From assembly GCA_965217895.1 (NCBI GenBank), contig CBDCJV010000002.1:2176001-2240000 (forward strand): DNA of 64,000 bases, read 5' to 3'. The notes under the pieces are model-generated. The model searched no databases. It worked only from the letters and a program-made list of their open reading frames with translations, and had not been told where the DNA came from. Source of the stretch: Waterburya sp. GTDB lineage: Bacteria; Cyanobacteriota; Cyanobacteriia; Cyanobacteriales; Xenococcaceae. Position numbers and translations under genes: made by a program. Shown piece by piece: positions 1-64,000 of this stretch. The stretch's first letter is position 1, and every line of letters begins with the position of its first letter.

Positions 1-2
1 CC

Positions 3-287
3 GTTAAAGAAGGCTGGGGATTAGTATTATTAGAAGCGATCGCTTCAGGATTGCCCATAATTACCTCTAATATTCCTCCTTTTACCGAATTTTTGGACGA
101 TGAATCAGCCTTACTTGTAGATCCCAATTCAAGTAAAAATATGGCGATCGCCATGCTTGATATATTAAATAAAAACCTAACTCAAAAACTAATTAGCAAC
201 AGCGCAAATATCCCCTCTCAATACTCCTGGCAAAAATCGGCACAAATGCACCTAAAACATTACTCACAACTGTTACAAAATCATTAA
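3..287 (+). CDS. GT4 glycosyltransferase, 3' end only (MSMEG_0565-like)
   Basis: Frame is open from the window edge: VKEGWGLVLLEAIASGLPIITSN is the GT4 EX7E motif. It lies next to an MSMEG_0570-like gene. Confidence 0.8.
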   Translation, partial: VKEGWGLVLLEAIASGLPIITSNIPPFTEFLDDESALLVDPNSSKNMAIAMLDILNKNLTQKLISNSANIPSQYSWQKSAQMHLKHYSQLLQNH

Positions 288-321
288 CCTTTTTACTTTT
301 TACTTCTTACTTTTTTAAACC

Positions 322-609
322 ATGCCTGAAATCAACTTTCAAATACAATGGCCAGACGGTACACAGCAAAGCTGTTATTCTCCTTCTTTGGTGGTAAAAC
401 AATACTTTACTCCTGGAGAAGAATACCAATTGACAGAGTTTGTGGAAAAATCCCGTATTGCCCTTAACATTGCCAGCGATCGCGTTAAAGAGGCTTATGG
501 TTTTCCCTGTAGTCGAGCGTTAGGGCAACTACAGCAAATAGAATCTAAAGCATCTGAATATCAAAAGCTATCCGAAGCAAAAGTGCTGTTTGTAGATTTT
601 GAGGGATAG
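322..609 (+). CDS. MSMEG_0570 family nitrogen-starvation response protein
   Basis: MPEINFQIQWPDG...CYSPSLVV...ASDRVKEAYGFPCSRA family signature. Confidence 0.85.
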   Translation: MPEINFQIQWPDGTQQSCYSPSLVVKQYFTPGEEYQLTEFVEKSRIALNIASDRVKEAYGFPCSRALGQLQQIESKASEYQKLSEAKVLFVDFEG

Positions 610-625
610 TAGCGATAAATTTCGC

Positions 626-1456
626 TCAAGGCAGAGATTGAATATAATCAACTTCTTCTTGCCAATAGGAGGGGAGGCTGTTCCAAGGATCGCCATCACT
701 ATCTGTAGGGCTATCATCTGTAACGTAAATATAGCCAAAGTTACGCTTTACAGCCAGATCGATGTAGCTTTTCATGGTGGCAGCATCGGGTACAGAATGA
801 ATCAAGCTAGCAAAATGCTTACTGTTAATTTGGTCTACATAAGCTGGTGGTTTGTATCCTATCCAAGCTTGAAAAAAGTCTTCAAAGATAACTGCTGTAT
901 CTGCTGCGGGACGAGTCAGATAAGCGCGATCGGTATGTGTACCTGGATTAATTACTACTTGGTTTTGATTGCCTTTGGCTTTTATATAGTGATAAATCTG
1001 CTGATAATAAGCAATTTGCTGGACATGACTAGCACTTTCATCGAGAAAAATTCCTTTAACGCCAAAATGAGCATAGTAAAGATCGATATCTCTTTTTACT
1101 TCTGCCAAAGGGCGATCGCCATATTTAGTATAGACATAGCCCAAAATGGTAATATTTGCCTGTTTTAAATCTTTCAAACCCCTGGCATAATCTTGGTTAG
1201 GCGGTTGACCATCAGGACCATTATTAGGATTGATAATTGCTACAATTGATACTTGCTTGGCTGCTGAAACTACATCTGACCAGACATAATTATCTGGCTC
1301 ATACCAGTTAGGGTAAATATAAAGCGGTAAGAGAATTTTCAATGAGTTACTCTTTGCTGCTTGAGAATTACAGGATAGAACCAGAAAAATAATTATAATA
1401 GCAATTAAAAGCTGGCTTAATTTGGATTTGTTTTTGCTAAATGGTAATTCAATCAT
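626..1456 (-). CDS. Spherulation-specific family 4 / Sph3-like glycoside hydrolase (GH135), probable lipoprotein
   Basis: LPLYIYP, IINPNNGP, LGYVYT, GIFLDE, INPG and NPW-like DPWNSLPSYW motifs; lipobox LVLSC. Confidence 0.8.
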   Translation of the reverse strand: MIELPFSKNKSKLSQLLIAIIIIFLVLSCNSQAAKSNSLKILLPLYIYPNWYEPDNYVWSDVVSAAKQVSIVAIINPNNGPDGQPPNQDYARGLKDLKQANITILGYVYTKYGDRPLAEVKRDIDLYYAHFGVKGIFLDESASHVQQIAYYQQIYHYIKAKGNQNQVVINPGTHTDRAYLTRPAADTAVIFEDFFQAWIGYKPPAYVDQINSKHFASLIHSVPDAATMKSYIDLAVKRNFGYIYVTDDSPTDSDGDPWNSLPSYWQEEVDYIQSLP

Positions 1457-1466
1457 GATTAATTAA

Positions 1467-1528
1467 GGTGGGCAATAATTTATTTTTAAATACTTGATTA
1501 AGAGAAAAATAAAGTTTGCCCACCCTAC
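1467..1528. repeat. REP-like inverted repeat GGTGGGCAA...TTGCCCACCCTAC
   Basis: Arms at 1467-1475 and 1516-1524, ending in CTAC; same arms as at 27243-27302. Confidence 0.7.
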
Positions 1529-1564
1529 ACCTTAATAAAAATTTCACTTGATACTTGCTACTTA

Positions 1565-3106
1565 TCAATACCCACCGAGGTAATAAGCATAATCAGGATT
1601 ATCAATCGCCTGGAGAATCTTACGTCGAGAAAGCAAGAAAAAGACAGTTGAACCTATGACCAAACCAAGTACTGCCCATTCTGGCGCGATCGCCTTGGCT
1701 GCAATATAGCCTACGACCAAATTAACAATGAGACTGGGAAACAGCGCGGAGATAGCTGCAAAGGCAATATTGAGATTAAATAAAATCACTGCATTTAATA
1801 AACCCAATACTAATAAAAAATATCCTAAGCAACCCATCAGAGTTAAAGCAGGATTAACAGTTGCCCAAGGCTTAGGAGTAGGGATACCAACGGTAAAGTA
1901 AACCAGTAAAACAAAGAAAAGTAGAATAATGGCAATCAAAAGTAAATAGCCTTGATGTAACTTTTGAGATAAAGCAGCCATGTTTTCAAATGTCCTTACC
2001 TTTGCCTGTTTATACCAATAGTTGATGAGCTTGTAAGCCAAATATTCACTCAGGGGTACAGCTAAGAGGAAATTAAGTAAAGCCAAATCCATTGCTCGTT
2101 GATATGCCGAATCTATGGCGAAAATTAGTCCCGAAGCAGCATCTACTGACCAACCTGCCACCAGGCGATCTGCGAAAATAAAGCAAAAATAAACAATTCC
2201 ATAACCGAAAAAAGGAGCGAGTAAATAGACGCTTGCACTAAGGCTAGGTAATTCAACTTCTCCATCGGTAGGATAGGCAAACTGTTGTTTCTTGAATAAG
2301 ATAGCAACGGCGATCGCCAAAAGAATTAGAGTCAAAAAGATGGCGATAATTTGCGCCTCTAATGCCCCCATGCCTAACTGAAACTTGATACCCCAAAATA
2401 ATGCGGTTAAGCCAATCAAGGTCAAGGGCGTACCCCAAATTGAGAGTAAAGAAAGGATAGATAACAATATCCAAAGTAAACTTAAGACTAAATAATAGCT
2501 AGTTCCTAAAACCAGATATTCATCGGCAAACAAACCGCGATAGAAACCGAACCAGATGCTGATTACAGCCAATATAAAGCTAGTGAGCATTCCCAAGCCC
2601 AAAAGAGCCAGACAGGCTTTTCTTGCCTGTTGAGGTAAGCCTAAACCGAGATAAAATTCGCCTCTTCGAGCGATCGCCTGGACAAATCCGCCACTGGTAA
2701 TTAGACTTGCTAAAGTAGCTAAGGTAAACAAGGCAGCTAATTGAGGCGGGATAAACTTCCAGGTATTGCCAGAGTCTACATTGCCTAAGACCAAAAGAGA
2801 AATTAGAGGAATAGCATAAACAAAGCTACGGGAAAATTGTTCGACAAAAGCATATAGTTCCTTGGTTATCCTGGCTTGACCACTAAAAGCTGGCGGAGTT
2901 TTGGGTTTTAGGACACGAGGATTATTACGCTCAAAAATATACTGCCCAATTTCTAAAACATCGGCAAAGCCAAACTCTTGTTCAATAATGCGATCCGTGT
3001 AGCCCAAAGATTCAACAATCGCCATTGTTTGCCAACGATCGACTAGCCTAGGACTAACGGTTTCTACCTGTGCGATTAATTCTAAAAGTTTTTGTTCAGG
3101 GGACAT
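1565..3106 (-). CDS. Polytopic membrane protein, putative exopolysaccharide exporter (PelG-like role)
   Basis: Many hydrophobic helices; directly downstream of the PelF-like GT. Function inferred from context. Confidence 0.6.
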   Translation of the reverse strand: MSPEQKLLELIAQVETVSPRLVDRWQTMAIVESLGYTDRIIEQEFGFADVLEIGQYIFERNNPRVLKPKTPPAFSGQARITKELYAFVEQFSRSFVYAIPLISLLVLGNVDSGNTWKFIPPQLAALFTLATLASLITSGGFVQAIARRGEFYLGLGLPQQARKACLALLGLGMLTSFILAVISIWFGFYRGLFADEYLVLGTSYYLVLSLLWILLSILSLLSIWGTPLTLIGLTALFWGIKFQLGMGALEAQIIAIFLTLILLAIAVAILFKKQQFAYPTDGEVELPSLSASVYLLAPFFGYGIVYFCFIFADRLVAGWSVDAASGLIFAIDSAYQRAMDLALLNFLLAVPLSEYLAYKLINYWYKQAKVRTFENMAALSQKLHQGYLLLIAIILLFFVLLVYFTVGIPTPKPWATVNPALTLMGCLGYFLLVLGLLNAVILFNLNIAFAAISALFPSLIVNLVVGYIAAKAIAPEWAVLGLVIGSTVFFLLSRRKILQAIDNPDYAYYLGGY

Positions 3107-3112
3107 ATATAG

Positions 3113-3140
3113 GTAGGGGCTAACGGCCGTTAGCCCTTAC
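3113..3140. repeat. GTAG...TAC REP-like palindrome
   Basis: gtaggggctaacggccgttagcccttac is a near-perfect palindrome in the intergenic gap. Confidence 0.75.
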
Positions 3141-3153
3141 AGGCAATAAATAA

Positions 3154-4626
3154 TTACCTGTTTTTTAGTAATTGGTAATAAGTATCCAAATGTTCAGATA
3201 AAAATGTTTTTTGCGTAAATAATTTTAGGGAACGATCCAAAGCCCGTTTGCCGTATTGCGATCGCTTTTCAGGAGATAGCAACAATAGTTTCAAGACCGC
3301 TTCTGCCATTTGTTCTGGGCGACCAGCCCGCACCATCAAGCCCGTATCGGCGATCGCCTCTCGCACTCCGCCTACATCCGTAGAGACGATAGTTGCCCCC
3401 GAAAGCATAGCCTCGATAATGGCGAAAGGAAAGCCTTCGGAAATACTAGAAGAAACGACTACATCCGCCTCGCTATATGCTCGCCAGGGTTCACTAGTAA
3501 AACCAGCAAAGTTAATGGTTTCCTCCAGGTTGTGTTCCCGCACAAGTTTTTGACACTGGGCAAAATAATTTTCGTCACTAGCTTTGCCATAGAAGCGAAA
3601 TTCTACATCAGGGATCTTATCCCGCACCGTCACCGCAGCTTGAATTAAGTCTAGTTGACCTTTAAGCGGAAAGATCAAGCCCATATTCATTACTTGAGGG
3701 CGTGCTTTTGTAATCGGTGGGGTAGGATGAAATTTCTCTGGATCTGCACCGTTATAAATAACCTTTATCTTCTCAGAAGGTACACCCCACCAGCGTTCCC
3801 AACGAGCATTATATTCACAGACGGGTGCCACAAGATCGGCAAAGTAAAAGTTGAGTTTAACCACTGCACCCATCAGACGATATAAAAACTTACGCACAAA
3901 TAAAGAAGGAATACTTTGATTTAGATTTAAATATTGCTCGCGAATGTTAATCCCGTGTTCGGTGAGTAAATAGGGAGTTCCTCGTTGCAGTTTGGCAATG
4001 ATGCAGGGGAGTCCACAAAAAGCTGCTGCTGAAGAATGGGTAATGTCGGTTTTGGGGACAGGTACGTGGATAGTAATTAAAAATCGATACAGTAAGCGCA
4101 TGGCTTCAGTTAATTCAGCCAGGGTAACCTCTGCTAAATCTGCTTCTTGCTGACAATAATCCCATGCCAAATTCTTAAAGCACGACCATACTAAAGCTGA
4201 GTTCATGGTTTGATGATAGTCATAGCGCAGAAAGTATTCATGAAGGGCTAAAAGTAACAAACCAAAAGATTCTGCTTCAATTTCAGCAAGTAATACTGTC
4301 CTAAGAAAAGATTCGAAAAAAGTCAGGAACTTAGTTTGAATTAGCTTCGTACTTACCGCTTTCTTGCTTTTAAGTGCCTCAGAAAAAGGCGATCGCCAGC
4401 TATATTCAACAGGATCTTCTGTTCCCCACAGAGGGATTTTTAAAACTTCTAAAACATTGGCAGATAAATCATAGTGTTGTTTTTGATATGGGTTAGCCAC
4501 AACAGCCAGCAGCTTAAAATCTATTTCTGGTAGCTGTTGAGTTAAAACATGACACCAGGTACTGACTCCCCCCTTAGCAAAAGGATAAGTTCCCTCCGTT
4601 GTCAGCAGTACACAAGGTCTAGCCAA
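3154..4626 (-). CDS. pelF: GT4 glycosyltransferase, PelF family (DUF3492 + Glycos_transf_1)
   Basis: N-terminal LTTEGTYPFAKGGVSTW, LTEHGI, and C-terminal SISEGFPFAIIEAM. Confidence 0.85.
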   Translation of the reverse strand: MARPCVLLTTEGTYPFAKGGVSTWCHVLTQQLPEIDFKLLAVVANPYQKQHYDLSANVLEVLKIPLWGTEDPVEYSWRSPFSEALKSKKAVSTKLIQTKFLTFFESFLRTVLLAEIEAESFGLLLLALHEYFLRYDYHQTMNSALVWSCFKNLAWDYCQQEADLAEVTLAELTEAMRLLYRFLITIHVPVPKTDITHSSAAAFCGLPCIIAKLQRGTPYLLTEHGINIREQYLNLNQSIPSLFVRKFLYRLMGAVVKLNFYFADLVAPVCEYNARWERWWGVPSEKIKVIYNGADPEKFHPTPPITKARPQVMNMGLIFPLKGQLDLIQAAVTVRDKIPDVEFRFYGKASDENYFAQCQKLVREHNLEETINFAGFTSEPWRAYSEADVVVSSSISEGFPFAIIEAMLSGATIVSTDVGGVREAIADTGLMVRAGRPEQMAEAVLKLLLLSPEKRSQYGKRALDRSLKLFTQKTFLSEHLDTYYQLLKNR

Positions 4627-4798
4627 TTTTAATTACCTCCAACAACCTTAGCTACAAATTTTTCTCCCAGTCCCCTAGTCCCCCAGTCAGTCATTTGTAG
4701 CCAACATAAATAGAAACGGTATAATTCCAGTCTTTGTCTGGTATAGGATTCACAGTTGCGATCTTACCCGCAAATTTCTGTGCCGTCACTCTTGTTCT

Positions 4799-4889
4799 GA
4801 CGTTGCTGATTTAAAGTATGAAACTGAAAATGATACTGTTCGTAGCTCTTAGCTTTTAATTGACTGTCATACTCCGATTCAGCAACGCC
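4799..4889. mobile_element. MITE-like element, copy A
   Basis: Imperfect terminal inverted repeats cgttgctgatttaaagtatga / tcatactccgattcagcaacg; homologous, in inverted orientation, to 50269-50398. Confidence 0.65.
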
Positions 4890-4956
4890 CTTCTTTTTTT
4901 TTATCTATTGTGGGAGATGCTGACAACATTGGAGGCTATATGCAAATAATTCAAGC

Positions 4957-6252
4957 TTAAATCAAGCCACTGCTGGGGGGTTTAAAAGATTCTCCAGAAC
5001 TTTTATTTTCAGAAGAATTAAATTTGACAGACTTGGAAGAAAAAATGTTTTTCTGTCTCACAATATTTTGATAAGAACTAGAAATAGACTTTAACCAAGA
5101 TATACGAGAAGGAATAGGAGCGCGAGCAGGTTTTAATCCTTGCAGTACATCCGCTAGCTGCAACCCTTCTAAAGGCTTAGCTTCCTTGATTTTGTGCCAC
5201 ACAGAACGAGACATCAACAAAGTATGCTCGACAGAAATTGCGCCTATTTTATTAAAGTATTCTTCTCTTTCTGGTTGATAGTCAGCAGAGACTATTTCTA
5301 ACGGTTGAGCATAAAATTGGTTTTCAGGAGCCAAACCCTGTTTTCGCTCCACAGATTTCTGAACTATTTGCGCCATTTGCGCCGTCAGCTTCGGATACAG
5401 CCAGGTATAGGCAGGGTTGACGGTTAACTGCGCTCGATGAGGACGAGAACCATCTTTAGAGGATTCTAGTCGAAAATAGCCAATTGCTGCTTTTCTTTGT
5501 GGTTCAAAAACATACCCACTAACTACATCGGTGCCGTTGAGCCAATGTCGAATCTGACTAACTGCACTTTGAACTATGCTGCTTTTAAAATCTTCTGCGT
5601 GGCGGTCAAAAACTTGCCGTAGCAAAGGTGGCATAGAAACACAATCTAGCTGATAAAGTAATGGTGCATCCGCATTACTTATAGGCAGAAAATTGGGTAA
5701 GTCTGGATTTTGCTGTGCCAATTGAGTAATTAATTCGGCTGATATTTGCCAGTAGGTCATTTGAGCTAAAGGCTGAAAACCATTTTCTCGATAAAGAGCT
5801 AAATGATTTTTTTCATTCACGTTTACCTCTAGCATCCATGTCCTTGCTTCCCAAATATTTTGCAGACAGTGACGCAATAACTGCGAACCAATTTCTTTTT
5901 GGGTTTTAAGTAACTCCACTTCAGACGAGTTGCTATTGAGCAATACTCTTTCTACTCTCCAGGTGCTACGAGTGCTGTTGAGAGAAGCAACCTGGATTAA
6001 ACCTAAAACTTCTTCTAGATATTGAGCTACATATACTCGCCAACCATGATAATAAGAACGAGGTAAAAGACTCAAAAACCTTTTTAGTCCGTACCAAGAA
6101 CCTACTTGTTCTAGTTCCCTATCGATAGTTATAAGACGTTTGGAGGTTTCTTTGGCAACACATTCGCTCACCAAAGCATTAATTGCATCCACGTCACGAT
6201 ATTGAAGAGGACGAACTGTTAGCTGTTCATTATTAGGTACGGATGAAGTCAT
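4957..6252 (-). CDS. GNAT family N-acetyltransferase
   Basis: VRPLQYRDVD start, IGSQLLRHC, and WMLEVN...ALYRENGF GNAT motif B. Confidence 0.8.
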   Translation of the reverse strand: MTSSVPNNEQLTVRPLQYRDVDAINALVSECVAKETSKRLITIDRELEQVGSWYGLKRFLSLLPRSYYHGWRVYVAQYLEEVLGLIQVASLNSTRSTWRVERVLLNSNSSEVELLKTQKEIGSQLLRHCLQNIWEARTWMLEVNVNEKNHLALYRENGFQPLAQMTYWQISAELITQLAQQNPDLPNFLPISNADAPLLYQLDCVSMPPLLRQVFDRHAEDFKSSIVQSAVSQIRHWLNGTDVVSGYVFEPQRKAAIGYFRLESSKDGSRPHRAQLTVNPAYTWLYPKLTAQMAQIVQKSVERKQGLAPENQFYAQPLEIVSADYQPEREEYFNKIGAISVEHTLLMSRSVWHKIKEAKPLEGLQLADVLQGLKPARAPIPSRISWLKSISSSYQNIVRQKNIFSSKSVKFNSSENKSSGESFKPPSSGLI

Positions 6253-6260
6253 GATCTTTT

Positions 6261-6536
6261 TTAATCAACCCTTTCTAACTGCCACAAAATTTGATTTCCT
6301 TCTCGTCTGACTCTAGATACAACCCAATTGCGCCATGACCAATGATCGCCTCTGCTAGTTACAGCACTGGCATTGATATCCATTAGGTCGGCAAGCTCGG
6401 AACTGCTGATGAGATAACCTTTACTAGCTATTTCTTCAGCGATTCTGAGGGTGTCAATTAAATCTCTTAATTGAGGTACTCTTTCCTCGCTTGATGTTCT
6501 GGTTTCTTCCATTGTACTGTTTGATAATTCAGTCAT
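6261..6536 (-). CDS. Hypothetical protein, probably conserved in cyanobacteria
   Basis: 91-aa ORF ending 8 bp before the GNAT start; ELADLMDINASAVTSRG...WRNW. Confidence 0.7.
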   Translation of the reverse strand: MTELSNSTMEETRTSSEERVPQLRDLIDTLRIAEEIASKGYLISSSELADLMDINASAVTSRGDHWSWRNWVVSRVRREGNQILWQLERVD

Positions 6537-6636
6537 AGCTAGCTAGATTTAAAATATCTAATGATTAGTTCTGAAGATGAAAGTACATCTTACGGATAAT
6601 AAAGTGTATCCCATAACTTGATTACCGTCATCTTAG

Positions 6637-8106
6637 CTAATTTGAACGAGAGTTATCTGCTACTAGGTTAATATATCTTGAACGTGCTGGTTGAAAATCG
6701 GGCTTGATTTCTAAAGATTTTTCATAGCTGACAATTGCTTCTGTCCAATATTCTAATTGTTCTAATCCGCAACCGCGATTGTACCAAAACAAATGATTGG
6801 CTGGCATGAGCTTGAGAGCGTTGTTCCAGCTCATTATGGCTTCTGTCCAATTTTCTAGTTGATATAAAGCATGAGCGCGATCGTTCCAAGCCTGATAATT
6901 ATTAGGATCGATAGTTAAAGCATTTTGAAAAGATTTTACCGCCAACTCATAGTCGCCTAAACGACCTAAGGCACTGCCACGATTGTGCCAAGCTTCTGAC
7001 AAATTGGGGTTTATTTGTAAAGCCTTTTCCCAGGAAGCGATCGCTTTGGTGAATTCTCCTGCACTAACCTGCTTTAGTCCCAAATTAAACCAGCTTTCGA
7101 TTAGATCTATACTAGTGGAATCCAAATCATTGGTTTGTATCGTCTGGGACTGCTCTAACGTTAAGTTGTCCAACTTTACAGGAGAAATATTTAGCTTTTG
7201 AGATATTTGCTGTGCCAATTCTTTGTCTTTTTGAATTAAGCTGATTAGCTGCTGTATATCAATAGCTTCAGCCTCGTCCTCTTTTTGAGGTTCGACAATT
7301 GATGATAAATTGGAGTCTGTTGAGCTTAAATCTAAAGATTTGTTTTCAGATGTATTTGATTTTGCCTCAGTAATAGATTCTGTTTCTTCTTGAGGATCTA
7401 GTTCTTCAGATAAATCCCTAGACTCAGTTAATTCAAATTCGTCCCTTGATAAAGGTATTTCATCTGAAGTTGAGAAATTATAAACAGAAACAGTCGGGGT
7501 AGAATTTTCTTCTAAACTTTCTGTAATATCTGCTGTTAGATTGTCTGCTTCTACAGATGAATTTGATTCTCTAGGAATAGATAAACCTAGTGCCGTAAAA
7601 TCAGTAGGTAATCGGTTAGATAGTTCTTGCTCTGTTTCTACTTCAGAGTCGTCGTTTGTTAAATCAGAACCAACATATTCCCAAATAACATCTTCTGTAT
7701 TGCCAAACAATAATTCTCTGCCAATGTGGTTAGAGATCGTGCCAATCTGCTTGACTTCTGGGGCAGATTGAGTCAGTTCGCCAAGGCGAATCATCATTGT
7801 TCCCAATTGACGCTTAGACTCGATTGGCAGAGTCAATACTCTAGTTCGTAAACGCTCTAGCCAAATAACCCAATCTTCTTGGTTACCGCGATCGCCTAAT
7901 TGGTTAAAAAATTTAACAATTCTGTGATCGTGCCAGCCATGAGCAATTCCTTCTAATAGTTGATTAAATAAAAATTCATAATCAGCATCCGCCAGAGAAG
8001 ATATAGGTGTCTTATCTTCAGGCTTTGGCGAGTCTTGGCTAGTCTCCGAAGCCTTAGAGTTTGGCTGTTGATTGTTTTGTTGGAGTTGTCCGATCGTATG
8101 ACTCAT
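6637..8106 (-). CDS. TPR repeat protein with acidic linker
   Basis: C-terminal TPRs (AWHNRGSALGRLGDYELA, AWNDRAHALYQL, FWYNRGCGLEQL). Confidence 0.85.
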   Translation of the reverse strand: MSHTIGQLQQNNQQPNSKASETSQDSPKPEDKTPISSLADADYEFLFNQLLEGIAHGWHDHRIVKFFNQLGDRGNQEDWVIWLERLRTRVLTLPIESKRQLGTMMIRLGELTQSAPEVKQIGTISNHIGRELLFGNTEDVIWEYVGSDLTNDDSEVETEQELSNRLPTDFTALGLSIPRESNSSVEADNLTADITESLEENSTPTVSVYNFSTSDEIPLSRDEFELTESRDLSEELDPQEETESITEAKSNTSENKSLDLSSTDSNLSSIVEPQKEDEAEAIDIQQLISLIQKDKELAQQISQKLNISPVKLDNLTLEQSQTIQTNDLDSTSIDLIESWFNLGLKQVSAGEFTKAIASWEKALQINPNLSEAWHNRGSALGRLGDYELAVKSFQNALTIDPNNYQAWNDRAHALYQLENWTEAIMSWNNALKLMPANHLFWYNRGCGLEQLEYWTEAIVSYEKSLEIKPDFQPARSRYINLVADNSRSN

Positions 8107-8290
8107 TACCTTAGATCAAATATACTGATTTCAAGAGTTAACATCACCCTGCGATGAAGCCAAACTAATTTCATTTAAAGTTAACAGTTCTTTAACAGAA
8201 CGGCATTGCTTTGAGCCAGCTAAATATTGCTCAACTGTACAAAGATAATTTTCTAGTAACTAGTGGAAAGCCAAAAAATCCACATATAAT

Positions 8291-11200
8291 ATGCCTTACG
8301 AACCTCTTCATCACAAGTACCGACCACAAACTTTTAAAGATTTAGTAGGTCAAGAGACGATTTCCTTGACCCTCAGTAATGCTTTGAAACAGGAAAAAAT
8401 TGCTCCAGCATATTTATTTACAGGACCTAGAGGAACAGGTAAAACCTCTAGTGCTAGAATTCTAGCGAAATCTTTAAATTGTTTAAATAGCAATCAGCCA
8501 ACTCCTGAACCCTGTGGGGAGTGTGAAGCCTGTTTAGCGATCGCCAAAGGTTCGGCGTTAGACGTGCTGGAAATTGATGCTGCTAGTAACACAGGGGTTG
8601 ATAATATTCGCGAAATCATCGAGCGATCGCGCTTTGCTCCCGTGCAGTGTCGCTATAAAATTTATGCGATCGATGAATGTTTGACAGGAGATTCACTTAT
8701 CCAAACTAATGAAGGATTGATGCGAATTGATAATCCTAATCTGAAAGGAAAAATGGTTCTTAGCTATAACGAGAACACAAAAGTATGGGAGTATAAAACA
8801 GTAATACGCTGGCTAGAACAAGGGAGTAAAAAAACTCTAATTATCAAAACTAGCGATAAACAAATTCGCTGCACAGAAAATCATCTCATTCGGACAGAAA
8901 TAGGATGGATCGAAGCAAGAAACGTCAAAGAAGGAATGAAGATACTATCTCCTGCGAGTGTGGATGTGAAACAAGCATTTATAAATATGGGACAGATGGG
9001 CGAACACGCTGATTTGCAACGGGACATCAATTCAAAGGAAATAAATAAAGACATCCATACAAAAAAGGTCATGGAATCTGGGATAAGCGAGGCAGGGATT
9101 TTATCGATTCCTGTCAGCAATTACAAACTGAGCAATTGGGACTCATATACGAAACTTTACTTGGGGATGGAAGCATCGAATACCCAAACTTACATAGCAG
9201 ATTTCCTCGATTGCGCTGGACTCATGGATCAAAGCAGCAAAAATGGATGGAATATAAAGCAAATCGCTTACAACAATTGCGTCCACAGATACAAAATATC
9301 ATCAATCGAGGATATGGCAAAGAATCAACCATTTGCTATACAGCTTGCCACCCTCAACTACAAGAAGTTTGCGAAATTGTTAAGCCAAATGATAAAGGTA
9401 AATTTATCTCATGGGAATGGCTTCAACTTATCACTCCAGAAGGACTTGCGTGGTGGTACATGGATGACGGTTCTCTTCAGCTTACTCCACAAGATAGTCC
9501 CGCAGTCTTTCTTCACACTGAGGGATTTTCTCAAGCAGAAAACCAAATTATTGCTGAATGGCTTACAAATATGGGATATCCTGCCAAATCAAAATCTTAT
9601 ACAAGAAAATCTACCCAAAAAACCTACTACTACGTCAAATTGGGGGCAAAATCTAGTCGAAAATGGTTGTCAGATTTACAACAATACTCAATTCCCTCAA
9701 TGGACTACAAATTTGGAGAAGGTCAAATCTGTAAGCCACGCTGGTCATGAACCTGTCTATGATCTTGATATAGAAGACAATCATAATTTTGTAGCAAATG
9801 ATCTATTAGTACATAATTGTCATATGCTCAGCACAGCAGCATTCAATGCCTTGCTCAAGACTTTAGAAGAACCACCCCCAAGGGTAGTTTTTATCTTAGC
9901 TACTACCGATCCTCAACGAGTTTTGTCCACAATCATTTCTCGTTGTCAGAGGTTTGATTATCGCCGTATTCCCTTGCCAGCGATGATTAGACATTTAAAG
10001 TATATTGCTGGCGAGGAAAATATTGCGATCGCATCATCGGCGATCGCTTTAATTGCCCAAATTGCCAACGGTGGCTTGCGAGATGCCGAAAGCCTTTTAG
10101 ATCAGCTAAGTCTGTTACCAGAAGAAATTTCTGTGGCAAAGGTATGGGATCTTGTCGGGGCTGTACCCGAACAAGATTTGTTAAAACTACTTCAGGTAAT
10201 TAATGGTAATGATTCTTTAGCAGTTTTACAGCAGTGTCGTAGTCTTTTAGATCGGGGACGAGAACCCATAATCGTCTTACAGAATCTGGCTGGTTTTTAT
10301 CTCAACCTACTAATTGCTAAAACTGCCCCTCAGCGTCCAGATATGGTGGCAGTTACTGAAACCTGCTGGCAACAATTATGTACTGAAGCAACAAATTGGA
10401 ATACCTCTGTAATTTTGCGCGGACAACAGCACTTAAAAGAAGCAGAACCTCAGCTAAAGCATACTACCCAGCCTCGTCTATGGCTAGAGGTGACTTTGCT
10501 AGGACTATTGCCGAGTGCCGAGCAAATTGTTAGCCAGCCTCTTGATACAGCTAAAGTCCCAGTTAATTTTCCGAGTATTCAATCTCAGCCAACACCTGCT
10601 CAAAAAAACACCACTAGCTCTAATACCGCTGCGTCGCCAGAAGTTACAGAAACAAAACCTTTAGCTATAGCACCTACAGAGACAAGCAAACAGATAGAGC
10701 CAAGTGAAGTTACATCTTCTTCATCTTATAGTCCTGGAGTAAATAAGGTTGTCGCTCAACTACCTGCTGTTGTTGAACCCACACCACAGCAATCATCAAG
10801 TCCTGAATTAGTCACCAATGACTTTGCCAAAAATAAAGAAATCTGGAGCAAGGTTGTAGCTTGTTTGCAACCACCTACAACTCAGGCACTTTTAAAACAG
10901 CAGTGTTATTTAGTTGACTTTGATGGTTCAAGTGCTATTGTAGGCATTAGTTCTGCAAAATTACAAAAACTTAATCAGGGTAAAATTCCTAATATTGAAG
11001 CTGCTTTTGCTCAGGTTTGTCAACGTAAGGTTAAAGTTCAGTTAGAAGTTGCTACTCCCAAAGATAGCCTCGCACAAAATTCAGCTACACCAAAAGATAA
11101 TAAGCCGCTTCAAACATCTCAACCCGCTCCAGATTTAGGTAATTCTCCCTCAGAAAACAAATCCATAGCACCGCAGCCTGAAACAAATTTAACAATAGCT

Positions 11201-11560
11201 AAAAATTTTCCTAATCATAAGTCAGAATTTCCCAAGCCCGAAGCAAACATTGCTGTAGTAACGCCTTCTTCATCAACGAGTGATTTACAGTCTGCTAAAA
11301 AGAAAGATTCTGTTTCCTCATCTCCTCTAGCTAAATTGGAAGAAACAATAGCTGCAAATCCTCTACCTATTGAGCAAAATTTAAACAGTGATTATACAGA
11401 CAATCATTTACAGCAGGCAATAGATAGCCTGACTCAAAGTTTTGAAGGTGAATTAGTGAAAATGGATAATGCTCAGGAAGAATTTTTAGAGTCTGAAGAA
11501 ATATTAGAGTTACCAGAAGCAGGTAGACCAAACATGGAAGATTATGACGACGAATGGTAA
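8291..11560 (+). CDS. dnaX: DNA polymerase III subunit gamma/tau, intein-containing precursor
   Basis: YEPLHHKYRPQTF, Walker A GPRGTGKT, Zn-finger cysteines, EIDAASN, IDE|intein|CHMLS, FNALLKTLEEPP, SRC motif. Confidence 0.97.
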   Translation: MPYEPLHHKYRPQTFKDLVGQETISLTLSNALKQEKIAPAYLFTGPRGTGKTSSARILAKSLNCLNSNQPTPEPCGECEACLAIAKGSALDVLEIDAASNTGVDNIREIIERSRFAPVQCRYKIYAIDECLTGDSLIQTNEGLMRIDNPNLKGKMVLSYNENTKVWEYKTVIRWLEQGSKKTLIIKTSDKQIRCTENHLIRTEIGWIEARNVKEGMKILSPASVDVKQAFINMGQMGEHADLQRDINSKEINKDIHTKKVMESGISEAGILSIPVSNYKLSNWDSYTKLYLGMEASNTQTYIADFLDCAGLMDQSSKNGWNIKQIAYNNCVHRYKISSIEDMAKNQPFAIQLATLNYKKFAKLLSQMIKVNLSHGNGFNLSLQKDLRGGTWMTVLFSLLHKIVPQSFFTLRDFLKQKTKLLLNGLQIWDILPNQNLIQENLPKKPTTTSNWGQNLVENGCQIYNNTQFPQWTTNLEKVKSVSHAGHEPVYDLDIEDNHNFVANDLLVHNCHMLSTAAFNALLKTLEEPPPRVVFILATTDPQRVLSTIISRCQRFDYRRIPLPAMIRHLKYIAGEENIAIASSAIALIAQIANGGLRDAESLLDQLSLLPEEISVAKVWDLVGAVPEQDLLKLLQVINGNDSLAVLQQCRSLLDRGREPIIVLQNLAGFYLNLLIAKTAPQRPDMVAVTETCWQQLCTEATNWNTSVILRGQQHLKEAEPQLKHTTQPRLWLEVTLLGLLPSAEQIVSQPLDTAKVPVNFPSIQSQPTPAQKNTTSSNTAASPEVTETKPLAIAPTETSKQIEPSEVTSSSSYSPGVNKVVAQLPAVVEPTPQQSSSPELVTNDFAKNKEIWSKVVACLQPPTTQALLKQQCYLVDFDGSSAIVGISSAKLQKLNQGKIPNIEAAFAQVCQRKVKVQLEVATPKDSLAQNSATPKDNKPLQTSQPAPDLGNSPSENKSIAPQPETNLTIAKNFPNHKSEFPKPEANIAVVTPSSSTSDLQSAKKKDSVSSSPLAKLEETIAANPLPIEQNLNSDYTDNHLQQAIDSLTQSFEGELVKMDNAQEEFLESEEILELPEAGRPNMEDYDDEW
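8905..9048 (+). pseudogene. Disrupted N-terminal part (CECGC domain) of the out-of-frame endonuclease
   Basis: Same frame as 9136-9750: MDRSKKRQRRNEDTISCECGCETSIYKYGTDGRTR*FATGHQFKGNK*, with stops at 9010 and 9046. Confidence 0.65.
9049..9750 (+). CDS. LAGLIDADG homing endonuclease overprinted in the -1 frame inside the intein
   Basis: Frame is open from 9049 (first TTG at 9136). Two LAGLIDADG motifs, IYETLLGDGSI and LAWWYMDDGSL, plus LHTEGFS and IPSMDYK. Confidence 0.85.
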   Translation, partial: RHPYKKGHGIWDKRGRDFIDSCQQLQTEQLGLIYETLLGDGSIEYPNLHSRFPRLRWTHGSKQQKWMEYKANRLQQLRPQIQNIINRGYGKESTICYTACHPQLQEVCEIVKPNDKGKFISWEWLQLITPEGLAWWYMDDGSLQLTPQDSPAVFLHTEGFSQAENQIIAEWLTNMGYPAKSKSYTRKSTQKTYYYVKLGAKSSRKWLSDLQQYSIPSMDYKFGEGQICKPRWS

Positions 11561-11705
11561 GCAGTCTCTTGGTTGATTCAAATTTTTGGCTTGATTGGTA
11601 AAAAATAAATTATTCAAAAATGTTATGAACAGATCGGCAGCGATCGCCTGCCAAGGCTCCTTGAGCGGTAACAGTTTCAATTTGCCTTAATTCCTCATCC
11701 CTTAC

Positions 11706-12785
11706 TTAGTCTCCTAAGCAAATACCTAAACCTCTTGCGGTTTTAATCAAAGTATCTTCTGGATCTACAGCGCGGTAATTTTTAATAGCCTCAGCGATAG
11801 GAATACTGGTAACTTGACGATCTTGCCAAGCAACCATGCGATCGTATTTTTCCTGAGCAATAAGCTCTACTGCTGCTACCCCAAAAGCCGAAGCTAAGAT
11901 GCGATCTAGAGGCGAAGAAATACCTCCTCGTTGAGTATGACCCAAAACGGTAACTCTAGTTTCTGCACCGCTTTTTTGCGTAATTTGTTCGGCTAAATAC
12001 TGACCAATGCCCCCCAAACGGCAATCAGCAAAATGCCCTTGCTCTAGTACATTCCCTGCTTCGGTACATACAGCTTCCGAGACTACGGCAATAGAGTAAT
12101 CTTGTCCTCTGGCTTGTCTTTTCTTAATATGCCGACAAATATTTTCAAGCTTATAGGAAATTTCAGGAATCATAATTATATTTGCCCCGCCAGCAATTCC
12201 TGCATTAAGAGCAATATGTCCTGCGTCTCTGCCCATCACTTCGAGGATCAAAACTCGGCTATGACTAGCAGCAGTAAAGTGTAAGCGATCTAGGGCTTCG
12301 GTAGCAATGTTAACTGCTGTATCAAAACCAATTGATCGCTCTGTAATACCTACATCATTATCAATGGTTTTAGGAATACCAACTAAATTTATTCCTCCTT
12401 GCTGTGCCAGCTTCCGTAGAATAGCTAGGCTGCCGTCTCCACCAATGCCAATTAAGGCATCTAAATCTAGCTTTCTATAGCCCTCAATGATTTCTGAAGA
12501 GCGATCGCCTATTGTGCCATCAGACATGGGAAAAGCAAAAGGATCGCCTTTGTTTGTTGTCCCCAAAATTGTTCCACCCATAGTCAACAAGCGATCAACT
12601 TGGGTTACATCTAGGGGCATCGCTTCGGGGGGACGAGTCATCAAGCCATGAGTTGCTTTACAAATCCCCAATACTTCCCAACCATATACATCAACTGCAC
12701 AACGAGTTACCGCTCGAATTACCGCATTTAAACCAGCACAGTCACCACCACTAGTTAAAATACCAATTCTTTTTCTTTCTGGCAT
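11706..12785 (-). CDS. pfkA: ATP-dependent 6-phosphofructokinase
   Basis: TSGGDCAGLN, IGGDGS, PKTIDND, EVMGR, LGHTQRGG. Confidence 0.95.
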   Translation of the reverse strand: MPERKRIGILTSGGDCAGLNAVIRAVTRCAVDVYGWEVLGICKATHGLMTRPPEAMPLDVTQVDRLLTMGGTILGTTNKGDPFAFPMSDGTIGDRSSEIIEGYRKLDLDALIGIGGDGSLAILRKLAQQGGINLVGIPKTIDNDVGITERSIGFDTAVNIATEALDRLHFTAASHSRVLILEVMGRDAGHIALNAGIAGGANIIMIPEISYKLENICRHIKKRQARGQDYSIAVVSEAVCTEAGNVLEQGHFADCRLGGIGQYLAEQITQKSGAETRVTVLGHTQRGGISSPLDRILASAFGVAAVELIAQEKYDRMVAWQDRQVTSIPIAEAIKNYRAVDPEDTLIKTARGLGICLGD

Positions 12786-12983
12786 TCATCAAAATCAAAT
12801 AGCTTACGCTTTAATTTTTGTACCTAATGGTAACAAAGACTACAAAATGTAACAAAACTCCAGAAATAGTTTTTCCAAAACACTTTTGGCAGCAATTTTC
12901 TTATAGTATGATCGATCAAAAGGCAGCTTTGATATACCAAAAGCAGACATTGCTGCTTGATTAAACTGTAACGATGTAAAGCT

Positions 12984-13580
12984 ATGTTGATAAATGCTAA
13001 ACTGCCGTTCGATCCAGAACGTCTTAGTCAAGAAGACCAAACTTTGAGTTTAGCAGGAATGAGTTGGGCTGATTATGAAAAATTTGATTCTCAAGAATAT
13101 TTAGGTTATCGCGTCTCATTTTTTAATGGGGTAATCACTTTAGTGTCTCCCAGTCAAAATCATGAAATCATAGCCGAGGTAATCAACTATTTAGTAGTTG
13201 CTTACTGCAAGAAAATCAATTTGCCCTATTATCCTATGCGATCTACCAGATTAATCAACAAGCCTCTGGCTGGAAAAGAACCAGACGTTAGTTTTTCTTT
13301 TGATTCCCAAAAAAACATTCCCGATCTGGCTATTGAAGTAATATTTTCTAGTGGTAGTATCGAAGATCTTAAAAAGTACCAGTCTTTAAAAGTTGCAGAA
13401 GTCTGGTTTTGGCAAGATAACAAAATCGCTTTTTATCATTTAGGTATAGAGGAATATGTCGAAATAGGTGAAAGCGTATTTTTGCATAATCTAGCTGCTA
13501 AAGATCTAGAAGTTTTTGTTAATCGTGGATTTAATGAAAGTCCATTGACAATAGAGTCCGATTTTCTTAACTTCATTTAG
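12984..13580 (+). CDS. Uma2 family endonuclease
   Basis: SW.DY, SPSQNHE, KEPD.SF, PDLAIEV, EVWFW. Confidence 0.9.
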   Translation: MLINAKLPFDPERLSQEDQTLSLAGMSWADYEKFDSQEYLGYRVSFFNGVITLVSPSQNHEIIAEVINYLVVAYCKKINLPYYPMRSTRLINKPLAGKEPDVSFSFDSQKNIPDLAIEVIFSSGSIEDLKKYQSLKVAEVWFWQDNKIAFYHLGIEEYVEIGESVFLHNLAAKDLEVFVNRGFNESPLTIESDFLNFI

Positions 13581-13710
13581 AAGAAATTTTCTAGCTTAAT
13601 TGGCAGAATAAAGCGATCGCTACACTACTTTTAGATAATACAGCGATCGCGCTAATCAATGATTCCAGTTCAAAAATCCAGCAGTAGTAACTGCTAACTG
13701 CTCACTGAAC

Positions 13711-15957
13711 TTAAGGTGTTTGTAGCTTAATAAACTTGTCTTCGGGAACAAAACTACGGAATTCACCGCGATCGCAAAAGATAGCTAAGATCTCTAGAGT
13801 ATAGTCAGGTTGAATATGTAAGTCTGCCCAAGGAACAGCAATTTCTAGACACTGATCGAAAGCAGCTTCGGCACGACAGGCGCGTATCTGCCACTGCAAT
13901 TCACCATGAGCCTCTTCCAACCAAACTGAATCATTGATCAGGTTGATGCCCAGATGATGGTGGAAAGAATAATTTGTCGGAGCTTCATTAGGTAACCCAG
14001 ATATAGGTGCAGGACTATTATGATTGGTCATTCCAGGGTAATACCAGAGTAGATGTAATTCCCCAGGAATATCTTTACCAGGCTCGACTCCTGCCTTAAA
14101 GTCCATTCGCAAATAAAAATTACGGTGGTCTAAACCATAATACAATCTCTGGACGACGCTGCTGCGGTGCATTGTGCCTCTTGCGCCACCCACTTCGATT
14201 CTGCCTGCACGATCCCAATCTTGTTCGTCGCCAATACCGTTAATAATAGGATGAATAAAGCTTTGGGGAGGGCGATCGCCTTTTACTTCATGTTTATCCA
14301 CTGCTTGATAAATGTTTTCAGGAATCGGCTCATCTAGTGCTTGATAAATAGCGCAAATATGTTCGCGGAATAGCTGATCGAACATCTCATCTTGGTTAGA
14401 AGAATGTCCTTCGCCAAACCACCAAAACCAGTCTGAACCTTCGGCTGCATATAAAGCTTCCCAAACTTCGGGATTTGTTTCTTCGGTGGCTTCTGGATGT
14501 CTGGCTAAAGTTTCTCTGGCTTGAGTTAATAAGTCCCAAGCGCGATTTTTGACAGGATCGCCAATCCAGGTGGTAAAGCTACCGTCTACCCAAGAGCCAC
14601 TGTGTAACTGTTGAGCGGGAATCGTTTCTGTGGGGGGAAACTGTTCGATAAACTCTTTAACCGTTACTAGCTTAATATCTTCACCACGGCTCAGTCTAGC
14701 GTATAAAGCGTCTAGAAAAGGCATTCCGTCACGAGGGTAGTATTCCCAACAGTTTTCTCCATCTAGGGCAATCGTTACCAGCCAAGGCTGTTCTAAAGCA
14801 GCATCGGGGTTATCCTGATGAGATTTAAGGGAACGGGCGATCGCTTCTAAATGCCCGATCAAATCCGCAGCAGCATTACGAGGACTCATGCCGCTGTAGG
14901 TAAAGCCAATTAAATCCGACAGACGGTGATCGCGGAAGACAATTGCCAAGTCGCCGTTTTCGGTTTCTAATTTATAAGGACGATAGAGTAATTCTGGTTG
15001 ATAGACATTTCCTGCTTCGTCACGATGGAAGAAGTGCTTCATACTCCAGCCCAAAACCGCCTCATCCGAACAAATCCATTTAAAGCCTTGTTGGGTTATA
15101 TAGGGCAAAATTGTCGGGCTAACAGACTGTTCAGAGGGCCACAAACCCGCAGGTTCTTGTTCAAAACGGTCTAAATACATTTCCCAAGCAATACTTAAAT
15201 GACGGGGAATATCTTCCTCCCACTGGAAACGACTCTGGGGTAAGCTCATATTGGGGACAGCTACTCGCCCCGCATTGGTATCTGCCAGTAAAGGTAAGAT
15301 CGGATGAGTATAGGGGGTAGTCATAATCTCTAGCTGCCCAGCATCCTGCATTTTCTTATGTTGAGGGATAATGCGCTTAATAATTTCCTGTTGCTTAGAA
15401 TAAATTCTCTGGCGATCGCTTAAGGTAAAATTCTTACCCTGTTCTAACCAGCCTGCAATTTCGGCATCATCCCAAAATAAAGGATCGATCCAAGCCAAAT
15501 TATGCCAAGCCAACAAATCACTATAGTCTTGATTAGTCCAATTGGCTAAACACCAGTCAAAACCATTGTCTTGTCGTTGGTGATAGAGTTGAGCATAGCG
15601 AGGATGGGGTTCAACTAACGTGTGATAGTAACCATCAAAGAAGTGCTTGATAATGTATTGCTTTTCTTTCGGTTTGAGGTTTGCTTCTGGGGTTAATGCT
15701 AATGCTAAATAAGGATCGATCGCTTCCCCTTCAGCATAGTCTTCTAGCTGCAAGATCAGTGAAGGCACAAGATTTACTGTCTGGTGCAGTTTTGGATATT
15801 TCTCCAACATCAAAACTAAATCTAAATAATCTTTAGTGCCATGAAGACGCACCCAGGGTAAACGATATTGTCCCCAAGCATCTGAGTCTGCTTCTCTGGA
15901 CTTGTATAGGGGTTGATGTTGATGCCAAACAAAAGCTACATAAAGAGGATGAGACAT
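13711..15957 (-). CDS. Glycoside hydrolase family 57 (amylopullulanase-like)
   Basis: WHQHQP, LPWVRLH, HPILPLL, WPSE, LDGENCWE, AEGSDWFWW. Confidence 0.92.
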   Translation of the reverse strand: MSHPLYVAFVWHQHQPLYKSREADSDAWGQYRLPWVRLHGTKDYLDLVLMLEKYPKLHQTVNLVPSLILQLEDYAEGEAIDPYLALALTPEANLKPKEKQYIIKHFFDGYYHTLVEPHPRYAQLYHQRQDNGFDWCLANWTNQDYSDLLAWHNLAWIDPLFWDDAEIAGWLEQGKNFTLSDRQRIYSKQQEIIKRIIPQHKKMQDAGQLEIMTTPYTHPILPLLADTNAGRVAVPNMSLPQSRFQWEEDIPRHLSIAWEMYLDRFEQEPAGLWPSEQSVSPTILPYITQQGFKWICSDEAVLGWSMKHFFHRDEAGNVYQPELLYRPYKLETENGDLAIVFRDHRLSDLIGFTYSGMSPRNAAADLIGHLEAIARSLKSHQDNPDAALEQPWLVTIALDGENCWEYYPRDGMPFLDALYARLSRGEDIKLVTVKEFIEQFPPTETIPAQQLHSGSWVDGSFTTWIGDPVKNRAWDLLTQARETLARHPEATEETNPEVWEALYAAEGSDWFWWFGEGHSSNQDEMFDQLFREHICAIYQALDEPIPENIYQAVDKHEVKGDRPPQSFIHPIINGIGDEQDWDRAGRIEVGGARGTMHRSSVVQRLYYGLDHRNFYLRMDFKAGVEPGKDIPGELHLLWYYPGMTNHNSPAPISGLPNEAPTNYSFHHHLGINLINDSVWLEEAHGELQWQIRACRAEAAFDQCLEIAVPWADLHIQPDYTLEILAIFCDRGEFRSFVPEDKFIKLQTP

Positions 15958-16021
15958 AAATCAATCAGCGGTGAGCAGGATACAAAGTTAATATAGATCT
16001 TTATCCCAGTCTACAATTCTT

Positions 16022-16059
16022 AAAACAAAAGAAAGGACTTAGAGGGTCAGCCTAAGTCC
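16022..16059 (-). terminator. Rho-independent terminator after the CARDB gene
   Basis: Stem ggacttag/ctaagtcc followed by a U-rich tract on the minus strand. Confidence 0.65.
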
Positions 16060-16122
16060 ATTAAAAAAAGAAGGGTATTATTTTTAAGTTTGCGTATCCT
16101 GATTTACGATTTATCTAGCTGA

Positions 16123-17829
16123 CTAGATTACGTTAATATTTACTTTCGCGTAGTCCATATCTAAGCCGTTGAGGCTATTGTTCGTTTCATCGCTTTCAGC
16201 CACGTCTCCGTAAGGATCTGCTGCCACACCAACATAATATTCACCGCTACCCGCAGTAAAACCAGCCCAGTTTTCAGGCAAAGTTAACTTAGTAGTCATG
16301 GTGGTGCTGCCATTAGCTTCAAGACTCATTCGAGCAGAATCTTTATCTCCCTGTAGGAAGAATGCTCCAGGATCATCTTTAATACTTAACTCATCGTGAT
16401 TAGTTAGATAATCCTTGGTGAAGACATAGAAACCTGCTGCAAAGTCATCAGCAGAAGCATTTCCTTTATTTTCAATCTCATAGATAACTTCAAAAGTCGA
16501 TCCAGTTGAGATAGTATCGGCACTAACTTTAAAAGTCGATCCAGTTAGCAGATCGGCAGTACCTTCAGGAGCATTATCAATGCTGACTTTCTGGTAGTCT
16601 ACATCTACTCCAGTCAGGCTATTATTAGCCTCATCACTTTCGGCAACATCATCATAAACATCTGCCTCCGCACCCAGATAATAATCTCCAGAGCCAGTGA
16701 AGCCTTTCCACTCTTGGGGGATAGTTATATCAGTGGTCATAGTGGCACTTTTACCAGCTTCAAGACTCATTCGAGCCGAATCTTTATCTCCTTGCAGGAA
16801 GAATACTCCAGGATCATCTTCAATACTTAGACTATCGTTATTCGCTAAATAATCTTCTGTAAATAAATAGAAACCTGTACCAAAATCATCAGCAGTAGAA
16901 TCACCTTGGTTAGTGATTTCGTATTCTACTGTCACGGTATCTCCAGCAGCTACATTATCTGGTACTTTAAAACCAGTTACAGCCAAATCTGCTGAACTAG
17001 GAACAGCATCAAATCCAGTATTAATAGCACTTATGCTTGTATAGTCTAATCCTGCATTTTGTCCGCTATTGTTAACTTCATTGGTTTCGCTTACTTCATC
17101 TTTGGAGTCAACATCTAAAAGAACATTATATTTTCCATCACCACTTTTCCAAAAAGGATGACCTTCTGGAGGAACTTGATAACTGTATTTTTTAACCCCT
17201 GTATTGCTATTGGGATTTACGATGTCTCTAATATCGTAAGTGCCAAGTTTGGCATCATCTTCGGATACCTTTGCATCTTTAGAAAGATAAATATCAACTG
17301 AAAATGGGTTGGCTATTTGGTCGGGACTGACATTTGCCACAGAGAAACTAAGGTCTATATAACTTCCAGCAGCAACCTCTGGCTTGCCAACCGTGGTTTG
17401 CAACCCAACTAAATCAGAATCTTTGAACTCTACGACTCCAACTGTATCTAGATCGACTCCTATGCCTTGGTTACTATTATTGCTTTTATCAGACTCAGAG
17501 AACTTGTTTTTGGGATCGAGACGTAGACCTACTGTATAAGTACTATCTTTGTCTAGCCAAAATGGACTTGTAACGCTAGGAGTTTTGTAGCGAAAACTTT
17601 TAAGACCTGAATCTTTACCAGCTTCTAGTCCATTTTTTATTTCATAGTTACCGATTTTTAGATCATTTTCATCAATATTCTCATCTTGAGAAATAACAAT
17701 ATCAAAATCAAATGGTTGAATATCTTCATCGCCATTATTAACAACAGAAAAATCAAGATTTATATCTTGTCCTCTACTTATTTTCTGTTGAGTAATATTA
17801 AAAAAACTACCAGTTAGATCTATTGCCAT
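16123..17829 (-). CDS. CARDB (Ig-like) repeat protein, four domains
   Basis: Four DL...V.N.G...ES.E.NN repeats. ATG at 17829 (MAIDLTG) preferred over TTG at 17859. Confidence 0.8.
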   Translation of the reverse strand: MAIDLTGSFFNITQQKISRGQDINLDFSVVNNGDEDIQPFDFDIVISQDENIDENDLKIGNYEIKNGLEAGKDSGLKSFRYKTPSVTSPFWLDKDSTYTVGLRLDPKNKFSESDKSNNSNQGIGVDLDTVGVVEFKDSDLVGLQTTVGKPEVAAGSYIDLSFSVANVSPDQIANPFSVDIYLSKDAKVSEDDAKLGTYDIRDIVNPNSNTGVKKYSYQVPPEGHPFWKSGDGKYNVLLDVDSKDEVSETNEVNNSGQNAGLDYTSISAINTGFDAVPSSADLAVTGFKVPDNVAAGDTVTVEYEITNQGDSTADDFGTGFYLFTEDYLANNDSLSIEDDPGVFFLQGDKDSARMSLEAGKSATMTTDITIPQEWKGFTGSGDYYLGAEADVYDDVAESDEANNSLTGVDVDYQKVSIDNAPEGTADLLTGSTFKVSADTISTGSTFEVIYEIENKGNASADDFAAGFYVFTKDYLTNHDELSIKDDPGAFFLQGDKDSARMSLEANGSTTMTTKLTLPENWAGFTAGSGEYYVGVAADPYGDVAESDETNNSLNGLDMDYAKVNINVI

Positions 17830-18423
17830 AAGATTTATTATTTTAAATACTCCACGCAAACGTAATCTATTTAATATTATTGAGTATGTATCAAGATTGA
17901 AACTGGTAATTATTCTATTCTTTTTATATTTTTTAGATAAAGCTTATTGCCCAATTTAAGTAATTTTGCAGTTATAAAAAATGCTTTAAATATTAATTTT
18001 TTAAGAAGTGTAAAAGATAAGTATAAAAGCGTAACCGAAAATATTGAATATAGTACAAAACAATCTAGTTATTACTTAAGTATATGTGCTATCTTATATC
18101 GGAACACTAAGGAATTACATCTACAAAGCAAATGTCGATAATTTTTAAGCATTTATACATACTTTTAATTAAACTACAATAATATTTATCAGTATAAATA
18201 TCTATAAAATTGTCAGACACAAACAGTTTAAAGAGTGATCTAAATTAATTTAATAATTCGACTCAAATTAATTATTCAACATACTAATTGAATTTCGTAA
18301 AACAGATGATGGCTAAATTTTGGAATCAATTTAAGGCAATAATTTTGAAAAATTTTACTTAGTAATAGATAATATTTAGTAAAGAAAAAATATTTATTTA
18401 TCGTTGATATAAATAGAAATGCA

Positions 18424-19296
18424 ATGCAGCTAATTACAGGACAAACAAAGCTTCTAGGAATAATAGGAAACCCCGTAGAACATTCTTTATCTCCAGTGAT
18501 GCACAATGCAGCGATCGCCCATTTAGGCTTAGATTATATTTATGTACCCTTTCCTGTAAAACAGATCGATTTAGAAAAGGCGATCGCTGGATTTGAAGCT
18601 GTTAACTTAAAGGGATTTAGCATTACTATTCCCCATAAACAAACAATTATTCCTTTACTAAAAGAAATTACAGATGATGCAGTTAATATTGGTGCAGTCA
18701 ATACTGTTTGGCGTACTGCTTCTGGTTGGAAAGGCACAAACACAGATGTAGAAGGCTTTGTTGCTCCTCTGAAAAATATGTCGCAAAATTGGCAGCAGAT
18801 GACTCCTGTGATTTTAGGTAATGGCGGTGCAGCTAGAGCGGTGATTGCTGGTTTGGCTAATTTAGGCTGTAAAGAAATTCATGTTGTTGGGCGTAATCCC
18901 GATAAATTAGCTCTATTCTATCAAAGTTGGTCACACGCGCCCAATATTACTTCCCTACTCAAAATTCATAACTGGGATAATCTCACTAGCCTAATTCCTG
19001 CTGCGGATCTACTGGTCAATACAACTCCTGTGGGAATGTCTCCTCAGACAGATGCTTCTCCTATTGATGCAGACTTGATGCAGAGGCTCAAAAAAAGTGC
19101 GATCGCCTATGATTTAATCTATACCCCTAACCCGACTCAATTTCTTAAACTAGCTCAAGCTCAAGGAGCAACAACCATAAATGGATTAGAAATGCTAGTG
19201 CAACAGGGAGTAGCTGCGCTTAAAATTTGGCTAAAGCAACCAGTCCCTATAGATATCATGCGAAATTCACTCCTTAACTTGTTTGCACTTCTTTAA
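18424..19296 (+). CDS. aroE: Shikimate dehydrogenase
   Basis: GNPVEHSLSPVMHN, TIPHK, GAVNT, NTDVEG, GNGGAARA, DLIYTP, GLEMLVQQG. Confidence 0.95.
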   Translation: MQLITGQTKLLGIIGNPVEHSLSPVMHNAAIAHLGLDYIYVPFPVKQIDLEKAIAGFEAVNLKGFSITIPHKQTIIPLLKEITDDAVNIGAVNTVWRTASGWKGTNTDVEGFVAPLKNMSQNWQQMTPVILGNGGAARAVIAGLANLGCKEIHVVGRNPDKLALFYQSWSHAPNITSLLKIHNWDNLTSLIPAADLLVNTTPVGMSPQTDASPIDADLMQRLKKSAIAYDLIYTPNPTQFLKLAQAQGATTINGLEMLVQQGVAALKIWLKQPVPIDIMRNSLLNLFALL

Positions 19297-19330
19297 TTAA
19301 AATTTTCTTTGGCGTAAGTCCTATTGATAA

Positions 19331-20191
19331 TTAATTGTTAGTTGTTAGAGAGTAATTATGAGGCTGTAAAAATTCTCTGACGGTTTCTAGATATGCTGCG
19401 GGATCTTCTAGCATGGGAAAGTGAGAAGTTTTAGGTAGTTCGACATATTTAATTTTGTCGTTTAAGGCTGCTGCTTGTTTACCCATTACCGCAGGTATAA
19501 TAATGTCTTTTTCGCCAGACACCATGAGAGTTGGTACGGTGATTTGAGCAAATTCTTGAGGCATAATTTCTACAGCCTTTTGGCTGACAGAGGTGTAGAT
19601 TGTTCCTGCTGCTGCATCATAATCGGCTAACAAAAAATCTTCTAAAAATGCCAGGCGATCGCTTTTGTTGATTGGACGATGGAGAAATCGCGCCATAAAC
19701 ATTTGATCGGCAAAAGGAAATTTCAAAAACCAGCTATAGCGAAACTTAACCACGTATCCACCAAATTTATGAAAAGCAGCAAAGGCTTTGGCATCATATT
19801 CAAAAATACCGTTACAGGTAAGAATTGCTGCCTGGACGCGATCGCCATAACGATTGAGAAACATAGTAGCGATCGAAGCACCCATGGAGTGAGCATTGAT
19901 ATATACCCGCTCAAGCCCTAAAGCATCTAATAAAGCTGCTAAATCTGCTGCATAGTCTTCCATGTCATAACCTAAGCCTACGGGTTCTTGAGGCAAAGAA
20001 GAACGACCAAAACCCCGCAGATCGTAAAGTAGACAATCAAAATCGTCTGCTAAAGCCTCGGCGGTACTACGCCAATATCTTGCCGAACCTCCCCAGCCGT
20101 GAACAAATACCATTACAGGCTTAGGGTTAGCTTGCTGATGACGAACCCATTCATAATAATGACTTACTCCACGGACGACTACTGTAGGCAT
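19331..20191 (-). CDS. Alpha/beta fold hydrolase
   Basis: VHGWGGS, DLRGFGRS, nucleophile AHSMG, GEKD, HFPMLE. Confidence 0.9.
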   Translation of the reverse strand: MPTVVVRGVSHYYEWVRHQQANPKPVMVFVHGWGGSARYWRSTAEALADDFDCLLYDLRGFGRSSLPQEPVGLGYDMEDYAADLAALLDALGLERVYINAHSMGASIATMFLNRYGDRVQAAILTCNGIFEYDAKAFAAFHKFGGYVVKFRYSWFLKFPFADQMFMARFLHRPINKSDRLAFLEDFLLADYDAAAGTIYTSVSQKAVEIMPQEFAQITVPTLMVSGEKDIIIPAVMGKQAAALNDKIKYVELPKTSHFPMLEDPAAYLETVREFLQPHNYSLTTNN

Positions 20192-20306
20192 ATTATTGTT
20201 AATATTGTGGCTGCTTGATATTTAGTCTAGAACTTAGGATCGGCATATTTCTGGTTGTTTTAATTGTCTTAACATTGGAGATTTTAAACATGGGATCTAC
20301 AACAAT

Positions 20307-21107
20307 TTATGGTGATCTAAACAAACTAATCGAATCCAAATCACAAAATAATGTCGCCTGGGGTTGTTGGCGTAAAATGGTTGCAGGAAAATTAGGCGCG
20401 ATCGCCCGAGTTAAAGTTTTCTCAACTACTCCTGCTTTATGACTTCCCACCGCTAAACAAAAGATCTTCTTTGCTGCACAAATTGTCGGGATAGTCAGAG
20501 TATAGGCATAACCAGGTACAGCATCTAAATTGGGAAAGCAACCACCATTAACCTGTTGTTGACGGGTTTTAGTTTCTAGCTGGGCTAGCTTTACTATGTA
20601 AATATCGTTAAAATCGGCAACGGTAGGCTCATTAAAAGCAATGTGTCCATTGTCGCCAATGCCTAACAAGCAAAGGTCAATTTCCTGCTGCTGTAATAAA
20701 TTAGCATAACGCAGACATTCGGTTAAGGGTTCTGGTGCATCACCTTGAATATAGTGAAATATAAAAGGCTGAACTCGCTTTTCTAGCTTATGGTGCAAAT
20801 AATAACGAAAACTTCCAGGATGATCTGCGCTAATGCCTAAATATTCATCTAGATGGAACAGAGTTATACGTGACCAATCTAATTTATCTTGAGAAGCTAT
20901 TTCACTCAAAAACTGTAGCTGAGAGTTACCCGTTGCTAGAATAATACTTACTGTTTCTTGTTGTGCCAACAGCGATCGCAAATAATTTTGAGCTTGATTA
21001 GCTGCATCGTTAGTAAACTCAGTGGCAGAAACGGCAATTCTGACAGATAAATCATCAACTTTAATAACCTGAGTATCCAAAAGAGATGGTACAGTACGAT
21101 CTGTCAT
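20307..21107 (-). CDS. nagB: Glucosamine-6-phosphate deaminase family protein
   Basis: LATGNS, FHLDEY, LGIGDNGHIAFNEP, PATIL. Confidence 0.88.
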   Translation of the reverse strand: MTDRTVPSLLDTQVIKVDDLSVRIAVSATEFTNDAANQAQNYLRSLLAQQETVSIILATGNSQLQFLSEIASQDKLDWSRITLFHLDEYLGISADHPGSFRYYLHHKLEKRVQPFIFHYIQGDAPEPLTECLRYANLLQQQEIDLCLLGIGDNGHIAFNEPTVADFNDIYIVKLAQLETKTRQQQVNGGCFPNLDAVPGYAYTLTIPTICAAKKIFCLAVGSHKAGVVEKTLTRAIAPNFPATILRQQPQATLFCDLDSISLFRSP

Positions 21108-21136
21108 ATTTAGTAAATCTGATTCTAAAGCAGAAC

Positions 21137-21619
21137 ATGAGTAATATATCCGATATAGCTATAAAAAACATCGATGGTGATGAAGAAAAATTTGCCGACT
21201 ATAGAGGCATGGTCTTGTTAATTGTTAACGTTGCTTCTTACTGTGGCTATACTCCCCAATACCAAGGACTAGAAGAGTTGAATCAAGAATATGGCGATAA
21301 AGGTTTACGAGTTCTGGGTTTTCCCTGTAATGATTTTGGCTCTCAAGAACCAGGTTCAAACGAAGAGATTGCCGAATTTTGTGAAACTAAATACGGTGTC
21401 AGCTTCGATATGTTTGATAAAGTTCATGCCAAGGGTTCTAAGCAACATCCTTTATATCAAATTCTAACTAATTCTGTTGAACCTCAAGGAGATGTAGCCT
21501 GGAACTTTGAAAAGTTTTTGATCGACAAAAAAGGTGAGGTGGTGGCAAGATTTGGTAGTGGCGTTACTCCTACTTCTTCTGAATTAGTTCAAGCCATTGA
21601 AGCAGAATTGGCAAAGTAA
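21137..21619 (+). CDS. gpx: Glutathione peroxidase (Cys-type)
   Basis: NVASYCGYTPQY, GFPCNDFGSQEPG, WNFEKFL. ATG 21137 chosen because 21086 overlaps nagB. Confidence 0.93.
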   Translation: MSNISDIAIKNIDGDEEKFADYRGMVLLIVNVASYCGYTPQYQGLEELNQEYGDKGLRVLGFPCNDFGSQEPGSNEEIAEFCETKYGVSFDMFDKVHAKGSKQHPLYQILTNSVEPQGDVAWNFEKFLIDKKGEVVARFGSGVTPTSSELVQAIEAELAK

Positions 21620-21929
21620 ATGTTATTAGAATAAATGTTTCTTAGGCGATCGCTTTTCTGGTCAAAAAGCTCTCAGCTTGACCACAGGAAAAAGCTAAAA
21701 ACTTTTTACTTGCGTCTAAAATCGGCGGAGCTTTTGACTCATATTTAGGATTATATTTTTTTCGATAAGATATATCTCTTCCAAATCAATGTATAAAATT
21801 TGTTTTGTTTTCGTAAAGTAATTTTAAAGTTTTTATTTAGAATTGCTAATTTGTTTATCTGTTTCTAGATTATTTGATTTTAATAAGACATACTAATATA
21901 TATAGGGATAGGTTGTAGAGGAATTAGCG

Positions 21930-22082
21930 ATGTTAGAAAGAATGATATTAGCAGCAATCATAACGTGCTGCATATATTTGTTTTTAAATTTGGGTGGCAA
22001 ATCATCCAATGCACCATCTTTTGATAGCAAAAACGTTACATTTCCAGCCCTTTTACATCGTGTTGCCTTTTTTAATCTGTAG
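21930..22082 (+). CDS. Small membrane-anchored protein, 50 aa (not in the ORF track)
   Basis: GAGGAA RBS, then MLERMILAAIITCCIYLFLNLGGKSSNAPSFDSKNVTFPALLHRVAFFNL* with a hydrophobic N-terminal helix. Confidence 0.6.
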   Translation: MLERMILAAIITCCIYLFLNLGGKSSNAPSFDSKNVTFPALLHRVAFFNL

Positions 22083-22426
22083 CCAAACAGTTAGTTTCAA
22101 CCGAAGTTTTAAGGCGATTTTTCATGTTTTTAGATAATCAAGACCTGAAAACTATCAAATACAGTAATTATTTCGGTTCGTATACTGATAAATCATTAAT
22201 TCAAGATTACTACTTTTCATTGTCTATTTTCAAGGCAGGTTTACAGTATTTCTGAATTGTTTTCCTAAGAAAAATAGCCAGAAAAGGCGATCGCTCGATC
22301 CGCTCGACAATTTGAATGTCTTAAATAGCTCTTTTTCCTCATCCCTCATTCCTTTAAAACCCTGGTACTTTTTTGTGCGATAATCCATAAAAGAATAATA
22401 TTTTAATATTTGCTTAATATAAAGCA

Positions 22427-22822
22427 ATGAATGAGCCAGCCAAAGAACAATCAAACCCAGAAGAAAATCTAGCCAAACAGACTTCCTCACAAGAGAAAAC
22501 CCTGGCAGAACAAGCCCCATCAAGCTATGAATGTCGCTCTTGTGGTTATGTTTACGTACCATCCAAAGGGGATAATCAAGGGAATGTTCCCGCAGGAACT
22601 CTGTTTACAGAACTACCGAATGACTGGCGTTGTCCTGTCTGCGGTGTACGTAAAACTCAATTTGTTAATGTTGGCGCTCAAGGCGCACCATCTGGCTTTG
22701 CTGAGAATTTAAATTATGGCTTAGGAGTTAATCGTCTGACTCCTGCCCAAAAAAATCTTTTAATTTTTGGTGCTTTAGGTTTAGGCTTTTTGTTATTCCT
22801 GAGCTTATATGGCTTACACTAG
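22427..22822 (+). CDS. rubA: Membrane-anchored rubredoxin
   Basis: CRSCGY...WRCPVC with a C-terminal TM helix; upstream of ycf48-psbEFLJ. Confidence 0.93.
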   Translation: MNEPAKEQSNPEENLAKQTSSQEKTLAEQAPSSYECRSCGYVYVPSKGDNQGNVPAGTLFTELPNDWRCPVCGVRKTQFVNVGAQGAPSGFAENLNYGLGVNRLTPAQKNLLIFGALGLGFLLFLSLYGLH

Positions 22823-22870
22823 CAATTTTATTTCCATGGCTGCGGTTTAGAGAAAGTCATTTTAGTCAAC

Positions 22871-23977
22871 TTGTCTCTCGAATTTGCTGCTTATCTGCCT
22901 CAATTAATCACAACAACATTTATGAATTTATTGATTCAAGCACGTAGTTGGATGTATGCCATAAAACAACGCATTTCCTACGTTAAAAACTTAAAGCAAG
23001 TAGCTATATTATTTGCAGTTTGTATATTTTGTATTAGCTGTAGCCAAGTGCCTTCAACCACCGCTAATCCTTGGAAAACAATGACTCTACCAACGGAAGC
23101 CATTTTTTCTGATATTGCTTTTACTAGTAATAGCGATCGCGGTTGGTTAGTGGGAACTCAATCCAGCTTGTTTGAAACCAAAGACGGTGGCGAAACCTGG
23201 TCGCAGCAATCTTTAGAATTAGGAGAAGAAAAGGTAACTCTAGAAGCCATCAGTTTTGATGGTGATGAAGGCTGGATTGCTGGTCAACCATCTATTTTGC
23301 TACACACAGAAGATGGCGGTGATAGTTGGTCGCGTATTCCTCTTAGTGCTAAACTTCCTGGCGCACCTCTTGATATCATTGCTTTAGATAAGTCTACCGC
23401 AGAGATGGTAACCAATCTAGGGGCAATCTATAAAACCGAAGACGGTGGTAAAAACTGGAAGGCTTTAGTAGAAGGTTCAGTAGGGGTAGCCAGAAGTATT
23501 CATCGCTCTAACAATGGTAAATATGTAGCTGTTTCTGCCAAGGGTAATTTTTACTCTACTTGGGAACCAGGTCAAACCGAATGGACTCCGCACCAGAGAA
23601 CCTCATCTCGTCGTCTGCAAAATATGGGCTTTAACGATGATGAAAGTCTCTGGTTGCTGGCTCGTGGCGGTCAGGTTCAGTTTAGCAAATCAGACAACTA
23701 TGAAGAATGGGGAGAACCTATCTATCCTGAATTTTCCTCTAGCTGGGGCTTTTTGGATGTTGGTTATCGTACTCCCGAAGAGATTTGGGTAGCGGGAGGA
23801 AGTGCTAATCTATTAGTAAGTCCTGATGGTGGTCAAACCTGGTCAAAAGACCGTGATGTAGAAGACGCGCCCTCTAATTTTTATAAGGTAGTATTTATTT
23901 CACCACAAAAAGGCTTTGTTTTGGGTGAGCGAGGAACACTACTGAAATACGTGCCTGAAGCTGGTACTGCTGCCTAA
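22871..23977 (+). CDS. ycf48: Photosystem II assembly factor Ycf48 (true start probably further downstream)
   Basis: BNR repeats (T.DGG..W), SRRLQNMG, and operon context. Confidence 0.93.
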   Translation: MSLEFAAYLPQLITTTFMNLLIQARSWMYAIKQRISYVKNLKQVAILFAVCIFCISCSQVPSTTANPWKTMTLPTEAIFSDIAFTSNSDRGWLVGTQSSLFETKDGGETWSQQSLELGEEKVTLEAISFDGDEGWIAGQPSILLHTEDGGDSWSRIPLSAKLPGAPLDIIALDKSTAEMVTNLGAIYKTEDGGKNWKALVEGSVGVARSIHRSNNGKYVAVSAKGNFYSTWEPGQTEWTPHQRTSSRRLQNMGFNDDESLWLLARGGQVQFSKSDNYEEWGEPIYPEFSSSWGFLDVGYRTPEEIWVAGGSANLLVSPDGGQTWSKDRDVEDAPSNFYKVVFISPQKGFVLGERGTLLKYVPEAGTAA

Positions 23978-24082
23978 TTACTTTAGGTAAGTTGTAGGCA
24001 GTTACCTTTGTTTCGTATTATGTAAATAAGGCTTTTAATATTCACAAGGCTTGAAAACTTTTAATAAGGAGAAATAGAAAAT

Positions 24083-24328
24083 ATGGCTGGAGATACTGGA
24101 GAACGTCCATTTTCCGATATTATTACAAGCGTTCGCTACTGGGTAATCCACAGCGTTACAATTCCCATGCTGTTTATAGCTGGATGGCTCTTTGTTAGCA
24201 CTGGGCTGGCTTATGATGCTTTTGGTACTCCTCGTCCTGATGAGTACTTTACCCAAGAACGAATTGAAATTCCTGTGATTAGCGATCGCTATGATGCTAA
24301 AGAGCAAATCAAAGAATTTAATCAGTAA
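24083..24328 (+). CDS. psbE: Cytochrome b559 alpha subunit
   Basis: [19 protein letters not shown]...[10 protein letters not shown]. Confidence 0.98.
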
Positions 24329-24345
24329 AAATTAAGTAAAAAAAT

Positions 24346-24480
24346 ATGACCAGCAATAACCCCAATCAACCCGTTTCTTACCCCATCTTTACCGTTAGAT
24401 GGTTGGCAATTCACACTCTAGCCGTACCAACTGTTTTTTTTCTTGGTGCGATCGCCTCTATGCAATTTATTCAAAGATAG
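24346..24480 (+). CDS. psbF: Cytochrome b559 beta subunit
   Basis: [44 protein letters not shown] (translated by hand). Confidence 0.97.
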
Positions 24481-24489
24481 GAGTTAATC

Positions 24490-24609
24490 ATGGAAAGAAA
24501 GCAAAATACCAATAGACAACCAGTAGAGCTAAACCGTACTTCTCTTTACTTGGGTTTACTTTTAATTGCTGTTCTAGGTATTCTCTTCTCTAGTTACTTC
24601 TTTAACTAG
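24490..24609 (+). CDS. psbL: Photosystem II protein L
   Basis: [39 protein letters not shown]. Confidence 0.97.
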
Positions 24610-24665
24610 AGAAGTGACCTGAACAGCTTATTTCAATATTCATAACAAGAGGAGAATTAAAAAGA

Positions 24666-24785
24666 ATGTTTGCAAATGGAAGAATTCCCATATGGATTGT
24701 TGCCACCGTAGCTGGCATAGGCGCAATCACCGTTGTCGGTATCTTTTTCTACGGTTCTTATGGTGGTGTTGGCTCTGGAATGTAG
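24666..24785 (+). CDS. psbJ: Photosystem II protein J
   Basis: [39 protein letters not shown]. Confidence 0.96.
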
Positions 24786-24837
24786 AGTTATTCGCGATCG
24801 AGCTACACCTTGAAAGGTAGAATTAGTTATGTAACGA

Positions 24838-24871
24838 ACCGCCTAGTATCTTTACTCGGCGGTATTTTTTT
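24838..24871 (+). terminator. psbEFLJ terminator
   Basis: accgcc...ggcggt stem followed by a T-run. Confidence 0.75.
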
Positions 24872-25008
24872 GGCTGTTGTTCATTTATCGTTTATAGATA
24901 AGTACCTAAGCAAAATTAAGAAGTAAGAAGTAGTAATTTACAAAATGTCAAGCACGTTTATAGTTAATGCTATACTTCTCGCTCCGATTAAAAGCATAAC
25001 TCAAAGAG

Positions 25009-26379
25009 TTATTTGCCAATACAAAAACGGCTAAAAATACGCTCTAATACAGACTCGGTAACTTCTTCTCCTGTAATTTCTCCTAAAGCCTGAATTGCGC
25101 CTCTTAGATCTATTGTCCAGAAGTCAAGGGGAAGTTGGTTGGCAACAGTCTCTTGTACCTGCTCTAAAGATGCTTTGGCTCGAACCAAAGCAGCAGCCTG
25201 CCTTTGATTTACGGCTATCTCAGCATTAGCAGCAGTTGCTCCTTGATTAACTAAAGACAAAATAGCTTTTTCCAAGTCTTCAATTCCCTTATAGTTAGCT
25301 GCGCTGGTATGAACTATCTGCTTAATTTCTGGGGGATAGACATCTTGAGGAATAGCTAAATCAGTTTTATTAATTACTAAAATAAGGGGTCGGTGTTTTA
25401 CCTGCTGATAGATTGCCCGATCTTCTATTGTCCAGCCTCTAGCTGCATCGATGGTCAACAAAATCAAGTCTGCTTTGGCTGCTGCGGTGCGCGATCGCTC
25501 TACGCCAATTTTTTCTACCGTATCGGCAGTATCTCTAATACCTGCGGTGTCTAATACCTGAACAGGAATTCCTCCCACAACTAAAGTAGATTCAATCACG
25601 TCGCGGGTAGTACCAGGAAGCTCGGTTACTATGGCGCGATCGCTTTTACTCCAGGCATTGAGCAAGCTAGATTTGCCAACATTTGGACAGCCAACGATGG
25701 CAACTTTTAAACCACTCCTCAGTAATTCGCCTTGCTCGGCGGTGGCTAATATATTCTCTACCTGAGTCAAAACAGCCTGTATTTGTTGTTTGGTTTCCGC
25801 TTCATCTAATGGCGGTAAATCATCTTCAAAATCGATGCGAGCTTCTACCTCTGCCAAAATATCAAGACAGGCAGCCCGCAACTCGCCTATAGGACTGCTT
25901 AATTTTCCCTGTATTCCTGCTAAAGCTAATTGGGATGCTTCAACTGACTGGGCAGCAACAAGTTCGGCAATACTTTCAGCCTGGGTTAGATCGATTCTGC
26001 CGTTGAGAAAAGCTCTTAAGCTAAACTCACCTGGCTGTGCCAATCTTGCTCCTTGAGCAATACACAATTGTAAAACTGCTTGAACTGCCATGATGCCTCC
26101 GTGACAGTGAAATTCAACTACATCTTCACGGGTAAAAGAACGAGGCGCAAGCATTAATAATAGTAGTGCTTCATCTATAGTCTGATTAGTTAAGGGATGC
26201 TGAACATAGCCATAAATAATTCGATGAGTTGACCAATCTTGTTTTCCTGGTGCAAAGAATAGGGCTTTAGCGATCGCTAAAGCTTTTGCTCCTGATAAAC
26301 GAACTATGCCGACGCTGCCCTGCTGAGGTACAATTGCCGTGGCGATCGCTACTATAGTTTCTCCCTGAATTAAAGACAT
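25009..26379 (-). CDS. mnmE: tRNA modification GTPase MnmE
   Basis: [38 protein letters not shown]-terminal FCIGK. Confidence 0.97.
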
Positions 26380-26486
26380 TTAATCTGCCTGATGTGAACT
26401 AGCCTTTTAGATTACATAGTAACCTTTCAAAGCCTTTGTTCTTGTTGTATAAAGATAATAGGTAATTAGGTTATAGGTTGTAGGTT

Positions 26487-27161
26487 ATGAAAAAAGCAGT
26501 AGTTTTACTTTCTGGAGGTTTAGACTCGGCTACCACTGCTGCAATAGCAATTGAGAAAGGTTATCAGTTAATTGCTCTTTCTTTTCGTTATGGTCAAAAA
26601 CATCATAAAGAGTTAAAGTCTGCCAAAAAAATTGCCGCTGCCCTCAATATCCAGAAACACTTTATTGTCGATGTTAATTTGTCTCAATGGGGTGGATCTT
26701 CATTAACTGATGACTCGATGACTATTCCTCAAGCTGGTTTGCAAGCAGATGTAATTCCCTCTACCTATGTACCAGGGCGCAACACGGTTTTTATTGCGAT
26801 TGCTCTTTCTTTAGCCGAAGCTCAAAATGCTCAAGCAATTTACCTGGGCATTAATGCAGTGGATTACTCTGGCTACCCTGATTGTCGCCCCGAATATTTG
26901 CAGTCGTATCAACACTTAGCCAATTTATCATCTAAAGCTGGAATTGAAGGTCATGCCCCGCAGCTAATTGCTCCTTTGGTGGAAGATTCTAAAACAGATA
27001 TCGTCCGTCGCGCCCTAAGTTTGAATGTTCCCATTGCCGATACTTGGTCGTGTTATCAAGGTGGAGATACCCCTTGCGGTTTATGTGATTCTTGTCGAAT
27101 ACGCGATCGCGCTTTAATTGAAGTCGGACGCTCTGATTTGGTTACTCAAGCACTGAATTAA
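26487..27161 (+). CDS. queC: 7-cyano-7-deazaguanine synthase
   Basis: [25 protein letters not shown]...CGLCDSC. Confidence 0.97.
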
Positions 27162-27242
27162 CTTGGCGTGGAGACAATAATGTAATAATGTTTATTATTA
27201 CGCCCACCAAACCCAAATTATTGATTGTCTGGTTTTTAATTT

Positions 27243-27302
27243 GGTGGGCAAATCTTTTTGTCTGAAATGCTCTTCTGTCTTCTAACTTTTTGCCCACCCT
27301 AC
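27243..27302. repeat. REP-like inverted repeat GGTGGGCAA...TTGCCCACCCTAC, second copy
   Basis: Same arms as 1467-1528 with a different spacer; an extra GCCCACC arm lies near 27202. Confidence 0.7.
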
Positions 27303-27595
27303 AGTAAAACTATTAGCGTGTTTACTTGTTGAGCAAGCAAGCGTCAAATTTTTCTTAATTTGAGGTTTCTTTGGCGATCGCACTTTATGGTAAAATTATT
27401 TTCATAATGGGTGTGGTGACTTCAATATCTAACTCCAAATCTTCCCATTATGAAAGCTTCAATTTCAATTAAATCACGTTTGGCGATCGCTAGTCAAGAT
27501 TTTTGGCGTTTTTTTCTAGAAACGCGAAATTCTCTAAAATGGTGACAAGATTTTATAGTTCCCCATTACAAGAAAGTTAAAATTAATGCAGAGTG

Positions 27596-29506
27596 TCAAA
27601 AAGGGTAAAACAAAGGAGTTAGACTAACTGTAATCAGCCAAAATAAAATATTTAGAGGAATTCCAACGCGCATAAAATCGGTAAACTTATAGCCTCCCGG
27701 GCCGTATACCATCAGATTGGTTTGGTAGCCAATAGGAGTAGAAAAGCTAGCAGAGGCAGCGATCATAATAGCGATCGCAAAAGGCAAAAAGCTAACGTTT
27801 AAGCTCTCAGACAAAGCAAGAGCAATAGGAAAAATCAAGGCTGCTGCTGCGTTATTGGTAATTGCTTCTGTCAGAATGTTGGTAACGGCATAAATTATCG
27901 CTAAAGCTAGCCAGGGATTGTCTCCTGCAAAGGTAACAAGACCAGAGGCGATCGCTCCTGCTGCCCCCGTAGACTCTAGTGCTTTGCCGATGCTTAAAGC
28001 TGCACCGATTACTAGTAATACCGACCATTCAATATTTCCTAAAGCTCTAATTGAAGAACAACAGCCCGTTAAGATCATTGCTACTGAAGCCAAGATTGCC
28101 GCCTTGAGCATACTCATCAAGCCTACAGCAGTCAGTAAAACCATAACCGCTAGAATAGCAACCGCCAGAGTCGCTTTTTCGTGACGCAGAGGCTCAGAAT
28201 CAGGAATACCGTTAACTAAATAAAAGTCATTAGATATGCGCTGTTGAGCTAAAAAATTGGCATTGGCTTCGAGCAATAAAGTATCTCCAGGTCGCAGACG
28301 TATACTACCTATTTTGCCTCGCAAACGTTCGCCGTTACGGGCTACAGCTAAGACTACAGCCTTGTACTGAGTTCTAAATTTACCTTCGCGAATAGTTCGA
28401 CCCACTAGCGGACAAGTATTTGACACCACTGCTTCAATTAAACAACGCTCTGAGCGCGGGGTATCAAGCTTAAATACTTCGTCCGTATCAGGTTGCAGTC
28501 CCCTGAGGCGATGTAAATCGACGATGGAATCAATCATGCCAATAAATGCCAGGCGATCGCCGTCCCGCAAGATTTCTTTGGGGCTAACTGCGGGGATAAC
28601 GATTTGATTGCGCATAATCTCAACTAAATATAGCCCTGGTAAGTGCCTTAAGCCAGCATCTTCAATGCTCTTGCCAGCTAAGGGGCTATGATCAGAAACC
28701 ACCATTTCTACGGTGTACTGGCGTACATCATCGGTTTCACTAATTACAGGCTGACGATCGGGTAAGACCCAAGGATGAGCAAAAAATAAATAAATCATCC
28801 CAGCGATCGCGCAGGGTAATCCGACTACCGCTAAATCAAACAACTTCAAGCCAGGTAAATCTGTCGCCGATATTAACAAGCCATTAACTACTAAATTGGT
28901 ACTCGTGCCAATCAAAGTGCAAATGCCTCCAAATATGGCTGCATAACTCAAGGGAATCATTAATTTAGAAGGACTAATCCGCAGTTTTTTTGACCAATTA
29001 CTCACCACAGGAATAAACATCGCCACTACGGGAGTATTATTGAGAAACGCACTCATACCCATTACAGGAGTCATCAAGCGCAACAGAGCAGCATTTTGTC
29101 CTTTAGGCAGTCCTAAAACTCTTTGAGAAATCCAGTTTAAACCTCCCGTTTGCGATAAACCTGTAACTACAATATAAAGTACGGCTACAGTAATCATTCC
29201 TGGATTGCTAAAGCCAGCTAAAGCATCTGACTCTGTCAAGATACCGCTAACATATAAAACTGCCGTACCACCTAAAAAAATAACTTCGGCAGGCAAAGTT
29301 GCGATCGCATTAAGCAGAAAGACACCTAGAGTGACGGCAATTGTTGCCCATCCTTGCCAAGAAAGCTCGAAATTAGAGGCAAAATCCGCAGTAAATAGAG
29401 CAATTGCACAGGAGGTAATAAAACCCACTAATGCTAACAAAAATAGTTGTTTACGAGTGCTATAGGCGGAAATACGGCGAGAAAATTGTCGCGTCTCCAT
29501 GCTCAA
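27596..29506 (-). CDS. SLC13/DASS permease with two TrkA-C domains (Sac1-like)
   Basis: SAFLNNTPVVA, GTSTNLVV, TPIGYQTN.MVYGPGGY; central RCK_C domains. Confidence 0.88.
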   Translation of the reverse strand: MSMETRQFSRRISAYSTRKQLFLLALVGFITSCAIALFTADFASNFELSWQGWATIAVTLGVFLLNAIATLPAEVIFLGGTAVLYVSGILTESDALAGFSNPGMITVAVLYIVVTGLSQTGGLNWISQRVLGLPKGQNAALLRLMTPVMGMSAFLNNTPVVAMFIPVVSNWSKKLRISPSKLMIPLSYAAIFGGICTLIGTSTNLVVNGLLISATDLPGLKLFDLAVVGLPCAIAGMIYLFFAHPWVLPDRQPVISETDDVRQYTVEMVVSDHSPLAGKSIEDAGLRHLPGLYLVEIMRNQIVIPAVSPKEILRDGDRLAFIGMIDSIVDLHRLRGLQPDTDEVFKLDTPRSERCLIEAVVSNTCPLVGRTIREGKFRTQYKAVVLAVARNGERLRGKIGSIRLRPGDTLLLEANANFLAQQRISNDFYLVNGIPDSEPLRHEKATLAVAILAVMVLLTAVGLMSMLKAAILASVAMILTGCCSSIRALGNIEWSVLLVIGAALSIGKALESTGAAGAIASGLVTFAGDNPWLALAIIYAVTNILTEAITNNAAAALIFPIALALSESLNVSFLPFAIAIMIAASASFSTPIGYQTNLMVYGPGGYKFTDFMRVGIPLNILFWLITVSLTPLFYPF

Positions 29507-29653
29507 TCCTCTAGAGATATTATTTTCTCAGTTAGTGTATCACGAATAAATCTTAAACGTTTTAAAATGCAATTAAATACTCATCCTACTTTATTTCTAA
29601 ATTAATCGCCTCAAAATAATCCTTAATTTGACTAACGCGTGTAGTAATTAAAT

Positions 29654-30442
29654 ATGAGCAAATCAACTGTAGAATCTGAAAAATTAGAGATGATTGAATA
29701 TCTAACGCAAAAAAATTTTTTGTTTAAAGATTTAGATCGATCGTGGCTAGCCGAACAAATCGCTTCACAACAGCTTGTTGTCGAAAAATTATACTCTAGT
29801 CGCCCTGTATATACGGCATTTCGCCCTGATACATCTTTAGAATATTTATATGCGGTAATTCAAGGCGGACCAATTGTTATCCGCTCTACTCCTTTAGATC
29901 GTATTATCGCCCTAACCTATGCCAATAGCTGTTTTGGAATGCAAAATCTGGCTTTGAGCTATGGTAATTTCTCCAGTGGTTTTCCTAGTTTAGTAGAGGC
30001 TTATAAAACGGCAGACGTGGTTAAAATTCCGATTGAGGTTATTAAATCAATACATCAAGAATCTGAAATATTTCGTCAGCGTTATGGGCTAATGTTTGAA
30101 TTGCAGGAAAAATTTCAATATCATTTGCTTAATTGCAGCACCTATCCTCCTCAAGCGGTGGCAGCTTTATTGAGAGCTTTGATTTATCAAGAGAGAGAGC
30201 TAGGTAATCAACCTCAAGCTAATGGAGTATTTGTTTTTGATTTGCCTGTAGATGTGATTGCCAAAGCTTGCCAACTAAATAATCGCACTGTAGAACAAGT
30301 TTTAAAAGGAATGACAAAAGTTGGGTTGCTTAAATCTCAAAAAGGTTCTCAAGGTGATTTACTAAGTGTAGTTAATCCAGAGGAATTGAAGGTGGTCTAT
30401 GGGGCAACTCGCGATAAAGTTGCCTGGTGGCCCTTGCGTTAA
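29654..30442 (+). CDS. Crp/Fnr family transcriptional regulator
   Basis: cNMP-like beta region, then HTH LPVDVIAKACQLNNRTVEQVLKGM. Confidence 0.7.
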   Translation: MSKSTVESEKLEMIEYLTQKNFLFKDLDRSWLAEQIASQQLVVEKLYSSRPVYTAFRPDTSLEYLYAVIQGGPIVIRSTPLDRIIALTYANSCFGMQNLALSYGNFSSGFPSLVEAYKTADVVKIPIEVIKSIHQESEIFRQRYGLMFELQEKFQYHLLNCSTYPPQAVAALLRALIYQERELGNQPQANGVFVFDLPVDVIAKACQLNNRTVEQVLKGMTKVGLLKSQKGSQGDLLSVVNPEELKVVYGATRDKVAWWPLR

Positions 30443-30859
30443 CTATAGTTTATTTCAATATTGCTTTGGCTTTAATGGCAAAAAATTTAGCACGACTAAG
30501 CTGATAGGCGATCGCATTTTTTGGCAGCATCTTTAATATGGATTATCTTATGGCGATCGCTTATAAATCTCTAGAACTTTTGTTAGCTTTCTAAACCGTC
30601 AAGAAATTTGTCGTTTTTTTCAGAGGCAATCGTTTTAGAATCAATTAAAAGGTTATTAAAGGCGATTTCGCTCAATTTGTTAATAAGTCACCTGATATAT
30701 TATCAAATGTCATTTCATTAGTAAATTTGACTAGACTAAAGAAAGATGAAAATAATCTGTTTATTTTGTAACTTTATAATTACTGTATCAAATCTAAACT
30801 TTATACGGATTTTATATATACAAAAAGTATAACTATATAAATTAATCAATTAGATTACA

Positions 30860-32443
30860 ATGCGAGAGGCTCAAACTCTACTAGATAATCGCTATTCCAT
30901 TTTACATATAGAACGTACCAGTAATTTTAGTAAGGTTTTTTTTGCTTTAGATACTTACCAAAATCCACCACGTAGTTGTGTAATTAAAATACTTCAACCG
31001 ATTGTCCAAAAACCACAGGTTGCTCAATGGATACAAGAGGAATTTCAAAAGGAGGCAAACCATCTCAAACAATTAAGCTTGTGTAATCCTTGTCTTCCTC
31101 AAATTTATACCTATTCAAAAGATTCTTTAGGCTATTATCTAGTTCGAGAATTAATTGAAGGCATAACTTTAAAAGAACAAGTTGAGACCAAGGGTAAGCT
31201 ATCTGCTATAGAGGTTAGACAGATATTAGTCAAACTTTTAAAAGTGTTGAACTATCTGCACAAAAGAAAAGTAATTCACCAAAACATTAAACCTAAAAAT
31301 ATCATTTTACGTGACAACGATCATCTGCCAATGTTGATCAACTTTGGCAGTATTAGGCAGATAGTCACGACCTTTGATTTTTGTGGAGATAGGCAAATAT
31401 TCTCTTCTAACAATGTTTATGGTTATATTCCCTCAGAACAAGCTTTGGGACAGTCTGTACCTGCTAGTGATTTATATAGCTTAGGATTGACGGCAGTTTA
31501 TTTATTGACGGCTAAAAATCCTTTGGATTTGCATATCGATTTAAATTATGGCAACTTTGAAATGCCTTTAGAAATAAGTCATACAGATCCTGAGTTAGCA
31601 GCAATTCTTGCCCGTGCTATTAGTTTAAACTCAAGCGATCGCTATAGTTCGGCTCAAGAAATGCTCGATGCTTTGCTGCAAATAAAATCTCAGCCATCTC
31701 TAGACAAGGACAAGCCAGAAAATTCCGAAATTTCATACCTTAACCTTGATACACCGTCGTCAAAGCCTGAAGGCTCATTTTCGACTTCCAAAGCCGTAGC
31801 CGTCGAGCGAGCAAACAAATACGATTTTAGTTGGTGGAAAATCATCATTTACATTCTCAGCAGTTTGTATTTTTTAGGTGCAGGCATAATTGCTTTATAT
31901 GACTGGAATTCAAGCCAAAATACTTTTATTCCTCAATTGCCTGAACCATCGATACCATTCCCCTCTACTTTAAGCGATCCAACTAAAGCAGTCAGTAAAA
32001 AGCCATCTATGCTTCATAGCCAATCAAAAGATTTAGTTGAAGTACCTATTTTTGCTACAGGAACTCAAAAAAAGCAGTTAAGAAAAGTTTTGGGAGAACC
32101 TAACGCTATTCAAAAAGGATACTGGCAAAACAGTAGTGCCTGGATTTATAAAGGTAGGGGTAATGGCTTAATAGACATGGGTTATTTGTTCGATCTCAAT
32201 ACCAATAAATTGCGACAAACCGAAGTGGCAATTTCACCCGCTGTAGGTTTAGGAACAACCAGCGAAATTTTGAGCAGTTTGCTTCAGGGTAATATTACGC
32301 CATCGGTAAACCAAGGTTTAAAAAAAATATATCAACGTCAGGCAAAGGATTATTCGTTTAGGCTGGGAGATTTATCAGGAAGTATTGAAAGGGATAAAGA
32401 TGACAATATTTATTTAGGAGTGTGGGAGTCCGATTTCCACTAA
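30860..32443 (+). CDS. Hanks-type Ser/Thr kinase-fold membrane protein with degenerate catalytic motifs
   Basis: CVIK, HQNIKPKN, INFG, ASDLYSLG, DRYSSA, one TM helix and a C-terminal domain. Confidence 0.85.
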   Translation: MREAQTLLDNRYSILHIERTSNFSKVFFALDTYQNPPRSCVIKILQPIVQKPQVAQWIQEEFQKEANHLKQLSLCNPCLPQIYTYSKDSLGYYLVRELIEGITLKEQVETKGKLSAIEVRQILVKLLKVLNYLHKRKVIHQNIKPKNIILRDNDHLPMLINFGSIRQIVTTFDFCGDRQIFSSNNVYGYIPSEQALGQSVPASDLYSLGLTAVYLLTAKNPLDLHIDLNYGNFEMPLEISHTDPELAAILARAISLNSSDRYSSAQEMLDALLQIKSQPSLDKDKPENSEISYLNLDTPSSKPEGSFSTSKAVAVERANKYDFSWWKIIIYILSSLYFLGAGIIALYDWNSSQNTFIPQLPEPSIPFPSTLSDPTKAVSKKPSMLHSQSKDLVEVPIFATGTQKKQLRKVLGEPNAIQKGYWQNSSAWIYKGRGNGLIDMGYLFDLNTNKLRQTEVAISPAVGLGTTSEILSSLLQGNITPSVNQGLKKIYQRQAKDYSFRLGDLSGSIERDKDDNIYLGVWESDFH

Positions 32444-32484
32444 ACTAGATCTCAAATCAAAATTATAAAAATAAATATATAGAA

Positions 32485-32982
32485 ATGAAGTTGATTTCAA
32501 AATTATTTAATCAGTTAGCGATTTTTACTATATTAATTGCTGTTACACCTATGGCGATCGCCGAGCAGTCAGCTAAAAAAACTGATAGTGACTATTTAAA
32601 TAGTATCTTACCAGAGGCAGAAAGAATTCAAAAACAATATGGTATTCCTCTCGATCTAACTCTAGCGATCGCCCGTCAAGAAAGTGGTAACGGAGAATAT
32701 GTAATTGGCAAGGGAAACCACTTTGGTCTAAGGTGCGATAGTGATGATTGTATAACCTTGGAAAAAAATGGTCAGATGATTAACTATGAAACTTGTCCTG
32801 ATGTTTCTGAGTGCTTTAATATTTTTGCCGAAAGTATCAAAGCTATAGCTGGCGATAAACCGATTACACTTACCAGACTATATGAAAATGGTTATGCTAC
32901 CAGTCCTACCTGGGTAGAAAGAGTGAATACAATTCAAAAAGAGGTGCAGCAAACTTTATCAGCAGCAGGTATTAAATACTAA
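32485..32982 (+). CDS. Secreted GH73-like (glucosaminidase / FlgJ-type) peptidoglycan hydrolase
   Basis: Signal peptide; YGIP...AIARQESG.G, NHFG, GYATSP.W. Confidence 0.75.
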   Translation: MKLISKLFNQLAIFTILIAVTPMAIAEQSAKKTDSDYLNSILPEAERIQKQYGIPLDLTLAIARQESGNGEYVIGKGNHFGLRCDSDDCITLEKNGQMINYETCPDVSECFNIFAESIKAIAGDKPITLTRLYENGYATSPTWVERVNTIQKEVQQTLSAAGIKY

Positions 32983-33036
32983 GCAATAGCTTAGATTATT
33001 TGTTCACCAGGTTTCTAGCTTGTAATGTTTGAGCTT

Positions 33037-33789
33037 CTAAAATAGCCATTCCAAATTAATTCCAGCACGATTATCGTTGTTTTCTATGGAGTTTTGCCAT
33101 TCTAAATCTGTAGATAAGCGCAGTTTGGAAGTAACGGCATAGCCAACAGATAGTGAAGTTATACCCACTTCTGTATCACTTCCTGGAGAAATAAAGCTTT
33201 GTGATAAAGAAATATCTCCTGCACCAGTGCGAGAAAGAGCCAGCATTAACCTTAAACCAATGTGCAAACCATCGGTATTAAAGTCGTTGCTCTGCACATA
33301 ACGATAGCCAAGCAGCGGCGCAAAATTAATATAGCTACCTAAAGGGAATAAAAAATAATCTAAGTCTGCACCAAAAGCATTGCGATCGCCATTAAATGCT
33401 GATTGATAGTCGGCACTAAAGGTTAAGCCAGTACGACCAATAAATATATCTTCAATACCAATATTAATTCCTCCTGCATCATTATTAGAAGGAAAAGTAG
33501 TAAAACCTAAACGAAAGCGAGTATCAAAACTCGGATCGTGGCGAATATCCTTTAGTACATCAGGAACTTTTATGAGCCAGCGTTGTAGAGTCGGACTTTC
33601 TTTGAGAACCTTGGCGGGAATATCCAGCTTGTCGCTAACGGTATTAGTCGGAATTTTAGACTCTTGAGCCAAAAGAGGAAGGTTGGCAATGCCAACTAAA
33701 GCAACTTGCCAACCAATCTGAATAGATAATAGCTTTAAGAAATAATTGACGTTCAAAGATATACCTTGAGTTTTTTTACGCCAATCCAT
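33037..33789 (-). CDS. Hypothetical protein, possible outer-membrane beta-barrel
   Basis: Alternating beta-strand pattern and C-terminal aromatic residue (NLEWLF). Confidence 0.55.
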   Translation of the reverse strand: MDWRKKTQGISLNVNYFLKLLSIQIGWQVALVGIANLPLLAQESKIPTNTVSDKLDIPAKVLKESPTLQRWLIKVPDVLKDIRHDPSFDTRFRLGFTTFPSNNDAGGINIGIEDIFIGRTGLTFSADYQSAFNGDRNAFGADLDYFLFPLGSYINFAPLLGYRYVQSNDFNTDGLHIGLRLMLALSRTGAGDISLSQSFISPGSDTEVGITSLSVGYAVTSKLRLSTDLEWQNSIENNDNRAGINLEWLF

Positions 33790-33819
33790 CTTAAATCACT
33801 AGATAACGCAATGATGCCA

Positions 33820-34230
33820 CTATTTTTCTGGAGCAAATTCTAGAGATACACCATTCATACAGTAACGTAAACCAGTAGGCTTAGGGCCATCATTAAATAC
33901 ATGACCCAAATGACCACCACAACGACTACAGTGGACTTCTGTTCTAGTCATAAATAAAGAGCGATCGCTTTTTGTATCAATCGCCTCTTCTAGTGGCTGA
34001 TAAAAACTAGGCCATCCTGTACCGCTATCAAATTTGGTATCAGCACTAAATAGAGGTTGACCACAGCCAGCACAGAGATAAGTCCCCTCATCATAGACTT
34101 TATCTAAAGAACTTGTTCCTGCTCTTTCTGTACCGTGTTTGCGTAATACTTTAAACTGCTCTGGAGTTAGGGTTTCTTTCCACTCCTGCTCGGTTTTTTG
34201 AATTTCGTATTGATTTTCGGATGTTGTCAT
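33820..34230 (-). CDS. msrB: Methionine-R-sulfoxide reductase
   Basis: [41 protein letters not shown] at 34230. Confidence 0.96.
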
Positions 34231-34595
34231 AATTAGTAAATTAATAATTGTAAAGAATCCCCAACTATATTTTAATTGGAAATATAGCTTTTCAAGCAAA
34301 TTACGACAGTGGTGATTATAGTATTAGTAGCTAATTTGTCATCTAGCACCAGGCATTTTATAACAACAGCCTACGGCACAGCTTTTGCTAATCGAGATAA
34401 TCTGTGACTCAGCCAGTAACGTAAATTGTTATGTTTCGTAAGAATTTATGGCTAGGTAGGTTTGATAAACTGGACAGTGAAGTTGAATAGCTAGTATTTT
34501 TTTATCTAGCCATAAACTAACTATATAAGAAAACTGCCTTTGGTATTTTCTTATCGAAAACAAAATAAAATTTATTTTCAGGAGACTAATCAATT

Positions 34596-34928
34596 ATGGT
34601 TCAACGAGGGTCTACAGTCAGAATTCTTCGTCCAGAATCCTATTGGTATAATGAAGTTGGCTCAGTAGCATCGGTAGATACAAGCGGTATTCGTTACCCT
34701 GTAGTCGTACGCTTTGAGAAAGTTAACTATGCTGGCGTGAATACCAATAACTTTGCAGAAGCAGAAGTCAAGGAAGTATCTGCTCCTCCCAAAAAAGCTG
34801 CTAAAAAAGCACCGGCTGGGAAGAAAGCACCGGCTGAGAAGAAAATACCCGCTGAGGAGAAAGCACCTGCTGCCAAACAAGATCCAGCACCAGCTAAAGA
34901 TAAAGAACCTGAGTCAGGTGCAGGCTAA
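34596..34928 (+). CDS. psaE: Photosystem I subunit IV with C-terminal Lys/Ala/Pro extension
   Basis: [18 protein letters not shown]...[15 protein letters not shown]. Confidence 0.96.
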
Positions 34929-35007
34929 ATAAATATATTTCTAGAAATACTTTTCCTAGAAATATACTTGCTCAATCAAGCGTGATTATTATACTTTGTC
35001 CTAATCT

Positions 35008-35046
35008 AATCCCTCAGTATTAAATTGTTCTGAGGGATTGTTTTTT
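35008..35046 (+). terminator. Terminator after psaE
   Basis: aatccctcag/ctgagggatt stem followed by a T-run. Confidence 0.75.
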
Positions 35047-35091
35047 GGCTAACAATCGCGACTGTTGCTATAAGAACATGACTATCTATCT

Positions 35092-36687
35092 ATGAGTAAT
35101 CGAGATTTATTTGCTCGCGAGGCATTGGCGCAGATTCCTAAAATTCTGACTTTGTTAGATCGCAATCATCATAGCCCTACCTATGGTTGTTTTGATCGCA
35201 CTTTTTGGCAGTATAAGGTAATTGATTTTCCTGCGGGGATGTCACAGGAATTCGTCTACCCTTTGGCTTTGGCATATTACTGTAATCTAAACGGCAACAT
35301 TTTTTATCAACAGCCAGCTATTAAAGAGTGGGTGGAAGCAGGTATTGTTTATGCAGCCAGGAGTAGCCATTCTAACGGTTCATGTGATGATTACTTTCCT
35401 TACGAAAGGGCAGCGGGGGCAGCAGCTTTTTCTTTGTTTGCCTGTATTGAAAGCTATAAATTAATGGGTTTAGATAACCCTGAAATACTCAAGTTCTTTT
35501 GTAGACGGGCAGACTGGTTAGCAAAACATCAAGAAAGCGGACGTTTAACTAATCATCAGGCTTTAATTGTCTTGTGCTTGGAGTCTTTAGGTAATCTGCT
35601 TAAAATAGATCGCTGGGATGTATATAAACAAGAACGTTTAGAACAGGTGCTAGCTTGGCAAAACCCTGAAGGCTGGTTTATTGAATACGAGGGTTGCGAT
35701 CCTGGATATCATACTTTGACTATTTCCTGTTTGGCGCGGATATATGAGCTTAATCCAAGTGACCAACTTAAAAGAGCGATCGCCTTGGCAGTCAAACTTG
35801 CAGCCCAATTTGTTCATCCTGATGGTTCTTATGGGGGAGAATATACTAGTCGCAACACCTACAATTTTTTTCCTCATGGCTTTGAGTTGGTAGGTAAATG
35901 GCTACCAGAAGCTTTAAATATTAACGATCGCTTTTTACAGGGACTTGCTCATGGTTTAGGCTCTTGTTATGCTGACGATCGCATTATTGGTCATCATACC
36001 TGGAATTATCTTTTGGCTTGGAGCGATTTTATTTCCACCCGCCCGCCTTTGCAGCCTCGTCCCCAAGGACGTATTTATCTTGAGCAAGGCGGTATTTTGA
36101 TTGATCGCCGTGACACAACTGAATTATATTTGGCTTTGAATAAAGGTGGTGTGTTTAAGCTATTTCGTGATGGTCAGTTGGTTGCTTCAGATACTCAGTT
36201 TTCTCTATTAGTCCAAAAAGGTAACAAGCTCAAAAATGCAGTGGCGCATTTGGTAGGCAATTACGAAATTGAGCTAGAAGCAAATCAAATTGCGATCGCT
36301 GGAAACTTGGGCTGGGCAAAGCAAAAGCAGATGAATTCTCTCAATTTGATTATTCTGCGCCTAGTTATGTTATCTCTGGGGCGGTTTTTTCCTAATCTAA
36401 TTCGTCGAATATTACAAAAAATCTTAATTACGGGTAAGACAGACGCACCTTTTAAGTTCTGCCGACGTTTATCTTGGCAAAACGGTTGCTGGTGCGTTGA
36501 GGATCGACTAACTGCGGAATCTTGGGCTAATGTCGTAGCAGCAGATATTGGTTGCGATCGCACTTCTATTTATGTGGTGATGAGCCGTACTTTCCAACCA
36601 GGACAACTGCAACCTGCTGTAGATTTAAGCGATCGGGTTAATAAATTAAATCCAAACGAACCACTTAATCTATCTAGAAATATCTAA
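35092..36687 (+). CDS. Hypothetical protein, probable (alpha/alpha) toroid fold
   Basis: 531-aa ORF with QNPEGWF.EY and HPDGSYGG repeats; function unknown. Confidence 0.6.
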   Translation: MSNRDLFAREALAQIPKILTLLDRNHHSPTYGCFDRTFWQYKVIDFPAGMSQEFVYPLALAYYCNLNGNIFYQQPAIKEWVEAGIVYAARSSHSNGSCDDYFPYERAAGAAAFSLFACIESYKLMGLDNPEILKFFCRRADWLAKHQESGRLTNHQALIVLCLESLGNLLKIDRWDVYKQERLEQVLAWQNPEGWFIEYEGCDPGYHTLTISCLARIYELNPSDQLKRAIALAVKLAAQFVHPDGSYGGEYTSRNTYNFFPHGFELVGKWLPEALNINDRFLQGLAHGLGSCYADDRIIGHHTWNYLLAWSDFISTRPPLQPRPQGRIYLEQGGILIDRRDTTELYLALNKGGVFKLFRDGQLVASDTQFSLLVQKGNKLKNAVAHLVGNYEIELEANQIAIAGNLGWAKQKQMNSLNLIILRLVMLSLGRFFPNLIRRILQKILITGKTDAPFKFCRRLSWQNGCWCVEDRLTAESWANVVAADIGCDRTSIYVVMSRTFQPGQLQPAVDLSDRVNKLNPNEPLNLSRNI

Positions 36688-37136
36688 AACAAATAATCAG
36701 ACTAATGGCTGAATTTTAGCTAGTCGTAAATAAATGTAATCTAATTTACCAAAACATAAAAATGTAATTTCTCATTTAAATTACATAGCTATTATTAGTT
36801 ATATTTAGGCATAGTTTTGCTATTTTTATGCTGCTTTTTGTATCTATTTTTTAGATCTAAAACAATATTAAATATTTCGATTTTTGCTGTTATAAATTAT
36901 TTAATAATAAGCATTAAAAGGAAAATATAAACTACTAATGAATTCAGCTAAATAGCTGATGCTTTATTACTATTATGTTAACTATAGTCTATTCATAGGA
37001 TCGAAAAAAGTTGCGTGTTCAACTACAGTTTAGATCAAAATCTAAGTAAAAATAAAGTTGAAAAAGCTTTTTTCTTTTTTATAAACCTATTTAAACTTAA
37101 AAGTTGCTAAAGTATACTGAATATAGAAATAACATT

Positions 37137-37634
37137 ATGGCAATGATTGACCAAACTAAATCTACCCTCACTTTAAGTTGGCTCAAAACCAAGCTAATCC
37201 ATTGCGAAAATGGCGTTATCATCGAAAATACCTGTTCTTGTAGTTTTGAAGGTATTCAAAGCTTTATTGAAAGTATCGAGCATAATTCCATGACTCCAGC
37301 TATTTACTATCAAGCTTTTCCCGAAGAAAGTGCAGATCAATTCTTAGATACTTTGAGAGAGGAATTAGCCTCTAAATTAGGAAATATTGAATTTAAATCC
37401 AATCAATCTTTATTAGATATCATCAAAGCAGCAGCCTTGAAAATGGTGATTATAGATCGAAGTCATCTTCATCCTTTAAACACCATCAATCACCTTTTAG
37501 ATTTCTTTGGTTACTGCAATGTTTCTTTAATTTTGGTTGGTTCTCGTAATAAATTGGAAATAGCTCAAATTTTGAGTAATCCTACTATTTCTCAATGGGA
37601 ACAATTTAGCGTGTGTGACAAATCTAAGGCGTGA
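37137..37634 (+). CDS. Degenerate AAA/TniB-like ATPase-fold protein
   Basis: Walker B-like MVIIDRSH and SLILVGS; no Walker A. Confidence 0.5.
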   Translation: MAMIDQTKSTLTLSWLKTKLIHCENGVIIENTCSCSFEGIQSFIESIEHNSMTPAIYYQAFPEESADQFLDTLREELASKLGNIEFKSNQSLLDIIKAAALKMVIIDRSHLHPLNTINHLLDFFGYCNVSLILVGSRNKLEIAQILSNPTISQWEQFSVCDKSKA

Positions 37635-37732
37635 TCTAAATTGCCCTAAAACAAGCTAATAAATTTCTTCTTCTGCTTCAAGATGAATTTTAAGCTAAAA
37701 GCGATCGCATATTTGATGGTTTTAGTAACGGA

Positions 37733-38416
37733 CTACTTAGCTATTATAATTTTTTTAATTTCCTGCTGGCAAATCCACCAAAAGTAAATCGTCAGGTTAA
37801 TTAAACCAATCAGCTTCGTCCCATCTTCTAGCATGGCATGAATACCTCGACTGTTAATAGGCGCAATATCGATCGCGCCAGAAAAGCCAAATAAACAAAA
37901 AGATGCCAGTAAGGGAATATAAGGAGTTCGACTGATTGTGCGACGAAACACCCGACCATAGGTAATGAGCAACAAACCATATAGAAGATATATGCTTAGC
38001 TTGACTAGTTTACAAGTTCCAAAAAAGGCGCACAAAATCAAAGTTAAACGAAAGCGATCGTCAATGTAGAGTAATAACATTAATAACGCACTAGCAAATA
38101 AAAAAATTTGAAAGCGACGGTTTGCAGGAGGTAATAAAAAAGCGGTAAAAAGGGTTATGGCGATCGCCGTACACCACATAAACTCAGAAACGCTGGTTAA
38201 CCAGCCTAGATAAAAAATCCCAAAATAAAAAGGATCGCCAAACAGACTTTCTATTCCTGCCCCTTTACTTTTAAGCTTGGCGTAGATACTAAGTAAGCTC
38301 AAAATTACAATAGTGATGGCATTCAACCAAATTAAAATGGGAATGCTGTTAAAGTGCTGCTGACTCTTACTTAGCCAAGATCTAAAAAATGGTAAAGAAG
38401 TAGATTTATCTTTCAT
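37733..38416 (-). CDS. Hypothetical membrane protein
   Basis: About 7 TM helices with IDDRF and LEDGTK motifs. Confidence 0.65.
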   Translation of the reverse strand: MKDKSTSLPFFRSWLSKSQQHFNSIPILIWLNAITIVILSLLSIYAKLKSKGAGIESLFGDPFYFGIFYLGWLTSVSEFMWCTAIAITLFTAFLLPPANRRFQIFLFASALLMLLLYIDDRFRLTLILCAFFGTCKLVKLSIYLLYGLLLITYGRVFRRTISRTPYIPLLASFCLFGFSGAIDIAPINSRGIHAMLEDGTKLIGLINLTIYFWWICQQEIKKIIIAK

Positions 38417-38620
38417 AAATAGTAAATATAAGATTTTTGAGCTTGATTAAACAAACCAATATTAATCATTCTTATGCTACGAAAAGAAAAACAAGTAATG
38501 GAGAATTGCGATTGCCATCCACAACTAGCAATAATCAAATATAAATTAATTTATTATCTTTTCCTATACACTTTTAAAAGCTTACGGCTTAAAGCTTAAA
38601 GCTACGATCGAAAATCATTT

Positions 38621-39589
38621 ATGAATCTTAAACGCTTTATATCCCTGGTAATTAGCGTCGCTATTTTACTTTATATCTATACTCAAATTGATTTTGCTAA
38701 TCTTTTGAAGGTTTTTCAAAATTGCGATCGCCTGATGTTATTGATTAGTTTAGCAATGGTGATTCCCATTACTTTGATTACCTCATGGAGACTACAGCAG
38801 CTAGTACCACGGCGTACTTTAGGGTTTTTAGAGGCCAATCGTTTGATTTTGGGTGCTAGCGTACTGAATATGATTTTACCCTCAAAGATGGGAGATCTTG
38901 CCAAGTCCTATTTTATGGCTGAACGTTCTAATCTAAGCGGTAGCTTGGCTTTATCTATTTCTATTTTTGAAAAGGCTTGTGACTTACTTTCCCTGCTGCT
39001 GTGGTGCGTTTTTGGCTTAATTTTATATCCTGCCAAAGATAGTTTATTTTGGATCATGACCGCAGGTGTGGCGATCGGCTTAATTATGGGAATATTGCTA
39101 TTAAGCTGGCAACAATTTGCCGAGTTATTTTTCAAATTAGGTATTAGAATTGCCCCCAAGTCTCTCAAAAATAAGCTACAAAAAATGCAGGCTGCTTGGG
39201 GAGAAATGCACAGTTATTTTTGGCATAATAAGCAACAGCTATTGCTAGTTACCAGCACTTCTATTTTTATCTGGTTTTTGCACTTATTACAAATTTGGCT
39301 ATTTATCTTAGCTCTCAAAGCCTTCACTCCTTTTATTATTAGTTTGGCTCTTTCTCCTCTAGCAATCCTGGCAGGATTGCTACCCTTAACTTTTGCAGGA
39401 ATTGGCACTCGCGATGCAGCCATAATTTATTTTTACCAAGACTACTTTAGTCAAGCAACAGGGGCAGCATTAGGCTTGCTGTGTACCTCTCGCTACTTTA
39501 TTCCCGCTTTGATTGGACTCCCTTTTTTGGGGCAAATGCTGGGAGCGGTCAATCAGAAAGTTAAGGATAATTATACTAAATCCGATTGA
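38621..39589 (+). CDS. UPF0104 / LPG-synthase TM-region flippase-like protein
   Basis: LNMILPSKMGD, FEKACDL, PLTFAGIGTRD. Confidence 0.85.
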   Translation: MNLKRFISLVISVAILLYIYTQIDFANLLKVFQNCDRLMLLISLAMVIPITLITSWRLQQLVPRRTLGFLEANRLILGASVLNMILPSKMGDLAKSYFMAERSNLSGSLALSISIFEKACDLLSLLLWCVFGLILYPAKDSLFWIMTAGVAIGLIMGILLLSWQQFAELFFKLGIRIAPKSLKNKLQKMQAAWGEMHSYFWHNKQQLLLVTSTSIFIWFLHLLQIWLFILALKAFTPFIISLALSPLAILAGLLPLTFAGIGTRDAAIIYFYQDYFSQATGAALGLLCTSRYFIPALIGLPFLGQMLGAVNQKVKDNYTKSD

Positions 39590-39787
39590 CCAAGGTAGTT
39601 ATCAACTTCCTGACCTCTGACTTCTAAAATAAATAAGTTATCTATACGAACAAGATTTAGTATAAATTGAGTAATTTTTCATAAAAACCAGAGAATTATT
39701 TATTTCTACCCAAGGTCTAACACGACAAAATGTTATGTTTAACATTAAGTTAAATTACGACCAAGATATTGTTAAAATTCCCTCAGC

Positions 39788-40774
39788 TTGAATAAAAATA
39801 GTTTACTAATCCCAGATAACCAAACCGAACAGATTTCTGCCAAGGATCTGTCTTCTAGGGAAAAAATAATTGCTAGTAGCATAAGCCTAGGAATTTTATT
39901 TATAGCGATAGTTGCTTTGGCTTTTTCGCCTATATTTACCAAACTCAGCGAAATAGAATTTCTCACCCCAACGACAATTGTTTTCAATCGCCTGTGGATT
40001 GCAACTATTATTATTAGTTGTTGGCAACTTATTAAGACTCCTTCAGAATTTAAGCAGATCCAATCTCTAGACAATATTCCCAATTACAAAGAACAAGGTT
40101 TGCTGATCCTAGCTAGCGTTGCGGCTACAGTTTCATCTTTGTTGTGGGCAGTATCTTTAACTCAGACAAGCGTTGCTAGTTCTACAGTTTTGCGAAGTCT
40201 AACACCTGTATTTATCAGTTTAGGTGCATGGCTCATCTTAAAACAACAGTTTAGCCGTCAGTTTGTTACGGGTATGGCAATATCCATAGCTGGTGGAATG
40301 ATAATTGGCTGGGATGATTTGCACTTAGGGACAGAGTATTTATCTGGTGACAGCATGGCATTACTGTCGGCTGCACTGCACGGAGTAAACTTACTTACGG
40401 TGGGCTATTTACGCGATCGCGACTGTAACACGACTAAAGTACTATTTTGGCGATGTGGTTTTGGTACTTTAATTATTTTGCCTGTACTTTTCTTAACGGA
40501 TACCCCAATGTTTCCAGTATCAATTCAAGGCTGGTCAACAGTTATTGCCCTGGCGGTTATTTGTCAGACTTTTGGACAAGGTTTGTTGATTTATAGTTTA
40601 AAGCAATTCTCTTCAAGCTTTGTAGGCATATTTACTTTACTCAAGCCAATAATTACTGCCTTTCTTGCCTGGGTGATTTTTGCCGAAAATTTAAATATGA
40701 CTAGCTGTATTGCCGTAATTTTAATTTTATGGGGCATTCATCTCGCAAAATCGAGCAACTCAGCCGTAAACTAA
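39788..40774 (+). CDS. DMT/EamA family transporter
   Basis: Ten TM helices in two EamA repeats (TSVASS..L..LTPVF; GDSMAL). Confidence 0.88.
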   Translation: MNKNSLLIPDNQTEQISAKDLSSREKIIASSISLGILFIAIVALAFSPIFTKLSEIEFLTPTTIVFNRLWIATIIISCWQLIKTPSEFKQIQSLDNIPNYKEQGLLILASVAATVSSLLWAVSLTQTSVASSTVLRSLTPVFISLGAWLILKQQFSRQFVTGMAISIAGGMIIGWDDLHLGTEYLSGDSMALLSAALHGVNLLTVGYLRDRDCNTTKVLFWRCGFGTLIILPVLFLTDTPMFPVSIQGWSTVIALAVICQTFGQGLLIYSLKQFSSSFVGIFTLLKPIITAFLAWVIFAENLNMTSCIAVILILWGIHLAKSSNSAVN

Positions 40775-40789
40775 AATCCAAAAGCTTTT

Positions 40790-41662
40790 TTAATCAATTT
40801 GTGAATGTTTACGTGGTCGTATTTTTGAACCATACATCCGAGTATAAACATGGGTGAACTCTGCCCCAAATAAAATAATTTGAGCAGAATAGTATACCCA
40901 TGCCAAAAAGACAATCAGCGAACCTGCTGCACCATAGGCTGAACCCAAGCTGCCTTTACTAAGATACAAACCCAGCAAATACTTGCCAAACAGAAATAGC
41001 AGTGCCGTAATTATTGAGCCGATCAAAACATCTTTCCAAGCAATTTTTACATCGGGAACATATTTAAACATCAGGCAAAATAAAAAGGTAATCAGCCCAA
41101 AAGAGACGATGAAGTCTAGGTTTTCCCAGAGAATCGCTGAACCAGGCAGAAAATCTGTTCGGTAACGGCTTAGAGTAGCAACAACAGCACTTAATATTAA
41201 AGATAAAATCAGTAAAACTCCGATCGCCAACACCATTAGAAATGATGATAAACGTTTGCGTAGAAACGGCATAATTCCTTGTCCTGGTTGGGGTTTTACT
41301 TTCCAAACTGTATTGAGGGCATCCTGTAGCTGGGCAAAAATACCTGATGCACCGATTATTAATACTCCAATGCTAATTAAAGAAGCAAACCCCCTAATTT
41401 TAGGCTGGCTGATGTTGTTGAGTGCTTGCAAAATCGGTTTAACTCCATCCTGCCCTACCAAAGCAACTAGCTGATCGGTAATTTTTGTTTGAGCCGTCTG
41501 ATCCCCAAAAATTGTCCCCGCAATGGCGATCGCAATTACTAGTAAAGGTGAGATTGAAAAGACGGTGTAATATGCCAAGGCTGCTGCAATCAAAGGTGCT
41601 TTATCTGCTTGCCATTCTTTAAAGGTTTCTTGAAGCAATCGCCCGATTTTACGTAAATTCAT
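40790..41662 (-). CDS. YihY/virulence factor BrkB family protein
   Basis: AAALAYYTVFS, LQDALNTVW, YGAAGSL, YYSAQIILFGAE. Confidence 0.92.
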   Translation of the reverse strand: MNLRKIGRLLQETFKEWQADKAPLIAAALAYYTVFSISPLLVIAIAIAGTIFGDQTAQTKITDQLVALVGQDGVKPILQALNNISQPKIRGFASLISIGVLIIGASGIFAQLQDALNTVWKVKPQPGQGIMPFLRKRLSSFLMVLAIGVLLILSLILSAVVATLSRYRTDFLPGSAILWENLDFIVSFGLITFLFCLMFKYVPDVKIAWKDVLIGSIITALLFLFGKYLLGLYLSKGSLGSAYGAAGSLIVFLAWVYYSAQIILFGAEFTHVYTRMYGSKIRPRKHSQID

Positions 41663-41841
41663 TGATTTTAGGTTTCATTTACCAAAAGTTTTTACTGCCC
41701 TTAAATTGAGCATTTTGTAAAGAATGTATCATCGCGCATCTAGTTTTTATCAAGACTTGGCTAATTTGGGATGAGTATTATCTCTTAGGCAAAAATACGT
41801 AATAGCATATATGTTTACCAAAAATTTCAAAAAGCTATTTC

Positions 41842-42630
41842 GTGATGAAATTACCTAATTTATTAAAAACTTTTACTCTTGGTGCTTCATTATCTATGCT
41901 TTCGCCAGCTACAGTTACTAGCTGCCAAACTAGCAAAGATTCGCCAGTTAGTCATCAAGAATCTTTAGTCGCCACAGATAATCTAGATTTTCTTTACAGT
42001 CAAGCAATCAAGCATCAACTTGTTGATTCAAAAATTATTACTCAGTTTGCTCCCAAAAACAGTCAAGGAAACAACATAAAACTCAATCAATTAGCGATCG
42101 CTCTAGGCTACGATCATTTTAATTGGGTAAGTTATGTAGAAAAGGATCCTTATGGCATACGGGATAATCAAGGACAACCCTTGACTACTCCCTATAATGA
42201 CCCACCAATAGGAGGTTATCAATACGACGGGGCAGACAAACTTCCTTTCTATTGGGATTTAGTCAAATGCAATCTTTGTCAACAACGCTATTACTTCCAA
42301 GAGCCAAATAACTCTGGAGAATTTGCCATAACCTTTCAAGACTCTCCCACCGATTATCGCCTCAAACCAGGGGAAGCAGTTGAGTTTATTACCAACTTAG
42401 TAGGGGTCAAAAATTATAATCTACAACAACAGACAGCAGAATGGGAAGTTCTTTATACTTTTCGTTGGCAGCTAACCAATACTCGTCGTAACTACAGCCA
42501 GGTTTCTCTGATTGATACTAATGTTAATTTGAGCGATATAGCTCCTTCTCTCTTAACAAGAATGCAGCAAGATGGAGCAATATTTCCTGCCTCTGGTTCG
42601 GTAGCCAACTTTACGCCCGATCTAAATTAG
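41842..42630 (+). CDS. Hypothetical secreted protein or lipoprotein
   Basis: Signal-like N-terminus ending VTSC; FNWVS, DPPIGGY, PFYWD motifs. Confidence 0.6.
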   Translation: MMKLPNLLKTFTLGASLSMLSPATVTSCQTSKDSPVSHQESLVATDNLDFLYSQAIKHQLVDSKIITQFAPKNSQGNNIKLNQLAIALGYDHFNWVSYVEKDPYGIRDNQGQPLTTPYNDPPIGGYQYDGADKLPFYWDLVKCNLCQQRYYFQEPNNSGEFAITFQDSPTDYRLKPGEAVEFITNLVGVKNYNLQQQTAEWEVLYTFRWQLTNTRRNYSQVSLIDTNVNLSDIAPSLLTRMQQDGAIFPASGSVANFTPDLN

Positions 42631-42747
42631 CGGTGAGAAATTACGTCTTAACAATCTTGAGCATTACTACATTCTTTACTTCAGCACAGTATCGTTTTAT
42701 TTAACTTGAAATCCCGATTTTATCTAACTTTTTATTTATACTAAGTA

Positions 42748-43212
42748 CTACTTAGGAATTTCGACAAATTCAAACACGTCATGACTTCCACCTCTGAGGA
42801 CTGATTCAGTGTGTTTGCCTCTGAGACTCTTTTTCTGAGATTGTTCTACTGCTCCCCATACTGCTCCTAAAGTATAGGTGCATTTACGCTTAGAACCTTG
42901 AGGTTCACCAGCAGAACATATTGTCTCTCTTGTATAAACTCTAATTACATCATTAGCTTGGTCAATTTTATCGATCAGGCAAAGGCGAGTTCCATTTTTG
43001 CCTAAAATGCTGTTAAGCTTATTGCCTAAATCTTCTAAGGACAAATTACTTTCTGATAAACGCAGCTCGTTAGCAAGCTTTTTACCTCTAGCTCTACCAG
43101 CAGCGATAAGGGCGATCGCTGTAGCTCTTTCTCCTAAAGAGTCTTCCATACCCGTAATTAGAGCCTTGAAGCAGACAATACTGTTAAAATCTCCTAAAGA
43201 TTCGCGAATCAT
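42748..43212 (-). CDS. V4R domain protein
   Basis: ETICSAGE...CTYTLGAVWG...HTESVLRG...FEF. Confidence 0.75.
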   Translation of the reverse strand: MIRESLGDFNSIVCFKALITGMEDSLGERATAIALIAAGRARGKKLANELRLSESNLSLEDLGNKLNSILGKNGTRLCLIDKIDQANDVIRVYTRETICSAGEPQGSKRKCTYTLGAVWGAVEQSQKKSLRGKHTESVLRGGSHDVFEFVEIPK

Positions 43213-43280
43213 CAGCTTTTTCCTGCTTGAGCTAAAGTTTATAGTTTAAATTTAATTACAGTTTGATTTGTTTGAGAAAG

Positions 43281-43772
43281 CTATGCAGCCAGTAAAGGTT
43301 TAATATCTGCAATCAAACGCTTAATTACGAGGAATACTAAACCCTGCTTTGCTTCTTTACTTGCCAAAACTATCAGCATGGCTTCATCTCCGCAACCACT
43401 TAAAATGCTGTAGCCTGTTTTTCCTTCCACCGTGACCCTTTCAACAACGCCTCGCGTAAGTTCTTGACCTATTTTTTCACCGAGGGAAAGCATCGCCGCG
43501 GACATTGCTGCTGTTCGCTCTTCATCAAAACTGCTGGGTAATACAGAAGTTAGTGGTAAGCCATCAAGAGTTACCAAAGCTGCTCCTTGGAGATCGGGAG
43601 TGCTGCTAACAAATTTTTCGAGCAGCTCTTTAAGCAGGGAAATTTGAAACATAGTAAGTTTTTCTATAGATGGTATTATCGAGTCTGAATTAGGTTCAGG
43701 CAAATCTACTCCAGAGTCTGACCTAAACAGACTGGCGATCTGACTGACAATCGACTTAAAGGGGTCTAACAA
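43281..43772 (-). CDS. Roadblock/LC7 (MglB-like) protein; alternative start at 43652
   Basis: GAALVTLDGLPL, EERTAAMSAAMLSLGE, VTVEG, KQGLVFL. Confidence 0.9.
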   Translation of the reverse strand: MLDPFKSIVSQIASLFRSDSGVDLPEPNSDSIIPSIEKLTMFQISLLKELLEKFVSSTPDLQGAALVTLDGLPLTSVLPSSFDEERTAAMSAAMLSLGEKIGQELTRGVVERVTVEGKTGYSILSGCGDEAMLIVLASKEAKQGLVFLVIKRLIADIKPLLAA

Positions 43773-44010
43773 TGCACGTATATTTTTCTTTGATAGTGAA
43801 TTATTATCAGCGATTTAAGTACAGTAGCATAATTGCAGTTTTCAAAGTTACCTTTAATAATATTAATTATGATATTAAGATAATACAATTTCTTGAATAA
43901 TACATACAAAAAGAATTTAAAAAGAAAATTTATCGAATTTGTAAAGCAGGAAGCTTAAGTTTTAAAGTTTTGGACTGAGGGCGTGTAATTATTGGAAGGG
44001 AAGAATGCTT

Positions 44011-44556
44011 TTAGGCAAGATTAGAGGGTAAAGACATCAATTCTTCTAATAATACTATTAAGCATTGAACAACCGATTGAGAGTTATCAGCATTTACATT
44101 AACTATTGCGGGTCTATTTAACTGCTCAATTAACCCTAAAGCTAAAGCTATATCTTCAGATTCCCAAGCTCCTTTACAGTCTGTATGAGTCAGACCGATA
44201 ATCATGGGAATTTGCGCTCTCTGCTGCATAAAATTGAAGATCTTACGCGCAGCATGAAAATTTTCGGGACGATGAGCATCAACCAAAAGAATATAAGCCT
44301 GAACCTGATCGATGAGAATTTCCCACATAAAATCAAAGCGAAACTGTCCTGGTGTTCCATAAAGATATAAAACTTGTCCAGAATCTAAAGTTAGACGACC
44401 AAAATCAAAAGCTACGGTTGTAGTAGATTTGAGTAAAGAAGTTTCATCAGTAGCATGACGATCGGTGTCAACTACATCTATTTCGCTGATAGTACGAACA
44501 AAGCTGGTCTTGCCCGCGCCAACAGGTCCAGTTAGAGCAATTTGTAATCTTTCCAT
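44011..44556 (-). CDS. Small GTPase, MglA/CvnD-like
   Basis: G1 GPVGAGKT, G2 TTTVAFDFG, G3 GTPGQ.RF, variant G4 THTD. Confidence 0.9.
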   Translation of the reverse strand: MERLQIALTGPVGAGKTSFVRTISEIDVVDTDRHATDETSLLKSTTTVAFDFGRLTLDSGQVLYLYGTPGQFRFDFMWEILIDQVQAYILLVDAHRPENFHAARKIFNFMQQRAQIPMIIGLTHTDCKGAWESEDIALALGLIEQLNRPAIVNVNADNSQSVVQCLIVLLEELMSLPSNLA

Positions 44557-45537
44557 CTACAATTTACTCCTTAAAAAATTAACTAGTTTTTTTAGCAATG
44601 CTTGACTTAATTTGGGTTTTTCGGGTTGAGGTATTTCTCTCTTGGCGGGGAGAAGAGTTTTGGGCGTATTAATTTCGGTGTTATTTTGAACAGCGATCGC
44701 CAGTTCACTGATGCTAGTGCCTGAAGGAGCGAGGCGAGCGATCGCCGAAGAAGATCCTATGCGGGGAGCAGGCTTAAAGTTTGCCAGAGGAATTTCTTCG
44801 ACCAATCTTGCCATCATCAAGCAGAAAGTGGCTTTACGAATTTCTAATAACGATATATTTTTTGATTGTGCCAATTGTTCGAGAGACATATTACCCAGAG
44901 CCATCTGCCAAATTTCTTGTTCTAAACCTGTTAAGCGAAATTTTGGTTGATGAATCAACTGTTGCAGAGCCGAATTTTTCTCAGGCAGCTTTTGGGCAAA
45001 ACTATTCCAGTTTCTTACTATGCGTAAAGCTAATAAATTTACCTGAGATGCTTGCATACTAACTCCTGTCATATCCAGCCAAGGTATAGAGGCTGAACTG
45101 AGCTTTTGCGGTGGAATTATTTTTAGCTGAAATTGACCAGAATTGAGATTGAACAATTGATAAACTTGATGTAGCTGTAGCTGAAAAAGTAGTTTAAGTT
45201 TTTCTTTCTCTAATACTTTCATTTGGCAAAGATAGTTACCAAAAGGAACTCCGAAAGGACATATCTCCGAGAGCTTTTCAATTACGCGACTACTAAGCCA
45301 GCCTCGACTTTCAATGAGTGATACTAAAGGTTGATGATTCAAGCTATTATCAACTATAGTAATTAGCCTACCTTTATGAAACCAAAGATGATAGGTTGTA
45401 GATTGATAATCATCAAAATTACGAGATGGATGATTTAGAGGTAGTTGAATAATTAACTTTCCTGTTTTTGCGCCAGAATCAATTAATCGAAATAGTTCGG
45501 GCAGAGAAAAAGTTTCTAAAGAACCAGTCATGCTCAT
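44557..45537 (-). CDS. DUF4388 (PatA-N-like) domain protein
   Basis: MTGSLETFSLPELFRLI...KTGKL and WFHKGRL; C-terminal wHTH-like segment; abuts the GTPase gene. Confidence 0.85.
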   Translation of the reverse strand: MSMTGSLETFSLPELFRLIDSGAKTGKLIIQLPLNHPSRNFDDYQSTTYHLWFHKGRLITIVDNSLNHQPLVSLIESRGWLSSRVIEKLSEICPFGVPFGNYLCQMKVLEKEKLKLLFQLQLHQVYQLFNLNSGQFQLKIIPPQKLSSASIPWLDMTGVSMQASQVNLLALRIVRNWNSFAQKLPEKNSALQQLIHQPKFRLTGLEQEIWQMALGNMSLEQLAQSKNISLLEIRKATFCLMMARLVEEIPLANFKPAPRIGSSSAIARLAPSGTSISELAIAVQNNTEINTPKTLLPAKREIPQPEKPKLSQALLKKLVNFLRSKL

Positions 45538-45728
45538 TTGATGTAGTCTCCGAACTATTTGGCACCGTGTATAACTTGTTTACTATACGTCGCTGCGACC
45601 AATTTATGCTTGTTTTGAGTATATATACTTGAAGACTTTTTGTAAATTGCTTATTTTGAATGAATAATATAGGCAGTTTTTAAACAAAAATATTGTCCAT
45701 ATAAGTTTAAGCAATTAAATATTCCGCC

Positions 45729-45766
45729 CTAATTATTCAACTGATATTACGCAGTTGAATAATTAG
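45729..45766. terminator. Hairpin or terminator downstream of the flv gene
   Basis: Perfect 15-bp stem ctaattattcaactg/cagttgaataattag. Confidence 0.7.
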
Positions 45767-45778
45767 AATCAACAAAAT

Positions 45779-47506
45779 TTAGTAATGATTGCCTACTTTG
45801 CGATGATGGACTGCGGTTAAACCGTCGGGGTTGGAAACTCGACCGAGATCGACGTGACTATAAACAATCCAGTGGTCGTTACATTCCATCCGACTAGACA
45901 CTTTACATTCTAGATACGCTAAAGCGTCTGTCAATATCGGTGAACCATTGGCTGCGGTTTGAGTTTTGATTCCTGCAAAACGATCTGCACCTGGCTTAAA
46001 TCGTTTGAGAAAATGCTTCATCAATGGCTGATATTTGCCTTCTTCGAGGATGTTTAAGACAAAGCGATCGCCTACCTGCATCAAGGACTCAATTGCCCGA
46101 TCTTTGGCGACGGCGATCGTTAATCCAGGTGGTTCAAAGCTAGCTTGAGATACCCAAGAAGCAAGCATGGCACTGTTGACATCTCCTTTAGTTGCAGTAA
46201 TGATGTAAAGCCCACCGCTTAAACGACCAATTGCTTTATCTAAATTAGTATCAAGGGCTTTCATCTGCTGAATCAGTTCTTTGCGGGTTAGAAGCTGTCC
46301 TAAATCTGTTCCCGACTCTTCACATAGCTGATAGTCAGCCTCAGTAGGAGTATCCTTGAGTTTAATTACGGGGAAAGCAGGTTTTAAGCCTGCTTCACGG
46401 AACTTGGTTAACATCGGGTCGATGGGTTCGTCATCGTCACCATAGGCTTCAAACATACCAACTAGCTGCTTTTCTGTGGCTGCTGCTAAGACTGTTCCTA
46501 AGTTAGTCGTAATCTCTGCTTGATTTTTGCTATTTAAGGGAGGCATTCCTAGAACAATACCTACGGAACGATTAACTATCTCCTGAACTTCGGTGTTATC
46601 AGCCGATCGCAAATCGACCATTTCCACTTCTACCCCTGTTTTGGTAATTCCTTTGGCGATCGCTTGACTCAGGCGATCGCTATAGCCATAATCAGCAACA
46701 TAAAATACGGCAACGCTTTTACCTGTCTTAGTTTGTGCCTTACTCCAGGTTCGATAACGGTCTAATAGTTCCTGAAGGTTATGACGCAATAGAGGACCAT
46801 GACCGTTAGCAACGATCTTAATTTCACCTAGCTTGTCCATGCGCTTCATCGCCGAAAGCACAGAACGGGCATTGGGACCCATCAGACAATCATAGTAAAA
46901 GCGATAGTCTTTGGCGATCGCCTTTAAGTTTTCGTCATAGGTAGCATCATCACAGTAGTGCATCCCAAAAGCATCGCAGGTAAACAAGATACCTGTCTTA
47001 TGGTCGTAGCTAAAGATAGTGTCGGGCCAGTGTAGGTTGGGCGCATTAACAAACTCGATTACATGACCTTGACCTAAATCAATCGTCTCACCGTTTTTAA
47101 TTATTTGCTGCTTGAAAGGTTGATGAACTAAATCTTCTAAGAACTTAATTGCCATCTTCGATGCCACAACTGTTGCTTGGGGTGCAAGTTCTAAAAAGTC
47201 TTTTACTAGTCCACTATGATCGGGTTCAGTGTGACTAACAATTAGATAATCAATCTCTGTTGGCTCGATTAAACCTTTTAATGTGTCTAGATATAGCTGA
47301 CGAAACTTAGCGTGGGAAGTATCAACTAAGGCAGTCTTGTCGCCACGAATTAAATAAGAATTATAGGTTGTACCATTTTGTAAACCGAATTCAATGTCAA
47401 AGCGATCGCGATCCCAGTCTAGAGAACGAATTGCTGTAGTATCAGCAGTTATTGCAGCCGTTTGAATAGTTAACCTTGCTTGGGTTTTGATTGGTGTTGC
47501 GACCAT
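45779..47506 (-). CDS. flv3: Class C flavodiiron protein (Flv3/Flv4 type)
   Basis: RSLDWDRDRFDIEFGLQNGTTYNS, canonical SHTEPDH, HWPD, flavodoxin and flavin-reductase domains. The flv3 versus flv4 call is tentative. Confidence 0.85.
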   Translation of the reverse strand: MVATPIKTQARLTIQTAAITADTTAIRSLDWDRDRFDIEFGLQNGTTYNSYLIRGDKTALVDTSHAKFRQLYLDTLKGLIEPTEIDYLIVSHTEPDHSGLVKDFLELAPQATVVASKMAIKFLEDLVHQPFKQQIIKNGETIDLGQGHVIEFVNAPNLHWPDTIFSYDHKTGILFTCDAFGMHYCDDATYDENLKAIAKDYRFYYDCLMGPNARSVLSAMKRMDKLGEIKIVANGHGPLLRHNLQELLDRYRTWSKAQTKTGKSVAVFYVADYGYSDRLSQAIAKGITKTGVEVEMVDLRSADNTEVQEIVNRSVGIVLGMPPLNSKNQAEITTNLGTVLAAATEKQLVGMFEAYGDDDEPIDPMLTKFREAGLKPAFPVIKLKDTPTEADYQLCEESGTDLGQLLTRKELIQQMKALDTNLDKAIGRLSGGLYIITATKGDVNSAMLASWVSQASFEPPGLTIAVAKDRAIESLMQVGDRFVLNILEEGKYQPLMKHFLKRFKPGADRFAGIKTQTAANGSPILTDALAYLECKVSSRMECNDHWIVYSHVDLGRVSNPDGLTAVHHRKVGNHY

Positions 47507-47639
47507 AGCCCCTCTTTTAACTTTTATTAAATTTTTTTACTCTCTTTTATTGTGACACGACTTCTAGTTGTGTAATTTTTTAGTTATTTATCAGACTGTT
47601 TGACTTTATTGATAGTTGGTCAACATTTGGGTATAGTTA

Positions 47640-47660
47640 GTTTAGCTAAGTCTAGCTAGA
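47640..47660. promoter_or_regulatory. Putative TA autoregulatory operator
   Basis: Tandem palindromes TTAGCTAA and TCTAGCTAGA about 25 bp before the antitoxin ATG. Confidence 0.5.
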
Positions 47661-47683
47661 TTATTGTCAACCATCATTTTAAT

Positions 47684-47923
47684 ATGAAAATAGCTAATAT
47701 TCATGAAGCTAAATCACAACTATCCAAGCTGATTAAAGCTGCCCTGGCAGGTGAAGAAATTATTATTGCTAAAGCGGGAAAGCCTTTGGTCAAATTAATT
47801 CCCTACCATGAGCAAGCAGAATCAAGAATGCCTGGCGGTTGGGAAGGCAAAGTATTTATGAGTGATGATTTTGATGAAGAACTTCAAGATGATCTTCTAG
47901 CACAATTCACGGGTAAAGAATAA
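47684..47923 (+). CDS. vapB: Phd/YefM-family antitoxin
   Basis: NIHEAKSQLSKLI..A..GEEIIIAKAGKP. Confidence 0.9.
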   Translation: MKIANIHEAKSQLSKLIKAALAGEEIIIAKAGKPLVKLIPYHEQAESRMPGGWEGKVFMSDDFDEELQDDLLAQFTGKE

Positions 47924-47925
47924 TT

Positions 47926-48303
47926 GTGCAATACCTCTTGGATACTCATGCTTTAATTTGGTGGCTAGCTAATGACTCCAATCTTACTCCCCAGGCTAAA
48001 AGAGAAATTGCCAATCCAAGTAATTTAGTTTTTGTTTCTGCTGCTTCAACTTGGGAAATTGCGATTAAAAAGTCTATCGGCAAATTAGAATCGCCAGACG
48101 ATCTGGTACAACAAATCAAAGAGAAAAAATTTAAATCTTTACCGATTAATATTGAAGAAACTTTAATAGTCGAAAAGTTACCTCCCCATCATCAAGATCC
48201 TTTCGACCGTATTTTGATCGCCCAAGCTAAATTATTCAATTTGACTATTATTACTCGCGATCGCAAGTTTAATATTTATGATATTAATTTATTAAAGTGT
48301 TAG
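47926..48303 (+). CDS. vapC: PIN-domain toxin
   Basis: LLDTHALIW, SAASTWEIAIK, HQDPFDRILIAQA, ITRD. Confidence 0.93.
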   Translation: MQYLLDTHALIWWLANDSNLTPQAKREIANPSNLVFVSAASTWEIAIKKSIGKLESPDDLVQQIKEKKFKSLPINIEETLIVEKLPPHHQDPFDRILIAQAKLFNLTIITRDRKFNIYDINLLKC

Positions 48304-48318
48304 ATAAATCTTTGGAGG

Positions 48319-49074
48319 ATGATGGCGGGACATAGTAAGTGGGCAAATATCAAAAGGCAAAAAGCAAGAGTGGATGCCAAAAAGGGCAAAACATTTACTC
48401 AACTGTCACGGGCGATTATTGTTGCTGCTCGCCATGGTGTAGCCGATCCTGATGGTAATTTCCAGCTTCGCACCGCTATCAATAAAGCCAAAGCTGCGGG
48501 GGTTACTAATGACAGCATAGAGCGATCGCTAGCTAAGGGAGTAGGAACATACCAAGATGATGATGCTACCCTCGAAGAAGTACGCTACGAAGGCTATGGT
48601 GCAGGGGGTGTAGCTGTGCTAATTGAAGCCTTGACGGATAATCGCAACCGTACTGCTGCCTATCTTCGCTCGGCATTTAGCAAAAACGGCGGTAACCTAG
48701 GAGAAACAGGTTGTGTTAGCTGGATGTTCGATCAAAAAGGAGTAGTTACTCTAGAAACTGCCAACGAAGAAAAGTTGTTGTCAGCTTCAATTGAAGCAGG
48801 GGCAGATACCTATGAAATAGACGATGACGATACCGTAGAAGTGTATACGATCGCGACTAACTTAGATAATTTAAATCAAACTTTGCTGCGATATAACTTG
48901 GTGGTTAAAGATCTGGAGTTACGCTGGATACCTAATAGCGATATTGAGATTACCGATGCAGAGCAAGGGCGATCGCTTTTAAAATTAATCGACACTTTAG
49001 AATCACTAGATGATGTACAAAATGTTACCGCTAATTTTTCTCTGACTGAAGAAGTAATAACAGTAATGAGCTAA
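48319..49074 (+). CDS. yebC: YebC/PmpR family protein
   Basis: MAGHSKWANIKRQK, YEGYG, TDNRNRT, DDVQNV. Confidence 0.95.
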   Translation: MMAGHSKWANIKRQKARVDAKKGKTFTQLSRAIIVAARHGVADPDGNFQLRTAINKAKAAGVTNDSIERSLAKGVGTYQDDDATLEEVRYEGYGAGGVAVLIEALTDNRNRTAAYLRSAFSKNGGNLGETGCVSWMFDQKGVVTLETANEEKLLSASIEAGADTYEIDDDDTVEVYTIATNLDNLNQTLLRYNLVVKDLELRWIPNSDIEITDAEQGRSLLKLIDTLESLDDVQNVTANFSLTEEVITVMS

Positions 49075-49141
49075 AAGCAGTTGACAATTATATTTTTTTA
49101 GGTTATTACACTATGCAAAATACGAGTGAAATTTTCTGAAG

Positions 49142-50245
49142 ATGGGAAACTGTGGAGCAACCTATAATATTCATCAACAGCCTATGTTGCCGTTCTTTGA
49201 GCCATTAGATCGCAGACGACTCAAACCAGTAGATCCTCTACCCATCGGTATCAAAATCAAATCTTATAAGTTAAAGGACGTTAACATTTCTGCTTCATCT
49301 GCAAAAAAAACTCTAACCAAAACAAGTATTCAGCTACCTAACTTTGCCCATTTACATTCAGGCTCACCAAACGCTAAAAACGAACGGATTATCAGCAAAT
49401 CTTTGAATCTTGTTGAGCAGACTGATTGTTGGCCAAACGAAATCCCTAGGCTTGATTCTGGGAACTTGGGGGCAGCCTCTAAATTCTGGTGGCACTGGTT
49501 GTTATCAGCCAGTAGTGCGGTACTAATTTTAGTCTTGCCTATATTATTTCAGTCTTCTTCTCAAGCAGATAACTTATTAGATAAGGCAAAGGTTTATCTA
49601 GAGTTAGATTCGCAAACAGCAATGAGCCTTCCTGAAAGTGGTAGAACCTATTTAGATAATACTCAGGCATCCCCATTTAATCGAGCAATTGAACAAGCTC
49701 AAAAAATTGAAGCTGATTCTCCTTTTTATCCTCAGGCACAGGCTGATATTGCCCGCTGGAGTGAAACAATTTTAGACATTGCTCAAGGAAGGGCAAGTAA
49801 TCAAAATTTTGCTGGGGCGATCGCTGCTGCCAATCTTGTTCCTCAAGCTGAAGCTCCTGCTGAACTAGTTGCACAGCAAGCAACAGAAGCAGTTGAAGAT
49901 TGGCAACGAAGAGCGCGAAGATCTAATTTATATGCAGATTATCTAGTCGAAGCCAAAAAAATTATTAATTCTAATCACGCTTCATCTTATAGCCAGGCAA
50001 TAGGTATCTTAAGGCAGATAACCCCTGAAGCCAATGAATATTTAGAAGCTCAAAGTTTGATTAGGCAATGGAACAAGCAAATATATCTAATTGTCGAGCA
50101 TCGCGCAGCTAAAGGAAATTTTTCAGGAGCAATGGCAGCAGCAGCATTAGTCCCTCAAGATTCTCCCTATTATCAAGCAGCCAAAATATCGATGAGTATT
50201 TGGAAAAATCAGGCAAAAGTATTCAAATCTAGTTCAAGTAGCTAG
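49142..50245 (+). CDS. Hypothetical protein with a TM segment and helical repeats
   Basis: Repeated AI..A..IP..SP.Y..AQ..I..W units. Confidence 0.65.
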   Translation: MGNCGATYNIHQQPMLPFFEPLDRRRLKPVDPLPIGIKIKSYKLKDVNISASSAKKTLTKTSIQLPNFAHLHSGSPNAKNERIISKSLNLVEQTDCWPNEIPRLDSGNLGAASKFWWHWLLSASSAVLILVLPILFQSSSQADNLLDKAKVYLELDSQTAMSLPESGRTYLDNTQASPFNRAIEQAQKIEADSPFYPQAQADIARWSETILDIAQGRASNQNFAGAIAAANLVPQAEAPAELVAQQATEAVEDWQRRARRSNLYADYLVEAKKIINSNHASSYSQAIGILRQITPEANEYLEAQSLIRQWNKQIYLIVEHRAAKGNFSGAMAAAALVPQDSPYYQAAKISMSIWKNQAKVFKSSSSS

Positions 50246-50268
50246 GGGATGCGATTATTTATTGATTT

Positions 50269-50398
50269 GGCGTTGGTTAATCTGGGGATAATTTTTGATC
50301 TTTTGAGATCTTAAAATTGAATTAAAAAGGCTAAAAGCTTATAGCTAAGAGCTATGAACAGAAACATTTTATACGTCATACATTAAATCATCAACGCC
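50269..50398. mobile_element. MITE-like element, copy B
   Basis: Termini ggcgttg...caacgcc. The internal agctaagagctatgaacag...cattt matches the reverse complement of copy A. Confidence 0.65.
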
Positions 50399-50407
50399 AT
50401 TGATTTT

Positions 50408-51151
50408 TTATTCAATCATCTCATAGGCTTGCAGCTTAACAAGATCTAACCAAGCGTGACAAATTTTATGGCAAAAAAGATTCGATTGATTGAGGTAAAG
50501 ATCGGCTTGATTTGCTAGTTGTTCTGGGAAGTTAGGATGATTGCTTTGCAGATAGTCTCTACCATTAGCTAGCCAACCTTGTAAAATTGCTCGGTCTACT
50601 TCAAAATGACATTGAAATCCATAAATATTGTCGTCAAGACGATAGGCTTGGTTTTGGCAACTATCTCCCGTCATCAATAATTTTGCTCGATCTGGTAAAT
50701 CAAAAGTATCAAAGTGCCATTCCATAATGTGAACCGTCTCAGAATCAGATGGCAGTAACGATTTTAATAAAGGATCGTCAGCGATCGCTGTAGGAATTAG
50801 ACGCAGCGGTGTAAAACCCAGTTCAACAATTTCGTGCTGATATACTCGGCTGCCAAAGGCTCTAGCAATTAATTGCGCTCCCAGACAAATGCCAAGAATT
50901 GGCTTGTGTTCTGCCGCAAACAGTTGCACCAGACGAACCACATCCATTAAGTGAGGATACTGTGCATCATCTTCAGCATTCATCGGTCCACCTAAAATAA
51001 TTAAACCATTATAGGCAGTAGAAATAGGCAGTCTTTCACCAGCCAAGGGAGTCAAGATTTCTAGTGAAACATCGCGATCGCGAATATATTGATTTAAAAC
51101 ACCTAGAGGTGCAGTAGAAGAGTTTTGAATTATTAAAAGCCTGATAGTCAT
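50408..51151 (-). CDS. Class I glutamine amidotransferase
   Basis: LGGPM, LGICLGAQL, WHFD, GFQCHFE. Confidence 0.9.
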   Translation of the reverse strand: MTIRLLIIQNSSTAPLGVLNQYIRDRDVSLEILTPLAGERLPISTAYNGLIILGGPMNAEDDAQYPHLMDVVRLVQLFAAEHKPILGICLGAQLIARAFGSRVYQHEIVELGFTPLRLIPTAIADDPLLKSLLPSDSETVHIMEWHFDTFDLPDRAKLLMTGDSCQNQAYRLDDNIYGFQCHFEVDRAILQGWLANGRDYLQSNHPNFPEQLANQADLYLNQSNLFCHKICHAWLDLVKLQAYEMIE

Positions 51152-51876
51152 TAATTACTTTTGGTTAAAATCCACTCTTTGTATTGGCGCGGTGCATTTG
51201 TCAAAGCTTTTTTTATTTCTACATTATCTTTAAATTGTACTTGCGATAGATGGGATGTTTCGACATACAGTTTAACTTTATCTTCTTTAAAACACCAGGG
51301 CAGGATTGTTATCGACTCGTCTCCAGACATAGCAATGTAGTATTTTTTGCCATCTGGACCATCATTAATTTCTAATTTTCTTTGGTTATCTGGTAACTGT
51401 TGCTGACACAAAATTAAGGACAGGCGATCGCACCATTTCATAAACTGATATGATGATTCTGCCTCTTTTTTACTAATGTCTAGCTCTTTACGCCATTGCT
51501 GCTGTAGTTTTTCCTGTTCTTTAAGAAATTTAGCCATATCTGCTGATTCGCTGCCTTGATTGAGAAAACAAGTGTGCATTGAAGTTAGCAATGCCACCCA
51601 ACGTCCCCGATATAAAGACTCTTCGATATGTTTGGTTAGTTTTTCAACGGAAGTTTGTCCTTCAATAGTAAAATCTTTGGGCGCACCAGCCTCAGTTAAT
51701 AAACCTTTTTCCCATTCTTTTTCTAAATCATCATGGTGGGAAATAGCAGCAATAGTATCAGTAGTCCTTAGTGGTGTATCTTTTTGCTGCCAATGTGCTG
51801 CTATTTGGGCTGCTAATAGGGCATGGGCGCGATGATAAATTATCTCCCAGCCATCGGTTTTCATGTTGACAATCAT
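51151..51876 (-). CDS. DUF3891 family protein
   Basis: HRAHALLAAQIA, AISHHDD, ALLTSMH, WCDRLSL. Confidence 0.8.
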   Translation of the reverse strand: MIVNMKTDGWEIIYHRAHALLAAQIAAHWQQKDTPLRTTDTIAAISHHDDLEKEWEKGLLTEAGAPKDFTIEGQTSVEKLTKHIEESLYRGRWVALLTSMHTCFLNQGSESADMAKFLKEQEKLQQQWRKELDISKKEAESSYQFMKWCDRLSLILCQQQLPDNQRKLEINDGPDGKKYYIAMSGDESITILPWCFKEDKVKLYVETSHLSQVQFKDNVEIKKALTNAPRQYKEWILTKSN

Positions 51877-52409
51877 TACTGCTCCCCTAAATTAATATTT
51901 TCTTGTACGTACTGTTTAACTATGGTTGTTATTTGACTCAGTACAGTCTCAATTACTTGTCGATCTTTTGTTGTCCATTGACGAGGGTGATTAAACACAG
52001 ATGGTTGCAAAACTCCCCATAGCTGTCCTGGCTCACAGACATGAGCGTGGATTAAGGCTCTGTGTCCAAATGCTTCTGCCTCAAAATCTCTATTTACCAG
52101 CTTCAGGTTAGCGGTTTCTACGTCTTCTACATAGATAGAGGGCTGACAGTTTAAAGCTGCTTGAAACAGCGGATCTCTGGCTGCCAAACCTGATGATTCT
52201 TGTTGCCATTTCTCTGTGCTGATGTATGGCACTGTTGAATTTCGGCAATAACAAGAAGCAACCTGACCAAAGCAAGTTTTGGGGTCACGAACATAAAGGA
52301 AACAGCGATCTGCCTCTAAAGAATTGGCGATCGCCACCATCAGTTTTGATAATGTAATGTTCGCTGGGTTTTTAGTATTTAGAATTTTTTGAACGTCGAT
52401 AGTTGACAC
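51876..52409 (-). CDS. Stand-alone GAF domain protein
   Basis: LEADRCFLY, VEDV, LWGVL, PRQWT..D. Confidence 0.85.
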   Translation of the reverse strand: MSTIDVQKILNTKNPANITLSKLMVAIANSLEADRCFLYVRDPKTCFGQVASCYCRNSTVPYISTEKWQQESSGLAARDPLFQAALNCQPSIYVEDVETANLKLVNRDFEAEAFGHRALIHAHVCEPGQLWGVLQPSVFNHPRQWTTKDRQVIETVLSQITTIVKQYVQENINLGEQ

Positions 52410-52532
52410 AATCAGATTATTCTTATTATTATCAAAACAGAAGATAAATTACTCGAACATCATTCATTAGTCATATATTTGCCAAAATCAGGATCTAGCA
52501 ATCGCTAATATTCCTATGCAGTAGAAGAATTG

Positions 52533-53606
52533 TTAATTATTAACTGACATACTCAGACAATAAGCTGCTAGAATCTCAATGCAGTTAGAGATCGCACATA
52601 GATGAGCAATTTCGTAGCCGTGGGTGTTTTGAGTTGGAAAACTTAAACAAGCTCCCCGACAGACATGACCAAACTTCATGGCGATCGAAGCATCACTCCC
52701 AAAACCATCGATAACTGCTAGCTGAAGGGGAATATTAGCTTTAGTAGCTGCCAGACGAATCTCTGCATTGAGATATTCATCATAAATACCATAGCTATCT
52801 TGAGAGAGCAATACTGGAGCTATTCCTGATTCAATCGGATACTCGTCGGCTAAAGGACAAATTTCTAAGGCAATTAAAGCTTCTAGCTTTTGGTTTTGGG
52901 TAAAGTACAATGCGCCAATTGCCCCTACTTCTTCTTTGGCTGAAGCGACTAAATAAATATCTACAGGCGGGTTTTTAATTCTAGCAGCCAATTCTAACAA
53001 AATAGCCACAGAAGCTTTATTATCCAGGGTGTAGCTAGCAATATAGTCTTTGAGACGAAAAGGCTGTTTGCGATGTTTACCCACTACTACTCTTGTGCCT
53101 GGGCGTACTCCTAAAGCTGCTAGTTCTTCTAAATCACATTTAGTTTCTACCCAAGCATCCTCCCAGATCAAAGGCGTATCTAACTGTTGAGCTTTTTGGG
53201 GTGACTCGTGGGAAACATGACGAGAGCCAAAAGACAAAATGCCGCTGATAGTTTCTCGATCGCCCAGGATATCTACTACTCCTTCCCCATATACCCAGGG
53301 AAATGAGCCTCCTAAACGGCGCACCTGGAGACAGCCGTTGGGGTCAATGGACTTAACGATCGCGCCAATTTCATCTTTGTGAGCAGTAATAGCGATCGCC
53401 CGATTGCCATCTTGACCAGGAATTTTGGCAATTATGTTACCTGCTGAGTCCTGACAGTGTTCGACATTTAAAGCAGTAAAGCGATCGACTAGCTCTCGAT
53501 CTATTTCACCTTCCACGCCACTAGGAGAATGAGCTAAAACTAATTCTTTAATCGTGTCAAAAAGGCGATCGTAATCTAAAGCTGGTTTACTACCATTACT
53601 TTCCAT
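52533..53606 (-). CDS. M42 family metallopeptidase
   Basis: SPSGVE, AHKDEIG, LDNK, KEEVG, THGYE. Confidence 0.88.
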   Translation of the reverse strand: MESNGSKPALDYDRLFDTIKELVLAHSPSGVEGEIDRELVDRFTALNVEHCQDSAGNIIAKIPGQDGNRAIAITAHKDEIGAIVKSIDPNGCLQVRRLGGSFPWVYGEGVVDILGDRETISGILSFGSRHVSHESPQKAQQLDTPLIWEDAWVETKCDLEELAALGVRPGTRVVVGKHRKQPFRLKDYIASYTLDNKASVAILLELAARIKNPPVDIYLVASAKEEVGAIGALYFTQNQKLEALIALEICPLADEYPIESGIAPVLLSQDSYGIYDEYLNAEIRLAATKANIPLQLAVIDGFGSDASIAMKFGHVCRGACLSFPTQNTHGYEIAHLCAISNCIEILAAYCLSMSVNN

Positions 53607-53712
53607 TTTGAGGATATTACTGATTTAAAGGATGACATCGATTATAGTACTGTTTGCAGCTCTGTCTTTTTTGAGAAATCAAACTACTCAGCTTTTACTT
53701 CTTGGCAAGAAA

Positions 53713-56208
53713 TTAATCACGAGCAATATCTTCTGATATCCTTTTTTCTGAGCTTTCTGTAATTTCTAAATTCTCTGGATGATTAAGCTGTAGCAGTTTG
53801 CTGGCCTCATCCGCAGCTAGAGGACGACCAAACCAAAACCCCTGCATTTGTTGACAATCCAATTTGCGTAGCAAATCTACTTGCTCTTCAGTTTCTACTC
53901 CTTCTGCCACTACTCTTAAGTCAAATCCTTCGCCCAATTCTATTAATGCAGCTACAATTGCTAAATCCTGAGGATTATCAGTTAATTGTTGAACCAGAGA
54001 ACGATCTATTTTCAGTGTATTTAAAGGAAACTGCTTGAGATATTCCAGAGTCGAAAATCCTGCTGTAAAACTATCAACGGCAATATGCACCCCTAAAGAA
54101 TGTAGCTGGTTTAGTATATAATTACTATGATCTATGCTTTCCATTAAGCTGATGGCACTGATCTCAAGCTCCAATAATTGAGGTTCTAAAGCCGTTTCTG
54201 CCAGTATTTCGGCGATTTTTTGGGTTAAATCAGGCTGTTGAAATTGAACAGCCGATAAACTTACCGTAATTTTGGCTGATGGTAATCCTTGTGATTGCCA
54301 AGCCTTATTTTGGCTACAGGCTTGACGAATTGCCCATTCTCCAATTGGTATAATTAATTTTGACTTTTCGGCTGATTTAATAAAATTGGTGGGAGTAACT
54401 AAGCCCAATTCTGGGTGTTTCCAGCGCAACAAAGCTTCAATAGCCTCTAATTTGCCAGTGTCAACATTAATTTGTGGCTGATAGTACAGTCTAAACTCTT
54501 CTTTATCTAATCCTTGTTTAAGCAAGGCTTCCATTTCTAAAGCTACTAAAGCTTGAGAATTCATTGCTTCATCGTAAAACTGATAGCTATTTTTGTTTTG
54601 ACGAGCGCGTTCTAATGCGGTGTTAGCACTGGCTAATAAAATCTCCCCTTCATCACCGTCTTGAGGATAAATTGCAATACCAGTAGTACTATTGGCATTA
54701 ACCCTAGTTTCGCCAATCTTGAAAGATTGCCCAATTAATTCTTTGATTCTCTGATTAATTTTGACTACTTCTTCGACGTTAACAATTTGCGGTAATAGTA
54801 AAGCAAACTTATCTTCCTGCCACTGAATAACCGTATCTCCTGCACGTAAACAGGTTTTTAGTCTTTCCTCTAAAGTAGATAACAACTGATTAACTTTGTC
54901 TGTACCAATAACTGCTTGAATATCGGTCAAAGAATTAAGCTGGCAAAACATTACTGCCAAAAGCTTTTGACTTCTTTTAGCATTGGCGATCGCCGTTATT
55001 AGCTGTTGGTTAAATATTTCTCTTTCAGATAATTTTACTGAAACAACAGAACTATCAGGTTGAATCCTCGATTCGGCTTGATTCTTAATCATCAAGCATA
55101 TTTTTTCATCTGTCTGAGAACTAATCAAGCTTATGTTTACAAGCGCATTGACTATATTGCCATTTTGCTTTTTAAATAAACAGTCTCCAGTATAGCCTTG
55201 CTTTTCGGCGATTACTCTTTGAAGAACTGTGGCAAACTGATTTGATTCATTGCTCAACTCATAGACGTTCATCTGTAGCATTTCCACATCAGAATACCCT
55301 AGCAGATCCCTACAGGCTAAGTTAGATTCCACTATTTGCTTAGTTGCCGATTCAGCTATGATAATTCCTTCAGTAATTTGTTCAGTTATTTGGTTATAAA
55401 AAGTTGTTTTTTGCTGTAGTTTGATCTCCAAGGTTTTTTGAGCGGTGATATCTACCATATAATTCCTAATTGCTCTTTTTTCTGGCAAATAATAAGCAGT
55501 TTGCTGAAAGGTTTTATTGCCTACTTTGACCTCACGAGTAATTATATTATTGTCACCCTGATGGTATTTAGCAATTAAATTGGCTAATAAAGGATGATTT
55601 AGTTTTTGATGATGTATATCTTTAAAATTAATAATACCAGCCGAATTAATGTAGATGATATTGCCGTATAAATCTATTTCTATAATTGGCTGCGGACTAA
55701 GCTCCGCTAGAGAAGCTTGCTGTGAAGAAGCAAGAGGCTTGGATATACTTGCTTCTGGCTGAGAAACTTCTGAGGAATTAACAATCGTATCTTTGTTGAC
55801 TAGATCGTTTACTGGTAGCAAACTAGGCTTGATTTGCTGCCCAGAAGAAGTATTTTTGGCTGAATTAGCAGATGTTCGATATGTAGCCTGAGCGTCTGCA
55901 CTAAACTGAATCGTATCTCCCGATTTTAATTCGTGAACTAAGCTTTTTTTGCCATTAACATAAATTCCATTACGACTTCTATTGCCCTGTAAATCTCCAT
56001 CTAGTACCCAATAAGAACATTTGTTAGTTTTTAGATCGGTTCTGCGCAAGAGAGTGGCATGATTGCGAGAAGTCTTTTGGCAAGAAAGAACAATATCATT
56101 ACTAGAGTGCCGACCAATAGAATAAGTTGCAGCATCAAGGTTAATTTCTTTTTTGAAAGAAGGATCTTCAATTACCAATATGTGGTGTAACTGATCTAGA
56201 CTATCCAT
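53713..56208 (-). CDS. FHA-PAS-PAS-GGDEF-EAL protein with degenerate catalytic motifs
   Basis: FHA (IGRH, SRNHA, SRNG), PAS, LRAGDTVIQWQEDKF, YYQPQ, EALLRW, LKIDRS, AEGVE, QGFWF. Confidence 0.88.
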   Translation of the reverse strand: MDSLDQLHHILVIEDPSFKKEINLDAATYSIGRHSSNDIVLSCQKTSRNHATLLRRTDLKTNKCSYWVLDGDLQGNRSRNGIYVNGKKSLVHELKSGDTIQFSADAQATYRTSANSAKNTSSGQQIKPSLLPVNDLVNKDTIVNSSEVSQPEASISKPLASSQQASLAELSPQPIIEIDLYGNIIYINSAGIINFKDIHHQKLNHPLLANLIAKYHQGDNNIITREVKVGNKTFQQTAYYLPEKRAIRNYMVDITAQKTLEIKLQQKTTFYNQITEQITEGIIIAESATKQIVESNLACRDLLGYSDVEMLQMNVYELSNESNQFATVLQRVIAEKQGYTGDCLFKKQNGNIVNALVNISLISSQTDEKICLMIKNQAESRIQPDSSVVSVKLSEREIFNQQLITAIANAKRSQKLLAVMFCQLNSLTDIQAVIGTDKVNQLLSTLEERLKTCLRAGDTVIQWQEDKFALLLPQIVNVEEVVKINQRIKELIGQSFKIGETRVNANSTTGIAIYPQDGDEGEILLASANTALERARQNKNSYQFYDEAMNSQALVALEMEALLKQGLDKEEFRLYYQPQINVDTGKLEAIEALLRWKHPELGLVTPTNFIKSAEKSKLIIPIGEWAIRQACSQNKAWQSQGLPSAKITVSLSAVQFQQPDLTQKIAEILAETALEPQLLELEISAISLMESIDHSNYILNQLHSLGVHIAVDSFTAGFSTLEYLKQFPLNTLKIDRSLVQQLTDNPQDLAIVAALIELGEGFDLRVVAEGVETEEQVDLLRKLDCQQMQGFWFGRPLAADEASKLLQLNHPENLEITESSEKRISEDIARD

Positions 56209-56257
56209 TGTATTGTTAGGGTTTAATGTGTTTATCTCGCTTTGACAATCAATAAGA

Positions 56258-56300
56258 GTCAGAGATTACTCCGCCCTAAACGGACGAAGCCTGCTCTGAC
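56258..56300. other. Hairpin resembling an IS200/IS605-family end remnant
   Basis: Outer stem gtcagag/ctctgac enclosing ctccgccc-taaac-ggacgaag; no transposase nearby. Confidence 0.4.
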
Positions 56301-56660
56301 CGTTGGTCAATCAGCCATTAGAGTAGAATTCGTTATAAGAAAGAAGATAAAGTAGTCTCTGATTTTTAGAAATAATAATAACTTAAGTACGCATTTCTAA
56401 TAGACTGTCGTAAATTAAAGATTAAAACAATTAATTATACTTTTCATATTTTGATTCCTCGACACCGAAAATAGTGTCGAAAAACCTAATTTCTGTAATG
56501 TTAATTGCAAGTTATAAACTGACTTACCATATATTTATTAGACGCATTAGATGTTATTGACAGCTTATTGAATTACAGTAGCTGTTTATATTGTTCCCGA
56601 AAGCCAGAAAAAATTATCAGCCAGAATACAATTATCCATTTCTTATTATTAATGAATAGC

Positions 56661-56780
56661 TAATCTTGAGCAAATACTGGTGAATTTGCGGTTAGCCAAT
56701 GCAGTTAATCAAGAATAGGCTGGGAGAGATGAATGGTAAATTAATTAATGTTGGTAAGGGTTTGGAGTACAGCGATCGCC
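56661..56780 (+). repeat. Direct repeat 1: duplicate of the comM upstream region and first 11 codons
   Basis: 105/120 identical, ungapped, to 57766-57885; ends at GCGATCGCC. Confidence 0.92.
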
Positions 56781-56789
56781 TATCTATAA
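56748..56789 (+). pseudogene. Truncated comM 5' fragment
   Basis: MLVRVWSTAIAYL* versus comM MLARVWSAAIAG. Confidence 0.8.
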
Positions 56790-56928
56790 TTAGCTTTTGA
56801 CATAATCATTTTATTTCGATAGCTTTAATCAATCATGCTGTTATGGCTATGAGAAAGTATGCTTTTGCTTTTAAGAAACAATAGGGTTTTTCATCAGGGG
56901 ACAAAAATGTCCTTGGGTGATACAATGT

Positions 56929-57141
56929 ATGAAAGGAAGAGAGTTTGTCAAGAAAGTCAAAAAGTTGGGTGAGCAACTTAACGTCAATGTTCGGGTAGAG
57001 CAAAAACGGGGCAAAGGTAGCCACGTAACTCTCTATTTTGGAGAAAAATTCACCATTGTACGAAATCTTAAAGACGAACTCAAAACAGGTACTTTCAATG
57101 CAATGTTAAAACAACTAGGAATAAAAAAAGATGAAATCTAG
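56929..57141 (+). CDS. hicA: HicA family mRNA interferase toxin
   Basis: MKGREFVKKV...RGKGSH...ELKTGTFNAMLKQLGI. Confidence 0.9.
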   Translation: MKGREFVKKVKKLGEQLNVNVRVEQKRGKGSHVTLYFGEKFTIVRNLKDELKTGTFNAMLKQLGIKKDEI

Positions 57142-57586
57142 AAATCACAATACTGAAAATCGTTTTAAGTTTCCTGCTACCTTAACTCCTGATACAGATG
57201 ATGGTGGTTTTGTCGTCACCTTTCGCGATCTTCCAGAAGCTATTACTCAAGGAGATTCTATCGAAGAAGCTTTGCAGGAAGCATCTGATTGTTTAGATGA
57301 GGCGATCGCAGCTAGAATTGACGATAATATGGATATTCCTTATCCATCTAATAATAAACAGGCGCACGAATATTTGGTTTCTGTTCCTTTGCAAACTGCT
57401 TTGAAGGCTGCGGTAGCTTTAGCAATGCGAGAATCCAATATGACTCAAGTTGAATTAGCTAAAGCCCTTAACACTAAACCAAGAGAAGTAAGACGTATTT
57501 TAAATCCTTATCATGGTACAAAATTAACCAAAATGGAACAAACTCTGGCAGCACTTGGTAAAAAAGTAGAGTTGTGCGTGTTTTGA
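57131..57586 (+). CDS. hicB: HicB family antitoxin with C-terminal HTH
   Basis: GFVVTFRDLPEAITQGDSIEEA; HTH MTQVELAKAL; overlaps hicA by 11 nt. Confidence 0.92.
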   Translation: MKSRNHNTENRFKFPATLTPDTDDGGFVVTFRDLPEAITQGDSIEEALQEASDCLDEAIAARIDDNMDIPYPSNNKQAHEYLVSVPLQTALKAAVALAMRESNMTQVELAKALNTKPREVRRILNPYHGTKLTKMEQTLAALGKKVELCVF

Positions 57587-57607
57587 GTAAAAAGAGAGTT
57601 CATTAAC

Positions 57608-57763
57608 TAATGTCAGTTCGGGTTAATAGCAATCAGGGTGATTGAATAGTTTAAACCTATAACCTATAACCTATAACGGCTTGGCATTAAATCGAAAAAC
57701 CAAGAAACAATTAATAATCGTAACCAAACAAAAAGGGTTATAGACTATCCTGAATTCACGTTA
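57608..57763. mobile_element. MITE-like element with an internal (AACCTAT)3 tandem repeat
   Basis: Imperfect TIRs taatgtcagttcgggtta / tatcctgaattcacgtta; heptamers at about 57654-57677. Confidence 0.5.
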
Positions 57764-57765
57764 AT

Positions 57766-57885
57766 TAATCTTGGGCAAATACTGGTAAATTTGCGGTTAG
57801 CCGATTTAGTCAATCAGGAATAGGCTAGGGTTGATGAATGGTTAATTAATTAATGTTGGCAAGGGTTTGGAGTGCGGCGATCGCC
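57766..57885 (+). repeat. Direct repeat 2: intact comM upstream region and 5' end
   Basis: Partner of 56661-56780 at an offset of 1105 bp. Confidence 0.92.
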
Positions 57886-59382
57886 GGTATTGATGCGATT
57901 AAAGTAGGAGTAGAGGTTGATGTTTCTGGAGGACTGCCCAAAATTATCGTTGTCGGACTACCCGACATTGCAGTTCAGGAATCGCGCGAAAGAGTTAAAG
58001 CTGCTCTAAAGAATGCTGATTTTGCTTTTCCTGTGCGTAAGATTGTAATTAATCTTACTCCCGCAGATCTACGTAAAGAAGGACCTTGTTTCGATTTACC
58101 GATTAGTGTGGGCATTTTAGCAGCATCAGAACAGGTAGATCCGCAATTATTGGGAGATCATTTATTTTATGGCGAAGTTTCTCTTGACGGCACTTTAAGA
58201 GCAGTTTCAGGAGTCTTACCCGTTGCAGCAGCAGCCTCTAAAATGGGAATTGCAGGATTGATTGTGCCTCTAGGTAATGCCCAGGAAGCAGCAGTAGTTG
58301 AGGATATCTCTGTATACGGATTTGAAAATTTAGGTCAGGTAGCCAGCTTTCTTAATCAGCCAGACAAGTATAAGCCTGTAGTGCCAGCCGAACAATCACC
58401 TGACCAACAATCTTGGTCACACATACCCAATTTAAAAGATGTTAAGGGACAGGTTCAGGCTCGACGAGCTTTGGAGATTGCAGCAGCAGGGGGACATAAC
58501 CTGATTTTTGTTGGTCCTCCTGGGAGTGGCAAAACCATGTTGGCAAAGCGTCTGCCTGGAATTTTACCCAGTCTTTCTTTTCCTGAAGCTTTGGAAGTTT
58601 CGCAAATTTATTCTGTGGCGGGTTTACTTAAAGATCGAGGTCGATTAATTACGGTCAGACCATTTCGTAGTCCCCACCATTCGGCATCAGGACCATCTTT
58701 AGTAGGTGGCGGTAGCTATCCTCGTCCTGGAGAAATATCTTTGGCACACAAAGGCATACTTTTTTTGGATGAACTGACAGAATTCAAACGCAACGTTTTA
58801 GAATATTTGCGTCAACCCCTTGAAGATGGTCAGGTAACAATTTCGCGTACTCGTCAATCGGTGGTGTTTCCCGCTCAGTTTACATTAATTGCCAGCACCA
58901 ATCCTTGTCCCTGTGGTTACTTTGGCGATTCGATCCAAAATTGTACCTGTTCTCCTCGTCACAGAGAGAACTATTGGGCTAAATTATCAGGACCTCTGAT
59001 GGATCGGATTGATTTACAGGTGGCGGTAAATCGTCTCAAGCCAGAAGAAATGACCAGACAAAGTACGGGCGAAGATTCTGAAGCAGTAAGAATCAGGGTT
59101 ATTGCTGCTCGTAAACTGGCAGAAAAGCGTTTTCAGGGTGAACCAGGAATTAGCTGTAATGCGGAAATGCGATCGCACCATCTGCGAGATTTTTGCGTTT
59201 TAGATGATGCCAGCCGTAACTTATTAGAGGCAGCAATTCGCAAGCTGGGTTTATCTGCTAGAGCAATGGATCGGGTTTTAAAAGTATCTCGGACTATTGC
59301 TGACTTGGCAGGCGATCGCAATTTGCAGAGTAATCATTTAGCAGAAGCAATTCAATATCGCACTATCGATAGGATGCAGTAA
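57853..59382 (+). CDS. comM: ComM/YifB Mg-chelatase-like AAA+ ATPase
   Basis: VGLPD.AVQESRERV, GPPGSGKT, RSPHHS, PGEISLAH, FLDE, NPCPCG, LSARA. Confidence 0.95.
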   Translation: MLARVWSAAIAGIDAIKVGVEVDVSGGLPKIIVVGLPDIAVQESRERVKAALKNADFAFPVRKIVINLTPADLRKEGPCFDLPISVGILAASEQVDPQLLGDHLFYGEVSLDGTLRAVSGVLPVAAAASKMGIAGLIVPLGNAQEAAVVEDISVYGFENLGQVASFLNQPDKYKPVVPAEQSPDQQSWSHIPNLKDVKGQVQARRALEIAAAGGHNLIFVGPPGSGKTMLAKRLPGILPSLSFPEALEVSQIYSVAGLLKDRGRLITVRPFRSPHHSASGPSLVGGGSYPRPGEISLAHKGILFLDELTEFKRNVLEYLRQPLEDGQVTISRTRQSVVFPAQFTLIASTNPCPCGYFGDSIQNCTCSPRHRENYWAKLSGPLMDRIDLQVAVNRLKPEEMTRQSTGEDSEAVRIRVIAARKLAEKRFQGEPGISCNAEMRSHHLRDFCVLDDASRNLLEAAIRKLGLSARAMDRVLKVSRTIADLAGDRNLQSNHLAEAIQYRTIDRMQ

Positions 59383-59452
59383 TTTTTGACTAAATAAGAT
59401 GAACCACTCCAGGACTTCTGACAATCCTCTTCTAAAAACTAGAGCCTCAAGC

Positions 59453-61237
59453 CTATGAATTTGCATTCATAATCAAATTAACCATCAGACTAATAACTGA
59501 AGCGTTAAAGTCGATCGCATTTTCATTAGTAGTATAGGAAAGTTGGTCATCAATATAGCTAAGTTGACCTTTATTGATATACACCATGCCATCTTGGGCT
59601 TTGGCGTTAGGGCCTCCTACTACCAAACCAGTCAGTGAAATATTCTTGGCTCTAGTGTACAGGTTACTAAGGTGCTTCACAGGATTAGTGCCGATACCTG
59701 TAATAAAGGTTTGATCGAAGTGATTGCGTCCTAAAATATAGTCTAGTTGAGCGATCGCACCATTGAAATAAGCCTGATTTTTGGTCAACTGATAAGCATA
59801 AACCAAGGTAACACCATCTTCGGCGGTCATCTTATTAGAACCCCAAATAAAGCGATCATTGGCGATCGCATAGGCACTTTGATTGACATTTGCTAAAATC
59901 AAATCTGCTCGTTGAAGAATTTTAGTTTTAATCTTGGCAACGAGTTCATCTGAAGTTGACTGACGTTGTTGTCGGAGGTAGTCAACCAATGCCAAAGGGG
60001 CAGGATTTTTCCACTCAAATAAAGTGTAATTTACCCGATCTAAATAAGTAGAAAAATACTCAGCAAAGTCTTGTTTTCCTGTAGTGATATACAGTTCCGC
60101 TGCTGCCCAAAGGCGATCGTCTGTATCAGTTTTTAAGCTTTCTTCCTGATTTAAATCTGAAAACAAATATCGATCGGATCCGCTATCGTCTCCTTTTACC
60201 CAGTCCACTTTCATTTCTTGCGTTTGCAAATATTGCCAAGCCGACTCAGCAGCAGCTAAATACTTGGCAGCCATTTCAGGGTTTACAGACTGATAGTTCC
60301 TACTGGCGATCGCCATTACTGCTGCAAACTTGGCTGTTTCAGGGGTAGAAATACCATAAAGATAACGAGGCTGTTTGTCTTGATCGGGAGCTAAATTCAT
60401 CGGCCATTTTTTTCCTGACAACTTGCGATATACAGCCCCGTCCTCCCGCTGCATTTTCAAAAGCCAATCCAAACCAAATGCCATCTCATCGAGCAAGTCC
60501 GATACTCCATTGCCACTTTCGGGAATACTTAACTGACTATCAGGGAATAAAGCTGGATACTGGGCGTAAAGATTGAGCAAATTAGCAATTGTTACCGTAG
60601 TGGTAGCCACATACTTGTTATAAGCTCCCGTGTCATGCCAACCTCCCAAAGCTTGAACGTATGCTCCTGCCGCATGATACTGATCTTGATGAGCTATTAA
60701 CCCATCTTTAACATGACAAGGAGCATGAGATATGCCCGTAATCGGATCGTTTATAGCCACACCACATCTTTGCAGATAATAAGAGCGTAATAGAGTAATC
60801 AAAGGTTGCTGGTAAATATCTGTACCAATTGAAAAGGGCGCAGATTCAAATTTTCCTAGCTTGAGAAAATAAGCACCAGGTTTATTGACGCTACTAAAAT
60901 CGATTGAATAAACTTTGTCCTGAACAACAGGATCTATTTTTCCTCGATCTAAGGGTAATTTAGCGATCGCTTCGCCAGTATTGGAGTCAACTAACTCGGC
61001 AGAATCATTTGCGTCGATCTCCTTAAAATTAAATGCCGTACTTTGGCGAAAAAATGCCACTTTATGCCACTGAGGCAAATATCCTAGCTGATTAACGATA
61101 ATCTCTGGCTTTCGCTCGACAATTCCCGCTTTAGATAAAGTTTTAATATCACTATCTAGACTAGACAGAGCGACAATTAAGGCAGTAAATAAAACTGCAA
61201 TTATGGCAGCTTGTTGTCTAAATTTCATACTTTTCAT
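59453..61237 (-). CDS. GH9 endoglucanase-like protein with N-terminal Ig-like domain
   Basis: VNQLGY, YYLQRCG, GGWHDTGAYNKY, YILGRN, GLVVGGPN, NENAIDFNA. Confidence 0.88.
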   Translation of the reverse strand: MKSMKFRQQAAIIAVLFTALIVALSSLDSDIKTLSKAGIVERKPEIIVNQLGYLPQWHKVAFFRQSTAFNFKEIDANDSAELVDSNTGEAIAKLPLDRGKIDPVVQDKVYSIDFSSVNKPGAYFLKLGKFESAPFSIGTDIYQQPLITLLRSYYLQRCGVAINDPITGISHAPCHVKDGLIAHQDQYHAAGAYVQALGGWHDTGAYNKYVATTTVTIANLLNLYAQYPALFPDSQLSIPESGNGVSDLLDEMAFGLDWLLKMQREDGAVYRKLSGKKWPMNLAPDQDKQPRYLYGISTPETAKFAAVMAIASRNYQSVNPEMAAKYLAAAESAWQYLQTQEMKVDWVKGDDSGSDRYLFSDLNQEESLKTDTDDRLWAAAELYITTGKQDFAEYFSTYLDRVNYTLFEWKNPAPLALVDYLRQQRQSTSDELVAKIKTKILQRADLILANVNQSAYAIANDRFIWGSNKMTAEDGVTLVYAYQLTKNQAYFNGAIAQLDYILGRNHFDQTFITGIGTNPVKHLSNLYTRAKNISLTGLVVGGPNAKAQDGMVYINKGQLSYIDDQLSYTTNENAIDFNASVISLMVNLIMNANS

Positions 61238-61656
61238 TTTTTATTTTTTACTTCATTTTCTAGCCAATTAAGAATTGCTACAGGTAGGTCAACTCTGCTT
61301 CTAATTTGAGGATTAATACAGACATGACTAGTTTTAGCCTTGACTAAAACCTGTGCTAAATTATCAGCCGTAAATATTTGATAAGCGATCGCAAATTCAG
61401 TTAGATTTATTTGCTTAGCAGTAAGCTCGATCTCCAGGCGATCGCCACAAAACAAGGGACGAAAAAAATCTATCTCTGCATGAGTAATTGGTAAGGCAAT
61501 TTCTTGGCCTCGCAACATTTGCTGTAAGCTGATTCCTGCTGCTGTTAAAGACTCTTCATAGGCTTCGTGACAGATTTCTAACCCTCTGGCAAAATAAACT
61601 ACTCCTGCTGCATCAGTATCCGCTAGATAAACTCTGCGTGAATAATTAAATACCAT
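61234..61656 (-). CDS. 4HBT-family thioesterase (DHNA-CoA hydrolase-like)
   Basis: DTDAAGVVYFA, CHEAYE, PITHAEIDFFRP. Confidence 0.85.
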   Translation of the reverse strand: MVFNYSRRVYLADTDAAGVVYFARGLEICHEAYEESLTAAGISLQQMLRGQEIALPITHAEIDFFRPLFCGDRLEIELTAKQINLTEFAIAYQIFTADNLAQVLVKAKTSHVCINPQIRSRVDLPVAILNWLENEVKNKK

Positions 61657-61799
61657 TACGGGCTAACTTTTTCTTATTGATTACTGTATAACAACAACTA
61701 TTGACCAATTTGCGATCAAGATTGTTTCCTCTGCATTCAGTAATGGGCAATCTAAAAGAAACACGTTACTAAAAAAGCTTTTTCTTTAATATTTTCTTT

Positions 61800-63569
61800 A
61801 TGAATAACCAAAGTCAGTTTAATTCAATCGAACGGATTAGTCTGGGCATCAATAACACTGAAGCCAATAACGATAGTAGCAAAGGCATGATTAGCGATGA
61901 TGGTCGATATGTTACTTTCGTATCCAAGGCAAATAATCTTGTTCTAGGGGATACTAATCGTTATCCCGATATATTTGTTTACGATCGCACCGATAAAACA
62001 ACCGAACGTATTAGCGTTAATTCTAATGGTGTCCAGGCAAATAGTTTTAGTCAAGACCCCGTAATTAGTAGTAATGGTCGATATACAGCCTTTACTTCTG
62101 ATGCCAGTAATTTAGTCCCAAACGATCTTAATAAAAATACAGATATATTTGTTGACGATCGCCAACAAAAAACAACCGAGCGTATTAGCGTTGACTCTAA
62201 TGGTATAGAAGCTGACTCCTACAGCTTTGCAGCTTCAATTAGCGATGATGGTAGGTATGTTGTCTTTGAATCTGATGCAGAGAAGTTAATACCCGAGGAC
62301 AACAATCATAGCAGAGATGTATTTATTCATGACCGTAATAATAAAACGACGGAATTAGTTAGCCAAACGATCGATAAGACTGTTGCTAATAATCGTAGTC
62401 AAGATGCCTCAATTAGCCAAGATAGCAGATATATTGCTTTTGAATCTGATGCCGATAATTTGATACCCAATGATATTAATGATGACACGGATATATTTGT
62501 CTACGATCGCCAGAAAAATATAACTGAAATAATTAGTGTTGCTTCAGACAAAACAATAGGAAATGCCTATAGTTTTAATCCTTCTATTAGTGATGACGGT
62601 AGATATGTTGTCTTTGAATCAAGAGCTAGTAATTTAGTACCCAACGATACCAACCGCAAACTAGATATATTTATTCGCGATCGCGCTCTCCAGACAACCA
62701 AACGTATTATTGTTAATAATATTCAAGGAAATGATGATAGTTTTAATCCTTCTATTAGTGATGACGGTCGGTATGTTGTCTTTGAATCAAAAGCTAGTAA
62801 TTTAGTACCCAACGATACCAATAATCTAAAAGATCAGTTTCTCTTCGATTTACTTCAAGGAACAATTGAACGGGTTAATGTTGCTGCCGATGGAATACAA
62901 GCTAACAACAAAAGCGATACTTCTTCTATTAATGCTGATGGTCAATACATAACTTTTGGCTCTGGTGCTGATAACTTAGTAGCTGGGGACACTAACAATG
63001 CGGTAGATATTTTTGTTAGGAAAAATGACCAGACAGAAGATAACTTATTAAATAATTTAGACCTAAGCCACTTCCATACCGAGCGAGTACAACGTTTTTA
63101 TGAATTTAATCGGGGAAATCATTTTTATACTAGTGATGCTCGTGAAGCTGAGACAATTAGAACTAAAAGTAAAGCAGGAGAATTGTCCTACCAAGATGAA
63201 GGTGTTAAATTTAATGTTTTAGCTGATAATTTAGATGCTCTTACGGGAGAAACTTTAACAGGAGTTAGACCTATTTATCGCTTTTTTAATACAGGTACAG
63301 GTTCTCATCTTTACACCATGGATGAAAATGAAAAAAGTTTTATCCAAGAAAATTTAGACAACTACAATTTTGAAGGCGTTAAATATTATGCCTTTGAATC
63401 TGAACCTGAAAATATAGCTACAATTCCTGTATATAGACTGCTCAACAATACATCAGGGTCACATTTATTTACTGTCGATCGAAATGAAGTAAATTATATT
63501 CAAGAAAATCTACCCTATTTTTCTTTGGAAAACAATGGTGATGCAGCTTTTCATGTTTTTGAACTGTAA
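61800..63569 (+). CDS. TolB-like beta-propeller (PD40 repeat) protein with C-terminal DUF5648-like domain
   Basis: Seven IS.DGRYV.F.S.A.NLV..DTN...DIF repeats; C-terminal YRF.N..TGSHL.T repeats. Confidence 0.85.
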   Translation: MNNQSQFNSIERISLGINNTEANNDSSKGMISDDGRYVTFVSKANNLVLGDTNRYPDIFVYDRTDKTTERISVNSNGVQANSFSQDPVISSNGRYTAFTSDASNLVPNDLNKNTDIFVDDRQQKTTERISVDSNGIEADSYSFAASISDDGRYVVFESDAEKLIPEDNNHSRDVFIHDRNNKTTELVSQTIDKTVANNRSQDASISQDSRYIAFESDADNLIPNDINDDTDIFVYDRQKNITEIISVASDKTIGNAYSFNPSISDDGRYVVFESRASNLVPNDTNRKLDIFIRDRALQTTKRIIVNNIQGNDDSFNPSISDDGRYVVFESKASNLVPNDTNNLKDQFLFDLLQGTIERVNVAADGIQANNKSDTSSINADGQYITFGSGADNLVAGDTNNAVDIFVRKNDQTEDNLLNNLDLSHFHTERVQRFYEFNRGNHFYTSDAREAETIRTKSKAGELSYQDEGVKFNVLADNLDALTGETLTGVRPIYRFFNTGTGSHLYTMDENEKSFIQENLDNYNFEGVKYYAFESEPENIATIPVYRLLNNTSGSHLFTVDRNEVNYIQENLPYFSLENNGDAAFHVFEL

Positions 63570-63615
63570 AAAAAAGAGCGATCGCTGGTTGAGTTTTCAG
63601 GCGATCGCTTTTTTT
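63568..63615. terminator. Bidirectional terminator whose stem is two HIP1 sites
   Basis: A-run, GCGATCGC, loop, GCGATCGC, T-run, between convergent genes. Confidence 0.75.
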
Positions 63616-63634
63616 ATTCTAAAATTATTTGAAA

Positions 63635-64000
63635 TTAATCGATATATTGACCTCTGTACTTTTGAGGAGGCTTATTTTGTTGAGACATTTCTTGTACTGC
63701 TGCCCAATCTACAACTTCCTCTTCGTACTCTTGACCACGATACTTCTTAGTCACTTTTTTAGTTGGCAGTGGCTGATTGACGGACTGTATTTGTCTATTA
63801 GCTTCTTGGTGTTTATTTTCTGGAGACTCCAAAGATTGAGTATTTTTTGATTTTTCTTCAATCCAAATTGTTAAGATATCCTGACTTTTTACGACTAAAG
63901 TATTGATATTAAAGCCATTATATTTATTGCAAATGTCTAATACTTCTTTGATTTGATGATGATCGAAGGCATCGCTTTTTCTAAAAAGTAGATTGTTTAA
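63635..64000 (-). CDS. Hypothetical protein, 3' part, with two KYRGQ motifs
   Basis: Frame is open from the window edge (LNNLLFRKSDAF...LTIWIEEK) through KYRGQ...KYRGQYID*. Confidence 0.7.
   Translation of the reverse strand, partial: LNNLLFRKSDAFDHHQIKEVLDICNKYNGFNINTLVVKSQDILTIWIEEKSKNTQSLESPENKHQEANRQIQSVNQPLPTKKVTKKYRGQEYEEEVVDWAAVQEMSQQNKPPQKYRGQYID

Follow-up and report, generated by a model that had tools for sequence, protein, structure and literature searches.

A dnaX intein with a likely inactive, out-of-frame LAGLIDADG endonuclease gene in a Waterburya genome

Can one segment of an essential gene encode an intein in the frame of its host and a homing endonuclease in another frame, and does the copy considered here still do so? 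The question is raised by the dnaX gene of Waterburya sp., in a window of 64,000 nucleotides that represents the whole stretch of DNA analysed. An earlier note on this DNA, made from the letters alone, had read the locus as dual-coding, with an intein frame open over 380 codons whose middle has no endonuclease motifs, and a two-motif LAGLIDADG protein in the -1 frame at 9049-9750. All coordinates are window positions, every feature lies on the + strand, and the features are collected in Table 1.

An intein in dnaX and a nuclease in its -1 frame

The host ORF harbors the DNA_pol3_delta2, DNA_pol3_gamma3 and ATPase lid domains (Pfam), and is the one dnaX match in the assembly (G000), with no second copy. 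Its intein is bordered by ...IDE|CLTGDS at the start and ...LLVHN|CHML at the end, at the Walker-B insertion site DE|CHML, whose flanks are of the same type in loci L002-L016; same-genus intein-free dnaX alleles read ...IDECHML. Every splicing residue is kept (Cys1, TENH in block B, the terminal His-Asn and Cys+1), T66, H69 and H379-N380 being invariant in the intein alignment (A2), and both block B (CTENHLIRT) and the block F/G motifs (VYDLDIEDNHNFVANDLLVHN) are present. The frame matches the Pfam profile Intein_splicing (E=3.2e-15, 56.7 bits, cut-off 35.8), the match to PT-HINT being weak and under its own cut-off. End residues, blocks B/F/G, profile, homology to the solved structure 7cfv and insertion site are all those of a class-1 (HINT) intein.

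The AlphaFold2 model of the intein, built with 33 aligned inteins, is confident over the two splicing domains and very low in confidence over the linker that joins them (Table 1), for which neither a Pfam family match nor a predicted fold (AlphaFold2) was found. There are 0 stops across the 380 codons, and Intein_splicing is the only Pfam family matched, so that the earlier description of an open intein frame with an endonuclease-free middle holds; the linker must remain stop-free because dnaX is read through it. The 1089-aa precursor would be translated and its intein excised by standard class-1 protein splicing, yielding a 709-aa DnaX. Splicing competence is suggested by the intact residues and the single-copy state of dnaX, and splicing would be required because the only dnaX copy of the assembly carries the intein.

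In the -1 frame, the translation of the open remnant matches LAGLIDADG_2 (PF03161; E=1.9e-21, 77.2 bits, Pfam cut-off 25), with both motifs where the earlier note had placed them, each closed by an acidic residue (...LLGDG, Asp codon 9166-9168; ...YMDDG, 9463-9468). Profile searches of the two frames thus return Intein_splicing in frame 0 and LAGLIDADG_2 in the -1 frame, and a nuclease ORF lies within an intein whose own, different frame is uninterrupted. In 20000 synonymous recodings of the peptide of either frame, the other frame was never free of stops (means of 9.1 and 19.9 stops). Of the dual-coding claim, the -1-frame overprint within an essential gene stands, whereas its extent does not: 9049 is not a gene start but directly follows a stop codon within a longer broken gene that begins at 8905, and 9049-9750 is an incomplete part of that gene, which has two stops and has lost 50 codons.

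Table 1. Features of the dnaX locus in window coordinates
Feature	Position	Strand	Remarks
dnaX (DNA polymerase III gamma/tau) precursor ORF	8291-11560	+	1089 aa, single ORF
Intein	8678-9817	+	380 codons, dnaX codons 130-509, Cys1 to His-Asn
Cys1 of intein	8678-8680	+	read from the sequence
N-terminal splicing (HINT) domain	8678-8965	+	intein residues 1-96, incl. block B (TENH); pLDDT >90
Endonuclease gene, first fragment	8905-9012	+	-1 frame; ancestral ATG 8905-8907, Cys module 1
Frame-0 linker	8966-9688	+	intein residues 97-337; pLDDT ~23
TGA in endonuclease frame	9010-9012	+	CGA (Arg) codon in relatives
TAA in endonuclease frame	9046-9048	+	made at junction (9046/9047) of the 150-nt in-frame deletion
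Endonuclease gene, open remnant	9049-9750	+	-1 frame; 233 codons, then TGA stop 9748-9750; LAGLIDADG_2 core with both motifs
A_AAA_AAG heptamer	9061-9067	+	dnaX frame, 12 nt after last endonuclease-frame stop; possible -1 slip site
TTG	9136-9138	+	sole start-like codon in remnant; three codons into predicted first LAGLIDADG helix
LAGLIDADG motif 1, LIYETLLGDGS	9142-9174	+	-1 frame
GAA (Glu) for invariant motif-1 Gly	9151-9153	+	Gly in 57/57 unique intact relatives, I-SceI and I-WcaI
LAGLIDADG motif 2, LAWWYMDDGS	9445-9474	+	-1 frame
C-terminal splicing domain, VYDLDIEDNHNFVANDLLVHN	9689-9817	+	intein residues 338-380; 7cfv alignment and pLDDT >90
Cys+1	9818-9820	+	directly after the intein's terminal His-Asn

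The intact gene in relatives and selection on the two frames

What does the arrangement look like where it is undamaged? The same insertion site and the same -1 arrangement are found in 11/11 near-full-length relatives from a sample of 401 genomes of the phylum. A search of genome_contigs returned 143 relatives, and among the best 80, which were kept, the -1 arrangement is common to the 67 full-length inteins, the endonuclease gene being an intact ORF of ~331 codons in 56 of them. Of 72 unique 429/430-aa inteins, 70 have a conserved ATG, equivalent to window position 8905. This codon arises from the frame-0 codons Gly(GGA)-Trp(TGG) just after block B, this Gly being encoded by GGA although just 21% of flanking-extein Gly codons are GGA. 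Where the gene is intact, the endonuclease would be translated on its own from the conserved ATG, and its product would cut intein-free dnaX alleles at DE|CH, repair then copying the intein in (homing).

In the intact product, two Cys-rich CxCGCG modules precede an I-SceI-like core, and the modelled endonuclease of a close relative (L027, pLDDT 85.5) matches I-SceI and I-WcaI with E ~1e-12 and a target-normalised TM-score (TMt) of 0.73. For the part that precedes the core, Pfam returned only a sub-threshold DUF6527 (E=0.037) with the N-terminal 119 aa of an intact relative, and the ESM Atlas a top score of 0.79, under the useful range, with residues 1-112; viral and metagenome scans for the P0057 DNA yielded distant relatives only. 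Across the nuclease family, the CxCGCG modules form a variable array, with one module in a natural intact variant (376-aa inteins, 8 Pseudanabaena-type loci) and four in P0032.

Selection on each frame, which the earlier note had listed as a check on the dual-coding idea, was estimated as pN/pS in 55 pairs of intact 430-aa inteins. In frame 0, the values are 0.16 and 0.18 for the exteins and 0.26 and 0.08 for the splicing domains, and they rise to 1.03 and 0.97 over the overlap, where the -1 frame gives 0.34 and 0.40; the -1 frame is constrained there and frame 0 relaxed. In the same interval, variability is highest at frame-0 position 2 instead of frame-0 position 3; the former corresponds to position 3 of the endonuclease frame. 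The switch of purifying selection away from the dnaX frame and onto the -1 frame coincides exactly with the overlap, both among relatives and when the window is compared with them.

A damaged copy and what it may still encode

The window copy departs from this intact state in several ways. Cys module 1 reads CECGCE, versus CECGCG, and the fragment that bears it ends at the first stop. The deletion appears as one gap (intein columns 369-519) against the four closest relatives and L002, as well as against 11 intact aligned inteins, and it took out 50 codons with Cys module 2, including 20 positions at least 95% conserved. No complete ORF is left, as two stops and the 50-codon deletion lie between ATG 8905 and the core. 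Within the core, the conserved helix-packing Gly of motif 1 is absent, and conservation suggests that its replacement by Glu damages the motif; two more changes fall on conserved glycines, one of them turning a 98%-conserved Gly into Asp. Of the 98 positions conserved at 95% or more that the window retains, 4 have changed, in addition to the 20 deleted ones, as compared with 51/57 intact sequences that differ at 0 or 1 such position. The open remnant contains neither ATG nor GTG in the endonuclease frame, and its TTG is equivalent to residue 128 of the L027 model, in which helix 1 spans residues 125-136. The four closest relatives among the best 80 of 143 (L027-L030, 81-85% nt identity) are all intact, which makes the damage lineage-specific and probably recent.

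We consider it likely that 8678-9817 belongs to the published cyanobacterial dnaX intein family, with its -1-frame LAGLIDADG gene broken and probably inactive, and a recent inactivation, leaving a remnant, accounts for the copy better than a working dual-coding gene does. Could the truncated core nevertheless be a gene in its own right? It might start internally, at TTG 9136 or at an unusual codon, and give an I-SceI-like enzyme of ~204-233 aa, devoid of Cys modules, that still cuts intein-free dnaX. The 233 open codons retain a strong LAGLIDADG_2 match and both catalytic-motif aspartates, 2/57 intact sequences likewise have 4 changes at conserved positions, and the solved I-SceI and I-WcaI have no CxCGCG modules; since module number is naturally flexible, the enzyme may be able to dispense with its N-terminal modules. 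Moreover, of the codon changes that the window branch alone shows in the core, 14 are synonymous and 9 non-synonymous when read in the endonuclease frame. This mostly silent pattern departs strongly from neutrality (p=3e-4) and is indistinguishable from that of the four closest intact relatives pooled (43:17, Fisher p=0.43), and therefore either the inactivation is recent or the core is still in use; if recent, it would cover, as a rough estimate, ~10% of the window branch.

However, a product starting at TTG 9136, upstream of which there is only a weak GAG, would miss the helix preceding the first LAGLIDADG helix, a helix that aligns to I-SceI from residue 22 onward. The substitutions of the invariant motif-1 Gly and of the 98%-conserved Gly would also remain in this enzyme, and the deleted module is the very one retained in the natural one-module variant. 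An intein-free dnaX allele, in which 8679 is joined to 9821, is present in the same sample at a depth of ~0.6 of that of the intein allele, as expected if nothing cuts it, an observation that is uninformative if this allele comes from other cells. On balance, a working truncated enzyme seems rather unlikely.

A second route to the core would be a -1 ribosomal frameshift at the A_AAA_AAG heptamer of the dnaX frame, producing a fusion of N-extein, N-intein and nuclease. Escherichia coli dnaX uses the same heptamer to make gamma, and there the presence of tRNA-Lys(UUU) without tRNA-Lys(CUU) makes it slippery. The genome analysed here likewise has one tRNA-Lys(UUU) and no tRNA-Lys(CUU), a -1 slip at the heptamer does enter the endonuclease frame, the window nuclease has lost its own start, and the heptamer is found in 35/57 intact relatives. 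If this were true, nuclease synthesis would be coupled to dnaX translation, and the slip would be the only route to the still-open core in this genome. Yet the heptamer is most likely a mere by-product of conserved Lys-Lys in the endonuclease frame, being explained by a conserved Tyr-Lys-Lys-Gly whose lysines use the common AAA codon. Upstream of the heptamer there is no SD-like element, the only hairpin downstream starts at a distance of 23 nt and is no more stable than shuffled sequences (z=-0.36), intact relatives have a conserved ATG of their own, and the fusion product would still bear the Gly-to-Glu change; we regard frameshifting as very improbable.

An error of sequencing or assembly, producing either the out-of-frame layout or the stops and the deletion and hiding an endonuclease really in frame with the intein, through compensating indels as the earlier note had cautioned, is hardly credible: short metagenome gene calls (P0051, P0054) that begin in the dnaX frame and continue in the nuclease frame do indicate that such errors or mutations occur elsewhere, but the layout recurs in those 11/11 relatives from independent assemblies and in the 67 full-length inteins found among the best 80 of 143, selection is frame-specific, a search restricted to longer proteins gave no dnaX with an in-frame nuclease (6 hits, all in other host genes), and unitigs of runs X1 and X2, which may have supplied the assembly itself, match 8661-9865 without a single difference, including the TGA, the deletion junction and the Glu codon, with a unitig break at 9047.

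Decay inside an essential gene, and known systems

Returning to the reading of a recently inactivated remnant, the locus is a known element caught early in its decay towards a mini-intein. Nuclease loss in this lineage was probably recent, and the intein would no longer be able to home, persisting only because nothing but an exact deletion would remove it. Additional in-frame losses would bring it closer to a mini-intein, as in L013-L016, where deletions of this kind leave inteins of 264, 339, 285 and 229 aa. Such decay is frequent in the family: among the best 80 of 143 relatives, 11/67 429/430-aa inteins carry 1-3 stops in the endonuclease frame and 0 in the intein frame. Decay inside an essential gene tolerates only nonsense or missense changes of the nuclease frame and multiple-of-three deletions, and this half-decayed copy, set beside intact near relatives, combines a broken nuclease gene with an uninterrupted host frame. 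Taken together, the window copy, the stop-bearing inteins and the in-frame deletion series document the path from full intein to mini-intein.

No identity gradient was detected in the extein flanks, in 60-nt bins, when the window was compared with same-genus intein-free alleles and those of L027 and L030 as a co-conversion test (L029, misregistered by an indel, was left out). A promoter and terminator scan of 8100-9900 gave 6 promoter-like sites, versus 5.8 expected from shuffles, and no terminator.

The architecture itself is already known for dnaX, as the earlier note had indicated in calling it rare rather than new, and the new point is the broken state of the window copy. In its available part, a preprint by Phillips, DeSimone and Gogarten (September 2026, bioRxiv 10.64898/2026.09.14.751524) describes an out-of-frame LAGLIDADG endonuclease (+2 ORF) in the cyanobacterial dnaX intein and credits the Synechocystis (Ssp DnaX) case to Gorbalenya 1998. 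The only evidence for expression of the nuclease given there consists of putative Shine-Dalgarno motifs, which agrees with the earlier remark that its expression route is not established. Alleles are sorted in that text into full, mini and intein-free only, the full-to-mini-intein path is deduced only from phylogeny, and a word search of it returned no 'zinc', 'stop codon' or 'pseudogene'; from the three-class sorting and the word search, the available text appears to hold neither intermediates like the window copy nor the N-terminal CxCGCG modules. Because the dual-coding layout is already published, the type of element seen in the window is not new, and its interest is that of a dated snapshot of the homing cycle.

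How does the locus compare with the systems described so far? With the family of the preprint, as far as its available part goes, it shares the host gene, insertion site, intein family, shifted frame, I-SceI/I-WcaI-like fold and frame-dependent selection, the last reproduced independently here by pN/pS, and it differs in a nuclease gene with two stops, a 150-nt deletion and Glu for the motif-1 Gly. The Spl DnaX mini-intein (PDB 7cfv) aligns to intein residues 2-93 and 344-380 (E=7.9e-35) and has the same end residues, but it counts 137 aa without insert, in contrast to the window intein with its 241-residue unfolded linker and a nuclease remnant in the other frame. The monomeric, intron-encoded LAGLIDADG_2 enzymes I-SceI and I-WcaI resemble the remnant in their two-motif monomeric core (profile matches of E=3e-7 to 4e-6), whereas they are free-standing intron ORFs that overlap no other coding frame, lack CxCGCG modules and have the motif-1 Gly that is Glu in the window copy. 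Finally, bifunctional inteins of the PI-SceI type and the in-frame LAGLIDADG_2 inteins returned by the search of longer proteins likewise associate HINT with a LAGLIDADG nuclease for homing, but the nuclease of both is a domain of the intein in the same frame, while in the window it is a separate -1-frame gene lying over an unstructured in-frame linker.

A dnaX intein with a second gene in the -1 frame

The intein of dnaX begins with Cys1 directly after ...YAIDE and ends with ...LLVHN before CHMLST (translation of the dnaX frame). In agreement with an earlier note, which described an open intein frame (frame 0) without endonuclease motifs in its middle, this frame matches Pfam Intein_splicing (E=3.2e-15, 56.7 bits, cut-off 35.8), and no nuclease-like domain was found by Pfam in it over 8678-9817. 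HMM searches of both frames placed LAGLIDADG_2 in the -1 frame, with both motifs located, and the observation of an intein with an overprinted nuclease frame is confirmed. Synonymous recoding of either peptide left the other frame stop-free in 0 of 20000 trials, so the double open frame is not due to chance. An AlphaFold2 model of the intein (33 aligned inteins as input) has pLDDT >90 at residues 1-96 and 338-380, and ~23 at residues 97-337. The precursor would yield a 709-aa DnaX via class-1 splicing. The genome (G000) has one dnaX copy; in the two other genomes of its genus, G101 and G288, dnaX lacks the intein and reads ...IDECHML.

Features of dnaX, its intein and the nuclease frame in the window
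Feature	Position	Strand	Remark
dnaX	8291-11560	+	one ORF, 1089 aa
Intein in dnaX	8678-9817	+	codons 130-509; 380 codons, stop-free
Ancestral start ATG, nuclease frame	8905	+	-1-frame translation
TGA in nuclease frame, after ...GRTR	9010-9012	+	Arg in relatives
TAA in nuclease frame	9046-9048	+	product of deletion junction
Open -1 frame with LAGLIDADG_2	9049 to TGA 9748-9750	+	233 codons; E=1.9e-21, 77.2 bits (Pfam)
LAGLIDADG motif 1, LIYETLLGDGS	9142-9174	+	-1-frame translation
LAGLIDADG motif 2, LAWWYMDDGS	9445-9474	+	-1-frame translation

Intact nuclease genes and frame-specific selection

The -1-frame protein is matched in 24 of 401 genomes of the phylum, G000 included, and its 11 near-full-length relatives (L002-L012) all lie in dnaX, at the same site and in the -1 frame of an intein of exactly 430 aa. 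Over the overlap the nuclease frame is constrained and frame 0 relaxed, and the peak of codon variability among L002-L012 shifts from frame-0 position 3 to frame-0 position 2; the pN/pS figures are unchanged when the window is compared with the relatives. One typical cyanobacterial dnaX intein (L102, the same place as L009, G192:C11) is recorded under a Sphingobacterium MAG title, probably through a labelling or binning error; its genome belongs to the sample drawn for the window's phylum.

pN/pS by region over 55 pairs of L002-L012
Region	Frame 0	-1 frame
N-extein	0.16	1.92
N-splicing domain before nuclease ORF	0.26	1.49
Overlap, nuclease N-terminal part	1.03	0.34
Overlap, nuclease core	0.97	0.40
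C-splicing domain after nuclease ORF	0.08	2.18
C-extein	0.18	2.36

In intact relatives the nuclease would be translated independently from a conserved ATG, present 16 codons upstream of a CxCGCG motif in 70 of 72 unique 429/430-aa inteins and built by frame-0 GGA-TGG (Gly-Trp) right behind block B. Its A comes from GGA in 70/72, a count inflated by relatedness, while GGA makes up 21% of Gly codons in the flanking exteins, and this excess points to selection for the nuclease start; 44/72 have an SD-like 4-mer ahead of it. According to the alignment, the intact 331-aa protein opens with ~110 residues that hold two Cys-rich modules (CxCGCG ... GH), and the LAGLIDADG core comes after them. The modules, ~45 aa each, form a variable array (L027-L106 of the wider contig set, the protein-database match P0032, and window 8953-8970): two is the usual number, against a single one in the 376-aa inteins (8 Pseudanabaena-type loci) and four in P0032. 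Presumably they bind zinc and contact DNA; Pfam gave no family for them in the N-terminal part of an intact relative, only a weak DUF6527 match, and a word search of the accessible part of a recent preprint (bioRxiv 10.64898/2026.09.14.751524) did not return "zinc".

Damage to the window's copy and its age

The frame 9049-9750 singled out by the earlier note is open and carries LAGLIDADG_2, but it is not a complete gene: the -1 frame is open over 325-354 codons in intact relatives of the 401-genome sample, and the window copy is broken. The intein has 380 aa vs 430 aa in relatives, with a single 150-nt alignment gap at intein columns 369-519 (junction at window 9046/9047). Cys module 2 is missing, module 1 reads CECGCE, FATGHQFKGNK stands between the two stops, and RHPYKKGHG... 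then leads into the core. Across 57 unique intact sequences, 118 positions reach a conservation of at least 95%; of these the window has lost 20 by deletion and differs at 4 of the 98 retained (Gly22Glu, Arg36stop, Gly133Glu and Gly247Asp, from the start Met), while at the same 98 positions 35 of the 57 show no difference, 16 one and 6 two to four. Gly133 is Gly in 57/57 and aligns with a Gly kept by I-SceI and I-WcaI. Anatomy, selection pattern and damage are direct observations; intact copies would home into the DE|CH site, an ability that the window's lineage would have lost.

A wider contig scan gave 143 relatives, of which the best 80 were kept. The four closest among these (L027-L030; 81-85% nt identity to the window over the intein) all have an intact full-length nuclease gene, and the damage is thus specific to the window's lineage. 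Core codon changes in the nuclease frame found only on the window branch (14 synonymous, 9 non-synonymous) resemble those pooled from L027-L030 (43 and 17; Fisher p=0.43) and depart from the neutral expectation of ~75% non-synonymous (p=3e-4), so most of the branch was under selection; roughly ~10% of it may have been neutral. This pattern is compatible with recent inactivation, and also with a core still in use. That the truncated core remains an active nuclease is nevertheless unlikely: the open remnant 9049-9750 contains no ATG or GTG, and its only candidate start, TTG 9136 (residue 128), falls within helix 125-136 predicted in the L027 model. Far less probable is access to the nuclease frame by -1 frameshifting at A_AAA_AAG (9061-9067): G000 has a single tRNA-Lys (anticodon UUU; none with CUU among 41 tRNA genes, Aragorn, whole genome) and the heptamer occurs in 35/57 intact relatives, but it is accounted for by a conserved Lys-Lys, and a search near it found no stimulator.

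An artefact in layout or damage can practically be dismissed, since unitigs of the sequencing runs X1 and X2 (possibly the data behind the assembly itself) show 0 differences from the window over 8661-9865; the stops and deletion junction are therefore no read errors, and compensating indels, raised in the earlier note, do not appear in these unitigs. Unitigs of both runs break exactly at 9047, and the bridging unitig 9018-9076 is shallower than its neighbours (34 vs 45 in X1, 209 vs 280 in X2), a hint of a minority variant at the TAA/deletion junction or next to it. In the one sample from which both runs derive, a contig also connects 8679 with 9821 through a single C. Its junction is exactly intein-free, with TGC as the Cys codon, and its depth is ~0.6 that of the intein allele (27.8 vs ~45 in X1; 170 vs ~280 in X2). 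The intein-free allele, which differs from the window at 8668 and 9832 and shares the flanking unitig 8606-8652 with the intein allele, could represent a second strain or other chromosome copies in the same cells.

Nuclease decay is common within the dnaX intein family. Intein length, parsed in 78 of the best 80 loci (L028, at a contig edge, and L055 left out), is 430 aa in 62, 429 aa in 5, 376 aa in 8, and 452, 394 and 476 aa in one each. Among the 67 inteins of 429/430 aa, the nuclease frame is intact over 318 codons in 56 and has 1-3 stops in 11, and the intein frame has none in any. Bigger in-frame deletions occur in L013-L016 (inteins of 264, 339, 285 and 229 aa), and all of these length changes are multiples of three, a constraint that an essential host frame imposes. 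Judging from these sequences, the window copy is probably a recently broken member heading to a mini-intein.

Protein relatives and known systems

Protein databases list the nuclease ORF on its own, under "hypothetical protein" or LAGLIDADG (68 hits). P0057, a 531-aa clamp-loader protein (31% identity, 92% coverage), combines in one frame an N-extein, the N-terminal part of an intein, two CxCGCG modules and a LAGLIDADG core, and it shares its end with the nuclease; it may be a relative of the element in in-frame or split form. In P0051 and P0054, short metagenome gene calls, a single ORF runs from the dnaX frame via the linker to the nuclease core, as a result of frameshift errors or of genuine frameshift mutations, which would disrupt dnaX. 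The core also has a free-standing relative, P0056 (41% identity), in which helix-turn-helix domains take the place of the Cys modules; this is consistent with the idea of a free-standing nuclease invading a mini-intein.

The out-of-frame layout, described in the earlier note as rare but known, is indeed already published. The accessible part of the preprint by Phillips, DeSimone and Gogarten (bioRxiv 10.64898/2026.09.14.751524) describes the same "+2 ORF" LAGLIDADG gene in dnaX inteins, with frame-dependent selection by FUBAR (123 sequences), putative Shine-Dalgarno motifs for the ORF and an AlphaFold3 model resembling I-WcaI, and credits the first proposal to Gorbalenya 1998. The nuclease model of L027, the closest intact relative (pLDDT 85.5), has a core folded like I-SceI and I-WcaI (E about 1e-12, target-normalised TM-score 0.73), and the splicing parts of the window intein (residues 2-93 and 344-380) align with the solved Spl DnaX mini-intein 7cfv (E=7.9e-35).
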